Below the pieces are notes generated by a model that worked only from the letters and a program-made list of their open reading frames with translations, was not told where the DNA came from and did not search any database. Below are positions 1 through 64,000 of a stretch of 64,000 bases of DNA, in pieces. Made by a program: the position numbers and the translations under genes. The stretch is taken from IMG/VR virus record IMGVR_UViG_3300025030_000010, positions 11,382-75,381 of that record. One strand, given 5' to 3'. How positions within the stretch are numbered: position 1 is the stretch's first letter; the number at the start of each line of letters is the position of its first letter. Origin of the DNA: a virus.

Positions 1-715
1 CACCACATTGCCGGCACCTCCGGTAGTTGCAGCCGCTGGTAACTCCGTGACGTTCACGGGACAGAAGTGCGTCAACGGCACAAACATCAACAGCTTCTGG
101 TTTCAGAAGCAGCTCGCGTCGAATATGTTCTTCGCTTATCCGGGTTCCGTCTGCACGGGCGGCGGTATCTCCGCATCCCTGGGTGGCTTCTTCTCGGGTG
201 ATCTTTCGTTCTTGTGCAAAGATCAGGTCAAAGCTATCGTTGACGGTTCGACAGGCGCACAGATTGCCGCAGGAACAGGGACCGTTATCGATACTGTCAA
301 CGGTTTCGGTACGATCTATCGCGGCGCAGCGCCTCTCGACGGCATTTTGCAAAAGATCGACCTGAAGTGGCAGCAGCAGGGCGCTCGCCAGCAGTACGGC
401 ATGGGCTCCACAGCCGCAGCAGGTTTCGGCAAAGGGCTTCTCGAAGTCTCCGGCACGATGGAAGTCTACTTCAAGACTTTCGCGCTCTATGACGAATTCA
501 TCGCAGAGACAGGCGCGATGATCAGCTTCAGGGCAACGGACCTCACTGGTGCTGGCTACATCTTCACCATGGGTAACGCAACAATCATGAACCCGACCAT
601 CGTTGCAGGCGGACCCAATCAGGATGTCATGGCGACATTTCAGATCGAAGCCAACCCGACTTCGGCAGCCAGCATCTTCGGCGGTCAGTCGTTCCAGATC
701 GACAAGGTCACCTAA
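1..715 (+). CDS. Major tail tube protein (5' end probably outside window)
   Basis: Open frame from window start; GLLEVSGTMEVYF and PNQDVMATFQIEA resemble tail-tube motifs; directly upstream of chaperones and tape measure. Confidence 0.8.
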   Translation, partial: TTLPAPPVVAAAGNSVTFTGQKCVNGTNINSFWFQKQLASNMFFAYPGSVCTGGGISASLGGFFSGDLSFLCKDQVKAIVDGSTGAQIAAGTGTVIDTVNGFGTIYRGAAPLDGILQKIDLKWQQQGARQQYGMGSTAAAGFGKGLLEVSGTMEVYFKTFALYDEFIAETGAMISFRATDLTGAGYIFTMGNATIMNPTIVAGGPNQDVMATFQIEANPTSAASIFGGQSFQIDKVT

Positions 716-731
716 TCATCGACAACAGTTT

Positions 732-801
732 GGGCGGAGCGATAACCCCTCCATCGTGTGAGTAAGGCATGTGCTGAGACTCTTCACCGCCCCTTTTTTT
801 T
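732..801 (+). terminator. Putative intrinsic terminator/structured spacer after tail tube
   Basis: GGGCGG (732-737) ... CCGCCC (787-792) followed by T9. Confidence 0.5.
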
Positions 802-845
802 AAGTGAGGGACAACAACTATAATGAATCAAGCGAGGGTACAACA

Positions 846-1301
846 ATGGCAAATCCTTTTCAGATGTTCAAAACCGATCCGACTATCGAAACCACAACCG
901 GCGTAATTCTCGACTACGGCGATTTCCGCTGCCGTGTAGCAAGAGCGGGTGGCGCTAACAAGCGTTACACGAAGCTGATCGAAGCTCGCATGAAGCCGCA
1001 TAGCCGTCTGCTTGCCGTTGGCAAGATGGACGACGATGTCGCAACTCGCATCCTGGTCGAAGTCTTCTCCGAGACGGTCATCCTCGATATGGATGTCCTC
1101 GACAAAGAGAAGAGTACCATCGAAGCGCCTGTCTACATCCCCGGCATTCTTTGCGAGGACGGCACGATCATCGAGGACAACTACAAGAACCGCGTTGAGT
1201 TCTTCTTGAAGCTCGAAGAAATGTTTCTCGACGTGAGGAAACAGGCCAACGACTTCACACAGTTTCTTGAAGCTGTGAAGGAAGACATCGTAAAAAACTA
1301 A
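846..1301 (+). CDS. Tail assembly chaperone (gpG-like)
   Basis: Between tube and TMP; VARAGGANKRY motif; ends in slippery A AAA AAC; start moved to ATG 846 after GAGGG. Confidence 0.8.
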   Translation: MANPFQMFKTDPTIETTTGVILDYGDFRCRVARAGGANKRYTKLIEARMKPHSRLLAVGKMDDDVATRILVEVFSETVILDMDVLDKEKSTIEAPVYIPGILCEDGTIIEDNYKNRVEFFLKLEEMFLDVRKQANDFTQFLEAVKEDIVKN

Positions 1302-1630
1302 CCGACTGCCTGAACTGGAACAACACTTGGGGAAGTCGCCTAAAAGGGCTACTTGAAATGGAGCAGAGCGGTGGGGAAACTCCTGCCGCTCTGCTTAATC
1401 GTCCAATACCGAGCGAAGACGCTCTTCCGTACTGGCAAGCATTTCAAACTCTGACAGGTTCAAGGCAGTGGACACAAGCAGGGCCGTTATCGATACCTTA
1501 TCCGACGGTAATAAATTGGCTCAACGAGAACTTTGTCTCTGAGCCAGATGATAGGGAGGATTATCTTCAGATCATTCAACAGCTAGATTCAGTTTATTTG
1601 GACATACAATACGCCAAACTTAAAAAATAG
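1292..1630 (+). CDS. Tail assembly chaperone gpGT C-terminal extension reached by -1 frameshift
   Basis: AAAAAAC at 1292-1298; -1 frame is open (KLTDCLNWNNTWGSRLKGLLEMEQ...) and continuous with ORF 1358-1630. Confidence 0.75.
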   Translation, partial: KKLTDCLNWNNTWGSRLKGLLEMEQSGGETPAALLNRPIPSEDALPYWQAFQTLTGSRQWTQAGPLSIPYPTVINWLNENFVSEPDDREDYLQIIQQLDSVYLDIQYAKLKK

Positions 1631-1638
1631 GTGACGCA

Positions 1639-4600
1639 ATGGGACAGGAAACATTCCTTAGAGTCGGAATCGACGGCAGTGCGGCGAAGTCCGGCGCTAG
1701 AGTCGTTACTCGTTCCATGGACGATATCTCCAATAGTGCGCAGACTGTGGGCAAGCATGTAGCCTATTTGCAGTCTGCGCTTACGCATTTGGCGGGTACC
1801 GCCGTGGGCGTATACGGCATCGCAACCGCACTTCAAGCAATTAAAGCAGCATCTCTGGGAGTGCTCGACTATCTGGGTAAGATAGAAACCGCAACTCTTG
1901 GCATCGCCGCTGCGTATCTAGTCAGTGGGCAGTATCAGGACACAATCACGAAGAAAGCGCTCTCCGCACAGACGGCGCTAAAGGCGGCGCAAAACGAATC
2001 CGCCGCTGTAATCGAGCAACTGAAGGTCGCCAACTTTCAGACCATCGCGACACTTGATCAGCTCATTTTCGCTTATCAAGTTACCCTGCCTGTCGCCATG
2101 TCTGCTGGCTTCAATAAGCAGCAGGTCATGGACTACACGCTTGCGATGGTACAAGCTGCGGGTGCTATCGGATTATCATTCGATCAGATAGCAGAAGAAA
2201 CGCGCTCCATGCTCACAGGCAACATCACTCGAAACTCTCGTATCGCTCAGGTTCTTGGTCTGAGAAACGAAGACGTTACGGCGCTGAAGGGCAATGCAAC
2301 AGGTCTTTTCGACATGCTCATGGGTCGTCTGTCTGGCTTCAGAGTAGCGGGCATCGAGGCACAGAAAACATGGGCGGGTCTGCTCTCGAACACAAAAGAT
2401 ATTGCTTTGCAGTTATCGGGCAAAGCTTTCGAACCTGTTTTCGATGCAGTTAAGCAAAAGCTCGTGGAAATCCAGAAAGCCACTTTCACAATCGCGAAAG
2501 ACAGTAGTGGATTACAGTCGATCAAATTCAGTGACGAGTTCATAAAGGGCGCGAAAGAGGCAGCAGAGTTTTTGAAAGCTTTCGCAAACGGTTTGATATC
2601 GAGTGCAACTTTCATCTACGATCATGCTGGCGCTATAAAGGCGCTCGTGGAAATCTACATCGGGTTCAGACTTACGGTTTACGCTGCAACGTTAGCACAA
2701 AAAGCGTCAAACATCGTCTCTCTCGAAGGCATGGCGATTGAAAATAGTCGCCGCGCTCTTGCTGTCCAAGATTTAGGCATCGCAGCACAGGCAGCAAAAG
2801 CAGAGGCAACAAAAACTGCCGCTGCTGTCGCATATCAGCAAGCGAGAGTGGCAGAAAACGCAGCAGAGAGAGCGGGTATAGTTCTGGAGCTTCAGTCTGC
2901 ATCCAGTACCGAAGCTGCCGCCACCGCAAGTTATGCCAAAGTATCGGCAAAGCTCGCAGAGGCTGCGGCTGAAGTTGCTTCTCTCACAGCGGTTCGTGGC
3001 TCACTCGAAGCAGAGAGAGCGCTGATCGTAGCTAAGATGGCGTCCAATGATGCAACGGCGATCGGTCTAGCTAATCAGCAGGCTAGTATCGTTGCAAAAC
3101 AGGCGACTCGTGCTGCAACAATCGCAGAGACTCAGCAGCTAATCACGCAGAAACAGGCTATCATTGCAAAATGGGAGTCCGAGTTGTTTTTCGAGGGGCG
3201 CAGTCTCACTCAGTCCTCCGGGCTTAATCTTGTGAAGCAGCAAGAGGTGAATCTCCGTCGCTCTCTTACCACTCACGTCAACAATGCGGCGAAAGCGGAA
3301 CTGGCATTAGTTGCGATCAACGAGCAGTCCATAGCAGCGGGACTCGCCAAGAAAGCACTGATCAATCAGCTCGTGCCTCTCGCGGTACAACAGAACGGGC
3401 TTGAGCAACAGCTAAAGATAGCGGTAATAGAGCACTCTACTGCCGAACGTATCGCTGGGTCTGCGATAACTGAAAGAGGACTCGCAGCCAAGAAGCTTGT
3501 TGTCGCTGAAGCAGCACAACTCGCAATCGAAGCGAATCTAGCTAAGGCAACAGCGGCAAATGCGCTGGCTCAAGGTGCGTCTACGGTCGCAACTGATCTT
3601 CACACGGCAGCTATTGCAGCTCAAACAATCGGCGCTCGTCTCGCAACAGGCGCAGTGACCATGCTCAAGTCCGCAATGATGTATCTGGGTGGACCGATAG
3701 GCACGATCATCACTCTGCTCGGCATCGCAGCCACAGCATGGTTCACATTCGGCAAGAGCGCAAGAGACGCAAACGCCGAAGCTCTCGAAGGCGCAGACGA
3801 TGTGCTGTCAAATCTTCGCAAGCAGAATAAAGAGCTGCTTGAGCGCAAGCGTATCCAGAGAGCAGCGGGCGCAGACTGGAAAGATGGCAAGCTCAACGAA
3901 GGTGTATTTACTGACAAAGAGCTTGCCGATCTGAAGCGTAAAGAGGAAATGAAACGCGATCTCGAAGCGAAACTGGCGAAGATGCCTAACTTCGAGATGA
4001 AGAAAGTGGTTGACACTAGAGGCGGCGCCACCGCTCAAGATTCTTCTACCGCTCTGAAGATGCAAATCTCTTCAGTCACTCGTGACATCGAGGAGCTGAG
4101 ACGGCTCAAGAAGCAGAACGTGGAGATGGAGAAAGAGACAGAGTACAAGTCGAACGATCCTAAAGACAAGCAGGATTCTCTTTCTGCCAGTAGGAAGTAT
4201 TACGATGCGCTTTACGCTCTGCAAAGAGCGAACGCAGATAAAGCGATTGCAGGATATAAGGAACTCGCAGCACGCAACAGATCGATTCTCGAAGACAACC
4301 ACGAGCAGGCACTTGTGGCTACGACCGAGTATCACAAGAAGAAGATGAACATCGAAAAGGGGATGATTCAGGAAGAGAGAAACGCAAACACCGCGTTGCT
4401 CAACTTCTTGAAGAACTCAGCTCCCGAGGCGATCAGCGCCAAGGACGACCCGACAGGGACAAAGTCTGCGGCAATGGCGCTTGAGCACAAAACTAAGATC
4501 ATCGTTGCTGAGACAAAAGCTATCGAGTTGGAAAAGCAGTACAATAACGTCACGATTGACGGCAACATTGCAATAGGTAAATCCAATCGTGACTTGATGG

Positions 4601-7557
4601 CGCAGCAAGAAGAACTGAACGCTCAGGCGCTCGAAGCAAGTGGCAACACACTCGGCGCTGGTCTTGCAACACTCAACAATCAAGCGGCGCGTCTTGAAAT
4701 GGCAAAAGCGGAAATCGAAGTGACTGCCGCTGCCGCCGCTCATGACGATCTGAGACTGCGCAGAGCACAGAAGACCGTTACCCTGCTTCAGCAAACGAAG
4801 CAACTCAAGCAAGATCAACTCATGCTTGACGAACAGACTCGCCAGCTTGAGCCTCAAATGGCTTTGCTGAACGAGCAAGGCAATCTGCTGGCGGCTGTTG
4901 AGCTGAATCAAGCTCTTGAAAAACAGAGCGCGGCATACAAGGACTTGGCAGCAAAGGGCGGCATGGCTTTTCAGGCAAAGCAAAAGCTGATGGAGCTTGA
5001 CCGCATCAAAGCACGTCAAGACGAAGAAAACACTCTGGCTGAAATCAAGAACAAGAACAGAGTGGACGAAGCCGATCTTAAAGCTGCTCAGGCAGGCAAT
5101 ACGAAAGGTTTCGGTTTCGGTGCAATAAACGCACAAGCAGAGGCAGAGAAAGTCGCGATATCTGCCAAGTATGAACTGGAAAGAAAAGCGATCACCGATA
5201 AGATCGAGCTGCTGCAAACTGGCTCCAGTGTCGAGATTGATCTTGTTGGCTCACTTATGAATGCGCAACTCACGGCACTCGATACAGTTCATCAAGCGAC
5301 AATGGCAGCAATCGCAGCAGAGAACGAGGCGAGGTACTTCAATCAACCCAAACTGCTCGAAGAGTCTCAAGCGGCTTCGATTGCAGCAGAAGCGAAGTAT
5401 CAAGCTAAAATGGCCGATTTGTCTAAGTCGGCAAATAACAAACTTGCTGCTGAGAAGATAAACACAAATAAGAACTCAGGCGCAGTGATTGCAGCTCTTC
5501 AGCAGTCGCTTACTAACTTACTGGGCAAACAGCAGCAGGAAACGCTCACCACAGAGCAGAAAGCAACAAGATCGAAGATGTCTATGGTCGCCGCTTACGG
5601 AGACGCGGCAGGGTCTATTTTCACCGCCCTGGCAGACACTCAAGATCAATCGAGTAGAAAAGGCTTCGAGAGTGCAAAGCAATACAACTTGGCCGCCGCT
5701 GTAATGAGTACCGCTGCTGCGATCATGAACGCTTTTGCATCTCTTCCTTGGCCCGCTGCTCCTATAGCAGCCGCACTCGCAGCCGCAACGGGTGTTGTTC
5801 AGATTGCGAAGATTGCATCCACAACCTTCGGTGGCGGTGGAAGTGTATCTACCCCGTCTACTGGAAGTTTCGGCGGAGGTGGAGCATCTGGCATAGGCAC
5901 GACCGCATCTTCAATAGGCGGTCAGGTCAAATCGGCAAACGACACGTTGACGGAAGATAGTCTTCGTGCTCTCGCAAAAGCTTCGGACAATGCGAGTCTT
6001 GCGATTAGTAAAGTCGCAGACGGACTCACTTCGATTGCCGATCTGTTCAAAACTGGATACTCGCAGAACATCGCAAAAGGTCTGACAACTCCTGAAGGTC
6101 AAGTTGCAAAGGGTGTATTCAGTCAGACTTGGACCGACATGAAAGACAACTTCGGTACCGCGATAATCGACAATCTGATGGGCGGAATGACAGCCGCAGT
6201 AGGAGTCGGAGCGTCTCTCATTCGTCACGCTTTCGGAATCGGCAACAAGTGGCAATCTGTCGATTCTGGTATCACTCTCGGACTCAAGAATGGGGAAGTC
6301 GAGGGGCAGGCGTATGAAGATCGTAAGAAATCGGGCGGCTGGTTCGGTAAGAACAAGAGTCGCACTGTAACTTCTGAACTTGGCTCCGGCTTCAACGGTG
6401 TACTTGACGATTTTCTCGGTGAAATCAAACACTCAATCTCTCTAGCTGCTGTAGCTATGGGAGCAAAAACGAACTTCGCACAAGCGCAGCTCGGAACGGT
6501 TAGAATATCGACCGCTGGCAAATCCCCTGAGGATATCCAGAAAGAGATGGAAGCATTCTATCGTAACGCAGCTAACGAACTTGCAAAGACCACTGAAGGT
6601 CTGCAAGAGTTCACCTTCTACGGTGAAGATGCGTTCGACTCGATCATTCGTCTTTCCACATCGCTGCAAGGTGTGAATGCAATGTTCGAGCTTACTGGTC
6701 ACACGTTAATCGAAGCCTCGTTCAAAGGCGCAGATGCCGCGTACCGTCTCGCAGATGCTTTCGGCGGACTCGAAGAGATGGAAGACAGAGTCAATGACTA
6801 CTTCACTTCCATGTTCACCGAGTCCGAGCAGAAAGCAATGAAAGCTGCGACAGCTTCTCGACAAGTCAACACAGCGTTTTCTGAAATGGGCATTTCGGTT
6901 CCCAAAACAAACAGAGAGTTCATAACTCTGGTCGACAGTTTGGATGTGACAACGGAAAGAGGAGCTTCGCTTTACGTTGCACTAATGAACATCGCACCCG
7001 CTTTTGCAACAGTTACAGAAGCGGCAACAGAAGCAGCAGAGAAGTTATCGACAGCGTTTATAGACAATGCGCTGGCTGCGGCAAATAAGCTCAAGGACAT
7101 CATGGGCGGGGCTTTATCGACTCTGACTCCGAAAGAACAGCTTATGCAGCAGCAAGCAGCGTTTGCCTCCGCTCTAGCATCGGGTAACACCGCGGGTGCA
7201 ATCGACATATCGACCGCGTTGCTCGAAGCGTCTCGTGTCATGTATGGTTCCGGAACAGGGTATCAGCAGGATTACGAGAACGTAACAAGAGCACTAGCTT
7301 CAATCGCAGGCATGGACGGTCAGCTTTCCATGGACGCAGTTGAACGACAGATCAAAAGTATCAACGACACGAAAGACGCAATCGAAGCAGGTACCGTTGA
7401 AATGGTGAAATCGATTGCCGAGCTGAAAGCTGCCATTGTGGAGATGCAAAGACAGCAAGCAGTCAACACCGCTACTATCGCAGGAGCAACTGCGGCCGGA
7501 GCGGATACTGTTGCAGATGCGGTAACAGGAACATTATCAGCACAAGCGAGGGCATAA
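1639..7557 (+). CDS. Tape measure protein (1972 aa)
   Basis: Very long Ala/Gln/Lys-rich helical protein after the chaperones; KKSGGWFGK motif. Confidence 0.92.
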   Translation: MGQETFLRVGIDGSAAKSGARVVTRSMDDISNSAQTVGKHVAYLQSALTHLAGTAVGVYGIATALQAIKAASLGVLDYLGKIETATLGIAAAYLVSGQYQDTITKKALSAQTALKAAQNESAAVIEQLKVANFQTIATLDQLIFAYQVTLPVAMSAGFNKQQVMDYTLAMVQAAGAIGLSFDQIAEETRSMLTGNITRNSRIAQVLGLRNEDVTALKGNATGLFDMLMGRLSGFRVAGIEAQKTWAGLLSNTKDIALQLSGKAFEPVFDAVKQKLVEIQKATFTIAKDSSGLQSIKFSDEFIKGAKEAAEFLKAFANGLISSATFIYDHAGAIKALVEIYIGFRLTVYAATLAQKASNIVSLEGMAIENSRRALAVQDLGIAAQAAKAEATKTAAAVAYQQARVAENAAERAGIVLELQSASSTEAAATASYAKVSAKLAEAAAEVASLTAVRGSLEAERALIVAKMASNDATAIGLANQQASIVAKQATRAATIAETQQLITQKQAIIAKWESELFFEGRSLTQSSGLNLVKQQEVNLRRSLTTHVNNAAKAELALVAINEQSIAAGLAKKALINQLVPLAVQQNGLEQQLKIAVIEHSTAERIAGSAITERGLAAKKLVVAEAAQLAIEANLAKATAANALAQGASTVATDLHTAAIAAQTIGARLATGAVTMLKSAMMYLGGPIGTIITLLGIAATAWFTFGKSARDANAEALEGADDVLSNLRKQNKELLERKRIQRAAGADWKDGKLNEGVFTDKELADLKRKEEMKRDLEAKLAKMPNFEMKKVVDTRGGATAQDSSTALKMQISSVTRDIEELRRLKKQNVEMEKETEYKSNDPKDKQDSLSASRKYYDALYALQRANADKAIAGYKELAARNRSILEDNHEQALVATTEYHKKKMNIEKGMIQEERNANTALLNFLKNSAPEAISAKDDPTGTKSAAMALEHKTKIIVAETKAIELEKQYNNVTIDGNIAIGKSNRDLMAQQEELNAQALEASGNTLGAGLATLNNQAARLEMAKAEIEVTAAAAAHDDLRLRRAQKTVTLLQQTKQLKQDQLMLDEQTRQLEPQMALLNEQGNLLAAVELNQALEKQSAAYKDLAAKGGMAFQAKQKLMELDRIKARQDEENTLAEIKNKNRVDEADLKAAQAGNTKGFGFGAINAQAEAEKVAISAKYELERKAITDKIELLQTGSSVEIDLVGSLMNAQLTALDTVHQATMAAIAAENEARYFNQPKLLEESQAASIAAEAKYQAKMADLSKSANNKLAAEKINTNKNSGAVIAALQQSLTNLLGKQQQETLTTEQKATRSKMSMVAAYGDAAGSIFTALADTQDQSSRKGFESAKQYNLAAAVMSTAAAIMNAFASLPWPAAPIAAALAAATGVVQIAKIASTTFGGGGSVSTPSTGSFGGGGASGIGTTASSIGGQVKSANDTLTEDSLRALAKASDNASLAISKVADGLTSIADLFKTGYSQNIAKGLTTPEGQVAKGVFSQTWTDMKDNFGTAIIDNLMGGMTAAVGVGASLIRHAFGIGNKWQSVDSGITLGLKNGEVEGQAYEDRKKSGGWFGKNKSRTVTSELGSGFNGVLDDFLGEIKHSISLAAVAMGAKTNFAQAQLGTVRISTAGKSPEDIQKEMEAFYRNAANELAKTTEGLQEFTFYGEDAFDSIIRLSTSLQGVNAMFELTGHTLIEASFKGADAAYRLADAFGGLEEMEDRVNDYFTSMFTESEQKAMKAATASRQVNTAFSEMGISVPKTNREFITLVDSLDVTTERGASLYVALMNIAPAFATVTEAATEAAEKLSTAFIDNALAAANKLKDIMGGALSTLTPKEQLMQQQAAFASALASGNTAGAIDISTALLEASRVMYGSGTGYQQDYENVTRALASIAGMDGQLSMDAVERQIKSINDTKDAIEAGTVEMVKSIAELKAAIVEMQRQQAVNTATIAGATAAGADTVADAVTGTLSAQARA

Positions 7558-7558
7558 A

Positions 7559-10381
7559 ATGATAACAGACGCTCAATACATCGAGTGGCTGAGAAAGGAG
7601 AATACACAGAGGGCGTTGCTGATCGAGGCCAAATACTTCGATTCAGCAACGCCCGAAGGTGTTAATCCGGAACTCACCTTCGACAGAAACAGTACCGCTT
7701 ACAAGATCGACGGCTCTATCGTTGTCGCTGGTGCGCCTCGCTATGAGAATGGAAAATTCAACGAGTGTGTCTTTCTTGAAGAGACGACCGTAAACAAGAT
7801 AATCACCCCGAACAATTGGAACTTAGTAGGTGGGGCAACAAAAGTAACTGACCAACTGGCCCCCAATGGATTACTTGAAGCTACCCATGTGACCAATACA
7901 GCAAACGTGTCTTCTTACGTGGACACTCCGAGTGGTGTATTTGCTAATTCAGGCACATTCACTCGGAGCGTTTATGCCAAGTTGATATCTGGCACTGGCA
8001 CACTCACGCTTATCTATAACACTGGCGCTGGTTCAGACTATGCCACGTTTGATCTTTCGACAGGTGTAGTCACTCATGCACCCGCTATCGGTACGCCTAG
8101 CTCTTCGATGGTTCATGTTGGAGATGGATGGTACAGGTGCATGGTTACGTGGACCAATGCCGCTTCCGGCGCAACGCCTGCCTCAGCAACTTACATATCT
8201 GGTTACGGAGCAACTCCTATCGTATCCACTATCGCTTTGTGGAGACCGCAGACAGAGCAAAAGAATTTTGCGAGCACGTATCACCCGACAACTCGCAACT
8301 TAGAAACGATGCTCTTGCCCTCAGCGAATATCAACACGGCAGAGGGGTCGATGGAGATGTGGGTAAAGGCTCCTACGATAACAGCAACAAGTTTTAGATA
8401 TCTCGTCCACAGAGATTTGTTAGGTTTGAACGATAGCCTCACCTTCGGAGTGTATACTGTAAACTCCGTATCCAACTGGTTTATATGGTCTGGCTACGGT
8501 GCGGGTTTCAACTCAAGTTATTTGGTGGCTCTTACTTCAAGTGAGTGGACTCACATTGCTGTGACTTGGAAAGATAAGACTCGCATGTATATCAACGGCG
8601 TTCTGAAATGGACGAGTGCAAATGCACCCGCGTTACAGTTTCCGACAAACATTCCGATAGGACTCAATCTCAACGCATACATCGACAACTTTAGAGTTTC
8701 GAATGTTATGAGAACACCCGCGGAGATTTATCAAGCGGCTCAGGGTGGAGCTGCAATGAAATGGGATAGCGACACTATCGCGCTGTTTGATTTCGATGTG
8801 GCTCAAGAGAGAACGAAATATCTTTCGACTGTGCCTTATTCGTCAAACCCGACAGATTCTCCTGCGAATCAACCCTACGACGATTGTGTAGTAGGTAGAC
8901 CCGCTGTTTCTTGCGCTTTGTCAGACACGCTCGAAGGATTTACAATGCCGAGTTGGGGTGATGTTCTACTGGACAACTCTCTGTTTGACAAAGATTCTTG
9001 GTTAGATTATGGATGGTCTGGAAGAACTATCAAGTTTCTTTTCGGCGACCCGTCTTGGCCTTTGTCTGACTTTCGATCAATCATGACAGGTACAATTTCA
9101 GGAGCGCCTACTGCACCTTCATCGAATCAGATCAAGATTGCAGTTAAAGACAAGCAGTGGGAGCTAAACAAGCCCGTTCAGAATCGACTCGTAGGCGAAC
9201 CTACGCTACTTGCTGGAAATACATATAAGATAGGAGAGTCACCGGAAGATATAGTGAGTGTCGATGCTGTATGGGATGGAGACGTACTACTCAATCCAGC
9301 TACAGATTACAGTGTCAATCTTCTCACGACTCCGCCTGTTGTGGCTCTCGAATCACCTGCCGTCGGATTCGTTTCAATAGAATTCACGAGCAAAGTGGCA
9401 GCCACGGGACAAGTAATTTGTCTCGGATACGGGGAGTGCTTCAATGTAACACCTAACGTTCTGTCTGTTCCGCTTTTGAAGTATCAAGTTCACGGCGGTC
9501 CGATTAAAGCGATAGTTGAAGTGAGAGACAGCGGAGTTCCTATTGCGCATGTGGATGATCTTGAGAACGGAACTTTCGAACTGCTCTCAAAGCCGACTGG
9601 AACTGTAACATGCGATTTCTTAGGCGCAACTTCAGATGGTGTGTTCATCGAGGGTGTGGCAAGAATCTTCAGATACATCGTGCTGAATCAGACTGACTTG
9701 ACGATAGACGATATCGATCACGACAGTCTTTCTAGGTTTCTCGCTCTCTGTCCTCAGCGAGTCGGAATTTTCATCAATGCTCGCAAGAATACTCTGGATG
9801 TTCTTGACGAGCTTATGAAGTCTCTCGGCGGCTTCTACACTCCGGACAGAAACGGCAAACTTATCTTCGGGAGAATCGATCCTCCTGAGACACAGACGCC
9901 AGCGTTCGATCTTACAGCCGACGATATCGTGTTCGGGACTCTGAAGATAGTCAAGCAGTCTGTGCCTGTGCAAACCGTAAGAGTTGCCTATCTGCACAAC
10001 TACACGCCGCAAGCTCAGACTCACGGAGCTGTATCGGACGAAGACAAAGCAATATACGCTCAAGAGTGGCGATACGCAAAGCGAAGTAATCCGAATGTAA
10101 AGATTGTGCATTTGCTCGCAGCGGAGCCAGACGCACGAAAGACGAATCTGATCGATAGAGTCGAGGCTTACGCTGAAGCTGATCGTCAACTCGCTCTGAA
10201 CGGAGTTGTCAGAACCACTTACTCTGCCGAATTCTTTACGTTGCCCTTGAGCTTAACAATGGGCACGTTAGTTCGACTTACACATCCGAGATACAAACTA
10301 TATCGGGGAAAGAATCTTTACATCGTAGGAATCAAAGAATCAGCAGCTAATCGCCGCGTGACGCTCACGCTCTGGGGATAG
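7559..10381 (+). CDS. Tail tip/hub protein with inserted carbohydrate-binding (LamG-like) region
   Basis: After TMP; WTHIAVTW...MYING...YIDNFRVSNVMR is LamG/concanavalin-like; C-terminal hub-like region. Confidence 0.65.
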   Translation: MITDAQYIEWLRKENTQRALLIEAKYFDSATPEGVNPELTFDRNSTAYKIDGSIVVAGAPRYENGKFNECVFLEETTVNKIITPNNWNLVGGATKVTDQLAPNGLLEATHVTNTANVSSYVDTPSGVFANSGTFTRSVYAKLISGTGTLTLIYNTGAGSDYATFDLSTGVVTHAPAIGTPSSSMVHVGDGWYRCMVTWTNAASGATPASATYISGYGATPIVSTIALWRPQTEQKNFASTYHPTTRNLETMLLPSANINTAEGSMEMWVKAPTITATSFRYLVHRDLLGLNDSLTFGVYTVNSVSNWFIWSGYGAGFNSSYLVALTSSEWTHIAVTWKDKTRMYINGVLKWTSANAPALQFPTNIPIGLNLNAYIDNFRVSNVMRTPAEIYQAAQGGAAMKWDSDTIALFDFDVAQERTKYLSTVPYSSNPTDSPANQPYDDCVVGRPAVSCALSDTLEGFTMPSWGDVLLDNSLFDKDSWLDYGWSGRTIKFLFGDPSWPLSDFRSIMTGTISGAPTAPSSNQIKIAVKDKQWELNKPVQNRLVGEPTLLAGNTYKIGESPEDIVSVDAVWDGDVLLNPATDYSVNLLTTPPVVALESPAVGFVSIEFTSKVAATGQVICLGYGECFNVTPNVLSVPLLKYQVHGGPIKAIVEVRDSGVPIAHVDDLENGTFELLSKPTGTVTCDFLGATSDGVFIEGVARIFRYIVLNQTDLTIDDIDHDSLSRFLALCPQRVGIFINARKNTLDVLDELMKSLGGFYTPDRNGKLIFGRIDPPETQTPAFDLTADDIVFGTLKIVKQSVPVQTVRVAYLHNYTPQAQTHGAVSDEDKAIYAQEWRYAKRSNPNVKIVHLLAAEPDARKTNLIDRVEAYAEADRQLALNGVVRTTYSAEFFTLPLSLTMGTLVRLTHPRYKLYRGKNLYIVGIKESAANRRVTLTLWG

Positions 10382-10386
10382 TCATT

Positions 10387-11244
10387 ATGCCGAACATGCG
10401 AATCATGCACATCAACGCACTGGATGCCGCTTTAAATCTGACTTCAGTGCCCGCTTGCGTAACTACTATGCCCATAGAGAATTTGAAGTATCCTGAGCGA
10501 GGTAAAGCGGCTCGTGTTGTCGGGGTCACTTCATGGACGATAACTGGCGAGGTCCTCGGGACATTGTCAGGCATGACTCTCGTGGGACACAATCTCACAG
10601 GCGGAGCAACGGTTCGTCTGTATCTCTATTCGAACGCAGCGGGCACAGTTCAGATTTACGACTCAACTGCACTTGCAATAGGCACGAGACAAGCGTGGGG
10701 TAATCCGGCGGGTTCTCCTAACGGTGGTTTAGCTTGGGGTGTTCTACCGTGGATGTCAACTGGGCAAATCCCAGGCACCCCAGAATACTTCTCCCACTGG
10801 TTCACTGCTATTGCAAATGCGGCGGCGTTCAAGATCGTCATTACTGACACTAACAATGCCGACGGTTACTTGCAGATCGGCAGAATTTATCTCGGAAACT
10901 ACTGGTCTCCGAGATTGAACGTTGGCAACGGTTTGTCGATGGAGTGGAGAGAATCATCCACAACAACAAGAACCGACGGTGGCAGTCTTCGCACTGAGGG
11001 TTACATGCCGTATCGTGCTTTCAGCTTCAGCTTAGACGGCATGATCGAATCGGACAGAGCTGAGTTTTCTGAGATAGTCAGAAGAGTAGGCAAACGAGTT
11101 GACTTTCTGATCAGCTTTTATCCGACATTGGGTGGCAATGCAGAGCGTGACTATCTCGCGGCAGTGAAATTTGTATCTCTGCCTAATATGAAAAGTCCTA
11201 TTTATTCTTGGACTGAGACTTCAGCAGAAATAGAGGAGATATAA
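10387..11244 (+). CDS. Minor tail protein (distal-tail-like)
   Basis: GHNLT...GYLQIGRIYLG motifs typical of siphophage minor tail proteins; operon position. Confidence 0.55.
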   Translation: MPNMRIMHINALDAALNLTSVPACVTTMPIENLKYPERGKAARVVGVTSWTITGEVLGTLSGMTLVGHNLTGGATVRLYLYSNAAGTVQIYDSTALAIGTRQAWGNPAGSPNGGLAWGVLPWMSTGQIPGTPEYFSHWFTAIANAAAFKIVITDTNNADGYLQIGRIYLGNYWSPRLNVGNGLSMEWRESSTTTRTDGGSLRTEGYMPYRAFSFSLDGMIESDRAEFSEIVRRVGKRVDFLISFYPTLGGNAERDYLAAVKFVSLPNMKSPIYSWTETSAEIEEI

Positions 11245-11245
11245 A

Positions 11246-11629
11246 ATGCCCGTGTCAGATTTCACATCAAGCAAACTAACAACAGACGATCCGAATTATG
11301 CCACCAAGATCAACGCTTTCATGGACTTGGTGGCTTCGGCTATCAATCTGAAATTAGACATTTCGGCTTTCACGGGCAAAACCGTAGTGCCGAAAACAGC
11401 TAACTTCACTGTCGCTGCTTCAGACTACACTATCGAGATGGACGCATCGATTGCCAGCGTAACGGCGACGTTGCCTTCTGCTGCTGCTAATACGGGTCGT
11501 CTTTTAGTTTTTGTTCGAAAGGACGCAAGTCTCTTTCGTGCCATTATCGATACTGTCTATGAGTTATATATTCAGAATGAATCCGTGACTCTTCAATCAA
11601 ATGGAACGATATGGAAAAAGGTGGGTTAA
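11246..11629 (+). CDS. Minor tail/fibre-associated protein
   Basis: TATLPSAAANTGR...ESVTLQSNGTIW motif common in tail fibre proteins. Confidence 0.5.
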   Translation: MPVSDFTSSKLTTDDPNYATKINAFMDLVASAINLKLDISAFTGKTVVPKTANFTVAASDYTIEMDASIASVTATLPSAAANTGRLLVFVRKDASLFRAIIDTVYELYIQNESVTLQSNGTIWKKVG

Positions 11630-11630
11630 A

Positions 11631-13808
11631 ATGGCCAGCTCAAATACAAGAGTTCTAGTGACGAACAAAGAAGGACTCGGGGTATACATGATACTTCGTT
11701 TCTTTGATGATCGTCTCACTCTGACAGAAGAAGCGACAGGCAATGTAATCACGATAGCTCTCACTTCTTCTCTGGCAGGTGACAATAACGGCGATCAGGA
11801 CGCATCGACAGTTCCACTTGGACCAACTTGGGGACTGAACGCAGACAATCTACAAGATGCCGCTCTGGAGCTTTCTGGCTCAGTGGGTGCAATATCGCTT
11901 TGTTCGTATATACTTCGAACGGCAGACCCGATGATGCCAAACGCAACGGTGTTGTCCGATTTGCCAACTGGAATTCTCAGAAACACGGAGATTACAGGCG
12001 AACCTGTAATCGCAGGTCCTGAAGACTTCCCCACTTTGAATCAAGACACGAATGGTAATGCCGCCACCGCGACTGCATTGGAGACCGCTCGAAACATTCA
12101 TGGACAGTCTTTCAACGGCACAGTGGACATAACTATACCTAACGCGACTGCTGCTGCTAGTGGGGTAATGTCCCCCGCAGATAAATCCAAGCTTGACGGC
12201 ATAGCGTCGGGTGCAATAGCTTACGTTCACCCTGCTACTCACCCGCCGTCTATTATAGCTCAGGACGCATCTAATCGTTTCGTCACAGATGTAGAAATTG
12301 TGTATTGGGATGCCAAAGAACCTGCGATAAACTTAGGAACCTCTACGCAATACTATCGTGGGGACAAGACGTGGCAGACTTTACCCACTGCCTCAGGTAC
12401 AGCCACAGACATTAAAATGAACGGGGTTCAGTCTGCGGGTGTTCTGACCACGCTCGCTAAGGCAGATCACATACATCCCGTTGATACAAGCAGAGCTGCC
12501 GCAGCTCACAATCAAGCCGCTGAAACCATCACAAGTGGATATCTCCCTATTGCCAGATTGAGTCCTTCGTTTGTATATGCGGCACACACCACCGTACCGG
12601 CAAACGGGGTACTTCGCGCCAATTTAGGGTCACCCACGGTTGCTGAAATGGCCATGTTTTCTTCCGAGGTAACAAACAAGACCCAGTTTCTTGCCGCTGC
12701 CAATCTTGTCGCTGAGTATTACAATGGCACTATCTGGCAGGACCTAGGTTTAAATGACACACAGAAAAAGAAGTTAGTTAGCGGTAGACCCACACTCGGC
12801 AACTTCATTATACCAGGTACCCACCAGAAGGTCAGATTCACTGTGCAAGCGCCAAGTTATATGTATCTGAACTATCTGTATATGTATCTGTCCACAAATG
12901 GAAACACTTGCAGTTGGACTATAGAAAAGAGCTTCGACGGTACAACTTGGGATAATGTCGTTGCTGATAGCGGGCAAGCGTCATCATGGCCTGGGCATAT
13001 GTTTTTATCTCATGCCACTATTGCGTGGAATAACACACCGACCATAAACGTACATTGGAAGTACGCAAGAGTCACAATCAACATCGTCTGGAATTTCCCC
13101 GCAAACGGATTCTATATCTACAATCTGGATTGGTGGGGCGGCTACCCAGCGGTTAAGCGAGAGATGTTTGATTGGGACGAGGACGCAAACATCATCATTC
13201 CTCGTCAGTTGAAAAGCAACTTAGCCACGGGCACTGCACCTTTTGTGGTAGCATCAACAACCAAAGTCGATAACTTAAACGCAGATTTAGTGGACGGGTT
13301 TCAGGCGTCTCAGACTCCGGGACCTAACAACATTCCGGTACTCTCCTCGGCGTCTGTTTTAGTTCTTCCGGCAGGGGTTCAATTTCCGGCTACTGCGGTG
13401 TCTAGTGCAAATGCGAATACTCTCGATGACTACGCGGAACTTTCGTTTGTTCCTGTAATCTCGGGAACTACAGTAGCTGGTACAAACACCTACGATCGTC
13501 AAGCGGGATTAATTACCAAGATAGGCAGACAAGTTACTCTTAGTTTGTACATTAGACTACTGACTAAAGATGCAGCGATGGCAGGCAACATTCAGATAGG
13601 AGGTCTACCGCATATCTCAAACGGAACAGTGGGTGCGTTCTGCTCGGTTGTACCTATCGGAATAACACCTCAAGCGTCTTTGTTGGGGAGCCTGGGGACT
13701 AGCTCGAATCTAATTCAAATTGTCAACTCGGTTACTAATGTCGCTGCACCTGTGTCAGCGATAGCAGTCGGCTCTGGATTTCAACTAACGCTTACTTACT
13801 TTGTGTAA
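11631..13808 (+). CDS. Tail fibre protein
   Basis: GNAATATALETARNI, MSPADKSKLDGI, YVHPATHP, NLNADLVDG and DDYAE...TKIGRQV fibre motifs; start set to ATG 11631. Confidence 0.8.
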   Translation: MASSNTRVLVTNKEGLGVYMILRFFDDRLTLTEEATGNVITIALTSSLAGDNNGDQDASTVPLGPTWGLNADNLQDAALELSGSVGAISLCSYILRTADPMMPNATVLSDLPTGILRNTEITGEPVIAGPEDFPTLNQDTNGNAATATALETARNIHGQSFNGTVDITIPNATAAASGVMSPADKSKLDGIASGAIAYVHPATHPPSIIAQDASNRFVTDVEIVYWDAKEPAINLGTSTQYYRGDKTWQTLPTASGTATDIKMNGVQSAGVLTTLAKADHIHPVDTSRAAAAHNQAAETITSGYLPIARLSPSFVYAAHTTVPANGVLRANLGSPTVAEMAMFSSEVTNKTQFLAAANLVAEYYNGTIWQDLGLNDTQKKKLVSGRPTLGNFIIPGTHQKVRFTVQAPSYMYLNYLYMYLSTNGNTCSWTIEKSFDGTTWDNVVADSGQASSWPGHMFLSHATIAWNNTPTINVHWKYARVTINIVWNFPANGFYIYNLDWWGGYPAVKREMFDWDEDANIIIPRQLKSNLATGTAPFVVASTTKVDNLNADLVDGFQASQTPGPNNIPVLSSASVLVLPAGVQFPATAVSSANANTLDDYAELSFVPVISGTTVAGTNTYDRQAGLITKIGRQVTLSLYIRLLTKDAAMAGNIQIGGLPHISNGTVGAFCSVVPIGITPQASLLGSLGTSSNLIQIVNSVTNVAAPVSAIAVGSGFQLTLTYFV

Positions 13809-13822
13809 AAGGGGATTTAACA

Positions 13823-15955
13823 ATGGGAGTATTTGTACTTAGCACTAACGGGATGTATGTTCAACCTACCGAGTTGACCTTGGCATCCGCAGCATCCAAT
13901 GCGGCTTACTCGGGAAAAACGATCATGTTTAATACCGACCAGACGTTGAGTGCGAATCTCAACTGGCCGACCGATCGTAGATTTATCCCTCAGAATAATG
14001 CTAAAATCATTCACGGGGCTTACACGATCCATTACCCCGCTGAGGTGTCTGAATGGCCCAATCGTCTACTCTTCGAGGGAACTGGAGCGATCACGGGGCT
14101 TGTTGTATCTGCACCAGAGTGGTTCGACTCTGGCGATAGTTACTTGGCGTTCTTTCGTGCCGCAAAGTCATCCAAGAACGTGATTCTTCAACCGAAGAGT
14201 TACATCTGGAAATTCTCAACAGCGGCAATAGCTCTCTCTAAGATGGGTCAAATCTGCATATCAGGCGTGTCGAATTTGACCACTATACAAGCCGACTGGA
14301 CAGGAACTACAAATATCTCAGGAGAGAGAAACTTCGCATTTCTCTCGGACGATAATGTCGCTATCAGCAATGTCACTTTCGATGGAAATAAAGCACAGCT
14401 TCAGGGGTTATTCTCACTAGAGGACAACCTGCTCTGGAACTTTTCTTGGTTTTCTCATGACGACACCATAAAGATCAAAAAATCCGATCTTCTGCTGTCG
14501 AATGTAACTTTCAAGAATATGCCTGGCTCATATACTCGCAAAGCGTCAATGACGGGGTTATTGGAGTGCTTTGATATGAATGTTGGGGTGTGGGATAGAG
14601 TTACGCTTGAGAACATCAAGAGAGTTAACTGCGACACCACGTTTCATCTCGCGGGTAGAATTCACGCAGGCATTGACGATGAAGCGAACTGGACAACTAA
14701 CGTCTCTGTGAGAAACTTCAGAGTCTATCAAGATAAAACTCCGCACACAGGGCAGTTGCAGGGCTTTGGAACATACGGAGTGAAGCGAATCACTATCGAC
14801 GGGTTATACGTCGAGAAGGCTAGACAGCACGGGCTCAACTTCGAGTGGACTGAGGACGCTGTTGCTAACGGAGTTGTAGTCAAGGATTGCGTTCTCGCCG
14901 GAATAGGCGGTTACGGTCACAACAAGAATGTAATCGTGAACGAGCCGATGATTATCAACTGCGGGACTGCTCACGCTCTTACCACACCAGCTTCAATCTT
15001 CACCCCTCAATCGGTAGTTGTCGATGTCGCTCCGATTAGATTTGTATCCGGGTCGTGGTATACGGGAGGGATAAACGGGTCGCCAACTGATGTTAGAATC
15101 GTTAGACCCAAAATAGTAATGCCAGCAACAGCGTCGATGATAGTCGGCACAATCTCGACTCCGACTCTCACAGGTGCTCTCGATCAATCCTCAGCTCAGA
15201 CGATAGTGGAAATAGGCATTGAGGATATAGACATGGCGAAGAGATTCAATCTCACAGACGGCAGATCGTGCGGGAACGCAGTCGTTGTGTCTAACGCTTC
15301 TTACATACCTCAAACTATAGACCGTCTGTCTCGAAGCGGCAGTGCCACTGCTACACCGAGCGCGAATAGAGATTACTTCACTCTCAGCGCATCGACACAA
15401 TACACGGGGATTTTTGTCAATCTGCCGGCAGGAGCTTACGCATTTAGTCTGAGACTAAAGTATGTCGATTCTGATTGGAATGTTACCGCGTCTAAATTGG
15501 ACGGATCGAACGCTGTGTTTGCGAAAAAGATTACGAGCGCGACCCCTTCTGGGTATGTGATTGTTGGAGGTGTATTTGAATCTCTGACTGACACGCAACT
15601 CAAGGTGATTCGAGATTCCACGGGTGCGGGCTCACTTCTAATTAAAGACCTTGTTATAGCGCCTCTGAGAAGTTTATCTGTCGAAGTTCCGTCATGGTTT
15701 GACGAGGGTATCGGAGCGACAATCGTAGCTGCGACTACGATAAGCCCCACGAGTTTAATCTTCAAGACATCGGGTGTGACTCCGATTGCAACGATTAACT
15801 TGCCTAAATCGAACTTCATCGGCTCGATCACGATTCTTCCGACAGCGGCATTCACAACCACTACCGCCGGGAATATCGCTCTTGCATCAACTGCGATTGT
15901 GAATAAAGCATTGACAATGACGTATGACGGCTTCAAATGGTGGCCTAGCTACTAA
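13823..15955 (+). CDS. Tailspike / pectin-lyase-like beta-helix receptor-binding protein
   Basis: ISNVTFDGN and repeating V/I-x-N beta-helix pattern; follows tail fibre. Confidence 0.6.
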   Translation: MGVFVLSTNGMYVQPTELTLASAASNAAYSGKTIMFNTDQTLSANLNWPTDRRFIPQNNAKIIHGAYTIHYPAEVSEWPNRLLFEGTGAITGLVVSAPEWFDSGDSYLAFFRAAKSSKNVILQPKSYIWKFSTAAIALSKMGQICISGVSNLTTIQADWTGTTNISGERNFAFLSDDNVAISNVTFDGNKAQLQGLFSLEDNLLWNFSWFSHDDTIKIKKSDLLLSNVTFKNMPGSYTRKASMTGLLECFDMNVGVWDRVTLENIKRVNCDTTFHLAGRIHAGIDDEANWTTNVSVRNFRVYQDKTPHTGQLQGFGTYGVKRITIDGLYVEKARQHGLNFEWTEDAVANGVVVKDCVLAGIGGYGHNKNVIVNEPMIINCGTAHALTTPASIFTPQSVVVDVAPIRFVSGSWYTGGINGSPTDVRIVRPKIVMPATASMIVGTISTPTLTGALDQSSAQTIVEIGIEDIDMAKRFNLTDGRSCGNAVVVSNASYIPQTIDRLSRSGSATATPSANRDYFTLSASTQYTGIFVNLPAGAYAFSLRLKYVDSDWNVTASKLDGSNAVFAKKITSATPSGYVIVGGVFESLTDTQLKVIRDSTGAGSLLIKDLVIAPLRSLSVEVPSWFDEGIGATIVAATTISPTSLIFKTSGVTPIATINLPKSNFIGSITILPTAAFTTTTAGNIALASTAIVNKALTMTYDGFKWWPSY

Positions 15956-15982
15956 TCTCACGATAGAGGAGGACTGTAGATC

Positions 15983-16198
15983 ATGGTAAACAATATCACA
16001 GTGGCAACTTCTGGCTGTTGTGCGATGTGTGGATTTATCACAAACAACAAGGTGATTTGGATTTCAGGGTTAATTGTAGTTCTAATTACCTGGATTTATT
16101 CACTCGTGAACATCATCGTTAATTGCCGTCGGCGCAACAAGACACTCAAACGACTACACGAAAGGAGACTTAGACGTGAGCATACCAAGCCCGCCTGA
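15983..16198 (+). CDS. Small membrane protein (possible lysis function)
   Basis: One hydrophobic segment plus basic C-terminus; GGAGG RBS. Confidence 0.45.
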   Translation: MVNNITVATSGCCAMCGFITNNKVIWISGLIVVLITWIYSLVNIIVNCRRRNKTLKRLHERRLRREHTKPA

Positions 16199-16505
16199 TC
16201 CAGTGACATGGGACCAACTTGAACGAATCTCCAAGATAATTGGTCCACTGATTGCTGTTATCATGGGTTTGATTATTGCAGCATGGAGATCGATGGACAA
16301 GAACAACGAGAAGACGACCGAAGCTTTGAATGCCCATGTTGCGGATGACGATGATGTTCACGACAGACTCTTTACCGATCTGCGAGCAACAGACAGCAAA
16401 CTCGATCATCTTCTGGGTGAACACGACAGTCGAAAAGCCTCGTCTGCTGCGTGCGAGACTCGCGCTAATCATCCGAATCCAGATAGCACGAGGCTTCCGC
16501 CCTAG
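16176..16505 (+). CDS. Small membrane protein, holin/hemolysin-like topology
   Basis: TM segment IIGPLIAVIMGLIIAAW then coiled segment; AGGAG RBS; end of late operon. Confidence 0.45.
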   Translation: MSIPSPPDPVTWDQLERISKIIGPLIAVIMGLIIAAWRSMDKNNEKTTEALNAHVADDDDVHDRLFTDLRATDSKLDHLLGEHDSRKASSAACETRANHPNPDSTRLPP

Positions 16506-16551
16506 ACGCAAGAAGCAGTCAAAGACGTGAAAGTAGTCGAGTAGACAAAAA

Positions 16552-16582
16552 GAAAGCTCTCCAGACGCATTGGAGAGCTTTC
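16552..16582. terminator. Bidirectional terminator between convergent arms
   Basis: GAAAGCTCTCCA / TGGAGAGCTTTC inverted repeat where + and - operons converge. Confidence 0.75.
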
Positions 16583-16613
16583 CTCGTTCTATTGTATGCT
16601 GTTGTAGTTCTGC

Positions 16614-16868
16614 TTAGTGCATTGTAGCGCTTCCCTTTTCGACATCCGCTTGCATAAGCTCGATTGCTTCTGCGACCTTCATGACCTTGACGAGTATTCC
16701 GTCGGGTCTGCCGATTACAGTGATGCAGGTATCTGGGTCCATGTTTTTGATGTCTTCCTCGGTGATCATCATTTCGGTTTTGCCCTCTTTGATCATCATG
16801 AGAGCTGCGATCTTGTGCCACTGACCGTTCGTTGCTTTTGTCACGGGATGCTCGGGATTGAGTTCCAT
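16614..16868 (-). CDS. Hypothetical protein
   Basis: 84-aa ORF with AGGAG RBS. Confidence 0.55.
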   Translation of the reverse strand: MELNPEHPVTKATNGQWHKIAALMMIKEGKTEMMITEEDIKNMDPDTCITVIGRPDGILVKVMKVAEAIELMQADVEKGSATMH

Positions 16869-16880
16869 TGTCTTCTCCTG

Positions 16881-17258
16881 TTATTTGCAGATGTCTCGAA
16901 TGAATTTGACTGCCATTGCCGCTACCTGAATCGCCTCCTTTCTCATTGCTTTCGGACGTTGTAACGCGGGGTGCCTCTCGATTTCTCTTTCAAGCTCTGT
17001 CAACTCACAGAGAATCGTCTTGTGCCCGACTCTCGCTTCAACCATCGGGTCCGCTTTGTACTTCGCATCGGCTTTCATGAGTTCGGCGTGAATCTCTACG
17101 ATGATCAGAGCCAATCTCGTTGGCAATAAGATTTCACCGATGGATGTTCGTAAAGCGACATCGTGCTCAATCGTCTGTTTTACTTTCCGATGAAGAAGCA
17201 GCAAGAGAACAAGAGAAGCTACATTGAAAGAAAACATGATGTTATTTAACAGTGACAC
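16881..17258 (-). CDS. Protein with MazG-like C-terminal helix
   Basis: ELTELERE...KEAIQVAAMAVKF resembles the all-alpha NTP-PPase family; N-terminal hydrophobic segment. Confidence 0.45.
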   Translation of the reverse strand: MSLLNNIMFSFNVASLVLLLLLHRKVKQTIEHDVALRTSIGEILLPTRLALIIVEIHAELMKADAKYKADPMVEARVGHKTILCELTELEREIERHPALQRPKAMRKEAIQVAAMAVKFIRDICK

Positions 17259-17862
17259 TCGATACTCCTTTTTTCTTAGATTTTCCCTTCTTAGTTACGT
17301 GAAAGACTCTGTCGGCAAATTCAATCTGTTCAACTTGGTGAGATATCATGATGATTTGAATGCCGAGACGTTCGCTAATCTCTCTGATCATTCGAGCGCC
17401 TTTCTCTGGCAGATCATCGCCCTTTAGAAACTTCAGCGGTTCATCGAGAACTAGAACAGGTCGGGTTCGATGCGCTTTGAGTGACCATAACGCAACACGA
17501 AGAGCAAAGCAAGCGACATCGACAGCGCCGCCTCCTGAAGCGGTAAGCGGGTCTACACGCTCTCCGTCTCTCACGAACCACAAGTCACACTCTGTCTGAC
17601 TTCTTCGCTGTTCAAAGCTAACCTCGAACTCATACGGATCATCGAAGACAGCAGCAAGCGCAAGCGTCACGAGTTCAGAGACGTGATACTTCAGCTCTTC
17701 TTGCGTAAGCTGCGCCACCTTTTGAATAACTGCTTGTGCCTGTTCGCAGTGCTTTTGCTCTGTCACTAGAGCCATGTGCTTTTCGTGAAGCGCGTCTAGC
17801 TGATCTTCGATCTGCTCAAGCTTGCCTTTGTGCTGCTCAAGTATCTTCGCGAAGTCTTTCAT
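17242..17862 (-). CDS. SbcC/Rad50-like ATPase, C-terminal half
   Basis: Coiled coil, ABC signature ASGG, Walker B LVLDEP, H-loop ISH; no Walker A. Confidence 0.85.
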   Translation of the reverse strand: MKDFAKILEQHKGKLEQIEDQLDALHEKHMALVTEQKHCEQAQAVIQKVAQLTQEELKYHVSELVTLALAAVFDDPYEFEVSFEQRRSQTECDLWFVRDGERVDPLTASGGGAVDVACFALRVALWSLKAHRTRPVLVLDEPLKFLKGDDLPEKGARMIREISERLGIQIIMISHQVEQIEFADRVFHVTKKGKSKKKGVSSVTVK

Positions 17863-17985
17863 CGTTCCGACCAGTCGGCGTATGCCATTTTGACAACTTC
17901 ATCGTAAGTCGAAGTCGGATATTTTCTCTCGTATTTTCTGCGCTTGCCGTCGAACCATTTCCAGAACGATGTCGGCAGAGTGAGC

Positions 17986-18231
17986 TTAGAGTTCTCCATA
18001 CTTTTCCTCCAACTCAGCCTCGATATCGTCTATCTTCTCGTCAAGCTTCTCGTCCTGACTCTTGAGTTGCGACAGCTTTCTTTTCGCTTTTTCGAGAGTA
18101 GACACACCGAAGTCCTCTTGCAGTCGCTTCATGTTCTGCTTCAGCGCTCCCTCGACTTGCGCTTTCTCCAAAGAGGCTTCCGATATTTCGTCCTTCAACT
18201 TTAGAAACTTCTTCGCTGAATCCTGGGACAT
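17986..18231 (-). CDS. Small coiled-coil protein
   Basis: Heptad-rich 81 aa with AGGAG RBS, in the SbcCD neighbourhood. Confidence 0.6.
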   Translation of the reverse strand: MSQDSAKKFLKLKDEISEASLEKAQVEGALKQNMKRLQEDFGVSTLEKAKRKLSQLKSQDEKLDEKIDDIEAELEEKYGEL

Positions 18232-18423
18232 GAAGTTCTTCTCCTGTAATAATGAGATGTTGTTCTTGAATTATCTTGGTCTGCATGATCAGAAAATCTC
18301 TACTTGTCGTGTGTAGAGTGATTGTTTCTTCCTGAAGCTTCTTGTGTTTCTTCTTTACCACTTCGAGACGAATGGCAAGATACATCGCGAAGATGAACCA
18401 AAAGATGGTAACTTGAGTTTGAG

Positions 18424-18642
18424 TCATAATTTCGTCTCTCCTTGCAGAAAAGTTCTTTGATCTGTATTTACTGCTTTCTTCTTTTTGGACGGGACGGCAG
18501 GACTGAACTGTGCGCAGTATCTAGCTGCGTTGTCGATCAATGAGTAGTCGAACGTGCGCAAACGAAATACCATCGATTTACAGAGCTGCATGAGCTTAAT
18601 ACAGTTGTCGTTGTTATTGCAGTTGAAACACGTTCGTCTCAT
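18424..18642 (-). CDS. Small Cys-rich protein
   Basis: CFNC...C...C pattern. Confidence 0.5.
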   Translation of the reverse strand: MRRTCFNCNNNDNCIKLMQLCKSMVFRLRTFDYSLIDNAARYCAQFSPAVPSKKKKAVNTDQRTFLQGETKL

Positions 18643-18650
18643 AGCAGCTC

Positions 18651-19238
18651 CTAGAAGGGAATTTCATCCTCGATATCAAAAGGCACGATGTTCAGATTGC
18701 GAATCATCGAAACAGGGTAACCTGCTTTGCGCATGAGCGACTTCGCCTCTGCTTCATCTCCGACAACCACTTTGGCAATCTTCACAACATGCTTGACGTT
18801 CGAACCGAAATACGGTGAATCCGAATTCGAGTTGCCGTAAGTTACTCTGTTTATGCAGGGCAGATAGAACCAGTATTTCGATAGACTGTCGCTGATATCA
18901 TCTATGCCGCCTTGAAACGGGTCTTTCGGCTCAATGTCTTTGTAGTCAAAGAGCCCTATCACGCCTTCAATGACTTGCTTGCACTTCTTTTCATCCGGCT
19001 CAAGCTCAGGGTGAATCTCCTTAAAAGCGAGACGAAGTGTGGGGAAGTCAGGCGCGATCAGTATTATGGGCTGAGAAAACGTCTTCATCGTGAACGTGCA
19101 AGCTATCCCCTTCATGAACTCGCTTCTGATAACGACATCGTTCGGAGAGACAGTTTCGAATCCGAGAGCCGTGCCTTTCATCTTCGCTGCCTCAGGAGCA
19201 ACAGTCAACGAGTGTTTCTTTTTCTTTGTTGTTCTCAC
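18651..19238 (-). CDS. Hypothetical protein ending in SSB-tail-like EDEIPF (paralogue of 19247-19855)
   Basis: C-terminus PFDIEDEIPF; shared motifs with neighbour. Confidence 0.7.
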   Translation of the reverse strand: MRTTKKKKHSLTVAPEAAKMKGTALGFETVSPNDVVIRSEFMKGIACTFTMKTFSQPIILIAPDFPTLRLAFKEIHPELEPDEKKCKQVIEGVIGLFDYKDIEPKDPFQGGIDDISDSLSKYWFYLPCINRVTYGNSNSDSPYFGSNVKHVVKIAKVVVGDEAEAKSLMRKAGYPVSMIRNLNIVPFDIEDEIPF

Positions 19239-19246
19239 GTTGCCTC

Positions 19247-19855
19247 CTAGAAGGGGATTTCATCGTCCGGATTAATCGAGCTGATTTCAACTGCTCGTAT
19301 GTCAGCAACTTCCCAGCCGGCTCGCTTCAAGAGCAGCTTCGCTTCAAGCTCTGTTCGCTTGACGGCATCTCCGAGTTCGGTGAAGTCGTCCGTCCCTAAG
19401 TCGCGCACCCAGATCATGCAAACGGAGTCGCTCGCCTCATGATGCACCCAAACGACATCGAGAGGCTTGCGCCCCTTATCGTCTGTATAACCTCTCCACG
19501 CTCTCACTTGCGCTTCTTCTTGTGCTTTCTCGTGAGACTTATGATCAACATAGTGAGAATGATCTTTATACGCTTCCTCGTGCTTTACGCAGACAACAAG
19601 CTCGGGGCTTGAACCATGTGTAAGCTTCAGCATTTTGAGAGCTTCCTGAAGCTGCGGCGCCGTAGGAGCCATGAGAACGAGATGTAGTGTCTTCGAGAGA
19701 GACACACAAGCAGCAGTTCCGACCATGCCGCCGTCGTGTTTCATGAATCCGATCTTCTGATTCTCAGTATAGAGAGCGTTTGCAGTATCAGCAGCTACGA
19801 CTGGACCGCGCTTGACTGGCGCAGATTCTTTCTTGACTACTTTCTTTGTCCTCAT
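19247..19855 (-). CDS. Hypothetical protein ending in SSB-tail-like DDEIPF (paralogue of 18651-19238)
   Basis: C-terminus NPDDEIPF; shared motifs with neighbour. Confidence 0.7.
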   Translation of the reverse strand: MRTKKVVKKESAPVKRGPVVAADTANALYTENQKIGFMKHDGGMVGTAACVSLSKTLHLVLMAPTAPQLQEALKMLKLTHGSSPELVVCVKHEEAYKDHSHYVDHKSHEKAQEEAQVRAWRGYTDDKGRKPLDVVWVHHEASDSVCMIWVRDLGTDDFTELGDAVKRTELEAKLLLKRAGWEVADIRAVEISSINPDDEIPF

Positions 19856-20295
19856 TTCTTAGCGTCCTCCAGCTCGTATTCGGTCTTGATCTGAAGCATC
19901 GCCAAGTTCCAGAATCTATTCCAGACTCTCTCCCAGTAGGTTATCGTTTCTGCATCGAGTGCGTCACCTGCACCTTTTACCAGATCGAGAAGAGCGTGAG
20001 TGATTGCCGGAATCTTTTCTCTGCGAGCGATTACCGAATGAGCAGGCAAACTTCTCTCAAGAATCATGAGCATCATGACAACGAGAGAAGTCGAGAGCGT
20101 TATCACCTGCTCGTTGTCGAGTCCCTCGTAAACGTCTTTCTCAGGGCACTTCGGAAGTTGCTCTGTCGGCATTATCGCTGCGACAGTCGGAGTGTTTTCG
20201 CCTCTATCTGCCATTTCTAGCAGATAGAGAACTTCTGCTTTGCGCAGACGACCTAGATTAGCGTAAGACTGTCTGATTTCCTCAACTCGTGTCAT
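19852..20295 (-). CDS. Hypothetical protein
   Basis: Translationally coupled ORF; start at MTRVEE after GAGG. Confidence 0.55.
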   Translation of the reverse strand: MTRVEEIRQSYANLGRLRKAEVLYLLEMADRGENTPTVAAIMPTEQLPKCPEKDVYEGLDNEQVITLSTSLVVMMLMILERSLPAHSVIARREKIPAITHALLDLVKGAGDALDAETITYWERVWNRFWNLAMLQIKTEYELEDAKK

Positions 20296-21218
20296 TTTTT
20301 CACCTCGAATGAATCCCATATTAGTTGTTGAACTGCTTTGTGTGTTTTGTTCTTTGCCAAGAAGCTGCGCATGTTGTCTTCAAACGAAAGCGACATCTCA
20401 CAATCATGAGAGAGACGTTCCACGAAAGCATCGATTCGCTCGTCTCGATCTGCCGCGCTGTCAATGTGCTCTCTCGATACAGCGTTCTTATCGATAGGCA
20501 AAAAGACTTGCTCGATGTCGTTTGTTTTTGCATCCCATAGAAAGACGCAGGGTTTATGATCCATCTGAGCAGCAGTTGTCCGCATGAATGAGCCGGGGTT
20601 TACTAACAGCGTGTTGCCGACTCGCTCAGTGAACGTTTGATGATTGTCGCCTGTCAGTATCAGATCGAAGCCTGTCATTTGCTTGATGATCTGCTTCGCT
20701 GTGCCGCCGCAATTCTCAGCGCCAGGGAAAGGCGGCTTACCTTGATATACGAGATGATGAACAAGAGCTATTTTCATTACGTCTTTTTCTCGTTTTATAC
20801 CAGTAAGCTCTATGCCCCAAGGGAAACCAATGACATCCGAATTGTATTTATAACCTGATATTTCAGTTGTCAGAGAGCGATCAGGAGAAAGCAGCTTTAT
20901 CGCTTCAGCTTCTGCCAGTACGTGTATGCCAGATTCCTCAATGCGTTCGAGACTGTGGGCAGGAAGATCGTGCTGACCAGGTATAGAGATAATGCCGTGA
21001 GCAAGATTCCGCAGAGCGTAGCCGATAAGAAAAGGACGAGGCTTCCAATGATGGAATAAATCACCTGCGTTGAGGACAGGTACATTATGTTTCTCCTGTA
21101 GCTCTCTCAAGAAAGCGTGCTTCTTCGTCTGCGCTTTCATGAAATCGTCTGTGCGACATTCTGGAGTTGTGTCGCGTAAGTGAATGTCGGAAGTGAGAAT
21201 CGCAGAGACGTTTTTCAT
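20292..21218 (-). CDS. SbcD/Mre11-like metallophosphoesterase nuclease
   Basis: SDIH, AGDLFH, PGQHD, HH, TGDNH and NPGS motifs; start moved to MKNVSAIL at 21218. Confidence 0.9.
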   Translation of the reverse strand: MKNVSAILTSDIHLRDTTPECRTDDFMKAQTKKHAFLRELQEKHNVPVLNAGDLFHHWKPRPFLIGYALRNLAHGIISIPGQHDLPAHSLERIEESGIHVLAEAEAIKLLSPDRSLTTEISGYKYNSDVIGFPWGIELTGIKREKDVMKIALVHHLVYQGKPPFPGAENCGGTAKQIIKQMTGFDLILTGDNHQTFTERVGNTLLVNPGSFMRTTAAQMDHKPCVFLWDAKTNDIEQVFLPIDKNAVSREHIDSAADRDERIDAFVERLSHDCEMSLSFEDNMRSFLAKNKTHKAVQQLIWDSFEVKK

Positions 21219-21381
21219 ATCTTGACTTTCCCGAATGTGATTGTGGTTGCCTCTTTGAGAATGCGTTTCTCTCTGCTCACATTGACTCTGAGCCCAAGAT
21301 CGAGTTTGAGTTGAATCAGTGGCTTTCTGATATCGTACCACCACTGAGCGATTTCGACATGCACTGGCAAAAGAAAGTGAC

Positions 21382-21645
21382 TCATACTATCACCTTCGAC
21401 AAGACATCCGGAGATGCCGACACGAGAGTGCCTTCGATCTTCTTGAAGATGATACCGTCGAGAATATTTTCAAACAGTCCGTTGGGGGTTTTCGCAACGA
21501 TGATCGAGTTTTTGTCTTTGTCCGTTAGACGAATCATGCCGTGCCATTCTTCCTCGAGGAAGAACTTACCCATCGGCTTATCGTCAATACTGACCTCGTA
21601 TGCTTGCACAAGCTCTAGTTTCACTTCTTTCGTCATTTCATTCAC
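21382..21645 (-). CDS. Hypothetical protein
   Basis: Coupled ORF with GAGG RBS. Confidence 0.5.
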   Translation of the reverse strand: MNEMTKEVKLELVQAYEVSIDDKPMGKFFLEEEWHGMIRLTDKDKNSIIVAKTPNGLFENILDGIIFKKIEGTLVSASPDVLSKVIV

Positions 21646-21649
21646 CTCG

Positions 21650-21847
21650 CTATATTGTTTTAGCTAACTCCAAAGCTTCATTGGGCAAGAACCCCTCTGC
21701 GACAAGAGCGAGATACTTGGCTCTTTGTAACTTCGCAGTGAGACTATACAATTCGATCTGATCTGACATCGACTCTTTCAGCAAGCGGATTAACTCTTTC
21801 GTCTTGTCAGGTTTACCGCCGCCTTTGATAACACCGACTACCATCAT
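21650..21847 (-). CDS. Hypothetical phage protein
   Basis: KYLALVAEGFLPNEALEL helix motif common in phage ORFs. Confidence 0.5.
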   Translation of the reverse strand: MMVVGVIKGGGKPDKTKELIRLLKESMSDQIELYSLTAKLQRAKYLALVAEGFLPNEALELAKTI

Positions 21848-22908
21848 TTACCTCCGCAGAGTGGGCAGACTTTGGGAAAGCTTCGTTTGAACTCCGATTC
21901 GAGTTGCTTCAGTACCACATCGTCACTGGCTAATCGAACGGTCTGAACCTCGATGTTTCTGATCAACTGCGACAGTGCTTGAATGTCTCGACTGATTTCG
22001 TCCTGCTCTTCTATCAGCGCGATTCCTTTATTTACTGTTTCTTCTATATTAAAAAGATTGTCAAAGCTAGAGATTTTTTCCACCTGACTCTCTATCTTAT
22101 GAATCAGCGCAGCGAGCTTCCTTTGCTCTTCCTTGACTTCGTTTTGCTTCTCTGTCAAAAGTATCGCGTCATTGACTTGCTGCTCAGAGGAAAGCAAATT
22201 TCGAAGCTCCTCGATGTCTCTTTCGTCTTCTTCTATGTCAGTAATCAGAGTCTCTAGTTCTGCGATCTGTTTTTCGACAGAACATTTCTTTTCGAGCAGT
22301 GATTGCCACGTACTGACATCTTTCTCCATCTGCTCAAGATAATCAAACGACTTCTCTTGAGCTTCAAGTTCCTCTATCTGCTCTTTCGTGGTCTTGATGT
22401 CACTAGAAATGGCGAGACTCTTCTTGCGTATATTCGATATTGACGTGTCAATGCTAGTAAGATTTGCAACTTTGTTGAGAACTTTAGCCACGTCACCCGC
22501 GGACGAAGATAATAGAAAAGGGGCGTCGAGCTGCGTTTGGAGATTGATATCATCCATATTGACAGTTTCACTAACTTCAACCGGAATAGTAGTTTTGAAC
22601 GCTTTGAACTCAGAAGTCTTTCTTTTCGGCGCAGCGATTTCATAAGCATTGCCCTCTTTTGATTTCAAACGTGAGACGGTGACAGCATCATCGAATGTCA
22701 TATCAACGATGCTGTCACCACCCCAGCTAGAATAAAATGTTTTGCCTGCTGCACGATTGTTTATTAGCCAGTCGAGCGAGCGATAGAGAGAAGACTTGCC
22801 GCTGTCTGTAATCCCCACTATCGCATTCACACCCTTGTGGAACACGAGAGTCGTGTCTTTGTGTGACTGAATGTTTTGAACTCGAATCGATTTGATGTGA
22901 CCGTTCAT
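21844..22908 (-). CDS. SbcC/Rad50-like ATPase, N-terminal half ending at the zinc hook
   Basis: NIQSH, Walker A GITDSGKS, Q-loop QTQLD, coiled coil, terminal CPLCG. Confidence 0.88.
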   Translation of the reverse strand: MNGHIKSIRVQNIQSHKDTTLVFHKGVNAIVGITDSGKSSLYRSLDWLINNRAAGKTFYSSWGGDSIVDMTFDDAVTVSRLKSKEGNAYEIAAPKRKTSEFKAFKTTIPVEVSETVNMDDINLQTQLDAPFLLSSSAGDVAKVLNKVANLTSIDTSISNIRKKSLAISSDIKTTKEQIEELEAQEKSFDYLEQMEKDVSTWQSLLEKKCSVEKQIAELETLITDIEEDERDIEELRNLLSSEQQVNDAILLTEKQNEVKEEQRKLAALIHKIESQVEKISSFDNLFNIEETVNKGIALIEEQDEISRDIQALSQLIRNIEVQTVRLASDDVVLKQLESEFKRSFPKVCPLCGGK

Positions 22909-22921
22909 CGTCTGCTCCGAT

Positions 22922-24037
22922 CTAGGCTTTGATGTTGATTATCGGACGAATGTGGTTGACAATCTCGACCAGATCACGCTGCTGCTCCATGACCTCAAAG
23001 ATGCTTTTGTAAGCGCCTTTCGCTTCATCGATAGTCGAGTCCTGAATCTTCGCAACGATGCCCTGATTCGTCATGCGCTCGCGCTCTTCTTCAACGTTCA
23101 TCTTGCGTCTCGCTGCACCGCGACTCATGATACGACCTGCGCCGTGAGAAGAAGAGCAGAGAGAATCGGGGTTACCTTTACCTCGAACGATAAAGGAGCC
23201 GTCTTCCCAGTTGCCCGGAATGACGCCATACATGCCTTTCTCAGCGTGAGTTGCGCCTTTGCGATGAACCCACAGACCGTCTTTGTTCTGCTCGACGTGG
23301 TTGTGGTTGCGATTGATGAACGTGGAGTAGTCGTAATTGCCTTTGCCGCACCAGACGTAAAGAATGGCGCCGACTCGATTCATCATCTGACGGCGATTCT
23401 CAAGAGCGAAAGCGAGACACATCTCCATGTCCATGAGATAGTCCTTTCCCATTGGAGAAAAGGTATGAAAGCCAAAATGACCTTCAAGTGGCTTGTCACT
23501 GAAAGCAGCAAGCTTCATGTAGTGTTCAGCTACGCCGTGTCCGACGCCACGAGAACCTGAGTGAATCACAACCCAGATTTTATCGTCTTCGTCATAGCCG
23601 ATTTCGATGAAGTGATTGCCGCTGCCGAGTGAGCAGAGCTGCTTGAGTCCCTGCTTCTCTTCCCAGATTCTCATGAAGTCTTGAGTTCTAGGCAGGCACT
23701 TCAACGCAGGGAATATTCCGTCCGTCTCGTTGCGATTGCGTCCAGTAGGAATAAGCTCGTAGATGCGCTTGAAGATTTCATTACGATGCAAGACGATCTG
23801 CTCTCTGCTGAACGTTGTCTTGATTGCGCACATGCCGCAGCCGATATCATAACCAACCCAAGCAGGCACAACAACGTCTTTTGTGGCGATTACACCACCG
23901 ATCGGGAGAGAGTAGCCCGTGTGAGCATCGGGCATGAGAGCGCCTTTGACAGCAAACGGCTGCCGCATTGCGCTGATGAACTGTTTAGCTGCGCTGCGCT
24001 CAAGAATCTCCGCATAGTTCTTTCTCTGCTTCTTCAT
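22922..24037 (-). CDS. rtcB: RtcB-family RNA ligase
   Basis: MPDAH, VGYDIGCG, SGNHF, HSGSRG, HRKGA and SSSHGAGR motifs. Confidence 0.93.
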   Translation of the reverse strand: MKKQRKNYAEILERSAAKQFISAMRQPFAVKGALMPDAHTGYSLPIGGVIATKDVVVPAWVGYDIGCGMCAIKTTFSREQIVLHRNEIFKRIYELIPTGRNRNETDGIFPALKCLPRTQDFMRIWEEKQGLKQLCSLGSGNHFIEIGYDEDDKIWVVIHSGSRGVGHGVAEHYMKLAAFSDKPLEGHFGFHTFSPMGKDYLMDMEMCLAFALENRRQMMNRVGAILYVWCGKGNYDYSTFINRNHNHVEQNKDGLWVHRKGATHAEKGMYGVIPGNWEDGSFIVRGKGNPDSLCSSSHGAGRIMSRGAARRKMNVEEERERMTNQGIVAKIQDSTIDEAKGAYKSIFEVMEQQRDLVEIVNHIRPIINIKA

Positions 24038-24705
24038 CGCTTTGCCTCCCTGGCAGCCTTCTTTGCTGCCTTGTCGAGTTTGATTTGCTTCTTGCGTGCC
24101 GCTTTCTCTTTCTTTGTCATTGAGATTTCATCGAGTGCCGCTTTTTGTTCAGAGTCGAGCGGGTGCGTGTTGTCCCCACCTATGCACTGCGCGATCTTCG
24201 CAAGACCGAAAGCGTCACCCTCGTCATTCGTCTTCGAGATGTATCCCCACTGTCTGAAGACGTGCATCATGATCAGGTCTTTTGCGCCGCTGCCTTTGCC
24301 GAGAACGAACTTCTTGAGTGACGTGGGCTGAACGACAGTGAAGGGAATTGAGTGCTCAAACAGCAGCATCCTAATCACCCCTCCAAGTTCTGCTGTCGCT
24401 TCACGATTGAACGGAGAGCCGAAAGAATAACCCTCGACACAAACAGAAGTGGGGTTAACTCTCGTCAAGATGCGATTCAACATACAGTAGATTTCGGAGA
24501 GTCTCGCTTCACCTTGGCTCTTAACCTGTATCGATGTTGAGTAAATGCGTTTGCCGTTGCCGTCGATGAACGCAACGCCAGAAGAGGTTAACGAAAGATC
24601 GAAGCCTCCGTATACAGCTAGAGGCTTCGATGCGCTACGTTTGACAGGTGTTCGTCTACTCATACTTTGCTTTCCTTTTCGGACGAATCGATTCTTCGAT
24701 GTCAT
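24034..24705 (-). CDS. RuvC-like Holliday junction resolvase
   Basis: GFDLSLTSSG, VEGY, ELGG, PTSLKKF and DEGDA acidic motifs. Confidence 0.85.
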   Translation of the reverse strand: MTSKNRFVRKGKQSMSRRTPVKRSASKPLAVYGGFDLSLTSSGVAFIDGNGKRIYSTSIQVKSQGEARLSEIYCMLNRILTRVNPTSVCVEGYSFGSPFNREATAELGGVIRMLLFEHSIPFTVVQPTSLKKFVLGKGSGAKDLIMMHVFRQWGYISKTNDEGDAFGLAKIAQCIGGDNTHPLDSEQKAALDEISMTKKEKAARKKQIKLDKAAKKAAREAKR

Positions 24706-25867
24706 TCCAGCAGGCGGTCACTGCTTGCTTCAGCTCTTCTTTCAGATCATCATCTTCGATAGTCTGAATGAGCTTTGTGCGACTCATTGCGGGATAATCT
24801 CCGAGGTCGCCTTTCGTGTCGATCGGTTTCGTCTTGCTGACTTTTTCATCGTCTTCAGCTTTCGGAGCACGAGCGACTTTTGTTTTCGGACCTTTCGGAG
24901 CTTCTTTCGCAGAGTAGGACCACCACTTCTCAGAAACGAGAAAGTCAACGCATGAGCCGATATCGTCAATGCCGTAATCGTCAAAGACGTAAAGCTTTAT
25001 CGAGCGTTTCTTTCCGGTGATCTTGTTCTTTCTCACCTTGACTTCAGTTTCTGCGCCGACTTGACGATCTTTCTCTTTGATTGCGCCTGTGTAAATGATC
25101 CAGACTTCATGCGTGGCGTAGAACTTGAGAGCTTTCCCGCCGGAGCGTGTTTTCTTCTCGTAGCTGAAAGCGTTGAGATTGTCGCGTGTCTGAGAGATGA
25201 TCAAAAGAGCGCCACGACTGTCAGAGAGCTTCCCGCACTCTTCGCGCAACAACTGACTAGCGAGTTTCGGTTTAGCTGTGCCGTAGCTACCCTTGCTCTT
25301 TGCCTTGCTCTTCCCCTGACGGATCAAGCGCTCGCTTTCGAGATGCTTCGTATCATCTTCGCAGCCGAGAGAGTCGAACGAGTCCATGATATAAATGAAC
25401 GGTTCGTCCTCGTTGATTGCAGCACGAAGATTGTCACTGAATCCCTCGATGTTCTCGCTCGGTGGGTCCACGAACTGAAGACGTGCTTTGGTTCTTGGTC
25501 CGAACATCTTCTTCGTGTTGAACTCGTAGGCGTGCTCACCATCATCGAATTTCGCGTTCACGTCACTCTTGCTATCATCGTTGCACGTTTCGGCAACAGA
25601 AGTCATGCAGAGAACAGTTTTACCCGCACCCGAATCGCCAATGACGTTTGCCATTCTGCCGAGCTTCCATCCACAGTCGGGGTGATTTGTCAGTGCGAGA
25701 TTCAGCAGCACGCTACCTGAAGAGACGAAATCGTTAGGGTCGAAAGGGACATCTTCGATATCCTCGCAGCTCACTTTCTTCGCAGCTTTCTTTCTCGCTC
25801 GTGTCTGTATCTGATCTTTGAGTGGCTTCTTCGCTGCGACTGCGCCCGTTGCTTTAACTCTTGCCAC
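24656..25867 (-). CDS. RecA/UvsX-like recombinase
   Basis: SSGS, Walker A GDSGAGKT, IMDS, SQTR, SGGKALKFYA, KNK. Confidence 0.9.
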   Translation of the reverse strand: MARVKATGAVAAKKPLKDQIQTRARKKAAKKVSCEDIEDVPFDPNDFVSSGSVLLNLALTNHPDCGWKLGRMANVIGDSGAGKTVLCMTSVAETCNDDSKSDVNAKFDDGEHAYEFNTKKMFGPRTKARLQFVDPPSENIEGFSDNLRAAINEDEPFIYIMDSFDSLGCEDDTKHLESERLIRQGKSKAKSKGSYGTAKPKLASQLLREECGKLSDSRGALLIISQTRDNLNAFSYEKKTRSGGKALKFYATHEVWIIYTGAIKEKDRQVGAETEVKVRKNKITGKKRSIKLYVFDDYGIDDIGSCVDFLVSEKWWSYSAKEAPKGPKTKVARAPKAEDDEKVSKTKPIDTKGDLGDYPAMSRTKLIQTIEDDDLKEELKQAVTACWNDIEESIRPKRKAKYE

Positions 25868-25869
25868 GT

Positions 25870-26094
25870 CTATGCCTCCTTGTTGCGTTCTTTATCACCG
25901 CTGATATGCTTGCGAAACTTATCCTCGAAGACTCTGTAATGACCTCCGGGGCCTGAGGGTTGAAAGCCAAGAGACTTCTTGGTTACCCATTTGTGAATCG
26001 TCTGTATCGAGACATTGTAACCGAGAAGTTCAAGAGCGAGAGAGCGTGCCTCTTGCATCGATATCGTCTTCTGCGGACTGACTTTTTCCTCCAT
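25870..26094 (-). CDS. Small helix-turn-helix (excisionase/MerR-like) protein
   Basis: VSIQTIHKWV...GGHYRV. Confidence 0.65.
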   Translation of the reverse strand: MEEKVSPQKTISMQEARSLALELLGYNVSIQTIHKWVTKKSLGFQPSGPGGHYRVFEDKFRKHISGDKERNKEA

Positions 26095-26112
26095 CGCGTT
26101 CTCCTGCTTGAG

Positions 26113-26144
26113 AAAAAGGCGAGTAAAAATGAATTTACTCGCCT
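26113..26144 (-). terminator. Intrinsic terminator after SSB gene
   Basis: AGGCGAGTAAA / TTTACTCGCCT inverted repeat with U-tract on the minus strand. Confidence 0.65.
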
Positions 26145-26175
26145 CTCTTGTTTAGTGAATCAGTTCACGAATGAT

Positions 26176-27393
26176 CTAGCGTCTGCCGCCGCGCTTTGCA
26201 GGCTTCTTCTCTTCTTTCGCTTCGTCGGAGAGTTCTTTGCAGGCGTCCCAGTTCGGGCAGTCAATGCACTCGTCAAACTCGCCTTCGTCAACGCCGAACT
26301 CGCCGCCTGCCGGGCACTCGTCTTCAGCAAGCTCGGGCTCTTCTTTCTTGCCTTTGGCGCCGCGCTTCGGCTTCTCTTCTTCCTTCTCTTTACCGCGAGA
26401 AGCACGACCGCCACGAGACGGTTTCTCTTCGGGCTCTTCTTCTTTCTCTTTGTTGCGTCCCCTGCCGCGAGAAGGTGCTTCTTCCTTCTCTTCTTTCTTG
26501 CCGCGAGAGCTACGTGACGACTTCTCTTCTTTTTCTTCTTCCTCGTCTTTCTTGCCGCGCCCTCTGCCGCCTCTTGCGGGCTTCTCGTCTTCTTCTTTCT
26601 CTTTGCCGCGACCGCCGCGACCACGAGCGGGCTTCTCTTCTACCTCTTCAGTCTCGGTGTCGAGGAAGATTGCTTCAAGCTTCTCGTAATCGAGAACGTT
26701 CAGAATCTCGTCCAGGCAGAGAACATCGTCAAGAATATCCTCGCCGTAATCGTCACGCTCTTCGAAGTCGATGCGAGTCGCTTCAAAGAATTCGTTCTTG
26801 CCCATCTTCTTCGAGCCGAAACGAATCTTGAGAGTGGAGCCGCCTTCGAGGTCAGCGAAGCCAGCTTTGTAGCCGTCCTCGTCGTCCTCACGAATCTCTT
26901 CTTCGAGCTTCTTGCCGAAGAGATGATAGCTGAACTCCCAGAGCTGAATGCCGGCCTTCTCGTTGTCAAGATCGATCACCTGGAACAGCTCGCGCTCTTT
27001 CGAGTTCAGCGACTTGATCAGGTCTTCATCGGCGTCGGCAGACTTAACGAGCTGTGCGCGATATTCGCAGATGGGGCACTTCTTGCCGACGGACTTCAGG
27101 CAGAGATAGGACTTCTCTTCGGGGCCGATGTTGTTGTGAGTCCAGATCGTGCGCTGATACCACAGATCACCGACATCGACTCCGGCGGGGTGCTTCTTGT
27201 CTGTCACTTCGTAGGGGATGAAGTCGAGCTTGTAAGTCTTCGCTTTGTCAACCTTGAAGAACTTGATTTCAGCTCCCTCGGGGAACGTGAACTTGACTCC
27301 GCCGCGACCAGAAGATTCACGAGTCGAAGCGCGATCACGCATCTTATCTGCCATGCTTTGCCCGCTGCCTTTTTTACCTTTTGCTTTTGCCAT
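26176..27393 (-). CDS. gp32-like single-stranded DNA-binding protein with long charged C-terminal region
   Basis: H...C...CPICE zinc motif and IQLWEFSY as in gp32-type SSBs; position between RecA and UvsY. Confidence 0.75.
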   Translation of the reverse strand: MAKAKGKKGSGQSMADKMRDRASTRESSGRGGVKFTFPEGAEIKFFKVDKAKTYKLDFIPYEVTDKKHPAGVDVGDLWYQRTIWTHNNIGPEEKSYLCLKSVGKKCPICEYRAQLVKSADADEDLIKSLNSKERELFQVIDLDNEKAGIQLWEFSYHLFGKKLEEEIREDDEDGYKAGFADLEGGSTLKIRFGSKKMGKNEFFEATRIDFEERDDYGEDILDDVLCLDEILNVLDYEKLEAIFLDTETEEVEEKPARGRGGRGKEKEEDEKPARGGRGRGKKDEEEEKEEKSSRSSRGKKEEKEEAPSRGRGRNKEKEEEPEEKPSRGGRASRGKEKEEEKPKRGAKGKKEEPELAEDECPAGGEFGVDEGEFDECIDCPNWDACKELSDEAKEEKKPAKRGGRR

Positions 27394-27512
27394 GCTAAAT
27401 TGCCTCCGTTAGAGAATTTTGCCCAAAAAAAGAGGCGAGAGAGCAGTGTTCTGACATGATTCATAATGTCCACGATCTTTCTCTTTTCGCCTCAATCGTT
27501 ACAGCGTGTTAG

Positions 27513-27896
27513 TTACTTGCGACCGCGACGACCTGCGGCAGCTTTTGCGGCAGCTTTTGCGGGTGCTGCTTTCGCCGGAGCTGCCTTTGCAGGAGCCGCT
27601 TTCGCTGCTTTGCCGGCTTTCGCTGCTTTCGGACGAACGACTTCTTTGTCCGTGGGCTTGAAAGTCAGAACTTCTTTCGCTGCAATGATCAGCTCTTTGC
27701 CAGTCTGCGGGTTGCGGCCTTTGCGCTCGTCGCGCTGCTTGACTTTGAACGTCCCCAGGGGGCCGGCGGAGACGGTGCCTTCGAGGCTCAGTTCCTTGAT
27801 CGATACGAGCGTTGCGTTCACGGCGTCTTTTGCTGCTGCTACGGTCAGACCAGTTGCTGCTGCGACTTTCCCTGCGATATCACCAATACCCGGCAT
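27513..27896 (-). CDS. HU/IHF-like DNA-binding protein with PAKA-repeat tail
   Basis: GTFKV...RKGRNPQTGKELII...TFKP; C-terminal (AAPAK)n. Confidence 0.9.
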   Translation of the reverse strand: MPGIGDIAGKVAAATGLTVAAAKDAVNATLVSIKELSLEGTVSAGPLGTFKVKQRDERKGRNPQTGKELIIAAKEVLTFKPTDKEVVRPKAAKAGKAAKAAPAKAAPAKAAPAKAAAKAAAGRRGRK

Positions 27897-27939
27897 TTTA
27901 CTTCTCCTTTTCCTGTGTTGTGGGTTGTTACAGCTTGGG

Positions 27940-28581
27940 TTAACGTCTCATTCTTTTCTTTATCTTCTCCTGCGCCGACTTCTTCTTCAGCTCGTTAAAG
28001 CGTTCAACTGAATCTGCGATGTCACGAGGCGCGTTTGGCTCGCTGTAGTATTCTGAGAGAGCCATTCGAACCATGTTCTCAAGAGCAACTTTGCGCATCT
28101 GAAATGCGAAGACTGCTCCGTTGATCAGGTCTGCGTTCAAGGAAGCATCGATAAAAGCTCTCTTCGCTTCTTTGTAGTCTTCGTCTGTGCGATAGAACGC
28201 TTCGAGCGTGGCAGCGTTCTTTCCTGCTTCTGTGCCCTTAGCTTCGTTGACAAGCTCGCTTCGCAGCGTCTTGACTCTCTCTTCCGCTTGTGCCTTTGCT
28301 TTGTTCGCATGAGCGAGAGCCTTAGCGTACTTCATATAGCGGCGAGACTGATCTAGCCATTCTGCATCGAGGAAGTGAGGATTGATTTCAAGATCGGCCT
28401 CGTAATCGAATTCCTCATCTTCGCCTTTGTTGTTAGCCGAGAGAACAGAGTAAACCTCATTCCTCTCTTCTCGTCTCGACCGCTCGCTGCGTTGTCCTCG
28501 ACTTTCTCTGCTAGTAGGCGACTTTCTCGGAGACTCTTCTTCCTCCGATCTTCTGCCTTTTCTGCTTGTCTCTCTAGGCAT
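27940..28581 (-). CDS. UvsY-like recombination mediator
   Basis: Helical; LEINPHFLDAEW...Y...DEDY...AFQMRK pattern; next to SSB and RecA. Confidence 0.6.
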   Translation of the reverse strand: MPRETSRKGRRSEEEESPRKSPTSRESRGQRSERSRREERNEVYSVLSANNKGEDEEFDYEADLEINPHFLDAEWLDQSRRYMKYAKALAHANKAKAQAEERVKTLRSELVNEAKGTEAGKNAATLEAFYRTDEDYKEAKRAFIDASLNADLINGAVFAFQMRKVALENMVRMALSEYYSEPNAPRDIADSVERFNELKKKSAQEKIKKRMRR

Positions 28582-28611
28582 CTCTTTGTCTCCGTCGTTC
28601 TAATGAAGAGA

Positions 28612-28640
28612 ACAATAAATCAGCATCGATTTAAAGTCAA
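28612..28640 (-). promoter_or_regulatory. Sigma70-type promoter
   Basis: TTGACT-17 nt-TATTGT on the minus strand in intergenic DNA. Confidence 0.65.
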
Positions 28641-28684
28641 TCATTTAATTTAACTTGCATAAACCTCGTTAAACTGCTCATTAA

Positions 28685-29614
28685 TTAGCCGCAGATTGCC
28701 TCGTAACACGCCAACACGACTCCGTTTCTCTTGTTGTTATAAAAGGGTTCCTTGAACGCATTCATGATGATTGCGGCTTTTGGATTGTCTGAACCCTTAA
28801 CGAGAATAGAAGCGCAGTAACCGAACACGCCCGTTCGTATCGTCTCAGGTTCCCCTTTAACTTTCGTTAGCGCCGTCGCTACTTCTTTCCACTTCACCTT
28901 GTCCTTCATGAGCACGCGACAGAGTTCAATCACTTCTATCTCTGCCAAGTTCATCTGCTCTGCTGCCGCTGCCATTTCGCTTGTCGGCAGATCAATGATG
29001 CGCTCAAGTATCTGAAGCGTGTTTCGAGGACTACCTCCGCCGTCGTTGACGATCTTCTCCAACACGTCTTTGGGGACTTTTACACCTTCTTCTTTGCAGA
29101 CGTATTGAAGATAGTCCATCATCTCGTGCTCTTCGAGAGGCTTCACTTCAAATGTCGTGCAACGTTGACGCAGCGCAGGAAGCAGCTTCTGCGGGTCTGT
29201 AGTGGAGAAGATGAAATAGACGTGTTTCGGGATAGACTTGGGTTCAAGCATCTTGAGAAGAGCGTTCTGAGCGTCTCCTGTGAGCTTGTGGGCCTCGTCT
29301 AACATCCAGATTCGACAAGGTCCGCCGCACATCGACTTGTAGCGAAGCTGATCGCGTATGTCACGAATGTTGTCGATGCCTTTGATATCCGCAACGTTCA
29401 TCTCGTAGAAGTCGAACTTCATATTGCAGCCGAGTTCTCTGCCGACGATGTTGCCGAGAGTCGTCTTACCACAGCCGGGGTCGCCTGTGAACAAGAGAAC
29501 ATGAGGCATCTTTTCTCTGCTTCGCTTCAGTAGTGTGGAGAGTGAGTTCTTTAGCGCTGCGTTTCCCTCAAATTCCGAGAGAGTGCGTGGTTCCCAATCT
29601 TCAGGTAGTGACAT
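28685..29614 (-). CDS. Clamp loader (DnaX gamma/tau-like AAA+)
   Basis: PRTLSEF, GDPGCGKTT, LDEAHKL, QNALLK, STTDPQKL, QRC. Confidence 0.88.
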   Translation of the reverse strand: MSLPEDWEPRTLSEFEGNAALKNSLSTLLKRSREKMPHVLLFTGDPGCGKTTLGNIVGRELGCNMKFDFYEMNVADIKGIDNIRDIRDQLRYKSMCGGPCRIWMLDEAHKLTGDAQNALLKMLEPKSIPKHVYFIFSTTDPQKLLPALRQRCTTFEVKPLEEHEMMDYLQYVCKEEGVKVPKDVLEKIVNDGGGSPRNTLQILERIIDLPTSEMAAAAEQMNLAEIEVIELCRVLMKDKVKWKEVATALTKVKGEPETIRTGVFGYCASILVKGSDNPKAAIIMNAFKEPFYNNKRNGVVLACYEAICG

Positions 29615-29777
29615 TCTTCAATCCCCTCTTTTGTGAAGATTTTGATCTGCGTCTTTGTGTCTTATTCGAGTCCCGCAATTACAACATCTGAAAAAGCGAA
29701 GTGCCTTTGCGTCACGAATGAATTGAAACATGGTACTTCGACAATGTGGACATTTAAGCTCTTCTTCCATGTCAACC

Positions 29778-30032
29778 TCAGTATTTGTCGTGAAAGCACT
29801 TGTCAAGATGCGCCTGTTGTTTCTCGCTGAGAGAGCGCCCCATTGCGAGTTGAGCGTGAACGCTGCGAATAAAACCCACGTCAAAGTCGTTATCGATCTT
29901 GTCGTTCTCGACCATCTCAAGCAGTCTCTTTGCCATCTCACGGTTAGACTTCATGACACTGTTCTCGGTAGCAGCTCGCTCTTTCAAGCGCTCTCGCATC
30001 GACTTAATCCCCTTCTTGCTGAAGTCAACCAT
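29778..30032 (-). CDS. Hypothetical phage protein
   Basis: GFIRSV...LSEKQ motif; coupled ORF. Confidence 0.5.
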   Translation of the reverse strand: MVDFSKKGIKSMRERLKERAATENSVMKSNREMAKRLLEMVENDKIDNDFDVGFIRSVHAQLAMGRSLSEKQQAHLDKCFHDKY

Positions 30033-30315
30033 TGTCTTTGTCCTCGTGACCGTGTTTGGTGCCGTGAAGGTGAGAGGAGATGTAATGAAACTTTGACATC
30101 TCGATTGCAGCGTCCATCATGACACGCATCATGGGCCCGACGTAGCCGTTCCAGTGAGCTTCGGCTCGCTCTCTCGGAGTCAGTTCTTTAGACTTCGCGT
30201 CCTGTTGCACCTGATCGGCCGAGATTCGAGACTTCGACATAACCTGATCTTCGATACATCTCGGACAAACGCCTTCTTCGGGATACTTCTCTCTGTGTTT
30301 TTCGCATTCGGGCAT
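30025..30315 (-). CDS. Hypothetical protein with CxxH/CxxC
   Basis: GGAG RBS; coupled. Confidence 0.5.
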   Translation of the reverse strand: MPECEKHREKYPEEGVCPRCIEDQVMSKSRISADQVQQDAKSKELTPRERAEAHWNGYVGPMMRVMMDAAIEMSKFHYISSHLHGTKHGHEDKDNG

Positions 30316-30540
30316 AACTTATTCCTCTCCTTTTGATTTTTTACAAATGACGCACTCTTGCGCACCTGATCTGCTTGTTTTGATTGTGATGCGACATATC
30401 GACACAAATGCTCACGTTCGAAAGACAGCGTTGAAGAGCTTTATGGCCGCTCTTCTTGAAGATCATCCCTTTGCGCAAACTCTCGAATGGAATTTGAATC
30501 AACTTGCCGTTGCAATACTGATAGAATTTTGCGAATTTCA

Positions 30541-32442
30541 TTAGAATAGCTCCTTGCACTTGTTGACGTACCACTCATAATCTATATCTTTCGGGAAGCC
30601 TACGCTCAAGTCCATAATCGGCTTAACTCCGTCTGTCATGGGGACTTTCTCCCCTTTGCCGTTGACGATGCAGCCTTTCTCACCTGCGGCATGATACCAT
30701 CTGATAGCTTTGCCGAGATGAAAGTCGTTCTTGAATGCCCCGCCGTTGCCGACAGCTCGAACAGTGACAAACTTTCTAACGTCTTTACAGGCACGAATCG
30801 TCTCTTCGAAATGCGTGCCGTGCTTCAGATACTCGATCATCGCAAGAGTGCATATCTCGTTTTCGGGATTCTTACTCAGACCGCTGGGAGAGAAGCAACC
30901 CTTCATCTTAACGGACCCGTCATACTTTATGGCTATGTAGTTGTTGATATCTCGTGACCAAATACCAGCGTATTTCGTCTGACTCATTTTGAAACGAGTG
31001 ACTTTCTGCCAGTATTTGAGAATAGAGTGCATCTTTGCTTCTTTGTCGCGAGGGCACTTGATAACGATACCGTCTGTGTTACCTGAGACTATGTGAATCC
31101 CTGCGCGCTCCATCATGTCGATCAGCATGAGCAACGAGAGCTGCCCTGTGACTGTCACTTGAATCATAAGCTCAGGCGCATAAAGAACAGAGTACGGAGA
31201 GCCGAGCTTGCCAAAGCTTCCGTTTACAACGATCTTGAGAGAGCCTGACTTGATAACATCTCCGAGACTTTTAGCTTTCAGACGCTCAACAACGAGCGTG
31301 CGATAAACTTCGAGAAACTCTTTTCCTAGTCTCTTTGGGTAGAGACCGCAGCGAAGTATGATTTCGGGATAATATCCGTCTACGTCCCAATCCTCGATGA
31401 TGTAACGTTCATCGCTGAGATGAAATGCTCGCTTCTCCATCGAGTGAAGACCACCCATTCCCATCTTGTATGTGGACGTGCCGATCTTTATCTTCAGATC
31501 AGCGAGCGCTTTTGGCATCTTGACTTTGCCATTCATGCCCACTTCGAACGGCTCATTCTCCATGATGTCGAGAGCAGCGAGCAAGTCAGGATTAACGAAC
31601 TGAATGAAGTCAGGAGCCGTGTAATAGAAAGACAGCTCTGAAATGTCAGGGCGCTTCAGTTGAACACCCTTCAGCTTCGACAGCTCGGACTTGATTACCT
31701 CTTCTGCTATCTGTGCATCTGACTTGGAGAGAAGATCGAGACCGTACTTTTTGGACATGACACGGCGAAGCTCAATCTGCTCCAACAACTCGTCCAGTGC
31801 AAGACCTGTTACCTCAAGGTCGTTGCCGCAGTATTCGTTGACGTTGTCCATTTCGTCTTCGGTTAACTCGTCGTCCTCGTGATACGGCAAGTCCTGCATC
31901 TTAGTACAATGCAAGCGACCACCGTAGATTTTCAGAGAGATGCCGACGCCAGGGAGTAAGCCGATGATGTCGATGTGCTTTATGTCCATCTTCGGCAGCT
32001 TGTAGCGCTTCTCGAACTTGTAAGGGGTGAGGTCTTCTTGGATGATTTCGTTCGTTGCTTGCTTCAACTCTTCGCAATTCGCTCCTGTCAGAGCGAGTCG
32101 AACAATAAGGATGTCGTAGATGTTGCCGTTGAAGGTAACAATCTCGTGTCGCATCAAGAAAGATTTGAGCTTCTCATGCTCCAAACGAAGATAGTCGGTC
32201 TGCTCGAAGTCGAATATCGCTCCGTCACTGACACGAGTGAACTTTACGAGAAAGTAATTCCAGAAGCACTCGACATCTAGCAGCACTTGAGGAGTTCTCG
32301 ACAGCGCCACAACTTTCTCTTTCTTCTTCTCTTTTGCTTTAGGCGGGTCAAACTCGATCTGCAATCTAGGCGGGAGGGGTTTGTATCTCTTCAGTTTTCC
32401 TGCTGCTAAAAATCCGTCAATCTTGCTGAAAAATCCACTCAC
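30541..32442 (-). CDS. Family B DNA polymerase
   Basis: Exo DVEC, FNG..YD, YCGND; pol DVDGYYP, KIVVNGSFGKLG, NTDG, DINNY. Confidence 0.9.
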   Translation of the reverse strand: MSGFFSKIDGFLAAGKLKRYKPLPPRLQIEFDPPKAKEKKKEKVVALSRTPQVLLDVECFWNYFLVKFTRVSDGAIFDFEQTDYLRLEHEKLKSFLMRHEIVTFNGNIYDILIVRLALTGANCEELKQATNEIIQEDLTPYKFEKRYKLPKMDIKHIDIIGLLPGVGISLKIYGGRLHCTKMQDLPYHEDDELTEDEMDNVNEYCGNDLEVTGLALDELLEQIELRRVMSKKYGLDLLSKSDAQIAEEVIKSELSKLKGVQLKRPDISELSFYYTAPDFIQFVNPDLLAALDIMENEPFEVGMNGKVKMPKALADLKIKIGTSTYKMGMGGLHSMEKRAFHLSDERYIIEDWDVDGYYPEIILRCGLYPKRLGKEFLEVYRTLVVERLKAKSLGDVIKSGSLKIVVNGSFGKLGSPYSVLYAPELMIQVTVTGQLSLLMLIDMMERAGIHIVSGNTDGIVIKCPRDKEAKMHSILKYWQKVTRFKMSQTKYAGIWSRDINNYIAIKYDGSVKMKGCFSPSGLSKNPENEICTLAMIEYLKHGTHFEETIRACKDVRKFVTVRAVGNGGAFKNDFHLGKAIRWYHAAGEKGCIVNGKGEKVPMTDGVKPIMDLSVGFPKDIDYEWYVNKCKELF

Positions 32443-32537
32443 AGTTTGGCTCCTTTGTTTTAACTACGACCACTTGAGGGAATAAGAAAAGGGAAGAGCG
32501 CGAAGCTCCTCCCTTTTTATCGGTCTGTCGAGCGGGA

Positions 32538-32768
32538 CTAGATCAGTCTCTTCACCAGATCGATTGCATCTTGAATCGTGTGCAAATTGCCGACTTCTTC
32601 ATCGCTAATTTCGATGCCGAATTCGTCTTCCAGTTCAGCTACGCACTCCACGATGTCGAGCGAATCGCAGCCGATATCTTCGAGCGTCTTGTCTGCCGTG
32701 AGCGCATCGGCGGGATAGCCGAGATGCTCTGTGAATACGTCAATGACTTTCTGTTCCGTTGACTTCAA
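32538..32768 (-). CDS. Acyl carrier protein
   Basis: 76 aa acidic; GCDSLDIVE phosphopantetheine site; ELEDEFGIEISDE...TIQDA. Confidence 0.9.
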   Translation of the reverse strand: MKSTEQKVIDVFTEHLGYPADALTADKTLEDIGCDSLDIVECVAELEDEFGIEISDEEVGNLHTIQDAIDLVKRLI

Positions 32769-32791
32769 TTTAAATCACCTCACTTTTTATT

Positions 32792-33106
32792 TTATTTTTC
32801 TGCTATGCAGTCGCCGTCGGTGTTGTAAAGATCGTAAGCGAATTCGCACTTGATACGCTCGGTGCAGTAATCACAAGTGAGCTGCTTCGCTCTGCTGTGA
32901 TTTGCCACAAGATACTCGATCATCGCACTGCGCTTATCTTCACAGATATGCTTGAAACGGTTCCAGCCGCCGCAGGAAGCACAGGGCTCATGTGACCCGA
33001 GCAAAGTGACGTGTTCGCAGAAATGACAGCTAGGATCGACATCCTCGAACGTGGAGACATCTACGCTGACTTCTGCTGCGTCTTCAGTCTTCATGATTCG
33101 CTGCAT
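32792..33106 (-). CDS. Cys-rich hypothetical protein
   Basis: Several CxxC motifs. Confidence 0.5.
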   Translation of the reverse strand: MQRIMKTEDAAEVSVDVSTFEDVDPSCHFCEHVTLLGSHEPCASCGGWNRFKHICEDKRSAMIEYLVANHSRAKQLTCDYCTERIKCEFAYDLYNTDGDCIAEK

Positions 33107-33458
33107 CTTCTTCGAGCAGACGCAGACCTCTTCTGATTGCTTTGGCTTTCTTGCCGTTGACTTTCGGCTCGGTGCGTCTCATTACGCCCGTTTTGAGGTC
33201 GCGGTCATACTGCGTACCCTTCAGGTCGATCAGCTTGTCACCCGCTGCGTTGTGACGCAGATTGTAGACAATGGTGCCGCCTTTAGCACGAATGGCGTCA
33301 ACCTGCTCTTTCGTCAAGCCCTTGTTGACTTTCTTCTGCTTCTCGGTGTCTGCCACCGTGTCTTCGGAAACTTTAACGATGTTTGCCGCTCTATCGATTG
33401 CTGCGTTGAACCCTTCCGATGTCACTGCTTCCGTCTGAACATTCAATCCGCCAGTCAT
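33084..33458 (-). CDS. Hypothetical basic protein
   Basis: AGGAG RBS; coupled to next ORF. Confidence 0.55.
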   Translation of the reverse strand: MTGGLNVQTEAVTSEGFNAAIDRAANIVKVSEDTVADTEKQKKVNKGLTKEQVDAIRAKGGTIVYNLRHNAAGDKLIDLKGTQYDRDLKTGVMRRTEPKVNGKKAKAIRRGLRLLEEDAANHED

Positions 33459-33480
33459 TTAAAACTCCTTTTCTTTGTAG

Positions 33481-33894
33481 TTAAACCATCATTCTTTGCA
33501 TCACGAGTTTTGCCAAAAGTGCTTTCTCTTCTTCGTTCTCTGTGCCTATTAACTTTCGAATTCTACTCTTTATGAGCAGCATGAACATTTCTCGCTCTCG
33601 TGAACCTTGAGGACTCATTGTCGCGTCTTTATCGTTACCGAAGACTTCACAGACCGCTTTGTATCTCCACAACTTATCATCTTTCTGATACTCAGCTATC
33701 TTTGTTCCCCGCTTATTTGCAAACTCATATACTACTAGATGCGTTCGCATGTCAACAACTCTCAGAGTGTGGGAATAAAAAATCACTTCTTCGATACAAC
33801 CTGTCCCCCACTGTGACAGTCTTTGTGCAAGTTGTTCTTCTTCTGATGCAGTATAATCCACAGGAGTAGTATCGTACTTGTGAAATAATGACAT
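33481..33894 (-). CDS. Hypothetical protein, tandem family member 3
   Basis: Start MSLFHK after GAGG; C-terminal EKALLAKLVMQRM. Confidence 0.55.
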   Translation of the reverse strand: MSLFHKYDTTPVDYTASEEEQLAQRLSQWGTGCIEEVIFYSHTLRVVDMRTHLVVYEFANKRGTKIAEYQKDDKLWRYKAVCEVFGNDKDATMSPQGSREREMFMLLIKSRIRKLIGTENEEEKALLAKLVMQRMMV

Positions 33895-33895
33895 T

Positions 33896-34249
33896 TTAAT
33901 CCTCGTTAAACTGAGTGTAAGCATTTCCAAATCGAGTTGACATAGAATCTGAAAGATCGACTTCAGACGAGAACATTCGCCATGTGACAACTTGCGCAAG
34001 AACCGCTTTGTCTTCGTCTGTGTCGTAGTGCTTGAAAGCGTCAACGAGAGCTTTTAGCTTCCAGTTCTTCGATGTCTTGTCGTATGTGCCTGTTTGACAC
34101 GAAGACACACCGATTCGATAAATTCTAATCTCACAAGCTCCGCTGTGAGGCACAACGTAAATAGATAAGATGCAATGTCCACAATGTAGCTGCTCGACTG
34201 TTCCGTTTCCCCATTCGCGTACTGCTTCGAGCGAGAATTCTTTGATCAT
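33896..34249 (-). CDS. Hypothetical protein, tandem family member 2
   Basis: Start MIKEFS; DKAVLAQVVTWRM. Confidence 0.55.
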   Translation of the reverse strand: MIKEFSLEAVREWGNGTVEQLHCGHCILSIYVVPHSGACEIRIYRIGVSSCQTGTYDKTSKNWKLKALVDAFKHYDTDEDKAVLAQVVTWRMFSSEVDLSDSMSTRFGNAYTQFNED

Positions 34250-34683
34250 AGCTTCATCCTCAGTACAACGAGCTGTGCAATGACTTCTTTTGCGTTCACA
34301 TCGTCTTTGAGCGCTGTATAGAGTGCCTTGAGCGCCCACGACTCTCTTGTATCGAAATCGTCAACGTGAATCAGCTCTGCTTGCGGAGTGTGAGTGCCTT
34401 TGACCTCAAAGAGTCGTATCTTTTGAGACACGTTCTGAATTGACACGACTCTGAACATGCGTCCGCACAAAAACAACTCCTGAAGATCATGACTCTCCAT
34501 AAACTTGATAACATCTTTAATTGGTCTTGTGTGGTCGTAGTAAGTGTTCATCTTCCCCACCGTGAGAGTGTGTTTCGGTCTACCCGCAGATTTAGGCGCA
34601 GACTGCGATAACAACTGAGCTGATATCCAGATTATCGCAGTTGCGCCTAATGTTCCTGCTGCGAAGTCGAGCAAGTCGATCAC
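34246..34683 (-). CDS. Hypothetical protein, tandem family member 1
   Basis: AKEVIAQLVVLRM; N-terminal hydrophobic segment. Confidence 0.55.
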   Translation of the reverse strand: MIDLLDFAAGTLGATAIIWISAQLLSQSAPKSAGRPKHTLTVGKMNTYYDHTRPIKDVIKFMESHDLQELFLCGRMFRVVSIQNVSQKIRLFEVKGTHTPQAELIHVDDFDTRESWALKALYTALKDDVNAKEVIAQLVVLRMKL

Positions 34684-35690
34684 TTTGCTTTAGGCTCCAT
34701 GAGATTGACAACGTGAATGTAGTTGTCACCCTCGAACTTGAGGCTGTCACCGATAGTTGCTTCGAGATTGTTCTTGAGCATCGCCTTCATGAATTCGGGC
34801 TGAATGTCGAACTCTATGGGCTCGCCCGTGTAGACGATTCGAACAGGCTCTTTGAACCAGCCGTTCGCGCCTTCTGTCGAGATGATCATCTTGTTAGTTT
34901 CGAGGGCGATGTTGACGCGCTTGTCCTGACACATGACAGCAGCGCGATCAAGAACCTCTGCCGTGTTCGCGGGGAATTCGATTGCGTCCCCATCGACTTC
35001 AAGAAACTCGGAGAAGTCGGGGTATTCGTCCTCGATGATTCGACACGAGAACAGCGCCTCGTTCTCGTTTCTGAAGTGAATCCAGCCTTCTGTCTCAGCG
35101 TACTCAATAGGCTCGTAATCGACAATGCTCTTCGCAGCGTTCGAAGGGATAAGCAGCGGCAGCGGGAAACACTTCGCAGCAGCTTTACCCAGATCGTATT
35201 CTGTAATCCTGTTGTTGTCGCAGGATATGACTTTCGATCTTTCTATGAACACGTTCTTGAGAATATCTTTGTCGGCGTCTTTGCTCACGGAGAAGAGACA
35301 GAACTTGACAGCTTCGCAGAAGTTATCCGGAAGATCGATCCAGTCGTCCTCTTCAGGCATCCCCAGTTCGTGAATCGGCAACTCTATCTCTTCTTCGAGA
35401 CGTATCCCCGCTTTCGCTGTGCCTCCGACAAGAAGAAGAGTTCCCGCGCTCACTGTCAGTTCAAGCTCTTCTTTCTTGACTTTGGTGATCATGTCGTAGA
35501 ATTCTTTCGCAGGAACAGCGCCCTCGAAATCGACATCGACAGGATGACTCACGGAGATTTCATCGTTAAAGGTGCAGACAACGCCATCTATGAATACGAA
35601 GCACGTTGACTGCTCAATGACTAGCGATCTAGCTAATCCGGGTTTGACAGCTTCCAGCGCTTTTAAGAGCGCGAGGCGATTGATCTTCAT
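34680..35690 (-). CDS. Sliding clamp (DnaN beta-like)
   Basis: 336 aa; MKINRLALLKAL start, SCDNNRI, EDEYPDF motifs of the beta-clamp fold; cognate clamp loader present. Confidence 0.8.
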   Translation of the reverse strand: MKINRLALLKALEAVKPGLARSLVIEQSTCFVFIDGVVCTFNDEISVSHPVDVDFEGAVPAKEFYDMITKVKKEELELTVSAGTLLLVGGTAKAGIRLEEEIELPIHELGMPEEDDWIDLPDNFCEAVKFCLFSVSKDADKDILKNVFIERSKVISCDNNRITEYDLGKAAAKCFPLPLLIPSNAAKSIVDYEPIEYAETEGWIHFRNENEALFSCRIIEDEYPDFSEFLEVDGDAIEFPANTAEVLDRAAVMCQDKRVNIALETNKMIISTEGANGWFKEPVRIVYTGEPIEFDIQPEFMKAMLKNNLEATIGDSLKFEGDNYIHVVNLMEPKAK

Positions 35691-35692
35691 TT

Positions 35693-35881
35693 CTAAGCAC
35701 TCCTTAGGTTTTTGCTGATCGTCTTAAACATCTGTATCATGAAGGTCAGAGAGACAAGCTGTGCGAGTCTCACGGGATGAATTTCTTCGCGATGTTTTGC
35801 GAGAATGTGTTCTATCATAATTTCAGTGGTAGTGTTGAACCACTCTTTGCAGTACGGGCACTTGTAAAGTTTTCTCTGCAT
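35693..35881 (-). CDS. C2H2-like zinc-finger protein
   Basis: YKCPYC...F...HILAKH. Confidence 0.6.
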   Translation of the reverse strand: MQRKLYKCPYCKEWFNTTTEIMIEHILAKHREEIHPVRLAQLVSLTFMIQMFKTISKNLRSA

Positions 35882-36029
35882 CTTAGTATTCTCCTATGTC
35901 ACAGGGTTGCATTTCAGCTCCGCATGTTCTGCATTTCGATTCGGGTTCGGTGACGTAAGTATCATCGCACTTCGGACACTCACACAGCGCAAGCTCGTCA
36001 AGATTCTCCGGCATGACGATTCTCCTTAT

Positions 36030-36308
36030 TTAGGTCATTACTTCAAAGACGTGATAAACCCTCACCCCGCCGCGTAGCTGATAGGTTCCGATGTAGCTGT
36101 ATCTGATCGAAGTGATAGTTTCGCCAGTTTCGTGAATTGCAAAACAGCGCTCTTCTTTGACATCCTCGTTCGCTTTGTTGAACTTCGCCCACAGACAGGG
36201 CTCTTCGTTCTGAGTCTGCACTGACAGAATCTCAGCTCCCTTTGGCATAAGCACTCGCTGATTAACGAGTGCTGTTTCCAGCTTAAATTTCCAAATTGTA
36301 CTCGCCAT
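36030..36308 (-). CDS. Conserved hypothetical phage protein
   Basis: TIWKF...MPKGAEILSVQ.Q...LWA...TG...YIGT...HVFE. Confidence 0.65.
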   Translation of the reverse strand: MASTIWKFKLETALVNQRVLMPKGAEILSVQTQNEEPCLWAKFNKANEDVKEERCFAIHETGETITSIRYSYIGTYQLRGGVRVYHVFEVMT

Positions 36309-36320
36309 GACAACTCTCCT

Positions 36321-36773
36321 TTACTTCAGTTTGGGCATGATTTCAAAGAAGCCGTGAAGAACCCCGAGTCCCTCGCAGCGCAAAACCTGTTCCGTGATGT
36401 ATGTAATGAGATGATCACGCATCGCAGGATTCTCGGGGTCTTCTTTCGTCTTCTCTCTTACGTTGTCAACGAGCTTGCGAATGCCTACGATCTGCTTAGA
36501 GGGTTTCAGCGGATTATCAGAGATTTGAGTCAAGAGATGTTCAGCAGTCGTGAGAGACGCTAATAGTGAGGAGACGCTTCTGTAGTGCAAGTCGTGAACG
36601 ATATGCAGCAGAAGATTACCGATTACTTGTCCTGGCTTTGCGTCATACATAAAAGCATAGCCGTCTATTTTGATTCGAACTAGACCTTTCGCAGGACCCA
36701 CGACATTCTTTTTAGGCGGGTCGTATGTCGCAGCAGGTATGATTTTTCTCTTACCTCTGATTATCGTTCGCAT
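36321..36773 (-). CDS. Hypothetical protein
   Basis: GGAG RBS; 150 aa. Confidence 0.55.
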   Translation of the reverse strand: MRTIIRGKRKIIPAATYDPPKKNVVGPAKGLVRIKIDGYAFMYDAKPGQVIGNLLLHIVHDLHYRSVSSLLASLTTAEHLLTQISDNPLKPSKQIVGIRKLVDNVREKTKEDPENPAMRDHLITYITEQVLRCEGLGVLHGFFEIMPKLK

Positions 36774-36803
36774 CTTTACTCCCTCTCAGATCGTGATTCG
36801 ATT

Positions 36804-37382
36804 CTACAGCTCGATTCTTGTGAAGCGATGATTCACGCCTTCTTGCAGCAGCGCCACAGTGGTCGCTTTCTCGAAGAACGTCTTGATCTGGTCTTCGTTG
36901 GCCGGAATGAAGGGGCAGTCGAAACTCGAAGGAGTCAGATCGTCATATTCGCTGCCGTAAGCGTCACCAGCGAAAGTGATAAAGTCCTCGTCGTTATAAA
37001 GAACAACGGTGCCGCTAGGGTACTCTTTGTTCGTCATGCAAACGAGCATTACGGCGTCTTCAAGATCGACAACAGGCGCCTGCTTTTTCATGGGCTTCTT
37101 CTTCTGAGAAGACGGGAGCACAGGAGTTTTGTGACCGAGAACGAGAAGAATCTCTTTCAGACATCTCGCCATAGTTGACGCTCCGTTGTCGCCAATTTCG
37201 ATCAAGATTTCGTGCAACTTCATCTCCGATTCGGAGTAAATCACAGGCGCTAGCGGTTCTTCTTTGACGATGTTGGCGAGAGCTTCGAACTTCACTTTGA
37301 AATCCGCAGTGTTGTTGGACACATGATCTTCGATAGCGTTGAGCAGCGCTTTGATTTCAGCTTCAGTCTTTTTGATAATCAT
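36804..37382 (-). CDS. Hypothetical protein
   Basis: AGGAG RBS; 192 aa. Confidence 0.55.
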   Translation of the reverse strand: MIIKKTEAEIKALLNAIEDHVSNNTADFKVKFEALANIVKEEPLAPVIYSESEMKLHEILIEIGDNGASTMARCLKEILLVLGHKTPVLPSSQKKKPMKKQAPVVDLEDAVMLVCMTNKEYPSGTVVLYNDEDFITFAGDAYGSEYDDLTPSSFDCPFIPANEDQIKTFFEKATTVALLQEGVNHRFTRIEL

Positions 37383-37404
37383 GACATGACTCCTTTTGGG
37401 TTAA

Positions 37405-38502
37405 CTACAGATCGAGAAAGCCTTTAAGCTTTTCCTTAGCGAATACGTTGATGTTATTCGTGGGTGGAGCAATGTACTCGTGAGAGAAGCAGATACGCTC
37501 TACGTCCGTCTTCCACGTCCCGCCTAGCTGCCCCGCATTCACAACACAATTGCTGTTGTTTGAAGATGTCGCTCTCCAGAGAGGAGACTTGTTTCTGTGA
37601 GCGCCGAGCTTAGGATGTGTGACTCGTGAGTAGTAGCGATAACCTGCATTGATGTAGAGCTGCGCGACTGCGTTGCTGAACTTAACGCCTAGACCCATGC
37701 CCTGATAGTCAGGAAGAATTACAGTGCGATGCGAGCGATAAGCGTTCTTTACAGTACCAGAGGGGAGAGGGAGAACAGCGATGAAGCCGATGATATTTTC
37801 CTCGAACTTCAAAGCGAAGCATCTCGCCGCTTTGTTCAGTGCCGAAGTTAGGTAGTGATGTGACTTAAACATTTCCCACAAAAACGAATCGCATGTGAGT
37901 ATGTCAAGCTCGATTTTTGGGACTGGTTGGGGTAACCTCCGTTTGTATTTCTTCGTGTCCGTATTGTAAATCCAATCGGGCTGAAGCCAGTCGATGATAT
38001 CGAAATGGCACGAAGCAAACACAACGTTAGTGAGGCCCTGCTTACGGATATACTTCGAGATTGCGAAAGCGCACGACTTAGCGACGTTTCTATCAACTAC
38101 AGACGTGAACTCGTCTATGACGCATCCTGACTTCAATTTACGGGCAAGATTCGCTCTATACTGTTCCCCGTTGCTGAGAACATGAAAGGGCTTGAGCCAG
38201 CTAGGGATTGAGTTGAGTCCTACGGAGGTGAGCTTGTCGATAGCTTCGTCTGCGCTGCTGAAGTGAGAAGCGATTGCTTTCTTGCCGTCCCAGATAATCT
38301 CTTCATCTTCACCGAAGTCTTCGAGCAAGAGAGATTTGCCTGAGCCAGAAGCTCCGACGATTAAGCCGATGTTGAATTCGCCTGTGATGGTGGGTTTTTT
38401 GTGAAGAGTGAAAGTCGTTTCGCCTGTGAACTCGTAATCGAAAATCTTGCCTATCTCTTGCGATATGGCATCGAGTTTCACTTTAGACTTGATTTCAGCC
38501 AT
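37405..38502 (-). CDS. ABC-type ATPase fused to GNAT acyltransferase
   Basis: GASGSGKS, LSNGE, IDEFTS, SCH, then HHYL...RTVILPDYQGMGLG acyl-CoA-binding motif A. Confidence 0.85.
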   Translation of the reverse strand: MAEIKSKVKLDAISQEIGKIFDYEFTGETTFTLHKKPTITGEFNIGLIVGASGSGKSLLLEDFGEDEEIIWDGKKAIASHFSSADEAIDKLTSVGLNSIPSWLKPFHVLSNGEQYRANLARKLKSGCVIDEFTSVVDRNVAKSCAFAISKYIRKQGLTNVVFASCHFDIIDWLQPDWIYNTDTKKYKRRLPQPVPKIELDILTCDSFLWEMFKSHHYLTSALNKAARCFALKFEENIIGFIAVLPLPSGTVKNAYRSHRTVILPDYQGMGLGVKFSNAVAQLYINAGYRYYSRVTHPKLGAHRNKSPLWRATSSNNSNCVVNAGQLGGTWKTDVERICFSHEYIAPPTNNINVFAKEKLKGFLDL

Positions 38503-38606
38503 GCTGCACCTCCGTTGAATCGGATTTTGAGTCAAAAAGAGGGCTCCCCGCGTTTGCGGAGAACCCTACTTCTTTGCTTAACTTGTCAATGCTGCCGGCG
38601 CCGTTC

Positions 38607-39449
38607 TTACTCGCCCAGATACTTGATCTTGCTGTTCTTCACTTCGACCATGCCGAGAGCTGTCAAGAGCTGCATCGAGCGATCAACGATACGTGCGGAC
38701 TGGTCGATGCCGGAGTTGCCGCCCTTCTTGGAGTAGAGATCGTCCGCTTTGCTGATCAGATCGTCCTCGGTCAGCGCTTTGCCTTCTTTGAGCACTGCGG
38801 CGACGGACATGTAGCGGGTGAACTTCTCGCTCTTCTCTTTCTTCGCAGGAGCCGCCTTAGCTGCTTTCGCGGGCTTCTCTTTCTCTGCCTTGGCCGGAGC
38901 TTTCTCGCTCTTCGCCGGAGCTTTTTCTTCTTTTGCTGCTTTGCCCTTTGCGCCTTTGGCGGGCTTCTCTTCTTTCTCTTCTTCTTTCTCGGGCTCGGGC
39001 TCTTCTGCCTCAGCTTCGCGAATCAGGTCGCGGACTGCGTCCTCGTCCATCTTCTTGGTGACCTTGATGTCCAGGTCGTTCTCTTTGATGTAGCTCTTCA
39101 GGCCGTCCATGTCGAGGTCTGCAAGCTCGTCGCCGTCGCCGTCGCCTTCTTCTTCAGCAATTTCGATACCCAGGGCTTCGAGGGTCTTTTCAGCGTCCTC
39201 GGAGAAAACGACTTTCTCTTCGTCCTCGGGGTCTTCCTGGAAGTCGGTGTCGTAGATGCAGGGCTCGCCGGACTCGGGGTCAACTGCTTCTGCTTTGATC
39301 ATCTCAAGCAGCGCTTCATCGGTGGTCTTGCGGTTGAACTTGATCGCCGGGTCAAGACCCATAACCTCGTTCATCTCTTTCGCCAGTGCTTCGAGTTCTG
39401 CGCGAGTCACTTCCGGCGCTTTAGCTGCTTTTACTTTTTCTTTCGCCAT
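38607..39449 (-). CDS. Acidic protein with C-terminal winged-helix-like domain (paralogue of 57080-57829)
   Basis: Own promoter and terminator; shared N- and C-terminal motifs with the early-region copy. Confidence 0.7.
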   Translation of the reverse strand: MAKEKVKAAKAPEVTRAELEALAKEMNEVMGLDPAIKFNRKTTDEALLEMIKAEAVDPESGEPCIYDTDFQEDPEDEEKVVFSEDAEKTLEALGIEIAEEEGDGDGDELADLDMDGLKSYIKENDLDIKVTKKMDEDAVRDLIREAEAEEPEPEKEEEKEEKPAKGAKGKAAKEEKAPAKSEKAPAKAEKEKPAKAAKAAPAKKEKSEKFTRYMSVAAVLKEGKALTEDDLISKADDLYSKKGGNSGIDQSARIVDRSMQLLTALGMVEVKNSKIKYLGE

Positions 39450-39510
39450 TGTTTCGTCCCTCTCCTTTAATATGCTGCTGAAATTTGCTAATGAATGAAT
39501 CGATGTCCAC

Positions 39511-39539
39511 AATCTAATGAATTTCCAGTTTCAAGTCAA
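39511..39539 (-). promoter_or_regulatory. Sigma70-type promoter
   Basis: TTGACT-17 nt-TAGATT. Confidence 0.7.
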
Positions 39540-39886
39540 CACAATTCATTAGAGAAATGGAAAAAGATTATTTCAGTTTAGAAACACGGAGTTGCTCGCG
39601 TCTATTGAGTTCTTTGCAATAGGTGAAGGCTCTTTTTCGAGAGAAGAAAAACCCTTGATTGCCGCAAGCCTTCAAGTGAGAGCGGACAAAGCTCACAGGA
39701 ACTTCGGTCACAATGCAGCCTCTGGGTGGCAACTTCGTCTTGTGACTGTGAAGAAATACCGTCATAACAGAGTGACGAAATCTGTATCTCTCTGGTGCAG
39801 CTCCGCAACTCACAACGAAGAGCGTTTGTCCTTGTTTGATGTTATATGCGTTGGGTCTACCTTTTGCCATTGTGTCTCTCCTGTAT

Positions 39887-41416
39887 CTAGTAAGATGCAA
39901 TATAAGCAGCGCCTATCTGAAGACACTGAAGAACGTGAACACAGCGCTGATCGTTGAACTCGTCTTCACGAACAACGATAGGACCCACGCGCAGAATTCC
40001 ACGCTGCTTCTCGTCTCCGTATTGATTCAGCGCATACATGGCCGTTACATGAGCAAATTTGCGCTTATCTTCGCTGAAGTGCTCACGAGTGATAAGCGGA
40101 ACTAAAGCGCTCGCTGCGTCTGACTGTGTGAGAGATATGAAGCAGCAGTGAAGCTCTTGTGAAAGTCTGCGACCCGCTTTCCACTTTTTGTTCTCGATAC
40201 TACGTGAGTCCGAGCCGCTGTTTTCTTCAGGAGCTTTGATGTCCATGTAGTCGCTGAGAATGACATCTGGAACGAAGCCCTCGGTACGCTCCCAAATGTC
40301 AAGCTGTCTCTTCATGCCGCTAACGCTAAGTGTATCGCTCGGGAACGTCGCCAGCTTAAAGCCTTTTGCTCTGATGCGCTTCTTGTACTCTTTCCCCGCC
40401 GCGAGTGCTTCTCTCCACGTTAGCGGCTTAACTGCCGGACGTTTCTTGTGCCAAACTGCGCCTTGAAACTCTCGCGGATCGTCTTTCTGACAGACGGTGC
40501 AAACGACATGATCTGGAGCGTCTTCGAATTCAAACACACCCTCGGAATCGACAATGGCGTAGCCGTGAGACTTGCGGCACTTCTTGGTACAAATGTCTTT
40601 CTGGTTCTTCTCGCAGTCGAGAATCGGAATCAGAAGTTCGCCGCAGTATTTCGCCATGTCAGACTTGCGAGAAAGAGATATGTGAATTCGTCTCACCTGC
40701 TGATCTTTGGACATATCCCCACAAGAGAAGAAAGCGACATTGCAGCGAGCTTTGTGGGCAAACATCGAAAGCATCTGAATCCACCACGTCTTGCCTCTTT
40801 TCTCAGGAGCCATGAACACAACGAATGAATCTCGTGTGAACTGATCATTGAGCAATCTGCCGAGAGCGCCAGGGAGTTTGAACAGCGGCTCACTCTTGTT
40901 CTCAAAGGCAGACTGAATCGACTCTTCATCATCGAACGGGTCTATGCCCTCTGTGACCTCTCTTTCGACTTTGTGATAGTCGGCTATCGCGTCTTCTGCG
41001 GCTTCGATGTCGTTCTGTTCAAGACAGAAATCAAGCTCGTCTCTGAGGTTCTTTGCAGAGCGAAGCTTAAAATACTTAACGGTCTTGTCCATCAAGTATT
41101 CAACATTGAACTTTTCAGCGTGCTCGAACTCGTCCGAGAGAGTATCCAAGAACTCTTCGATGTAAGTCACAAGCTCGTCGTCCGGCTTAGTCTTCAGCCA
41201 GTCTTCGAACAGCTCTTTGATATCCTCGTTCGGAGCTTTCTCATACTGCTGATAGAAGTCGATGCACCACTTCGCGATAATCGGCCCGTACTGTATCTCA
41301 AGAAGATCGGCAGTGTAGAGCTGTATCATCTCTCTGAGATACTGAGTCGAGACAATCATGCCGATGATTATCTGTCGTTCGATCAGCGTGTCTACTTTTC
41401 TGCGCTTTACTGCCAT
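39887..41416 (-). CDS. DnaB-like replicative helicase with Cys-rich insertion
   Basis: Walker A variant APEKRGKT, Walker B ILSDY, SLTQS, SEDKRK. Confidence 0.75.
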   Translation of the reverse strand: MAVKRRKVDTLIERQIIIGMIVSTQYLREMIQLYTADLLEIQYGPIIAKWCIDFYQQYEKAPNEDIKELFEDWLKTKPDDELVTYIEEFLDTLSDEFEHAEKFNVEYLMDKTVKYFKLRSAKNLRDELDFCLEQNDIEAAEDAIADYHKVEREVTEGIDPFDDEESIQSAFENKSEPLFKLPGALGRLLNDQFTRDSFVVFMAPEKRGKTWWIQMLSMFAHKARCNVAFFSCGDMSKDQQVRRIHISLSRKSDMAKYCGELLIPILDCEKNQKDICTKKCRKSHGYAIVDSEGVFEFEDAPDHVVCTVCQKDDPREFQGAVWHKKRPAVKPLTWREALAAGKEYKKRIRAKGFKLATFPSDTLSVSGMKRQLDIWERTEGFVPDVILSDYMDIKAPEENSGSDSRSIENKKWKAGRRLSQELHCCFISLTQSDAASALVPLITREHFSEDKRKFAHVTAMYALNQYGDEKQRGILRVGPIVVREDEFNDQRCVHVLQCLQIGAAYIASY

Positions 41417-41418
41417 CG

Positions 41419-41808
41419 CTACACCCCTTCTTGTTCTGACATCATTTTTCTGACAGCCGTTTTCTGATTGTCAGTACCGACTTTCAAAATCAAATCGTGA
41501 AGTTGATTCTTTGCGTGAGTCGCTCCGTCTCCGACGCTCGTGTACTTCTTCAGATACGAGAGCGTCTGAAAGAGCGAATCGAGCAGACTCATTTCTTTCA
41601 GTCTCAAGCGCTCGACCTCTTTCATCATTGCTTCGATGAAGATGTTGCCGTAGAGAGACTTGCGATCAATGCGATACGTGTTGCCACGATGTCTGTAGCT
41701 GCCGATTGTCTCTGCGTTAGTTATCACCGCTTCTCTGTTGAATCTGAACGTCACGCCTTCATGCTCGCACTTGACTATGCCTTCCTCGTCAAACTTGAAA
41801 TTGTTCAT
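41419..41808 (-). CDS. Hypothetical protein
   Basis: GGAG RBS. Confidence 0.5.
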   Translation of the reverse strand: MNNFKFDEEGIVKCEHEGVTFRFNREAVITNAETIGSYRHRGNTYRIDRKSLYGNIFIEAMMKEVERLRLKEMSLLDSLFQTLSYLKKYTSVGDGATHAKNQLHDLILKVGTDNQKTAVRKMMSEQEGV

Positions 41809-41991
41809 TTCGTCTCCCCTACAACTTGTTAAGAATTATTTCTTCGCCGTTGGACAATTTGAAATGAAACTCAGTGTGGTACTGAAGAGTGTGAATAGTA
41901 ATGTTGACAATCAGGACAGCTTCTCCGTAATGAACGAGCTTGTCTCTTCGCTCGTATTTCTGTTTTAGATACTCTATCCACTGCGCTCTGT

Positions 41992-42264
41992 TCATTTCGT
42001 CTTTCTCCTTTCGAATGCGATTTCACTCTGCCCCATCTTCAGCAGTAAAGCACGATGCTCAAAGAGATTCGGTATGGATTCACCCGCGTTGTGCCAAATC
42101 TTCGACATATTGCGAAAGACCTTGACAACAATGGCAGTCTCTTCGTTCATGAACATCGGCACGGGCGGGAGCTTGAGTGTCTTATTCTGTTCGTCTGCCA
42201 ACTTCTGTGCTTCTCTCATGGCAAACTGATACGCTTCGAGCTGCTTCAGATTCAGTCTACTCAT
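41992..42264 (-). CDS. Hypothetical protein
   Basis: Coupled ORF. Confidence 0.5.
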   Translation of the reverse strand: MSRLNLKQLEAYQFAMREAQKLADEQNKTLKLPPVPMFMNEETAIVVKVFRNMSKIWHNAGESIPNLFEHRALLLKMGQSEIAFERRKTK

Positions 42265-42563
42265 GATGCTATACCGAGCGTGCGTTTGATCAGAAGAGCA
42301 TCCTCGGGCTTTGAGGTCAAGTTCATCGACTCGCTTTTATCGTAAACGAAGACATCAAGCTCGCCATCATCGTTGATATAGACGCGAAAGAATCCGGCGC
42401 TTGTTGCCTCTCTGATGTCGAACTTCCCTTCAGGACCCGAACGTCTGTCAGTGTCGCGATACTGAAGACGCATTACCACAGTCTCTGACAAAACCGAGTG
42501 AATCATAGTATCGGGGAATAATACCGCTTCGATGTTTCCGAATGCAACATATTTCGATTTCAT
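42261..42563 (-). CDS. Conserved hypothetical phage protein
   Basis: KYV...FP...H...SAGF...SESMNL.S...D pattern. Confidence 0.55.
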   Translation of the reverse strand: MKSKYVAFGNIEAVLFPDTMIHSVLSETVVMRLQYRDTDRRSGPEGKFDIREATSAGFFRVYINDDGELDVFVYDKSESMNLTSKPEDALLIKRTLGIAS

Positions 42564-42678
42564 TTCCTGTGCTCTCCCTTGTGTTCGAAGTAGTTCAGTC
42601 TAGTCTGTCTATGCTTCACGATGCTGTTGTCAAGTCCAAGCTATGTCCTTGATTAGGTAACGTTATCGAGATAATGTC

Positions 42679-43302
42679 TTATCTGTTCGTTCGTCTGTCT
42701 TTGCCCGAAAGTTCGATAACTTCACACATTCCGCCTATTCGAGATGATATGCGAGTGTCGAGCTTTTCAGCAAGTGCAGGCAGATCGAAGTTTGAGGTAA
42801 AGACAGTGCGCTTCTCATTTGCCCAGCGATAGTCGATGATCTGATAAACGAGAGTCAATGCCCAGTCTGTTGCCTGTTCTACGCCGATATCATCGAGATA
42901 AAGATTCTCTACCTGCTGATACGCTTCGACAATATCTCTTTCACTCTCAAAAGAGGACTTTGAGAATGTTTGACGAATGCGACTGAGTAGATTGATCATC
43001 GATGTGAATGCCACAACTTCGTTAAAGTTACGACTCATGGGGATGTTGCAGATGTCGTTGACGAGGAGGGAAACTGCGAGGTGAGTTTTGCCAGTTCCTG
43101 CGGGGCCGTAGATAAACAGGCCTATGTCGGTGGGGAATGTTGCTCTGTAGTCCTTCAGTCGAGCATTGTGAAACTTTGCGGGGATTGCGAGACACTCGGG
43201 TCCGAAATAAGTCGGCAGCAAAAGCTCACGATTACAAAAGTTGCAGCGTTCAGCGTTGCCACCACGAATTAAAATTGTTTCGTCTCCACATTTACATTTC
43301 AT
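42679..43302 (-). CDS. DnaC/IstB-like helicase loader
   Basis: GPAGTGKTHLA, LYLDDIG, YRW, TSN, RISSRI, GKDRR. Confidence 0.9.
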   Translation of the reverse strand: MKCKCGDETILIRGGNAERCNFCNRELLLPTYFGPECLAIPAKFHNARLKDYRATFPTDIGLFIYGPAGTGKTHLAVSLLVNDICNIPMSRNFNEVVAFTSMINLLSRIRQTFSKSSFESERDIVEAYQQVENLYLDDIGVEQATDWALTLVYQIIDYRWANEKRTVFTSNFDLPALAEKLDTRISSRIGGMCEVIELSGKDRRTNR

Positions 43303-43303
43303 T

Positions 43304-44212
43304 TTAGAGGTCCTCTGTGTTGATTCGTCTGTCAACGATGTTGTAAGTTTGATCTTTGGCAACGTGTCCTGGCTTTATCGAGTTGCCTCGAACTGGTCGC
43401 TTGTCACGTTGAATTGCACTTTGAAGTTTACTGAACTTGGAACGAAACGACTTGGCACAATGACACTCAGGCACATATTCTTTGGCAATGTTGAGTTTGT
43501 ACCACTCAAGTGTCTTGTTGATTGTTGCAACGTCAATCTGTTCAATTTGATGTAGCAGTCTGAAGTGTTTGCTCCATGATTGTAGTGTTGAATCTTTTTG
43601 TTTCTTTCTGCCTATTGATTGTAAGATTTCGTCAAGCTTCTGTGCAAATGAGATGTAGCGTTTATCTTTCTCTTTTACTTCTGACAGAATTTCTTCCGCT
43701 TCCGCCGTCGCGACTGCAAGTTGCGACAAAGAGGTTTTTGACTTTGACTTAGACTTTGGTTCTCTCTCTTCTTCTCTCTCCTGGTTCCTATAAGTTTTTG
43801 AATACGACCCTATAAGTTTTTTTATACGGGTAAAATCCGATTCGATCAGACTACCCTCTTCATTCAAAACATCGTGTATCATCTCTACCATTTTCTTGTA
43901 GCGTTTCGGATATTCATCGTCAATAAATATCCGACGATCTACTTCTTTCGAACCGCGCTTCTGAGTAGTTTCAACTGTGATGAATCCCCATTCTTTCAGC
44001 GCTGCTATTGAGTTTGAAATGGTTTGAGGCCCAACTTGAAGAAGCTGTCCTAACCATCTGTTCGAAGCGTAACACCCTCTGGAGCTTTGAGATAGATTCC
44101 TCAAGTATCCAAATAGAACTCTCTCGGTCATTGTCAACTCTGGGTGAAAGAGAAGTTCAGCGGGTATTCCTATTGACGGTAGACCAAAAGGATCGTCGCG
44201 CTTTTCTATCAT
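43304..44212 (-). CDS. Replication initiator (N-terminal winged HTH)
   Basis: GCYASNRWLGQLL.V...TISNSIAALKEWGFI; directly upstream of DnaC-like gene. Confidence 0.8.
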   Translation of the reverse strand: MIEKRDDPFGLPSIGIPAELLFHPELTMTERVLFGYLRNLSQSSRGCYASNRWLGQLLQVGPQTISNSIAALKEWGFITVETTQKRGSKEVDRRIFIDDEYPKRYKKMVEMIHDVLNEEGSLIESDFTRIKKLIGSYSKTYRNQEREEEREPKSKSKSKTSLSQLAVATAEAEEILSEVKEKDKRYISFAQKLDEILQSIGRKKQKDSTLQSWSKHFRLLHQIEQIDVATINKTLEWYKLNIAKEYVPECHCAKSFRSKFSKLQSAIQRDKRPVRGNSIKPGHVAKDQTYNIVDRRINTEDL

Positions 44213-44436
44213 TGAATCATTCTCTTTTCTCTGAGAGTTTTCATCGAACGCCTGACTGTGCTCTCCGACACGGCACATATCTTTGCAGTTTTTGCGATTG
44301 TGTTCGAATCGAGTTGAGTTATCGCGGCCCAGATGATTTTATCGTTAGATGATAAATCCGATCTTTCTAGCACCGCATTGATAACGAAACATCCTTGAAA
44401 AAATCCGTGAACGTCTAATCTTTTGGACTCTGTCAA
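44209..44436 (-). CDS. Small HTH protein
   Basis: DLSSNDKII...IAKTAKICAVSESTVRRSMKTL; TTG start after AGGAGG. Confidence 0.65.
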   Translation of the reverse strand: MTESKRLDVHGFFQGCFVINAVLERSDLSSNDKIIWAAITQLDSNTIAKTAKICAVSESTVRRSMKTLREKRMIQ

Positions 44437-44453
44437 TTTGACACCTCCTGAGC

Positions 44454-44650
44454 AAAAAAAATACCCGTCCCCAGAAGTGCCAGCTTCCGAGAACGGGTAT
44501 TTAGGTAAAGCGAGATGTCTCGCTTCGACCGTTTCTTAAACTCATTCTGGCAAATGAGTCTGCATTGTTTGAGAGTTTGCGGAACGACAGGGGGCCGCTC
44601 CGCAAACTGGGTGTTACTCTGTGACGCTGGTTGCGTCGCATTCAGAAAGC
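44454..44650 (-). ncRNA. Structured 5' leader with two complementary hairpin loops and terminator
   Basis: Loops UGCCAG and CUGGCA; the 19-bp stem uses G-U pairs on the minus strand and ends in a U-tract. Confidence 0.6.
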
Positions 44651-44653
44651 TTG

Positions 44654-44682
44654 ACGATACAGTATCATTAAGATGATGTCAA
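44654..44682 (-). promoter_or_regulatory. Sigma70-type promoter of replication operon
   Basis: TTGACA-17 nt-TATCGT. Confidence 0.75.
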
Positions 44683-44702
44683 CAACGTTCTCATGAGTTG
44701 AT

Positions 44703-44990
44703 CTAGTTGTTTCTCCAGTATCTTTTCCCATCGTCACAAGACCAACAAGTTTGATCAGGAATGACTGTCACAACCGTTGTGACACCGACTGTGTTGCCGT
44801 TGATAGTGTTTCCGATTCCAGTGAGAGTCGAGCCTTCTCTGAACTCGACCGCTTTACAGTTGTTAGCTGCTGCGAATTCGCTCCACTCTTTCTGCTCTTG
44901 TGCATCGTACTTCACAACTAAGATCATGACCGCAAGTACCGCAATGCAGATAGCGTAAACTCCCCACAGCTCTTTCAGATGATTCACCAT
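44703..44990 (-). CDS. Small membrane-anchored protein
   Basis: N-terminal TM helix; C...CDDG. Confidence 0.55.
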   Translation of the reverse strand: MVNHLKELWGVYAICIAVLAVMILVVKYDAQEQKEWSEFAAANNCKAVEFREGSTLTGIGNTINGNTVGVTTVVTVIPDQTCWSCDDGKRYWRNN

Positions 44991-45901
44991 AATCCTAACT
45001 CCTTCATTAGTTTGTCTGCCTCTCGCTGCTTCATCTCGCCAGGGTCACCTTCGTCAAGCTCCAGAATTTCAACTTCAACGCCTCTCGCTGATAACAACAC
45101 AGCTATCAACTCGGACTGCTTTCGTGCCGCGAGTTCTCCGCCGTCGAACATGACGTAGACTTTCTTAAACTTCTTTGCCAGCAGATTGACTTGCGCTAGA
45201 GTGAAGCTGATTCCGAAACAGCAGACAGCGCCTGGGCCTAGTCTCCACACGTCTGCGATTCCTTCAACGAGCAAGCACGCATCGCCTTCAGCTTCATCGT
45301 AGCCGTAGACTATCGTTTGATGTTCCATTACCTCGTTGCACTTCTCGCAAGCTTTGTACTTCAGATCGGACTTATCTGTGATGTCTCGTCCTTGATAACT
45401 GACCATTTTACCTTTGAAGTAGATAGGAGCAATGATTCGCCACTTATATGGTCCGATCGGTCCGACACACTTCAAGTTCCAGATATCAACTAGATCAGCG
45501 GGGTTATAGTTACGTCCTATCAGATAATCAACATGACGCTTTGTGAGTTCTTGAATTCCGAGCGGCCACTTCGTTTCTCTGCGTATCTGAACACGGACAG
45601 GACTCGCTACAGCGTCATTTCTCGACTGTGTGCGAGCATTCCCCTTGAACTCAGCTTGAATCTTCTTTGCCGCTTTAAAATCGCAGCCCAGAACAGCTTT
45701 GATTACATCGATCTGAGAATGCTTGCCACATCTCCAACACTTAACAGCGCCAGTCGAGACGTGAACCCCTAAGTGGAAGCCACGAGAGCCGACACAGAAT
45801 GGACAATGTATCTGTACCCACCCTGGTCGGCATCTCTTGTGTCCACTAATCGCGTGCTCAATGCGATAGTCCTGATAAAATTTAAGGACGTTGAAGCTCA
45901 C
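44984..45901 (-). CDS. DNA primase (Zn finger + TOPRIM)
   Basis: CPFC...CWRC, YQGR, VEGIAD, MFDG, DPG. Confidence 0.88.
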   Translation of the reverse strand: MSFNVLKFYQDYRIEHAISGHKRCRPGWVQIHCPFCVGSRGFHLGVHVSTGAVKCWRCGKHSQIDVIKAVLGCDFKAAKKIQAEFKGNARTQSRNDAVASPVRVQIRRETKWPLGIQELTKRHVDYLIGRNYNPADLVDIWNLKCVGPIGPYKWRIIAPIYFKGKMVSYQGRDITDKSDLKYKACEKCNEVMEHQTIVYGYDEAEGDACLLVEGIADVWRLGPGAVCCFGISFTLAQVNLLAKKFKKVYVMFDGGELAARKQSELIAVLLSARGVEVEILELDEGDPGEMKQREADKLMKELGLW

Positions 45902-46446
45902 GTTTATTCCTCGCTGGTGTCGATTCTGCGAATGAATTTCTGAACTTCATCAAAAGGTCTTCCGTCCTCTTCTCCGGGCATGTATATGTGCTGATCGACA
46001 ATCTCTCCGACGGATATGTTGCCGGCGATCTTTACTAACCACAGTTCCCCGTTGTCAGGCTCGTTCTTCTTTAGATCGATCAGAATGTCAACTATATCCT
46101 GAGTCAAAGAAACAATCTCGCTCGCCTTCATTAGCGGGTACTTTGTGGGAAATGGAAACTTGTTTTTCTTATACTTCGGCTCTCTCACCGCAGCGAGAAG
46201 CTTACCCATGGACTCTCGAATCTCTTTCAGTTCTTTCTTGGTCAACATAGTGGCCCCCAATGAATACTTAGAATTCTGTTGCACTTCTTTTCGTGCCCGC
46301 CGTCGGCCGCTCGTGATGCAGTCGAGCCGCATTTATACACGACTTCGACCCCATCATCCGAGCGGCGTTCAGCATTGCAGAAAGGGCACAGATAGGCAAC
46401 TCTTCGGACGTTCTCCAATTCGTTATCCGTCTCTGTGTTTACCATG

Positions 46447-46893
46447 TTAGCAGGTCCCAGAGTGAAGCGGGTTGCCGTTAGTGTCGAGTAAGATTCCGCC
46501 AGTGACCGATTTCACAGTCTGAATCGAGTTGAGAGCATTGAAGATCGGAGCGAAGAGTTCGACAATCTTCTCTTCATCGCTGCGCGTGTCGTTCTTCATC
46601 ATGTCGGGAGTGATGATTACTGTGAAGCTGTGAACCTTCTCCGTTGCAGGCTGAACTACGGTCAGCTTAATGACAAGACCCTGACTGTAGTCCACGAACA
46701 GAGTCAAACCCGCTGTTCCTTTGACCGCTGCGTTCAACTTGTCGATCTGATCGGAGATGTAGAAGAAGGCGCTTTTCTGCTGTGTCTGCGCCTGAAGGGA
46801 TTGCACAAGGGCAACAATTCGATCAACAGTTGTTTCATCGTTGATCGTCCCCTCAGTGTTGTCTTTGATGATGCTGGCGATTTCTCTCTTCAT
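46447..46893 (-). CDS. Hypothetical protein
   Basis: AGGAG RBS; coupled. Confidence 0.55.
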   Translation of the reverse strand: MKREIASIIKDNTEGTINDETTVDRIVALVQSLQAQTQQKSAFFYISDQIDKLNAAVKGTAGLTLFVDYSQGLVIKLTVVQPATEKVHSFTVIITPDMMKNDTRSDEEKIVELFAPIFNALNSIQTVKSVTGGILLDTNGNPLHSGTC

Positions 46894-47567
46894 TTCTTGT
46901 TTCTCCTTTTCTTCGCGGGTTTGGGTGCTTCTGGCGGTTTGCAGATTCTCTCGTATTCTTGCGAGACTCGATTATACTTTGTTCCGCAACGATAGTGTCC
47001 TGAAATATCATCACCGAACTCGATTGTAGACTGACAGTGAGGACACGTCTGACTCATTTTCTCAGTGTGCAGGAGCTTGATGCGCTCGCGTTGACCTTTT
47101 ATGAGTTCCTGAAACGTGGGGCAAGTCGCGTTGACTTTGCAGGTTCCATGACAAGTGATGTTGTTCACCCACCAAGGAGATTCACCCTCGAACTTGCATT
47201 TGTAATCGCAGTCACGGGGAGGATTCATCGAATAACCGCCGTGACCTAGACCAGTATATGGGACTTCTTTGACTTCTTTGACTTGCTTCACTCTCACCCC
47301 TTTTGTTCTCCCGCTTCTGCGCGGCTGAGGATTGTCAGGAGCGCGTGTTGTCTCTTCGTGCAAGTCAATCAGCTCTTTTACTTCAGAGACGCTACTGGCG
47401 GGGATTCTGCGCTCGTCCTGCTGCTTGAGATTGTAGACAGCGTAAAGCTTCCCCGAGTTGGCACCTTTGCAAATGTGGCCATGCTTGTACTCGATGCAGC
47501 GTCCGAGCTGTTCGCGAAGCGTTTCTTTCGGCTTCTGTGTCTGTGTGATTCCTTTAGTTCTCGCCAC
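46890..47567 (-). CDS. Cys-rich basic hypothetical protein
   Basis: Several Cys clusters; AGGAG RBS. Confidence 0.6.
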   Translation of the reverse strand: MARTKGITQTQKPKETLREQLGRCIEYKHGHICKGANSGKLYAVYNLKQQDERRIPASSVSEVKELIDLHEETTRAPDNPQPRRSGRTKGVRVKQVKEVKEVPYTGLGHGGYSMNPPRDCDYKCKFEGESPWWVNNITCHGTCKVNATCPTFQELIKGQRERIKLLHTEKMSQTCPHCQSTIEFGDDISGHYRCGTKYNRVSQEYERICKPPEAPKPAKKRRNKK

Positions 47568-48402
47568 TGGTTTCTCCTTTGGACATATTTTGAATCTTTA
47601 GTAAGTCCATCTCGCCTTCGAATTTAACGTTTAAAGTGCCTTCTACTTTGAAACTTCTGTCGGTTGACTCGAAGTTCATCATCAGCGGAGCGGGGTAGTC
47701 GATAATCGGAAGATAACGCATTGAATCGATTGTGTCAGAACCCATCGCTCGAATGCTGTCGGCAGCTCTTCTGATATCTGCTATCAGCGCCTCGCCTGTT
47801 ACTGGATTCTCGTCCCATGTTGAAGTTGCTTTTATCGGAAAAGCTTTATCGTACCATTCTTCTGATTTCTTTCGCATTGCTTCTGCAATCCCAGGTGAAG
47901 CAGGTTCAACATACGGATCGTCCATTATCAGAATCGAGTTTGTTCTACCGATGATATTCGGAAGAGGAGCTCTTCTGCCGATAATATTTGCAGGGTGATT
48001 CTTATCCGCGCTTCGATTCTTCATAACGGTCAGATTCGGGAAAACTGAATTTCGATTGATGTCGAAATTCCCCATGTATTGACTTGCGAAATCCAACTGA
48101 TTAACACCAAACTTCCCGTATATGCTGTTTGTCGTGATCTTTCTTTGCAGCTTTTCCCAGAAAGCTTTCATGTTTCTTTTATCGACATACTTCGTTGTCA
48201 GTCCGGCCGATGTCAATATACGCTCTGCGCCTCGATACGCTCTGGAGCATTTCTCGTGGAAGACGTAATGCTTCGAGCGAGCTTTAACGTTGAGGATGTC
48301 AAGATACTTCGTCTTGACTTTGACGTAGATTCCTTTTCTGACTCTGTGATTAATCACTCTGTCGGAATTGGCCAACAGTTCGTTACAGACTCGACATTTC
48401 AC
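47554..48402 (-). CDS. Mosaic of short phage core-protein motifs (candidate decoy protein)
   Basis: KITTNSIYGKFG, LDFASQY, VMKNRS, GRTNSILIMDDP...EEWY, DTIDSMRY, FKVEGTLNVKFE in 282 aa. Confidence 0.6.
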   Translation of the reverse strand: MKCRVCNELLANSDRVINHRVRKGIYVKVKTKYLDILNVKARSKHYVFHEKCSRAYRGAERILTSAGLTTKYVDKRNMKAFWEKLQRKITTNSIYGKFGVNQLDFASQYMGNFDINRNSVFPNLTVMKNRSADKNHPANIIGRRAPLPNIIGRTNSILIMDDPYVEPASPGIAEAMRKKSEEWYDKAFPIKATSTWDENPVTGEALIADIRRAADSIRAMGSDTIDSMRYLPIIDYPAPLMMNFESTDRSFKVEGTLNVKFEGEMDLLKIQNMSKGETSGEN

Positions 48403-48548
48403 ATTAGACCTCGTGCTCTACATTTGTACCAAAGTTGACGATTCGTTGCGAATAGATTCGATTTGATTGCTGCAAACCATGCTCCACACGGGAAGCAGTG
48501 ATTGTATTTCTTTAGATAGTCTCTACTCCCGCAAACTGGGCATCTCAT
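48399..48548 (-). CDS. 49-aa zinc-ribbon protein (not in ORF track)
   Basis: MRCPVCGSRDYLKKYNHCFPCG...; overlaps both neighbours by ATGA/GTGA coupling. Confidence 0.55.
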   Translation of the reverse strand: MRCPVCGSRDYLKKYNHCFPCGAWFAAIKSNLFATNRQLWYKCRARGLM

Positions 48549-48727
48549 AAAATGCCTGCCGAACTCATGACCTTAAATGCCAGTGTGTAAGCTTTCGCGC
48601 AGCTTTCGTGCATTGAGACTTTTATTCCTGTTCTAGGTAAATTGAGAATTCCATCGTGTTCGATTTTCATTCTGGCGCGATTCCGATCCTTCTTTTTTAG
48701 ATTCGTCTTGCAGAAATAACACTTCAT
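48545..48727 (-). CDS. Small CxxC...HxxC protein
   Basis: Similar to N-terminus of 47554-48402. Confidence 0.6.
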   Translation of the reverse strand: MKCYFCKTNLKKKDRNRARMKIEHDGILNLPRTGIKVSMHESCAKAYTLAFKVMSSAGIL

Positions 48728-50484
48728 TGATTCCTCCGTTGTTCTCTCAATAGCGCCATTAGCATTTGATCTTTTGTTAACTCTCTGCCGTCCATGATTC
48801 GTTCAAGCGTTCTGTTCTTCAAGTCCAACACGTTTGCTCTGAACTCTTCGATAGTGTCATGAGCGATTAGATACCACGCTGTTGCTCCGTGTAAATCACC
48901 CGCTCTACCGTAACATCTATCCTCTGCTTGCTCATGATCTTTCCCTGACCACCACATCTCCAGAAAAACAACATGATAGGAAGCGGTCAGAGTCACACCC
49001 TCTTTTGCTGCGCTGCTGCCTATGAAGACTCGTTTCTTCATATCATAGACAAACGAGGCGCATGACTCCTTGCTCTTCTCGTGTCGCTCTTTTCTCACAC
49101 CGCAGTTAGCGCAGCGCTGAAAGGCGTCTATTGCAGCATTGCGTTTCTTCGGGTCTGTTACCGACCCGTCTATCTTGACAGCGATATCGCCAAACTCTTT
49201 CATGAGTCGGTCGATTACTTCTTTATGCTCTGCGAAGATAACAATCTTGTCCTCAGTATCGAGAAGATTCCATAGCCACTCTATTGCTGCGTCAATCTTC
49301 CCCTTTACAGCGAGCTTTGAAAGCTGTTCGATCTTCTGAAACGTCATTTCTCCTGTAGCGTCTCTCTTGTCGTATTCAGCGCGATTGTTTATCTCAAGCG
49401 GCACGACTGCTCGAACTTTGCGATCAAGCGTTTTAAAGACATCCTGCTTCTTTCTACGGAGCATTATCGAGCTAGTCAGAAGATTATAAAGCTCGTCTTC
49501 GTTGCTCGACCCGTTGAAGTTCCAGTTCCCAACAAAGTCTTTCTTGGCTCCGCAGTATCTGTGAGCGTACTTGAAGAAGCTCGGGAAGATTCGCTTATCA
49601 ACTAGATTCGCAAGAGTGAAAATCTCCTTCGGACGATTCTTACCCGGAGTCGCTGTAATCGGAATGACGTGCGGCGCTCTGTCGCAAAGCTGCTCGACTG
49701 CCCACCATCGTATCGATTCCTTGTTGCAGATATAATGCGCTTCGTCCAACACGATACATTTCCACTTTACGTCCCACAAGTCTTGACGAATCGTGTTCTC
49801 TTTGCCGTGTGTCAGAATGTCATAATTGATAATGACTATCTCGCCTGTTATTTTCACAGGCTTAGTGCCGCTGATTATCTGTACCTTCGGGGAGTCCATC
49901 CAGAACTCAGCTTCGAGCTTCCAGTTTAACTTCAACACAGCAGGGCAGATAATTAGGACGGGGCGCACGTCTTGACGCAGTTGTAGCCATGCCAAAACTT
50001 GCATTGTCTTGCCTAGACCCTGATCGTCTGCTAACAGAACTCGTCCGTTCTTCGCTTCAATGATCTGAGGACCTTCAATTTGGTATTGTTCGAAGTAATC
50101 GAAGTGTTGTATTCCGGGGATTTTGAAATGCGGATCGAATGTAACGGGGGCGAAGAGATTACTTTCCCAGTCCATTAAAGCGCGATCAAAGTTAAAGCCG
50201 CCTTCTCTCAGCTTGTTAATAGCATCGAGACTCACAGGGGCCGTCCAGTATTGGGTGCTGGTGCCTTTGACGAACTGGCGCTGCGTGATTCGTTTAATAA
50301 TCGCAACAGTTTCCATGTTCTTCAGAAAGCGGATTCGAATCGTCTCTCCCATGAGACTCGCGTGGCGGTCGTCATGAGAGAGTTCCGAGTTCTTCGGGTT
50401 GCGTATAACAGCGACTGGCTTCTTCTTGGTCGAAGTCTTCTTGTCTCTGCTATACAGTTGCTTTATGCGGTCAAGAGGATTCAA
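48724..50484 (-). CDS. SNF2-family (HARP-like) helicase
   Basis: LADDQGLGKT, DEAH, TATP, EGVTLT, QAEDRCYGR. Confidence 0.9.
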   Translation of the reverse strand: MNPLDRIKQLYSRDKKTSTKKKPVAVIRNPKNSELSHDDRHASLMGETIRIRFLKNMETVAIIKRITQRQFVKGTSTQYWTAPVSLDAINKLREGGFNFDRALMDWESNLFAPVTFDPHFKIPGIQHFDYFEQYQIEGPQIIEAKNGRVLLADDQGLGKTMQVLAWLQLRQDVRPVLIICPAVLKLNWKLEAEFWMDSPKVQIISGTKPVKITGEIVIINYDILTHGKENTIRQDLWDVKWKCIVLDEAHYICNKESIRWWAVEQLCDRAPHVIPITATPGKNRPKEIFTLANLVDKRIFPSFFKYAHRYCGAKKDFVGNWNFNGSSNEDELYNLLTSSIMLRRKKQDVFKTLDRKVRAVVPLEINNRAEYDKRDATGEMTFQKIEQLSKLAVKGKIDAAIEWLWNLLDTEDKIVIFAEHKEVIDRLMKEFGDIAVKIDGSVTDPKKRNAAIDAFQRCANCGVRKERHEKSKESCASFVYDMKKRVFIGSSAAKEGVTLTASYHVVFLEMWWSGKDHEQAEDRCYGRAGDLHGATAWYLIAHDTIEEFRANVLDLKNRTLERIMDGRELTKDQMLMALLREQRRNQ

Positions 50485-50756
50485 TCAGTACCCCTTTTCC
50501 GTGTAGTTGAGCCAGTTTGTGATTTGAACAGTTGTTGTCGGCAGACCTTTAATGCGTCTACGAATCGCAACGAGCAGAGGCTTTTTGTGCATCAAGTTTC
50601 GGCTCGTCTTCAATCTTTCGAGAGTGAGTGTCGGCATGATTGCGATGAATGTTTGTTTGCAGGCGATACAGTCGAGCTTAACGTCTACGACTATTTCGTG
50701 GGGAGCGTTGCAGTGAGGGCAAAAACAGATATGCGGCATGTGATTCTCCCTTATGT

Positions 50757-51368
50757 TTAGAAATCGTATTGACTTCTCCAACTACTTGCCTTCATTTGCT
50801 CTTTTCTTATCGCTGATATTTTACGCTTTGTTTCTTCGGTGAGACTTTTACCGAAATTGTGATTCTTCTCTCCGCGCTTTGCTGCCGCTTGCTTCTCTCT
50901 CGTCTCTTTGTTCTGAGCTTGAACTTTCACTCGCTCGCTCAATTCTTTTCTATATTGCGGCGAGTCATGAACAATTTTCATCTTCTTTCGGAACTCTTCA
51001 CTTTCCCAAAGTCGCTTCTTACTAACACTCATTTTCGATTTAATCTCAGCAGTCAGAGAGAACCCGTAACCGCCGTCAATCATGTTCGTGAGATTTGCTC
51101 CGAGTGATTTGAAATAATCGATCCACCATGATTCCGATTCTTGCCATTGTGAATCACGGACTCGCTCAAGAATTATCAACTCTGGAATCAGCTTCAATCT
51201 TTTCAGCGAGCGTAACCAACAATGTTTGTGTGAGCGACCGCGATGCTTTAAATGTTGCTTGAATCGAATGTGGGGAGAGTCTGCTTTGCCGATGTAGCGG
51301 AGTTGATTTGTGCGTGGGTCGATCAGCCCATAAATGTGAGTGTATTTGATTGCTCGTATAGTTCGCAT
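50757..51368 (-). CDS. GIY-YIG homing endonuclease with NUMOD3-like tail
   Basis: IYGL...YIGK...R.KQH...E..WI...LTNMIDGG; EETKRKIS repeats. Confidence 0.85.
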   Translation of the reverse strand: MRTIRAIKYTHIYGLIDPRTNQLRYIGKADSPHIRFKQHLKHRGRSHKHCWLRSLKRLKLIPELIILERVRDSQWQESESWWIDYFKSLGANLTNMIDGGYGFSLTAEIKSKMSVSKKRLWESEEFRKKMKIVHDSPQYRKELSERVKVQAQNKETREKQAAAKRGEKNHNFGKSLTEETKRKISAIRKEQMKASSWRSQYDF

Positions 51369-51431
51369 TTATTGTGTCCTGATCTTATCGCGTTGCGGTC
51401 GGAGGTGCTCCGTTCTAATGAATGAGATGCG

Positions 51432-51461
51432 ACTATAGCGACTCTGACTATAAGAAGTCAA
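51432..51461 (-). promoter_or_regulatory. Sigma70-type promoter
   Basis: TTGACT-18 nt-TATAGT. Confidence 0.6.
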
Positions 51462-51517
51462 GCAGAAAGCGATTCCAAGCGGGTTCCTGCTCGTGGAATC
51501 GCTAATGAAGCTCTTTC

Positions 51518-52087
51518 TCAGTTAGTTGATTCCGCTCTGTTAGCTTTGGCGATTCGATACACAGACGCGATTCCGATTCCGAGCGCGTCTGCCACATGCT
51601 GCTTTGTCTTCCCTTTACTCAGCAGCTCAAGCACTTCTTTAGTTTTAGCGATAGCAGTTGGCTGTCTGCCTTTGTAAGCACCCGCTGCCTTAGCTATCGC
51701 TATACCGGCTGCTTGACGCTCAAGCATCATTTCTCGCTCGAACGTTGCAATGGCTCCCAGCATGGTGAGCATTAGCTTCCCCGTGGGCGTTGTCGTATCG
51801 AGATTGATATTTAGTACCTTGAATTCAACGCCCTTTTTCTGTAGCGCGTCAACGATGTTTAAAAGGTCTTGAGTGCTGCGGGCGATACGGTCAATCTTAC
51901 AGACCACGAGAACGTCACCCTCTCGAACATAGTCGAGCATAGCCACAAGCTGCGGCCTGTCTTTGCTGTTCTTCGCGCTCGCTTTCTCTTGATAGAGCTT
52001 ATCCACTTTCTCTCGTTTCAGCTCTGACAGTTGAGCCTCTAACGATTGGCCAGTGGTCGAGACTCTCGCGTATCCGATTTTAGCCAT
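51518..52087 (-). CDS. Small serine recombinase (resolvase/invertase)
   Basis: GYARVST, DRPQL, REGD, IDRIARS, AIATFERE, C-terminal HTH. Confidence 0.93.
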   Translation of the reverse strand: MAKIGYARVSTTGQSLEAQLSELKREKVDKLYQEKASAKNSKDRPQLVAMLDYVREGDVLVVCKIDRIARSTQDLLNIVDALQKKGVEFKVLNINLDTTTPTGKLMLTMLGAIATFEREMMLERQAAGIAIAKAAGAYKGRQPTAIAKTKEVLELLSKGKTKQHVADALGIGIASVYRIAKANRAESTN

Positions 52088-52228
52088 TGCTCTTCTCCTT
52101 CTGTCGCTCTATTTCCTTTCTCAGCTCGGCATTTGTTTCTTCGAGCGCTTTGTTTTGCTCCTGAAGAGCTTTGACCATTCTGCGGATAGTTGTGTTGATA
52201 TTCTCTCTGCGCGCCATGTCGGCACCTC

Positions 52229-52429
52229 CTATTTGACTGCTCCGATTCGATATGTCAGACGCTTGTAAACCCATTCCGAAACGACTTCGGCAGCGTGTAT
52301 AGCGTCAAGACTATACTCGTTGATCAGCTCGATTATTGACGGGTTGACGTTCCAGATTTCTCTCTCGTGGTATCTCTGCTCAATACCTTTAATGCGCGTT
52401 GCAATCGTTTTTCTTTCTGCCGCTGCCAT
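52229..52429 (-). CDS. Hypothetical protein
   Basis: AAGGAG RBS after hairpin element. Confidence 0.5.
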   Translation of the reverse strand: MAAAERKTIATRIKGIEQRYHEREIWNVNPSIIELINEYSLDAIHAAEVVSEWVYKRLTYRIGAVK

Positions 52430-52453
52430 GTCGCTTTCTCCTTTGCTTCGTGT

Positions 52454-52517
52454 TTGACTGCTCAAGAAAGCTTTCCAGACGGCTGAGGATTGTCTGGAAA
52501 GCTCGATCAGAAGTCAA
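52454..52517. repeat. Intergenic hairpin element, copy 10
   Basis: TTGACTGCTCAA-stem/loop-CGATCAG-AAG-TCAA. Confidence 0.9.
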
Positions 52518-52534
52518 CGCTTGTGCTGATATGC

Positions 52535-52714
52535 TTAGAGATTGAAAGCAACGTTGAACGGAATCTCCAGTTTCTCTTCGGGTATGCAATATACCCACGC
52601 TTTCATTTCCGCTTTGTCGAATTCGAGCGTCACCGGCAATTCTGGGTTGAAATCTTTGTTGAGTCGTTTGTTTAATTTTTTTATTTGTCTTGGTGAGAGC
52701 GAATAAGTTTCCAC
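52535..52714 (-). CDS. 59-aa hypothetical protein (not in ORF track)
   Basis: AAGGAG RBS, GTG start, METYSLSPRQ... Confidence 0.5.
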   Translation of the reverse strand: METYSLSPRQIKKLNKRLNKDFNPELPVTLEFDKAEMKAWVYCIPEEKLEIPFNVAFNL

Positions 52715-52763
52715 GATGCTTCTCCTTTTGCTCGCTTTACCCGGCGAGCTTCGGGATTGTCAG

Positions 52764-54062
52764 TTAGTCGAACTGTGCCACTATGAGTTCACCAAACGGT
52801 GGCTCTTCCGCTCTATCCCCGAAAGTCTGAACCCAAAGAACGGGAAAGTCCGGCTCGGGTCCGAAGTCAGAGCATTCCATGTCTGTTAGATAGATTAAGC
52901 AAACGGGACGCTCTTCTTGCGCCATTGCTGCTGCGATAGCGGGAGAGAATCGAGTTCCTCCACCCCCTCTTGCGTTCAAGGTGACGGGGCGGTTCTCTTG
53001 TGTGAACTCTTCAGAGTGTCGGACTTGCGTATCAGCATAAGAGACGCGCAGAGTCGTGGGGTACTGTGATAAAATATCGTCACACTCACTGGCGAACTGC
53101 CTCAGCTCTTCCTCACCAACGGAGCAGCTCGTGTCGATTACAAGATCGATCGGCGGCAGCTCTTGATTGTAAAGCGAGGGGAGAACGATACCCGTGTGGA
53201 TATAGCGCGGGTTGGCTCTGCGCCATGTGTAATCGTTTCTCGACACTTGATCCACGAAGCGGCGCAGCGCTTCTCTCCAGTTTACTTTCGGCTCGTTCAA
53301 CTTTTTAATCAGTCGCTCGATTGAACCCGGCAGATTGCCTCTGCTCTTCGCTTGCGTTGCCGCTTGCGTTGCTGCTATCTGCCACTCTTGCTCCTGCTGA
53401 ATCATTTCTGACTCTGTCGCTCCTACTGTCGGATCTTCTCCGGGGTAATCTCTGACTTCGCCGCACCCGCTGCCGCTTCCCTTCTTAGGTTGTGCGTTCG
53501 GGTCTTGCGGCGCGTTCGGGTCTGGCTGCCCGTTCTGACTCGGCGGAGCGTTCGGGTCAGGTGGTGAGTTAGGGTCTGGCTGCGGCTGCTGCTGTGACGG
53601 ATCGTTGCCGTTCTTCTGTTGCTGATCTGCTGCGTCCTGCTGCTCTTGTTTGCGCTTGCCGTAAAGCTCGGAGAAAATCTTATCGGCGTGCATTCCCTTG
53701 TATTTATCATCGAGCAGTCCGTCCGTTGTCGGCATCTTCAGTCCGGAGTCAACGAGAATCTGATTAATTGCATAATCCGCCGCATCGTTCCAGATTTCAG
53801 AATCGCGATTGCCGCGTCTTGCGTGATGCGCTAACGCAAGATGTAAGACTTCGTGGCCCCATAGTCCTTTCGTTTCGTCAAGGTTCAGAGTGTCGATAAA
53901 GTCGGGATTGTAGCCGAACGATACCCCGTCAACCCACGCTGTTTTGCAGCTCTTGTCCTCGATAACGTTCAAGCGAAGAGCAAGAGAGCCAAAAAAGAAG
54001 TGGTCGAGCACGAGAGCTGTCCGCGCTTTGCGTACCTTGGTTACTGCGTTCATGACATCCAT
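52764..54062 (-). CDS. Metallopeptidase-like + vWA domain protein (DUF2201-like)
   Basis: TAWVDG, HEVLH, N.AADYAIN, Gln/Pro linker, DTSCS, GGGGT, LTD. Confidence 0.85.
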   Translation of the reverse strand: MDVMNAVTKVRKARTALVLDHFFFGSLALRLNVIEDKSCKTAWVDGVSFGYNPDFIDTLNLDETKGLWGHEVLHLALAHHARRGNRDSEIWNDAADYAINQILVDSGLKMPTTDGLLDDKYKGMHADKIFSELYGKRKQEQQDAADQQQKNGNDPSQQQPQPDPNSPPDPNAPPSQNGQPDPNAPQDPNAQPKKGSGSGCGEVRDYPGEDPTVGATESEMIQQEQEWQIAATQAATQAKSRGNLPGSIERLIKKLNEPKVNWREALRRFVDQVSRNDYTWRRANPRYIHTGIVLPSLYNQELPPIDLVIDTSCSVGEEELRQFASECDDILSQYPTTLRVSYADTQVRHSEEFTQENRPVTLNARGGGGTRFSPAIAAAMAQEERPVCLIYLTDMECSDFGPEPDFPVLWVQTFGDRAEEPPFGELIVAQFD

Positions 54063-54142
54063 TTTAGCCTCCGAGTTGCATTAATTTTCCGAGTAGAACA
54101 ACAGCGACAGCGAAGAGAACAAAAAACAAAAGCGCTTTCATG

Positions 54143-55081
54143 TTAGCCACCCATGTATGCGCTCATGGCGTCTAATATCGCTTGCGCATCATCCGCGACC
54201 ACTTTTCGGACGTTGATATCTTTCCGAAGCTCGACTGGCTCCGTGTGGCACAATTTCGCTTCCACTATCTTGCGCAGCTCCTCAAGTGCCGGGTCGTTTG
54301 CAATGTTGAGCTTAGGCAACAGCTCCGTTATTTCAACGATGTTACCAATGAGCGTATCGTGGAAGATTGCTTTGGGGTCCTTCAGAGAGTCGGCAGCTTT
54401 CGAAACGACTTTATAAAGCCGCTCGTAAAGATCAGCCATTGCTGTGTTGACTCTCTGCTCCGCTCTCTCAGTAATCGAGCGTTGAATCTGTTCTACTTCG
54501 TCCCCTTGCAACATGACTCTGAAGTCCTCAGCAGCGGGGAGCGGAGACACGTCAAAGTTGAAGGCGTACTTTCTGCGGATTTGAGCTGCGCTGGGGTAAT
54601 CGTCTGGGTTAAACAGTCCGGCGAGCATGTCGCGGGCTTGCTCGATCAGCGCGGGGTAATTCGCTTCGAAGTCGTCCACGGCGTTGTTAAACAGGTTCCG
54701 GAGTCTTCTCATTTCATCGGTGAATTCCATGTAGCTCGTTGCGGGGAGCATTCTGTTTCCGTCGTCTGTCCAAGGCAGCGTGTTCGAGTAATAAAACGTT
54801 CTCGCTGCTGTCACAGTCGAGGCGATTTTCTTTAATGCGTCTTGCGCTATCAGGAGCTTATTGTAACGGCCCGTTGCTGCTGCGTTGCCGAAGTCTTCGG
54901 CGACTCGCTTCGTTGCTGCCGTGTCGTGCTTTCGTGCTGTCCACTGACTGATAGAAAGGTTGATCAGCATGGCTTTTTGCGTCAAGCTCTTGCCGTCAAT
55001 GTTGCTCCCTTTCGGCGGTAAGTTCTTCAGTGCGTTTCTCGTGGTGACGTTCTCGATTTTGACTCCCTTGGTTCTTGCCAT
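54143..55081 (-). CDS. Helical protein typical of AAA/vWA phage modules (DUF3150-like)
   Basis: TLPW.D.G.R.LP and LFNPDDYP motifs; between AAA and vWA genes. Confidence 0.6.
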   Translation of the reverse strand: MARTKGVKIENVTTRNALKNLPPKGSNIDGKSLTQKAMLINLSISQWTARKHDTAATKRVAEDFGNAAATGRYNKLLIAQDALKKIASTVTAARTFYYSNTLPWTDDGNRMLPATSYMEFTDEMRRLRNLFNNAVDDFEANYPALIEQARDMLAGLFNPDDYPSAAQIRRKYAFNFDVSPLPAAEDFRVMLQGDEVEQIQRSITERAEQRVNTAMADLYERLYKVVSKAADSLKDPKAIFHDTLIGNIVEITELLPKLNIANDPALEELRKIVEAKLCHTEPVELRKDINVRKVVADDAQAILDAMSAYMGG

Positions 55082-55105
55082 GTCGTTTCTCCTTTTGTTG
55101 CTGTG

Positions 55106-55171
55106 TTTGACTGCTCAAACGAGACGCTGGAGACGGCAAATATTGTCTCCAGCGCTCTATCAGCTTTCAAA
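55106..55171. repeat. Intergenic hairpin element, copy 9
   Basis: TTTGACTGCTCAA-stem/loop-CTATCAG-CTT-TCAAA. Confidence 0.9.
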
Positions 55172-55176
55172 CGTTA

Positions 55177-56172
55177 TCACACCATGACATCGGCGTTTCG
55201 TGCTGTCCATTCAATAAATGCTTTCGTCACACACACGGACTGATTAGTGCGGCAAGAGTCGCGCACTAGCAGAACGTTGAACTCTGCGGGAAGTCGATCA
55301 GCGAAGCGGAGCAGACGTTCAAAGTTATTCTCTGTTGCTTTGCGTGAAAGCGCACCGCAGAGAGCATACAGGACGGCGGGGTTTGTCGGAACGTCAACTT
55401 TGTCTGGGTCGAGCAAGATCATGTCCGGGTTAGGCAGCTCTCTGAAGATTTTAAGAAAACCCATGAACTCTGCGGCGAACGCTTCCCCGACTGCTCCGGT
55501 GTAAACGTCAAGCTCGACTGCTGCGGGCAACTTCATGTCGAGCAGTGCGCCCAGATTCGTTACAGTTCGAGGGCTGGGGCTGTTCACAAGATCAGCACTG
55601 GCAACAAACTTGTGGAGCATTTCGGGGCGGTATTTGATGTAATAAACGACAGGAATCGGGACCCCGTTATTCAACGCCCAAGTGCACCAGTCGTCCGTGT
55701 CAACGTCAAGCTGGACGATTGTAGCGAAACGACTTTTGATGGGTTCGAGCAGACCAGAAACGCCGGCTCTGTCTTCGCGTCTGTTCGTTGCTGCTACAAA
55801 TGTCACCATATCGCTGATCTTGTGTCCGTTGATTTCACGAGCTAACAAGAGTTGCATTGCCGCAGCTTGCACGCTCATAGGCGCTTGCCCCAAGTCGTCA
55901 AAGAAGCCGATTGTTGGCGTTGTCGCGTCAAGCAACTTTCTCAATTCGCCGTAGGGGAGGAACTCTGCTGCGCCGTTGACGATACCCGGCAGACCCTTAA
56001 AGTCTGTCGGATCGGAAACAACGGGGTGAAAGATTACAAGCTCGGCACCCGCTGCTGCTGCTGCGCTTGCTACTATGTCAGACTTCCCAACGCCCGGGGC
56101 CCCTTTGATCAGTATGGGTCGGCGTGCTGCGATACATGCGGACAATACAGTGGTCAGACTCGATGCTTTCAT
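55177..56172 (-). CDS. MoxR-like AAA+ ATPase
   Basis: GAPGVGKS, FFDDL, AATN, SRF, SPRT. Confidence 0.88.
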   Translation of the reverse strand: MKASSLTTVLSACIAARRPILIKGAPGVGKSDIVASAAAAAGAELVIFHPVVSDPTDFKGLPGIVNGAAEFLPYGELRKLLDATTPTIGFFDDLGQAPMSVQAAAMQLLLAREINGHKISDMVTFVAATNRREDRAGVSGLLEPIKSRFATIVQLDVDTDDWCTWALNNGVPIPVVYYIKYRPEMLHKFVASADLVNSPSPRTVTNLGALLDMKLPAAVELDVYTGAVGEAFAAEFMGFLKIFRELPNPDMILLDPDKVDVPTNPAVLYALCGALSRKATENNFERLLRFADRLPAEFNVLLVRDSCRTNQSVCVTKAFIEWTARNADVMV

Positions 56173-56191
56173 GTTGTTTCTCCTGTGTTCG

Positions 56192-56290
56192 TTAGTTGTC
56201 GGAATGCTTCGTGTGAACGTGCTTTAAAAGTGTGAACATGCGGCGACAGGGCTTGCCGCAGTGTGAACAGTAATAGATTGGACGCTTCAT
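56192..56290 (-). CDS. 32-aa C2H2 zinc-finger micro-protein (not in ORF track)
   Basis: MKRPIYYCSHCGKPCRRMFTLLKHVHTKHSDN; ATGA overlap with upstream gene. Confidence 0.6.
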   Translation of the reverse strand: MKRPIYYCSHCGKPCRRMFTLLKHVHTKHSDN

Positions 56291-56637
56291 TGTTTCGAAT
56301 CGTTGCAGAAGTGGTCGCCCGCTTCGCTGTGTAGCATTGACATTCCGCAGCGTGGGCAGATTGTCGTGTATGCGTCTGAGGACGGCCAGTTTGTGAGCTT
56401 CATTTTTTCAGTATGATCGACAAAGACAACGCGCTTCCCGTCTGCTTCGTCAAGAAAGCGTTTAATCAGCTTTCCCTGATAGCGAAAGCAAGCAACGACA
56501 AAATTCCCGAACTGCTCATAGAATTCAATCGTCCTCAGCTTGCAATAACGTTCTGCACCGTGAAAGACCAGAACTTTCTCTCGGGGTGAAACTACCCAGC
56601 GGCTCCCGCTGTTGTTCAGATAAAGCGTTTGACTCAT
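56287..56637 (-). CDS. Hypothetical protein with C-terminal zinc ribbon
   Basis: AAGGAG RBS after hairpin; CPRCG...C. Confidence 0.6.
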   Translation of the reverse strand: MSQTLYLNNSGSRWVVSPREKVLVFHGAERYCKLRTIEFYEQFGNFVVACFRYQGKLIKRFLDEADGKRVVFVDHTEKMKLTNWPSSDAYTTICPRCGMSMLHSEAGDHFCNDSKQ

Positions 56638-56659
56638 GACTTTCTCCTTTGCTCGTTGT

Positions 56660-56725
56660 TTGACTGCTCAAGAAAGCGCTACAGAAGACGGCAGGAATCG
56701 TCTGTAGCGCTCGATCAGAAGTCAA
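56660..56725. repeat. Intergenic hairpin element, copy 8
   Basis: Same conserved ends, different stem. Confidence 0.9.
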
Positions 56726-56774
56726 TACAGTATGTGGTGAACGTTCATGCCGCAGCGCTCAATGTCGAGATTAA

Positions 56775-56993
56775 TTAGTCGTGTCCTTCAAAGTCAAAAT
56801 AAGCCTGAAGTCCGAGAGCGGCGAGCGCTTTGGCTGCGATGTCGAGAAGATGATCCTTGCATACCTTGATTTCACTCCCGCATGTCGGGCAATTATCGCT
56901 TGTGATAATGTGAGTTGCGGGCTTTTTGCAATAATCGCAGTCAAGCCCGTGTGCTGCGTCTTTACTATCTATCTCTCTAATCGTCTCTTTCAT
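56775..56993 (-). CDS. Small Cys/His-rich protein
   Basis: CDYC...CPTC...CKDH; GAGGAG RBS. Confidence 0.6.
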   Translation of the reverse strand: MKETIREIDSKDAAHGLDCDYCKKPATHIITSDNCPTCGSEIKVCKDHLLDIAAKALAALGLQAYFDFEGHD

Positions 56994-57016
56994 TCTGTTT
57001 CTCCTCGTTGCTGTAT

Positions 57017-57076
57017 TTGACTGCTCAAGCGAAGCGCTACAGCGGTGCTTTGCTGTAGCGTTCTATCAGCGGTCAA
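57017..57076. repeat. Intergenic hairpin element, copy 7
   Basis: Same conserved ends, different stem. Confidence 0.9.
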
Positions 57077-57079
57077 GCG

Positions 57080-57829
57080 CTATGCTTCTTTGCGATGATA
57101 CACTTTCTGCCCTGCTGCGTTCTTCTCGACAGTCAGAACGCCGAAGCTGATCAGTGCGTGTAGGATGCTGCGGGTAATGTTACCCGTTTTGGGGTTTGAC
57201 TCGCCGCCCTTTGCAACATGAAGATCATCCGATTTCTGTTGAATGTCTTTGAAGCTGATACCCTTTTTCCCGATCTTCAGCAGCACGTCCGTGATAGCCA
57301 TGTATCTCGAATAGCTGGGCGGGGCGGCGACTTTCGCGGGCTTTGCTGCTTTGTCTGCTTTCAGCTCGCTGGTGCTCTTCGCTTTCTTCGCGGGCTTCGT
57401 TGCTTTCGGGGACTCAGGGTTGACGGGGACAACGAAGCCGAGCAGCTCAAGCGTTGCTTTCGTTGCGTCTGTAATCTGCTCCTCTGCTTTCTTCGTCCCG
57501 TTGAAGTCGCTGAAGTCGAGGTCCGCGCTGTTCTTCATGATATCGCGGGCGATTGCTTTCTCGTTGATCTTAACGTTGATAGCGGGCTTGAGTCCCATTT
57601 TTTCGTTCATGTCAGAAGCTGCGGCGATCAGCGTGTCTCGTGTGAGCGCTGCGGGCGCTGCGGGTTCTTCTTTCTTCGCTGCGGGCGTCTTCGCTGCTTT
57701 CGCTGCTTTCTCGGGTTTGACGGGAGCAGCTTTCGCGGGAGTCGCTGCTGCTTTCTCTGTTGCGGGTTTAACTGCTTTCGAGGACTTCGCGGGCTTCGCT
57801 GCTGCTGTTGCTTTCGTCTCGGTGTTCAT
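57080..57829 (-). CDS. Basic Ala/Lys/Pro-rich protein with winged-helix-like C-terminus (paralogue of 38607-39449)
   Basis: AAGGAG RBS before MNTETK; frame stays open upstream. Confidence 0.7.
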   Translation of the reverse strand: MNTETKATAAAKPAKSSKAVKPATEKAAATPAKAAPVKPEKAAKAAKTPAAKKEEPAAPAALTRDTLIAAASDMNEKMGLKPAINVKINEKAIARDIMKNSADLDFSDFNGTKKAEEQITDATKATLELLGFVVPVNPESPKATKPAKKAKSTSELKADKAAKPAKVAAPPSYSRYMAITDVLLKIGKKGISFKDIQQKSDDLHVAKGGESNPKTGNITRSILHALISFGVLTVEKNAAGQKVYHRKEA

Positions 57830-58215
57830 GGTGTTCTCCTTTTCTGCTGTCGGTTGTGCTGCGTTGGCTTCGTCAATCTGCGAAAGAAGGGAAAGCGTGC
57901 TGCTGTCGTTTTTCAGTGTCGCGTTGTGCTGCTTAATCGCGTCTGCTGTTGCAATCGGGTCCGCCCCGTTCAAAACTGCTTTAATGCCGCTGAGAAATGT
58001 TCCGTCAAATGTCGTTTTTTCATTGTCTTCTCCTCGTTGATTCCGCTCTGTCATGTGCGTTGATTCCGATCTGATACGTGTTGATTCCATTACAGTATGT
58101 GAGTAATGCAAAGTCCTTTGCTCTGCGCTGCTCTCAACTGTCGCGCTGTCAATGTGTACTGTCGATTTCTTATCATGACTCTGAACATGCTTTCCCTCTC
58201 GCTGTCGTGTGTTTA

Positions 58216-58277
58216 TTTGACTGCTCAAGCGAAGCGCTTCAACGCTGATCTGTTGAAGCGTTCTATCAGCTTTCAAA
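58216..58277. repeat. Intergenic hairpin element, copy 6
   Basis: Same conserved ends, different stem. Confidence 0.9.
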
Positions 58278-58282
58278 TGCTC

Positions 58283-58534
58283 TCAAAGACTCTTAACAAC
58301 GCGCTCTAGATACTCTGACAATTCATGATCAATTCCCAGCAGCACTTGAGCAGCAGAGCGAATTCCCAGCAGTTTGTTGAAGTGGCAACGAGCTTCAGAT
58401 TTTTCGTTGTGATACGCTTCACTGTAATCGTTTAGCACTGTGTCAAAGTATGCGCGAAGCGCTAAAACGTTGCTGTAATCAACATGCGTTACTGAATCAC
58501 TGCTCTGTTTAATCAACTTGTTTTTCTCGCTCAT
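58283..58534 (-). CDS. Early-region hypothetical protein
   Basis: Fills space between elements 5 and 6. Confidence 0.65.
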   Translation of the reverse strand: MSEKNKLIKQSSDSVTHVDYSNVLALRAYFDTVLNDYSEAYHNEKSEARCHFNKLLGIRSAAQVLLGIDHELSEYLERVVKSL

Positions 58535-58556
58535 GATATCCCCTCTGCTGCTGTAT

Positions 58557-58621
58557 TTGACTGCTCAAGAAAGCACTACAGAACGCGCTAGAATCGTCTG
58601 TAGTGCTCTATCAGAAGTCAA
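58557..58621. repeat. Intergenic hairpin element, copy 5
   Basis: Same conserved ends, different stem. Confidence 0.9.
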
Positions 58622-58629
58622 CGCTTCTC

Positions 58630-58824
58630 TTATGCTTCACACTCTTCAAAATGAGCGTCACAGACAAAAATTCCGTCTTCGTCTATTGTAGTTGCACGCT
58701 CGTTGCAATCGCATATTTCACACATTGCGACACTGTCGAGATTCTCATAGTTCTCTGCTGCTTCTTCGATTGCTAATTTTCCGTATTTGTTCTCGATCAG
58801 CAATTCTCTGTAAGTCTTCGTCAT
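58630..58824 (-). CDS. Small acidic Cys-rich early protein
   Basis: CEICDC...CDAH; between elements 4 and 5. Confidence 0.65.
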   Translation of the reverse strand: MTKTYRELLIENKYGKLAIEEAAENYENLDSVAMCEICDCNERATTIDEDGIFVCDAHFEECEA

Positions 58825-58862
58825 TTCGTTTTCTCTCTTCGCGCTGTGTCAACGCTCGTTTA

Positions 58863-58930
58863 TTTGACTACTCAAGAACACGCTACAGAACGCGCTTAAA
58901 ATCGTCTGTAGCGTGCTATCAGTGTTCAAA
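58863..58930. repeat. Intergenic hairpin element, copy 4
   Basis: TTTGACTACTCAA...CTATCAG-TGT-TCAAA; stop codon of upstream gene lies inside the TTTGA arm. Confidence 0.9.
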
Positions 58931-59360
58931 TTATGTATGCGTGCTCTTCAAACTCTGTATCTCTCAGAGCTTCAATTAATTCGTCTCGTGTCATGTTTTC
59001 GCAGTCTTCGTCAATCAACGCTCTGTAATGCTCTCTCAGCTCTTCGTCTGTGAAGTTGAGAGCTGCGCAAGCGTTGATAACTGTGTTGACTTCGTCAAGA
59101 TCAGCGCAGAGCGTTTCTTTCTGTTCTTTGTCTACTTCAAACACTATGACTTTGAACTTTGCAGCGAGAACAACGCTTTTTAAATCTTCGTCACACTCAA
59201 GCTCATTTTCTGCGCAGTTGATAACAGCATAATTGACGCTGAAATTCTCGTGATAATCGCGCACATAAAACGTGTAAAATTCATCGCTCTGCTCAATGTA
59301 ATCAGCGTTTAAAAGCTCTTTCGTTGCTGCTGCTAGTTTCTTGAGTTCTCGCTTCTTCAT
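58926..59360 (-). CDS. Acidic early protein (no Gly/Pro/Trp)
   Basis: 144 aa between elements 3 and 4. Confidence 0.7.
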   Translation of the reverse strand: MKKRELKKLAAATKELLNADYIEQSDEFYTFYVRDYHENFSVNYAVINCAENELECDEDLKSVVLAAKFKVIVFEVDKEQKETLCADLDEVNTVINACAALNFTDEELREHYRALIDEDCENMTRDELIEALRDTEFEEHAYII

Positions 59361-59396
59361 GTCGTTTTCTCTCTTCGCTCGTTGTGAGCTGTTTTA

Positions 59397-59452
59397 TTTG
59401 ACTGCTCAAGCGAGACGCTGAAATTGCTTTCAGCGCTCTATCAGCGTTCAAA
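59397..59452. repeat. Intergenic hairpin element, copy 3
   Basis: Same conserved ends, short stem. Confidence 0.9.
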
Positions 59453-59454
59453 CG

Positions 59455-59907
59455 TTACTGCTCAACTGCTACATAATTCAACTGCTCGTGTCGCTCTAAC
59501 AGCGCGTCAATCGCTTTAATCAGCTCTTGAGCATTGAACAACAGAGCTAAATCAATGTCTTCAGTAGTACAATTCCCGTTTTCATCATAAATCCCTAGCT
59601 CTAAATAGTGTTTTGCAAAATCGTTCTCTTCTTCGTTGAAACAGATAATCGCTTGACAGTCTTTTTCATAACATTTTGTGTCAACTGTTATTGCATTATC
59701 TTCGTATCTGTCAGCGTGTCGCATCTCGAAAACAAGTTCTGTCTGTGAAGCGTTCAATGCTTCAACGCGCTGCTCATAGAAGCTAATACGCAAAAACTGA
59801 TCAATGCTAAAAGCGCGTGTTACTTCGTTGCTGATCTTGTTTTCTCTGTTGAAGTAATTGAGAATCACTGCGTTCTTTGCTGCTGTCGTGTCTAGTGTGC
59901 ATTTCAT
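59455..59907 (-). CDS. Acidic early protein
   Basis: 150 aa between elements 2 and 3. Confidence 0.7.
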   Translation of the reverse strand: MKCTLDTTAAKNAVILNYFNRENKISNEVTRAFSIDQFLRISFYEQRVEALNASQTELVFEMRHADRYEDNAITVDTKCYEKDCQAIICFNEEENDFAKHYLELGIYDENGNCTTEDIDLALLFNAQELIKAIDALLERHEQLNYVAVEQ

Positions 59908-59945
59908 GTTGTTTTCTCGCTTCGCGCTGTATCAGCGCTGTTTTA

Positions 59946-60005
59946 TTTGACTACTCAAGCGCAAGCGTCAACGCTGCTCTGTTGACGCTGCTATCAGCAT
60001 TCAAA
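59946..60005. repeat. Intergenic hairpin element, copy 2
   Basis: Same conserved ends, different stem. Confidence 0.9.
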
Positions 60006-60083
60006 ATAATCGATCTGCGAAATTATCAACAAACATACAGACAACAAAAGTTGAAATCAGCGCATAAAATATGAAGTCGTTTT

Positions 60084-60458
60084 TCATGCGATACGCTCGA
60101 CAATCATCGTTGAATCTTCGTCAACAATGTATCGAGTCTCGTTTACTTTCAGCGTTTCAAGCGCTAACACGTCTTCAGTGCTCATAGATACAAGCTCATA
60201 CTGTGATGTAATTGTGAACAACGAAACGTTGCTTAAAATAGCTGCTTTGCTCTCTGCGTCAATTACGTTGAAGCGCTTGCTTTCTTTGTAATAATCGAAA
60301 ATTTGCACACATGCTTTGATATTCATTGCACAATGTTTTCTAAACATCTTGTTAAATTTATCAGCTTCTTTCAGTGCGATTTTTTCGTCTGCGTAAACTA
60401 AACATTTTTCAATCAGTTGCATCTCTGCGTTCACTAGAACAACTTGATATTCACTCAT
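60084..60458 (-). CDS. First early protein (no Gly/Pro/Trp)
   Basis: 124 aa after element 1. Confidence 0.7.
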   Translation of the reverse strand: MSEYQVVLVNAEMQLIEKCLVYADEKIALKEADKFNKMFRKHCAMNIKACVQIFDYYKESKRFNVIDAESKAAILSNVSLFTITSQYELVSMSTEDVLALETLKVNETRYIVDEDSTMIVERIA

Positions 60459-60493
60459 TTCGTTTTCTCTCTTCGCGCTGTGTCAGCGCTGTT

Positions 60494-60568
60494 TTATTTG
60501 ACTGCTCAACACAGCAGCGCAGCGTTTAAAATGTGACTCGCTGCGCTGCTCTATTAAGTTTCAAATAA
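60494..60568. repeat. Intergenic hairpin element, copy 1 (divergent right arm)
   Basis: TTATTTGACTGCTCAA...AGCAGCGCAGCG/CGCTGCGCTGCT...CTATTAAG-TT-TCAAATAA. Confidence 0.85.
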
Positions 60569-60911
60569 CTGCTAATTCATATCTTGTGTTCGTTGTGATG
60601 TCTTACTGCTTCAGCTACTCGCTCATTATTTAAGACTGTATGAGAGCTAATTTAGTACACAGCGCGTAAAAGTTAATTATCGACTCTTGCTAGATAACAC
60701 AGTCGTTTTCGCTTTTTTCAGTTCAGCGTTGCGATGTCATTTCTCTACTCAGTGACAGTCAAGCGCACTATTCAATTATCAAAGAACTCTGAAGTTTAAG
60801 AACTCGCTGCTGTTGCGCTGTTTAAGCGCTTAGAGTGTCAGAGCGAGAGAAAGCAGAGTTGACGCGCTTTCTTTTGTGCTGCGTTTCAAGTTGTCAAATG
60901 CTACAGCTCAC

Positions 60912-60939
60912 AATCTACACGCTATTGATAATATTTCAA
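60912..60939 (-). promoter_or_regulatory. Possible sigma70 promoter for the early array
   Basis: TTGAAA-16 nt-TAGATT; same TAGATTGTG as the 39511 promoter. Confidence 0.4.
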
Positions 60940-61434
60940 GCAAAAAACCAGTAGATAAACGATTTCCTTTAAAATAATTTGCGCTGCTCTTCGCAGTGCT
61001 CAAAGTCGCGTTCTCGCTGCGTTTGTGTGCTGTCGCGCTTATGCTCAAAACACAGCGTAAAACGAACGCATTGACGCTGTAGCGCGTTAACTCTGCTCGT
61101 GTGATAAATGAGACGCGCAGCAGCAAAGACAGCTTAAAACGCAGATAAGAGCGCTGGGCATAGTTGAGCGTGAAATGATCGACAACACAGCGACACGTCA
61201 ACGCAGATCGAAACGAGAGCAGAACACAGCAGCGCGTCAACGTCTCGTGTGCTCGTTGCTGTTGAATGAAAGCTGTCAGATAACACACTATCAGAATGTA
61301 AAACCCTCGTTGCTATACTTGAGTAATGCACGCGAAGCGCTTTAATGTCCTAAATGACTCTTTTTTGTGCAACAATCGCGCAAGTGCTAGTAATCACAGG
61401 AAAACGATTTTGCGCAGCTCCTCAGATCGAAAAG

Positions 61435-61530
61435 TTATCAACATTTGACGCTGTTTTATCAACAGAATGCTATTTCATAAAAACACGCTGAAAACACGAG
61501 TTATCAACAGTTTTCCTCTACTTATCAACA
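61435..61530 (+). repeat. Four TTATCAACA boxes
   Basis: Exact copies at 61435, 61456, 61501 and 61522. Confidence 0.8.
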
Positions 61531-62695
61531 TGCCCTAAAACGAACAAAAACCCGCTTTTTAGACGTTCAAGCGTCAACGTATAGCTCTCTATGCACACGT
61601 TTTCTGTATCTTCAGCGCGTCCTCTGCGAAAGCGCATGAATAAAGGGTTTAGCTGTCATATTGATAAATGAAATCCAACTTTCAAAACGAATAATAGACC
61701 CCTTAAAACGCATCTCAGCACAAAACGCATGAAACAACGCTCTGACACACTCAAGCGCATACATGAGAGCATGAACAGCACAACACTAAACAAACGCGCT
61801 GAACATGCTTTCCCTTTCGCACGTCAACACGTCAACATGCTATAGATAATCGCGCACACGATATACAGCAACACACTCAAGTTTAACCTCTATAAACTTC
61901 CTCAAAGTCACATACTCTGCTAAACAATTCCCTTCTAAATATCTCTTGCATACTGTATGAGCTAACGAAAGAAAGTCCAACAGCACGTTTCTAAAAAGCA
62001 CACAACACAGCAGAACAATCAACGCGCATGACCTCACATAGTTAGCACTGAACTTAATCAAGTTTCGTTTCGTCTTAAAACAGCGATAACACAGCAGCAC
62101 ACACAACAATGAATCAAACTAACAGTTAGTTAATCACAGTCAGCGTGTATATGTTCAACGTATAGAAACTTACAGCATACAAGTGTAGAAAGATCAATTT
62201 CCCGTAGCTCAAAGCTCTCTGCTTTCATGTCGTGAAACTTTGCAGCTCAACAGCACGACACGAGCGCAGCAGATCAGCAGCAGCACACAGCGCAGCGTCT
62301 CACTTGAGCAAGCGCAAGCGATAGCACACGAAACAGCGTCAACACGCTATCACACGAGCACAACAGCGCATCGATAGCACGCTTTATCACAGCTCTGCCC
62401 TTGATAGCACTCGCTCTGCTGCTTCGCTGCTCTCGCCCTGCCCTGCTCGATGCCCTGAGCTGCGCTGCTGTCGATGCTGAGAATTGCGCAAGGGCACCCC
62501 GTGTTTTCAGACACGGTGGGTAGCCAGAAACGCGGAGGTTCCGGATTCTAAACTTTTAGAGTCGAAATCTTATTTTTCTATATAGGGGAAGAAAAAATTT
62601 AAACGTGACGGTGACGGCGTAAAACGAGACACGCGAAAAATCGAAAAGCGCTGGAAAAATTTTCCAAAAAAATTACCGCTGAGGAGCAAAACGAT

Positions 62696-63628
62696 ATGGC
62701 ACGAACGGCACTTCCAAAATTCACGAAACGAAAGGGATTCAGAACTCCCGCGGAAGAGGCAAGAGTCCATGCGGCTACGCCTCAGGGGAAGGTGGAGAAA
62801 TCGCTGCGCAAGGTACGGCGAATGGTCGACAAACGACTGGAGCTGAGAGCGGTGGAGGAAACGGCTGAAATTTTGGCTAGAGAACCTGAAAGTCAAGAGC
62901 CTCGGAAAGAACATCGCACGGGGCGCAGAGTGGATAGGAAAATCGGCGAAGGCATAAACATACCGCCACAGGCTGCGATACCCGTTAACTCTAATGGACG
63001 CCCTGCGATATACGACCCGTACCGCTTCCCACATATTGCCTACGTCCTTTGCAAAGAGCGTGGTTTCACAAACGAGGAACTGGCACGAGTTTTCGACGTA
63101 TCTATTTCCAGCGTAAATCAGTGGATATGGATGCACGAAGAATTTAAAAGAATGGTTAGGAGAGGACGCGATGAATACGACAGTGAGAACGTGGAAAACG
63201 CGCTGCGCAAACGTGCTATTGGCTATAAATATACTGAGACACATCGCACGAGAACTAAGATCATCGGAAAGCTCTCGAACGGTACGGAAGTTGAGATCCC
63301 CGCTCTTTCAATCACCACGGTGGAGAAAGAAGTAGCGCCTGATCCGCGTTCGGCAATGTACTGGCTGCAAAATCGACAACCAGAACGTTGGAAGAATACT
63401 CTCAAGATCGAAGTCGATGCCACAACTGGTCAAGTCGAAGAAGAGGCTCTTTCAATCGAGGATATGTCCACTGCTGAACTTCTTGCGCTACGTGACATCT
63501 CGACTAAAGCGGCTGAGATGCGCGTAAAGACGATTGATATTGCACCCGAGAGGCAACAGTCTTCGGTGGCAGATATTTTAGCGGCAGCCGACAGAATGGC
63601 AATAGCACATCAAAAGGTGACTCCATGA
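62696..63628 (+). CDS. Terminase small subunit
   Basis: GRPAIY, HTH (ELARVFDVSISSVNQW), VENALRKRAIGY, PDPRSAMYWLQNRQPERW. Confidence 0.85.
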   Translation: MARTALPKFTKRKGFRTPAEEARVHAATPQGKVEKSLRKVRRMVDKRLELRAVEETAEILAREPESQEPRKEHRTGRRVDRKIGEGINIPPQAAIPVNSNGRPAIYDPYRFPHIAYVLCKERGFTNEELARVFDVSISSVNQWIWMHEEFKRMVRRGRDEYDSENVENALRKRAIGYKYTETHRTRTKIIGKLSNGTEVEIPALSITTVEKEVAPDPRSAMYWLQNRQPERWKNTLKIEVDATTGQVEEEALSIEDMSTAELLALRDISTKAAEMRVKTIDIAPERQQSSVADILAAADRMAIAHQKVTP

Positions 63629-63810
63629 AAGGTAGAACTCTCGAAGGCGAATTAGTAGATATCCGAATCGGACAGGCACTGTGCGGAATAGGCTTCACAG
63701 AAATCATCTTCGAGTTCGGTGACACGACAAATCCGAATTTCGTGGACTTTATTCATCCCGAGAGCAACTTGTGGATGCGCCTTTGCCCAAAAGATAAAGC
63801 GAGCGTGTAA
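63625..63810 (+). CDS. Hypothetical protein
   Basis: Coupled ORF between terminase subunits. Confidence 0.45.
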   Translation: MKGRTLEGELVDIRIGQALCGIGFTEIIFEFGDTTNPNFVDFIHPESNLWMRLCPKDKASV

Positions 63811-63812
63811 AA

Positions 63813-64000
63813 ATGGCAAGAACCTCAATGGTACATACCGCGGAACAAGCGCACATGAAGCGGCTATTGAACACCCCCGTGGACAAGATCAATAAAGTCC
63901 TCGCGGAGCGTTCTCTAGCCGAGTTCGTTCGACAGCTCTGGCCGTATATCGACCCGCATCCGTACGTTCATGGGTGGCACATCGACGCAATATGCGAGCA
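63813..64000 (+). CDS. Terminase large subunit, N-terminus (runs off window)
   Basis: Hand translation: ...RSLAEFVRQLWPYIDPHPYVHGWHIDAICE, a typical TerL N-terminal motif. Confidence 0.85.
   Translation, partial: MARTSMVHTAEQAHMKRLLNTPVDKINKVLAERSLAEFVRQLWPYIDPHPYVHGWHIDAICE

Follow-up and report, generated by a model that had tools for sequence, protein, structure and literature searches.

A repeated, covarying RNA hairpin between the early genes of a metagenomic phage as a candidate RNase III-type processing signal

What are the hairpin elements that recur between the early genes of an uncultured phage—signals carried in its transcripts, or sites in its DNA? We approached this question in a stretch of 64,000 nucleotides (hereafter the window; positions 11,382 to 75,381 of IMG/VR record IMGVR_UViG_3300025030_000010). 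An earlier note, prepared from the same sequence, had described ten such elements and proposed that they were an undescribed RNA-processing or antitermination signal or, alternatively, a DNA recombination site.

Layout of the array

All ten elements, each 55–69 nt long, were recovered between early genes at the places and in the single orientation described before (Table 1), and a search of the whole 75,381-bp metagenomic phage genome returned exactly these ten copies, all on the reverse strand. Their 12-mer core occurs 12 times when at most one mismatch is allowed, versus 1.25 ± 1.2 times in shuffled sequence; the two extra matches, at positions 24348 and 35606, lie inside ORFs and were rejected as elements. 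Because the early genes are encoded on the minus strand, the element has to be read as the reverse complement of the plus-strand consensus originally given. Read in this way, 10 of 10 copies are in mRNA sense and sit between a stop codon and the next Shine-Dalgarno (SD) sequence, and they are found only in the spacers of the early block. The SD and the start codon, neither of which is overlapped by the element, follow each copy, with the start codon 21–38 nt away in one of two fixed distance classes (21–27 or 36–38 nt). The view that the elements separate the early genes holds for ten gene starts, but not for the ATPase gene and several downstream genes, which have no element of their own.

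The stop codon that had been placed inside the arm of the fourth copy ends 3 nt before it; it is e7 and e9 that share a stop with the element, the UGA of the 5' UUGA box closing a 144-aa gene in the former and a 28-codon mini-ORF in the latter. No ORF was found upstream of e10, a variant copy in which the 5' box gives a fully paired middle helix (MFE −34.1, z −5.3). The ORF-poor stretch beyond it is presumed to be the early-promoter and origin region, where a leftward operon would start. At the opposite end, a relic 3' box with neither a partner 5' box nor a stem lies directly 5' of the next SD and ATG.

Table 1. Features of the early-gene array from upstream to downstream (positions in the window)
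Feature	Position	Strand	Context
ORF-poor, AT-rich 2-kb stretch	60570..62570	.	Upstream of the array
e10	60497..60565	-	First in transcription order; 5' of first early gene 60084-60458
e9	59946..60004	-	38 nt 5' of ATG at 59907
e8	59397..59451	-	3 nt past stop of 150-aa gene; 36 nt 5' of ATG at 59360
e7	58863..58929	-	38 nt 5' of ATG at 58824
e6	58556..58621	-	21 nt 5' of ATG at 58534; top covariance-model score, 83 bits
e5	58216..58276	-	27 nt 5' of 32-codon ORF overlapping start of 336-aa gene
e4	57016..57076	-	3 nt past stop of 336-aa gene; 22 nt 5' of ATG at 56993
e3	56659..56725	-	21 nt 5' of ATG at 56637
e2	55106..55170	-	Between AAA_5 ATPase gene (55177-56172) and DUF3150 gene (54143-55081)
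e1	52453..52517	-	Last copy; 23 nt 5' of ATG at 52429
Relic 3' box GAGCAGTCAAA	52232..52242	-	Last codons of ORF 52229-52429

Structure, covariation and folding strand

In mRNA sense, the consensus reads 5' UUGA-NNN-CUGA-UMG, then a variable stem-loop, then NCU-UGAG-CAG-UCAA(A), and it describes one long interrupted hairpin supported by covariation. A lower stem of 11 positions with a conserved G.G mismatch leads into an internal loop that is small and asymmetric, formed by UM in the 5' arm and NCU in the 3' arm; above it stands an upper stem of 9–13 bp closed by a variable loop of 4–14 nt. The interrupted helix spans about 21–24 bp per element, with 19–24 pairs in the MFE folds, and all ten copies yield the same hairpin, with z-scores of −2.6 to −6.3 against dinucleotide shuffles. 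Where the first description had a TTGA/TCAA helix, a 3-nt bulge and a CTG/CAG helix, variants on other contigs favour an unbroken lower stem, with CUGA opposite UGAG, the G.G mismatch included, and NNN partly paired to CAG.

The observation that the inner stems differ in sequence and stay paired is borne out quantitatively: compensatory changes occur at 9 of 10 upper-stem pairs, and 99% of upper-stem cells are paired, compared with 79% in shuffles and 30–46% with a slid partner. A set of 14 copies drawn from 8 other contigs shows changes on both sides at 15 of 21 pairs, with 87% of cells paired (68% in shuffles, 28–54% with a slid partner). Compensation extends to the lower stem, with AU replaced by UA at 15:62 and GC by AU or UA at 7:70, and in 5 of 22 copies a Watson-Crick pair takes the place of the G.G mismatch. 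Altogether the family comprises 24 non-redundant copies on 9 contigs, this window contributing ten, and every helix shows covariation. Across the 14 canonical copies, however, the lower stem and loops show zero variation while the upper stem varies freely. The spacing between the two boxes ranges from 25 to 45 nt, so that they meet only when the element is folded.

The sense strand gives the more stable fold in 14 of 15 copies (p = 0.0004), and upper-stem G.U pairs outnumber A.C on that strand by 22 to 1 (24 copies, p = 6e-6)—the reverse of the plus-strand wobbles reported initially. This near-confinement of G.U pairs to the sense strand identifies the transcript as the folding molecule.

Such asymmetry bears directly on the idea that the elements are DNA recombination sites or mobile regulatory cassettes, of the attC or PeSL type, serving mainly to shuffle early genes. 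Like integron attC sites, the elements have a variable centre between conserved ends that pair with each other, include mismatched or extrahelical positions, and lie between promoterless genes of one orientation. However, attC folds as the bottom strand, whereas the present elements fold on the gene-sense strand and are spaced tightly to a downstream ribosome-binding site. The R'/R'' boxes (RYYYAAC ... GTTRRRY) are also absent, the ends reading UUGAMNN ... AGUCAAA with a GTT/AAC core on neither strand. Neither an integron integrase nor any tyrosine recombinase (PF00589) was matched in the 75-kb genome, and a second phage with an array of its own (G001) carries one ordinary integrase, 12 kb from that array; the serine recombinase (resolvase) that neighbours the elements here was found neither in G001 nor in the relatives of this phage that were compared. 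The PeSL elements of T4-type phages (PMC2839356, PMC4122927) offer a second parallel, being repeated regulatory modules that precede small ORFan early genes within a variable region and could provide homology for gene shuffling. A PeSL, in contrast, joins a near-consensus sigma-70 promoter (-35/N17/-10) to a terminator-like stem-loop (PMC4122927), whereas 8 of the 10 elements have no -10 box and their conserved parts pair across the stem. Other observations fit recombination: the small genes upstream of the ATPase gene are all ORFans absent from the relatives compared (46–61% ATPase identity); G+C is lower in the first 2.5 kb; the relic 3' box, together with a half-element adjoining an HNH gene in G001, resembles a scar; and the element is common to lineages with no other detectable shared proteins. 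Weighing both sides, we regard a recombination site as improbable, and the DNA half of the original proposal, attC-like or PeSL-like, is not supported.

Searches for promoters, terminators and known RNA families

A promoter function could be envisaged in two forms, either sigma-70 with the 5' TTGAC as its -35 or a hairpin promoter of the N4/Frpo type. The 5' box does open with a -35-like hexamer (TTGAC), GAC(A/G)AT follows 17 nt downstream in five copies, and the distance to the start codon is fixed. Yet in a loose scan against a weak sigma-70 consensus only e1 and e2 passed, at 9/12—a result that also speaks against a PeSL-type cassette—and the -10 position falls within the variable stem and is missing from the copies in other phages; the variably spaced boxes, united only by folding, likewise argue against this reading. 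Hairpin promoters of the N4 type have a 5–7 bp stem and a 3-nt loop of fixed sequence and are read by a phage virion RNA polymerase; the longer stems and variable loops described above differ from that design, and the stem is too short for the Frpo type. Genes for RNA polymerase or RNase III were not detected above the family's curated cut-off in either phage (PF00940 reached 13 bits, below the Pfam cut-off), so that host enzymes must act. We therefore attach a very small probability to a promoter. The same weak-consensus scan suggests that the array would be read as one transcript from a single promoter, internal promoters probably being absent.

Stable hairpins directly after stop codons could instead act passively, uncut, by blocking 3' exonucleases, by weak pausing or termination, or by insulating translation between cistrons, and e1, e3 and e6 are indeed followed on their 3' side by a short U-rich run. 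Most copies, however, have no U-tract, and none passes a terminator scan on the sense strand; the first copy is preceded by no gene that it could protect, and conserved loops and a conserved lower stem would be superfluous for a barrier. A purely passive role thus appears decidedly unlikely.

No Rfam family matched anywhere in the window at the gathering score, and at E < 5 the interval 52300–60700 gave a single irrelevant miRNA match and no ribozyme family. This bears on the idea of a ribozyme, either a small self-cleaving one or one that acts in trans on the element, for which conserved nucleotides in loops between variable helices, a faint likeness of CUGAUMG to the hammerhead CUGANGA and an RtcB ligase encoded by the phage could be cited. 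The element is nevertheless a single coaxial hairpin, for which neither a third helix nor a pseudoknot partner was found, and arms complementary to it were not detected elsewhere in the window. Catalysis by a ribozyme is accordingly given little more than token credence.

Distribution among phages and the case for a sequence-specific factor

Searching beyond this genome revealed the element in a second phage lineage and in one further contig, both of which have identical boxes despite no BLAST-detectable protein similarity to this phage. Among 80 closer relatives, 79 gave no detection of the element. At the ATPase/DUF3150 junction, the site of e2, some of the relatives tested nevertheless carry a diverged element, and other long interrupted hairpins are frequent there; the diverged variants keep the helix while the sequence changes. 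The strict motif was absent from all 185,579 species-representative genomes searched, which leaves it without a known counterpart in a host.

These patterns raise the possibility of a sequence-specific, protein-binding RNA operator. A single RNA-binding protein, of host or phage origin, would then dock on the lower stem, the G.G mismatch and the loops; it might be a translational repressor that turns off the early genes jointly, an antiterminator of the arginine-rich type or an endoribonuclease, distinct from RNase III, that recognises a specific sequence. The invariance of lower stem and loops next to a free upper stem is what such a site would predict, as are the identical boxes across lineages, the two fixed start-codon distances and the non-Watson-Crick co-variation of M17 and N59 (A with G or U, C with U). 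Since no BLAST-detectable protein is common to the element-bearing lineages, the factor would have to be host-encoded; the genome survey found no host copy, though, the SD and AUG are left uncovered, and diverged variants that retain the helix suit a reader of structure. An operator is, in our view, unlikely. Somewhat easier to entertain, if still doubtful, is a composite account in which the invariant parts are the site of a non-RNase III sequence-specific factor, or a minimal catalytic motif, and hairpin, leader and ribosome-binding site together form a horizontally mobile 5'-UTR cassette for swapping early, possibly anti-defence, genes between unrelated phages of one host.

Comparison with phage RNase III signals

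The reading that we favour, at a probability of roughly 0.55, is that the elements serve a polycistronic early mRNA as RNase III-type signals for its processing and stability. In the T7 model, host polymerase makes one long early RNA, which a host nuclease cuts into separately stable, well-translated messages. The early signals of T7 (R0.3, R0.5, R1, R1.1 and R1.3) resemble the present array in being several sense-oriented intercistronic hairpins of an early operon, here a predicted one, served by host polymerase, with a first copy (R0.3 in T7) ahead of the first gene. Their architecture is also alike: above a lower stem comes an internal loop that is asymmetric and lies in a conserved region, and then a variable upper stem of roughly 10 bp. 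When R0.3 and R1.1 were folded with the same program, the bracket pattern was identical to that of the elements: lower stem, one unpaired base, a single pair, two unpaired bases and upper stem, mirrored on the 3' side. Elements of both kinds stand a few tens of nucleotides 5' of the next start codon; by the Dunn-Studier coordinates, four of the five T7 early cut sites reportedly lie 25–35 nt before the next ATG, and R1.1 about 120 nt. The T7 early precursor of about 7000 nt carries five RNase III signals, an idealised E. coli RNase III substrate measures 22 bp—close to the helix length in both systems—and loops or mismatches at the target confine cutting to one strand, so that stabilising 3' hairpins remain (PMC3867540). 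In size and shape, the predicted hairpin is what bacterial class-1 RNase III binds.

The two sets also differ. They share no sequence similarity, and a covariance model built from the five early sites in T7 found no match at the elements, the model having captured only the 10-bp upper stem of T7. T7 lower stems vary from site to site, whereas here the whole lower stem is conserved, G.G mismatch included; ten copies are packed into 8 kb; and the element is common to phages without BLAST-detectable shared proteins. In the early mRNA of Bacillus phage SP82, too, conserved hairpins punctuate the transcript and are cut by host RNase III (Bs-RNase III sites), although those sites belong to another sequence family and another phage group. 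Since the hairpins are built like the T7 early signals, they most likely belong to a known class of signal, new as a sequence family but not in mechanism; "undescribed" would accordingly apply to the family, not to the kind of element.

Under the RNase III reading, host RNA polymerase would produce a leftward early transcript, probably polycistronic, in which the elements act in cis as RNA hairpins. Host RNase III, or a similar double-strand-specific nuclease, would nick the internal loop on its 3' side, close to the junction of NCU and UGAG. Cutting there would leave a protective hairpin at the end of the upstream message; the downstream message would start about 35–50 nt ahead of its first codon and carry a uniform leader and a uniform ribosome-binding site. 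As a plausible side effect, the repeated 5'-UTR modules offer homology for swapping small early genes. Of the RNA functions first suggested, processing is favoured by the sense-strand fold, the T7-like size and architecture, the lack of an Rfam match and the other long interrupted hairpins that relatives often carry at the e2 junction, whereas nothing specific supports antitermination. What sits least comfortably with RNase III is that a structure-reading enzyme does not obviously need an invariant lower stem and loops, and that identical boxes without BLAST-detectable shared proteins suit a sequence-specific factor or horizontal spread at least equally.

The element constitutes a well-supported new RNA structure family and a candidate for Rfam; in metagenomic phages it could aid the annotation of early regions and of ORFan gene cassettes with a possible anti-defence role. 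If the elements are RNase III-type signals, the T7 model would extend to an uncultured group of large-genome phages. The unusual point is the occurrence of identical boxes in phages without BLAST-detectable common proteins, which could reveal the sequence preference of one host nuclease or, alternatively, horizontal traffic of 5'-UTR modules between co-infecting phages.

A covarying hairpin in a probable leftward early operon

The minus strand carries every gene between 51.5 and 60.5 kb of the window, and a 2-kb, ORF-poor and AT-rich stretch lies upstream of this gene block. On this basis, the block is probably a leftward early operon, and the hairpin elements it contains are read as the reverse complement of the plus-strand consensus proposed in the earlier note, all of them in mRNA sense. 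The ten elements claimed there were recovered, with none further in the genome of the source phage (G000); they are numbered e1 to e10 by coordinate, with e10 first in transcription order. In mRNA sense, the element reads 5' UUGA-NNN-CUGA-UMG, a variable stem-loop and NCU-UGAG-CAG-UCAA(A), the conserved arms being termed the 5' and 3' boxes. It begins 3-17 nt after the upstream stop codon in six copies and 49 nt after it in one; in e7 and e9 the UGA of the element's own 5' box is the upstream stop codon, and e10 lies ahead of the first gene, with no upstream ORF. The next start codon, with its Shine-Dalgarno sequence, comes 21-27 nt further on in six copies and 36-38 nt further on in four. We also observed mini-hairpins (4-6 bp, with a 3-5-nt loop) between e7-e10 and their ribosome-binding sites, each followed on the plus (antisense) strand by TGTTTTATTT and scoring as an intrinsic terminator; a possible role is to keep antisense transcripts from entering the early genes. 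The longer leader of e7-e10 defines a cassette subfamily, which lies where the operon is low in G+C.

The proposal of a shared hairpin with a covarying stem held up: every copy folds alike (z-scores of -2.6 to -6.3), RNAalifold and pair counting revealed compensatory changes in 9 of 10 upper-stem pairs, and 99% of upper-stem cells are paired, versus 79% in shuffles and 30-46% with partners slid. The particular fold drawn in the earlier note, with a 3-nt bulge and CUG:CAG pairing, fits the variants less well than a continuous lower stem in which alignment positions 5-15 pair with 62-72, placing CUGA opposite UGAG and NNN in partial pairing with CAG. Lower-stem compensations include 15:62 (AU to UA, three copies) and 7:70 (GC to AU or UA), while position 14:63 is a G.G in 16 of 22 copies and a Watson-Crick pair instead in 5 of 22. 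In the 14 copies from other contigs, both partners have changed in 15 of 21 pairs, and 87% of cells are paired versus 68% when shuffled and 28-54% when slid. From these compensations and pair counts, it follows that the element is one hairpin of about 21-24 pairs, in which a small asymmetric loop separates an imperfect lower stem of 11 positions from the variable upper stem.

The strand that folds could likewise be assigned. The sense strand forms the more stable fold in 14 of 15 copies (mean -26.9 versus -23.4 kcal/mol for the antisense strand, p = 0.0004), and the upper stems of 24 non-redundant copies hold 22 G.U pairs versus one A.C (p = 6e-6), an A.C on the sense strand being counted as a would-be G.U on the other. 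Since the model used for the alignment was a sense-strand one, this count may be biased, although the hairpins allow few alternative registers; the lower stem displays no such asymmetry (8 versus 9). We conclude that it is the transcript that folds, with the non-template DNA strand as a formal alternative, and this argues against double-stranded DNA sites, cruciforms and attC-like folding of the bottom strand.

The phage genome and other carriers of the element

The 75,381-bp record containing the window carries a 127-bp 'terminal repeat'; a repeat of identical length in an unrelated record makes it look like an assembly overlap, and on that reading the genome is complete, with ends that are probably arbitrary. 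G000 is a tailed phage, with a weak tape-measure family match on a 1972-aa ORF, and it encodes tail fibres, helicases, RtcB, an HU-like protein and a DNA polymerase, the last sharing 46% identity with the polymerases of Pseudomonas phage JG054 and the Seurat/CAjan coliphages. In searches of G000, neither RNA polymerase nor RNase III scored above its family's curated cut-off, and no match at all was obtained for a tyrosine recombinase.

Further features of the early region are collected in the table below. The ORF-poor stretch, matched by no Rfam family, is probably the origin and early-promoter region, and the repeats and hairpin in the ATPase spacer may represent a separate operator or middle promoter. 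In the conserved core, the DUF2201 protein has metallopeptidase-like and VWA domains, and its PHROGs label 'HNH endonuclease' looks like a misnomer.

Features of the G000 early region and its flanks, in window coordinates
Feature	Position	Strand	Remark
GIY-YIG/NUMOD3 homing endonuclease	50757-51368	-	directly downstream of the array
Resolvase/invertase-type serine recombinase	51518-52087	-	directly downstream of the array
ORF closed by a relic 3' box	52229-52429		
Conserved core of the early operon	52764-56172	-	AAA_5 (MoxR-like) ATPase, DUF3150 protein, DUF2201 protein
Hydrophobic mini-ORF, 25 codons	54066-54140	-	overlaps the preceding gene's stop codon (ATGA-type coupling)
Spacer before the ATPase gene	56173-56286		without element
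Three GTTCACAC repeats in the ATPase spacer	56211, 56230, 56261	+	around a GC-rich hairpin
Three direct GGAATCAAC repeats	58036-58088		spacing ~22 nt; at the start of a 336-aa lysine/alanine-rich gene
Leader mini-hairpins of e7-e10	58841-58855, 59377-59389, 59924-59938, 60475-60489	+	mostly GCGCTG-NNN-CAGCGC
Hydrophobic mini-ORF, 28 codons	60001-60086	-	overlaps the preceding gene's stop codon (ATGA-type coupling); terminates in the UGA of e9
ORF-poor stretch, 2 kb	60570-62570		41% G+C; contains other short repeat families
Four TGTTGATAA repeats	61435-61530		DnaA-box-like
Three GTGCTATC repeats	62320-62410		

Other carriers were located by pattern scans and with a covariance model of the element (R1). 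They comprise relatives of G000 (L081, and L057, L058, L133 and L051 with a diverged form), a second phage lineage (the 59.7-kb G001, L038/L137, L131 and L132) and one further contig, L043. Neither G001 nor L043 shares a BLAST-level protein with G000, and similarity between their AAA_5 ATPases, compared for the two lineages, emerges only in a profile alignment (84% probability, 25% identity); the counterpart core of the second lineage consists of an AAA_5 ATPase, a DUF7192 protein and a RadC-like JAB protein. Of 80 loci surrounding ATPase homologues of 46-61% identity, only one had a canonical element by R1; several of the 80 have a diverged version, or another long interrupted hairpin, at the ATPase/DUF3150 junction. 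The nearest relatives, on contigs of up to 69.8 kb, encode ATPases 75-79% identical to that of G000.

Searches of 50,697 GenBank phage records, by megablast with the 9-kb block and by blastn with one element, returned only chance 18-mers in coding genes, and a strict two-box pattern had no match among 185,579 species-representative genomes. In metagenome contigs, the strict pattern led to two genuine carriers, a family of three contigs that match by chance, and one match of doubtful status; with an earlier pattern, 12 of 13 IMG/VR matches were chance occurrences inside coding genes. A host search through prophages, in genomes with an alignment to the G001/L038 ATPase, found none. Both main lineages have carriers in the same metagenomes (e.g., IMG 3300025030, 3300024999 and 3300025000), which makes co-infection by the two plausible. 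We further noted that the palindrome GTTAAC is about 7-fold over-represented across whole loci of the second lineage (100 copies versus 13.9 +/- 3.4 expected in G001, 22 versus 2.3 in L038), recurring at intervals of roughly 600 bp, frequently within hairpin loops and beside start codons; it is not enriched in G000 (11 versus 18).

Candidate classes and the RNase III-type reading

As the earlier note had suspected, the element corresponds to no described Rfam family: none matched at gathering score, and none matched the element even at a permissive E < 5. Comparison with the features of N4 hairpin promoters led us to reject that class, no phage RNA polymerase gene exceeding the curated cut-off. 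Integron attC sites are contradicted by the lack of core sites, the lack of a tyrosine recombinase in G000 and the strand that folds. Likenesses by eye to K-turn, loop E, bulge-helix-bulge, SECIS, tetraloop-receptor and hairpin-ribozyme motifs fail at their defining nucleotides. A sigma-70 promoter was also rejected: a loose scan passed just two copies, the -10 position falls in the variable stem, and the -10 is absent from the copies in other phages. This failure also excludes PeSL membership, whose definition includes a sigma-70 promoter (PMC4122927).

The search for a trans-acting complementary RNA was negative: neither box, nor the complement of either, recurs in the window apart from the elements. 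Pfam and PHROGs revealed no nuclease or RNA-binding domain in the small early proteins of G000 and G001, and from these profiles and the BLAST-level comparison, it appears that no shared phage protein could be the cognate factor.

When the five early RNase III sites of T7 were folded with the same program, R0.3 and R1.1 matched the bracket pattern of the elements. This pattern runs from the lower stem through one unpaired base, a lone pair and two unpaired bases into an upper stem of some 10 bp, and the return side has three unpaired bases. On the Dunn and Studier coordinates, four of the five T7 early cut sites sit 25-35 nt ahead of the next start codon, and R1.1 about 120 nt ahead; the predicted equivalent cut point in the elements would fall about 35-50 nt before the start codon. 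The first site of T7 precedes the first gene, as e10 does. A covariance model of the T7 sites gave a negative result, a weak test given that the model captured only the T7 upper stem. The idealised RNase III substrate is 22 bp, loops or mismatches at the target restrict cleavage to a single strand, such cuts leave stabilising 3' hairpins, and the T7 early precursor has five signals (Nicholson review, PMC3867540). Taken together, the fold, the distance to the start codon and these substrate properties suggest, with a probability of roughly 0.55, that the elements are RNase III-type processing and stability signals; we infer the cut in the element, its position and the enzyme that would make it. 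Of the two interpretations offered in the earlier note, the RNA-processing one gains from the T7-like fold and the sense-strand folding, whereas the DNA recombination site finds no support, G000 lacking a tyrosine recombinase.

Invariant boxes and gene exchange

The lower stem and loops are invariant in 14 of 14 canonical copies, and the boxes are identical across lineages otherwise lacking detectable shared proteins—a constancy that a pure structure reader would not demand and that does not fit neatly with it. The lower stem and loops drift in diverged relatives alone, and there with compensation. Possible sources of the invariance are a nuclease of one host that has sequence preferences, a recent horizontal spread of the 5'-UTR module and, as a rival reading that we regard as unlikely, a different, sequence-specific factor.

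The serine recombinase downstream of the array was not found in G001 or in the relatives of G000 compared, and both it and the neighbouring homing endonuclease therefore look like inserted mobile genes. Within the operon, the small genes behind e3-e10 are ORFans, the first 2.5 kb have a lower G+C content, and a relic 3' box closes one ORF; in G001, a half-element (L034, about 16110-16175, minus strand) immediately precedes an HNH homing-endonuclease gene; it retains the hairpin and 5' box, and its 3' box looks cleanly deleted. The element represents a well-supported family that is new in sequence but most likely known in kind and, in view of these observations, its repeated modules may also serve as homology for gene shuffling.

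Follow-up and report, generated by a model that had tools for sequence, protein, structure and literature searches.

The genome of an uncultured phage, recorded in IMG/VR as IMGVR_UViG_3300025030_000010, contains a zone from which a single two-base step, GG/CC, has been removed almost entirely. The zone comprises what appear to be the leader of a long leftward putative early operon and the five small acidic orphan genes at its head, beside the terminase genes terS and terL. Two relatives ban a different step, CA/TG, at the same place, and in each of the three genomes strong avoidance spares the six-base palindromes that include the banned step. We favor the explanation, to which we assign a probability of about 40%, that this is a privileged immediate-early region kept free of the step at which a phage enzyme would mark the remaining DNA. 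The strand asymmetry of the ban, its position at the operon head, the CA/TG counterpart and the palindrome exemption are new relative to the original prediction, which had been read from the same DNA by eye. The window analysed is a stretch of 64,000 nucleotides (positions 11,382 to 75,381 of the record), and coordinates refer to it.

A local and nearly complete loss of GG/CC

Two nested zones were delimited:
58,783-60,947, minus strand: core zone, both GG and CC banned (dinucleotide counts)
57,959-62,491, minus strand: extended zone, sense-strand CC nearly absent (dinucleotide counts by strand)

The depletion is far beyond chance. The near absence of GG/CC from the core, claimed originally, held on counting: there are 4 such dinucleotides in 2,165 bp of 40.6% GC against about 180 expected from base composition (108.6 GG and 71.7 CC), and about 115 would still be expected after scaling by the genome's own observed/expected ratio (O/E) of 0.65. 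All four lie in two CCC runs (59,575-77 and 59,593-95), both of them Gly codons in a 150-aa gene, and the core is bounded by CC at 58,781 and 60,948. The resulting GG/CC-free gaps measure 1,354 and 794 bp, compared with at most 97 bp elsewhere in the window; for the longer one log10 P is about -43. AT-richness, already dismissed in the original prediction, is not the cause, since GC and CG steps are enriched in the zone (O/E 1.84 and 1.42). The weaker flanking depletion that had been noticed from about 58 to 62.4 kb is also real, with GG/CC O/E of 0.19-0.27 per kb across 58.0-62.4 kb. Dinucleotide counts over the rest of the genome gave 0.5-0.9 per kb, so that the genome as a whole does not share this trait, and the whole 75,381-bp genome has only one.

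The genes and elements of the zone

The zone and its surroundings have the following layout:
62,696-63,628, plus strand: terminase small subunit (terS)
62,400-62,470, minus strand: four AGGGCA repeats, clustered right at the zone's upstream edge
60,459-62,570, minus strand: leader of about 2.1 kb, no convincing ORF (ORF, Rfam and tRNA scans)
60,084-60,458, minus strand: putative first early gene, 124 aa, pI 4.9, no Gly, Pro or Trp, no family match
59,455-59,907, minus strand: putative second early gene, 150 aa, pI 4.5, two Gly, no Pro or Trp
58,926-59,360, minus strand: putative third early gene, 144 aa, pI 4.4, 36 Asp + Glu, no Gly, Pro or Trp, orphan
58,630-58,824, minus strand: putative fourth early gene, 64 aa, pI 4.1; the core terminates within this gene
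58,283-58,534, minus strand: putative fifth early gene, 83 aa
58,212-60,510, minus strand: six of ten intergenic elements (CTGATAG, hairpin, CTTGAGYAGTCAAATAMA)

The five proteins are small and acidic, and searches returned no family, fold or homologue for them. The 150-aa protein is an orphan among 1.84 billion cluster representatives, the ESM Atlas giving no usable match, and the AlphaFold model of the 144-aa protein is unusable (pLDDT 43). The amino acid gaps pointed out originally are all present in the translations. Within the leader are six GTTGACG repeats and four copies of TGTTGATAA (61,441-61,536); Rfam and tRNA scans found neither an Rfam match in the leader nor a tRNA gene there or in the genome as a whole, and scans with consensus promoters and terminators gave no excess over shuffled controls. 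Copies of the intergenic element are free of GG/CC inside the zone and contain it outside (e.g. 56,650-56,725 and 57,005-57,081). When the motif was sought in viral contigs, only single chance matches were obtained.

The sharp outer edge of the zone lies about 200 bp from terS. The AGGGCA cluster at this edge might be a packaging or regulator site. The terminase large subunit gene begins at 63,813 and extends past the end of the record, which was assembled as a circle with an overlap of 127 bp. The region matched no phage by megablast, and a TerS query found no related loci.

This layout bears on the idea, central to the original prediction, that the zone is the first-entering or first-expressed DNA, stripped of a word read by host defences so that anti-defence genes can act first. 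The word might be the CC PAM of type I-F CRISPR, a Cas9-type NGG, or a GG/CC restriction or phosphorothioate motif. Its place at the start of the putative early operon by terS/terL, where a packaging end would plausibly lie, agrees with this proposal, as do the small acidic orphan genes with their apparently fast turnover. There is also a precedent in T5, which is open to restriction, CRISPR and Ssp defences solely by way of sites in its first-entering DNA (PMC10644984). The genome-wide GG/CC O/E of 0.65, against 0.87-1.15 in relatives with similar GC, points in the same direction. On the other side, TerL indicates no clear packaging type, its resemblance to headful packagers being weak (32-46% identity), and the zone shows no depletion of other PAM-like words, AAG and TTC.

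The ban acts on nucleotides and differs between strands

In the three core genes, only two of the 418 codons contain GG or CC (about 59 expected), and a G|G or C|C codon junction never occurs (about 30 expected). Because codons and junctions alike obey the ban, it operates at the level of nucleotides and not of protein. Ribosome-binding sites within the core are likewise devoid of GG, and the fifth early gene is the first whose ribosome-binding site regains it (58,541-43).

The ban is also strand-asymmetric, which goes beyond the original description. The sense (minus) strand is nearly devoid of CC for 4.5 kb, between 57,959 and 62,491, a sharp-edged stretch with six such dinucleotides at four places. 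Sense-strand GG is banned as completely as CC within the core and has an O/E of about 0.3 in both flanks, so only one strand is fully purged in the flanks and both are in the core. Since sense-strand CC is template-strand GG, the longest ban falls on GG of the template. The sense strand of the zone further shows more G than C and a lowered TC (O/E 0.81-0.84 versus 1.44).

These features make it very improbable that the zone is a functionless by-product, whether of context-specific hypermutation (e.g. by a CC-specific deaminase) or of recently acquired foreign DNA of odd composition. The GC content of the zone, 6-8 points below that of the remaining genome, and the somewhat enriched sense-strand TT would suit such an origin. 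However, the zone preserves its reading frames, its hairpins and the repeated intergenic element of the phage, with mixed substitutions, not transitions alone, in place of GG/CC; the codon junctions follow the ban, and the edges are sharp. Moreover, G and C are retained as GC and CG steps, and AG and CT steps are not enriched. Finally, a relative has another step banned at the corresponding position.

A different step is banned in relatives

The closest relatives (ENA/Logan) have an ATPase 75-81% identical to that of the IMG/VR phage. Another relative, the syntenic genome G001, has an equivalent zone in the same place, in which CA/TG is banned; TG survives there only as ATG codons, and the ban is longest and sharpest on sense-strand CA, that is, template-strand TG. 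A second, G020, carries a weaker CA/TG version at the same place. About 160 further related loci have no such zone. No sequence similarity connects the islands of G001, G020 and the IMG/VR phage. Similar islands were confirmed in two isolates, the Pseudomonas syringae phage nickie and the Rhizobium etli phage RHEph10, which makes the question open to bench testing; in RHEph10 the strand asymmetry is reversed.

For the proposal of first-entering DNA stripped of a defence word, the three dissimilar islands are consistent with fast gene turnover. The CA/TG ban is not what it predicts, as CA/TG matches no common PAM. In the core CC/GG is depleted on both strands, in line with PAM logic, but the same logic fails for G001 and G020. 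To our knowledge, TG serves as a PAM only for the rare Cas12c. Strand asymmetry is also unexpected for a PAM, and published PAM depletion is genome-wide and slight (CC 8.27% versus 8.74%; PMC12174588). The target-free interpretation thus stands in part, with the operon head, the terminase neighbours, the small acidic orphans and the T5 precedent on its side, and loses its CC/NGG PAM in the CA/TG-banning relative. Overall we regard it as a tentative alternative.

A ban at the RNA level appears improbable. Early transcripts would then avoid a dinucleotide favoured by a host factor that binds or cuts RNA, such as the YC-binding factor Rho or one of the HEPN-type collateral RNases, whose orthologues prefer different dinucleotides. 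It is indeed on the sense strand that the ban is longest and sharpest in both phages (CC here, CA in G001), sense-strand TC is lowered, and the phage encodes an RtcB RNA ligase. RtcB reseals the 2',3'-cyclic-phosphate ends left by HEPN-type RNases. Yet the complementary word is banned equally in the core (GG here, TG in G001), and bans on complementary pairs point to double-stranded DNA; for the same reason, avoidance of Rho (rut) sites in the leader was rejected. An RNA-level ban would further need transcription of the entire 2-kb leader, and neither the reversed asymmetry of RHEph10 nor the palindrome exemption would be explained.

Palindromes containing the banned step escape avoidance

Avoidance of six-base palindromes was counted outside the zone, with an O/E below 0.25 taken as strong. 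In the IMG/VR phage, 22 of the 50 palindromes without GG/CC are strongly avoided and none of the nine with it, compared with 31 of 67 GG/CC palindromes in six related genomes pooled (Fisher p = 0.006). The exemption moves with the banned step. Both G001 and G020 avoid 0 of 16 CA/TG palindromes, against 12 of 34 others in G001 and 16 of 33 in G020 (Mann-Whitney p = 4e-5 and 1e-5), whereas the IMG/VR phage avoids eight of its 16 CA/TG palindromes. As positive controls we used CAjan and PBPA162, a relative of iggy, in both of which GA is a modified motif (PMC10484667). GA/TC palindromes are avoided in 0 of 14 and 0 of 16 cases, respectively, and others in 7 of 42 in each. Such a pattern is what modification of phage DNA at the banned step would produce, and palindrome exemption may allow the short word modified by a phage to be predicted from sequence alone. 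The alternative voiced in the original prediction, that GG/CC is marked elsewhere and this region must remain unmarked, accordingly gained more support than the idea of first-entering DNA, which leaves the exemption of many GG/CC palindromes across the genome unexplained.

The 22 palindromes avoided across the genome are missing from the zone too, with one seen against 23.7 expected, so the zone is protected by its sequence alone, an arrangement that the first-entry proposal would equally favour. Several details count against the modification reading: the GG/CC exemption is based on only nine palindromes (Mann-Whitney p = 0.076), AA/TT palindromes are likewise exempt in the IMG/VR phage and several controls, and two 4-bp palindromes, GGCC and CCGG, remain under roughly 2-fold avoidance in the IMG/VR phage. 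The GG/CC palindromes of nickie are not exempt either (6 of 13 avoided).

Candidate modification enzymes and a proposed modification-free zone

Two genes of the IMG/VR phage are of interest as potential modification components:
37,405-38,535, minus strand: ABC-ATPase/GNAT fusion, candidate for the GG/CC-reading activity (Pfam, PHROG and pT24 homology)
32,538-32,768, minus strand: acyl carrier protein, adjoining the DNA polymerase gene

The fusion matches Pfam GNAT (E = 2.7e-6), phrog_11143 (E = 3.6e-113) and both ABC-ATPase and acetyltransferase PHROGs, and is 40% identical to a protein of phage pT24, an example of a family predicted to acylate a DNA base (Iyer et al., PMC7824862). Within this group it occurs in the IMG/VR phage only, being absent from all 50 relatives. 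The acyl carrier protein is a possible acyl donor. A PLP enzyme is common to G001 and G020, and G001 additionally encodes two radical-SAM enzymes, a PAPS-reductase-like protein and a DNA methylase. A DpdA/7-deazaguanine pathway was rejected: tblastn with CAjan proteins found nothing in the IMG/VR phage or G001, while in the control PBPA162 it found DpdA, FolE, QueC and QueE. A PF01702 family search is unreliable for DpdA, having missed this positive control.

The ban, its location, the other step in the relatives and the palindrome exemption are observations; the presence of a modification, the identity of its enzyme and the reason for its exclusion from the zone are inferred, as follows. The reader of two-letter steps is probably the phage's own DNA marking. 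In the IMG/VR phage the marked step would be GG/CC and the marker the ABC-ATPase/GNAT fusion, perhaps with the acyl carrier protein as donor; in G001 and G020 a different enzyme set would mark CA/TG. Marking would shield restriction sites that contain the step, and such sites could be tolerated genome-wide. The DNA read first would carry no markable site and would be made restriction-proof by sequence in place of marking. A likely reason is that template-strand adducts would hinder the unaided host RNA polymerase. Alternatively, marks might expose early DNA to modification-dependent host nucleases before counter-measures exist. The stricter ban on template-strand GG (TG in G001) fits harm from template-strand adducts, and the variation of the banned step with the enzyme set counts in favour of a phage modifier.

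On the other hand, G001 and G020 may share both traits by descent. Full-length homologues of the fusion also occur in six phages that lack an island, namely PX29 (scanned over 160 of its 222 kb), Jace, LE3, phiE255, TR-TP2 and P12024S, and we therefore rejected the idea that the fusion is sufficient for one. CAjan has no motif-free zone and PBPA162 only a 2-fold dip, so a short-motif modifier does not always imply such a zone. These cases, the non-exempt palindromes of nickie and the reversed asymmetry of RHEph10 all count against a modification-free zone.

As a generalization, some phages might mark two-base steps with uncharacterised enzymes (an ABC-GNAT at GG here, another set at TG in relatives) while setting aside several kb as a modification-free 'clean room', home to the genes that unaided host machinery must read first; we consider this possible, though doubtful. 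Should the zone indicate the DNA in which a phage has to remain invisible or unmarked, a plain scan of dinucleotides would find the immediate-early genes, those for anti-defence and host takeover, in uncultured phages, and the banned step would reveal the specificity of DNA reading or modification from sequence alone.

Comparison with known systems

In the literature searched, we found no description of a dinucleotide-free or modification-free phage zone, nor of a bacterial or phage modifier or defence that reads at the dinucleotide level. There is a close likeness to the first-step-transfer DNA of T5 and BF23, which includes a large repeat-bearing non-coding region (10.1101/866236). Both are discrete blocks of what would be first-acting genes, mostly of unknown function, and both are free of recognition sites. 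In T5, particular 6-bp sites are missing by chance or mild selection, whereas here a two-base step is erased completely in the zone, for which the phage forgoes three amino acids and canonical ribosome-binding sites.

In short-motif DNA modification, an enzyme of the phage works on a word of 2-3 bases and shields the sites that include it; CAjan is also modified at GGC. Like such phages, the IMG/VR phage lets word-containing palindromes escape avoidance, and it encodes a member of a predicted modifier family, the ABC-GNAT protein. In iggy, DpdA-dependent dPreQ0 modification occurs at GA (PMC10484667). Unlike the DpdA phages, the IMG/VR phage lacks 7-deazaguanine genes, has a modification that is predicted, and possesses a zone, whereas known modifier phages have no modification-free one.

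Restriction-site avoidance and PAM depletion (PMC4246573, PMC12174588) similarly remove short words read by immune systems, and classical palindrome avoidance is genome-wide in this phage as well. In contrast to published PAM depletion, the purge described here is local, total and strand-asymmetric, and affects a different step in a relative. A strand-specific rule for a short word in phage DNA is also seen in T7 and T3, whose sites are placed with strand bias against type III restriction (mentioned in PMC10644984); there the orientation of a 5-6 base site is governed over the whole genome, whereas here one zone loses a dinucleotide.

A zone purged of GG and CC at the nucleotide level

The window covers bases 11,382-75,381 of an IMG/VR virus record that is 75,381 bp long and whose ends overlap by 127 bp, indicating that it represents an assembly circle. 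Between positions 58,781 and 60,948 GG/CC occurs only in two CCC runs, each a Gly codon, exactly as the original prediction had counted. The 2,165-bp core of the zone (58,783-60,947) holds 4 GG/CC dinucleotides at 40.6% GC, against ~180 predicted from composition. The GG/CC-free gaps measure 1,354 and 794 bp, whereas no other gap in the window exceeds 97 bp; for the longer of the two, log10 P is about −43. The genome-wide observed/expected (O/E) count proposed as a check bore this out: per-kb values are 0.00-0.07 in the emptiest kilobases of the zone vs 0.4-1.0 across the remaining genome. The overall value is 0.65 vs 0.87-1.15 in relatives. Apart from one related genome (G001, below), no comparable zone was found when ~1.1 Mb from unrelated viral loci and 1.9 Mb from related ones were scanned.

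The target of the ban is the DNA letters. In the three core genes (418 codons), GG/CC-containing codons number 2 vs ~59 expected, and junctions between codons of the type G|G or C|C 0 vs ~30; accordingly, the core proteins lack Gly (those two codons aside), Pro and Trp. Ribosome-binding sites in the core lack GG, and two of the earliest GG reappearances downstream are ribosome-binding sites. The phage's own intergenic element occurs in ten copies, free of GG/CC inside the zone and containing it outside; thus, the zone is native DNA purged in place rather than an import. Intact reading frames, intact elements and sharp edges likewise contradict hypermutation or foreign origin, which we consider most improbable.

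Strand asymmetry and genomic setting

The ban is asymmetric between strands. CC on the sense (minus) strand is missing throughout 57,959-62,491 save four places, with both edges sharp, whereas sense GG disappears only within the core, its O/E being ~0.3 in either flank; GGA makes up about three-quarters of the surviving GG. Four AGGGCA repeats mark the upstream edge. A repeat-containing leader of ~2.1 kb, giving no ORF, Rfam or tRNA signal, precedes five small acidic genes. No Pfam or PHROG family match was obtained for any of them, and the two searched against large protein collections are orphans. The zone heads a long minus-strand early and replication block and adjoins terS and terL, which run in the opposite direction of transcription.

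Features of the minus strand (window coordinates)
Early/replication block: MoxR ATPase, VWA protein, SNF2 helicase, DnaB, PolB, sliding clamp, RecA-like, gp32-like, RtcB, SbcCD
22922-24037, minus: RtcB RNA ligase
50757-51368, minus: GIY-YIG/NUMOD3 homing-type endonuclease
51518-52087, minus: serine recombinase (resolvase)
57080-58093, minus: Lys/Ala/Pro-rich protein resembling histone H1, no family match, directly downstream of the zone

Three GGAATCAAC repeats (~58,040-58,095) lie ahead of the probable start of the histone H1-like gene. Plus-strand GG (sense CC) is also scarce in another short segment, 33,901-34,500, which falls within two small minus-strand ORFs of the replication block.

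A reader of the step acting on RNA would fit the strand asymmetry and the presence of RtcB; however, complementary pairs are banned, making such a reader improbable.

Equivalent zones in relatives

The PolB is ~45% identical to that of Queuovirinae. Of 160 related loci found with an alignment of MoxR ATPase homologues, one lies in the complete 77-kb genome G001, whose gene order matches (terL, terS, leader, small genes, DUF3150, ATPase). At the equivalent position it has a 3-kb zone almost without CA/TG: surviving TG are nearly all in ATG codons, and His, Gln, Cys and Trp are missing from the first proteins. A second relative, G020, which shares with G001 a PLP enzyme (55% identity), shows weaker CA/TG depletion there (O/E 0.15-0.25). 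The three zones have no detectable sequence similarity to one another. Since dissimilar zones occupy the same position under different banned steps, the rule belongs to the location, while the step varies by lineage.

The original prediction saw the zone as target-free DNA entering first. Its position, its type of genes, the genome-wide GG/CC depletion and the T5 precedent (PMC10644984) speak for this reading, and we regard it as a serious rival, somewhat less likely than the one favoured below: the proposed CC/NGG PAM leaves the CA/TG relatives unexplained, and the PAM depletion described so far is small (PMC12174588). Site-free first-acting DNA is a known concept; in the literature searched, we found no local, total, strand-biased two-base-step ban that rewrites proteins and ribosome-binding sites and changes its step between relatives.

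GG/CC-free gaps also occur among small hypothetical genes of Pseudomonas phage nickie (1,137 bp, log10 P −65) and Rhizobium phage RHEph10 (549 bp, log10 P −31). Two other relatives have, upstream of the ATPase gene, stretches of 375-506 bp that lack AA on one strand (L156 566-1,072 and L159 2,928-3,303; log10 P −31 and −22), and TT is not banned there. Between terS and the G001 zone (L167 4,700-5,230) lies a cluster of TGCA, ATGCAT and CATG words, which contain the banned step, as the AGGGCA repeats do here. Elsewhere in G001 (L210 2,363-4,841), an intein with a DUF559 endonuclease appears to split a radical-SAM gene.

Exemption of palindromes and a possible modification

Outside 57,900-62,600 the genome heavily avoids restriction sites: CTGCAG and GACGTC are also absent and GAGCTC occurs once (13-35 expected for each six-bp site named here), and GATC, CGCG and TGCA are low.

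Restriction sites outside 57,900-62,600
CAGCTG: seen 0, expected 26
AGATCT: seen 0, expected 23
CTCGAG: seen 1, expected 35

None of the 22 strongly avoided six-bp palindromes (O/E < 0.25) contains GG/CC; 0 of 9 testable GG/CC palindromes are avoided, vs 31/67 in six related genomes pooled (p = 0.006). G001 and G020 are the mirror image: each avoids 0/16 CA/TG palindromes vs 12/34 and 16/33 others (p = 4e-5 and 1e-5), whereas this phage avoids 8/16. In CAjan and PBPA162 (MK816297.1), phages whose experimentally established modified motif is GA (PMC10484667), GA/TC palindromes are avoided in 0/30 cases vs 14/84 of others. A base modification at one step would produce just such an exemption of many different sites sharing it. 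Within the zone, these 22 palindromes occur once vs 23.7 expected, so the zone is protected by sequence alone. This evidence, indirect but the most telling obtained, leads us to favour, at roughly 40% probability, a modification-free immediate-early zone. The stricter template-strand ban on GG (TG in G001) would fit adducts hindering the host polymerase. Several findings speak against a modification-free zone: CAjan and PBPA162 modify short motifs yet have no such zone, few palindromes underlie the GG/CC exemption, avoidance of GGCC and CCGG persists at ~2-fold, and nickie lacks the exemption.

Candidate modifiers

Among 50 relatives, this phage alone encodes an ABC-ATPase/GNAT fusion, 40% identical to a phage pT24 protein predicted to acylate a DNA base (Iyer et al., PMC7824862); the gene for an acyl carrier protein is close to that for the polymerase. 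As six further phages carry full-length homologues but no island, we rejected the idea that the fusion is sufficient. With CAjan DpdA and preQ0-synthesis proteins as queries, tblastn found nothing in this phage and detected PBPA162, where the DpdA query finds a 72% identical gene. The Pfam search of genomes with PF01702 (TGT) missed this Iggyvirus and is therefore unreliable for DpdA, its negatives not amounting to absence. In the strand-switch region of PBPA162 (42-44 kb), GA and TC are ~2-fold lower (51 and 48 per 2 kb vs ~100), perhaps a weak counterpart of a motif-poor zone.
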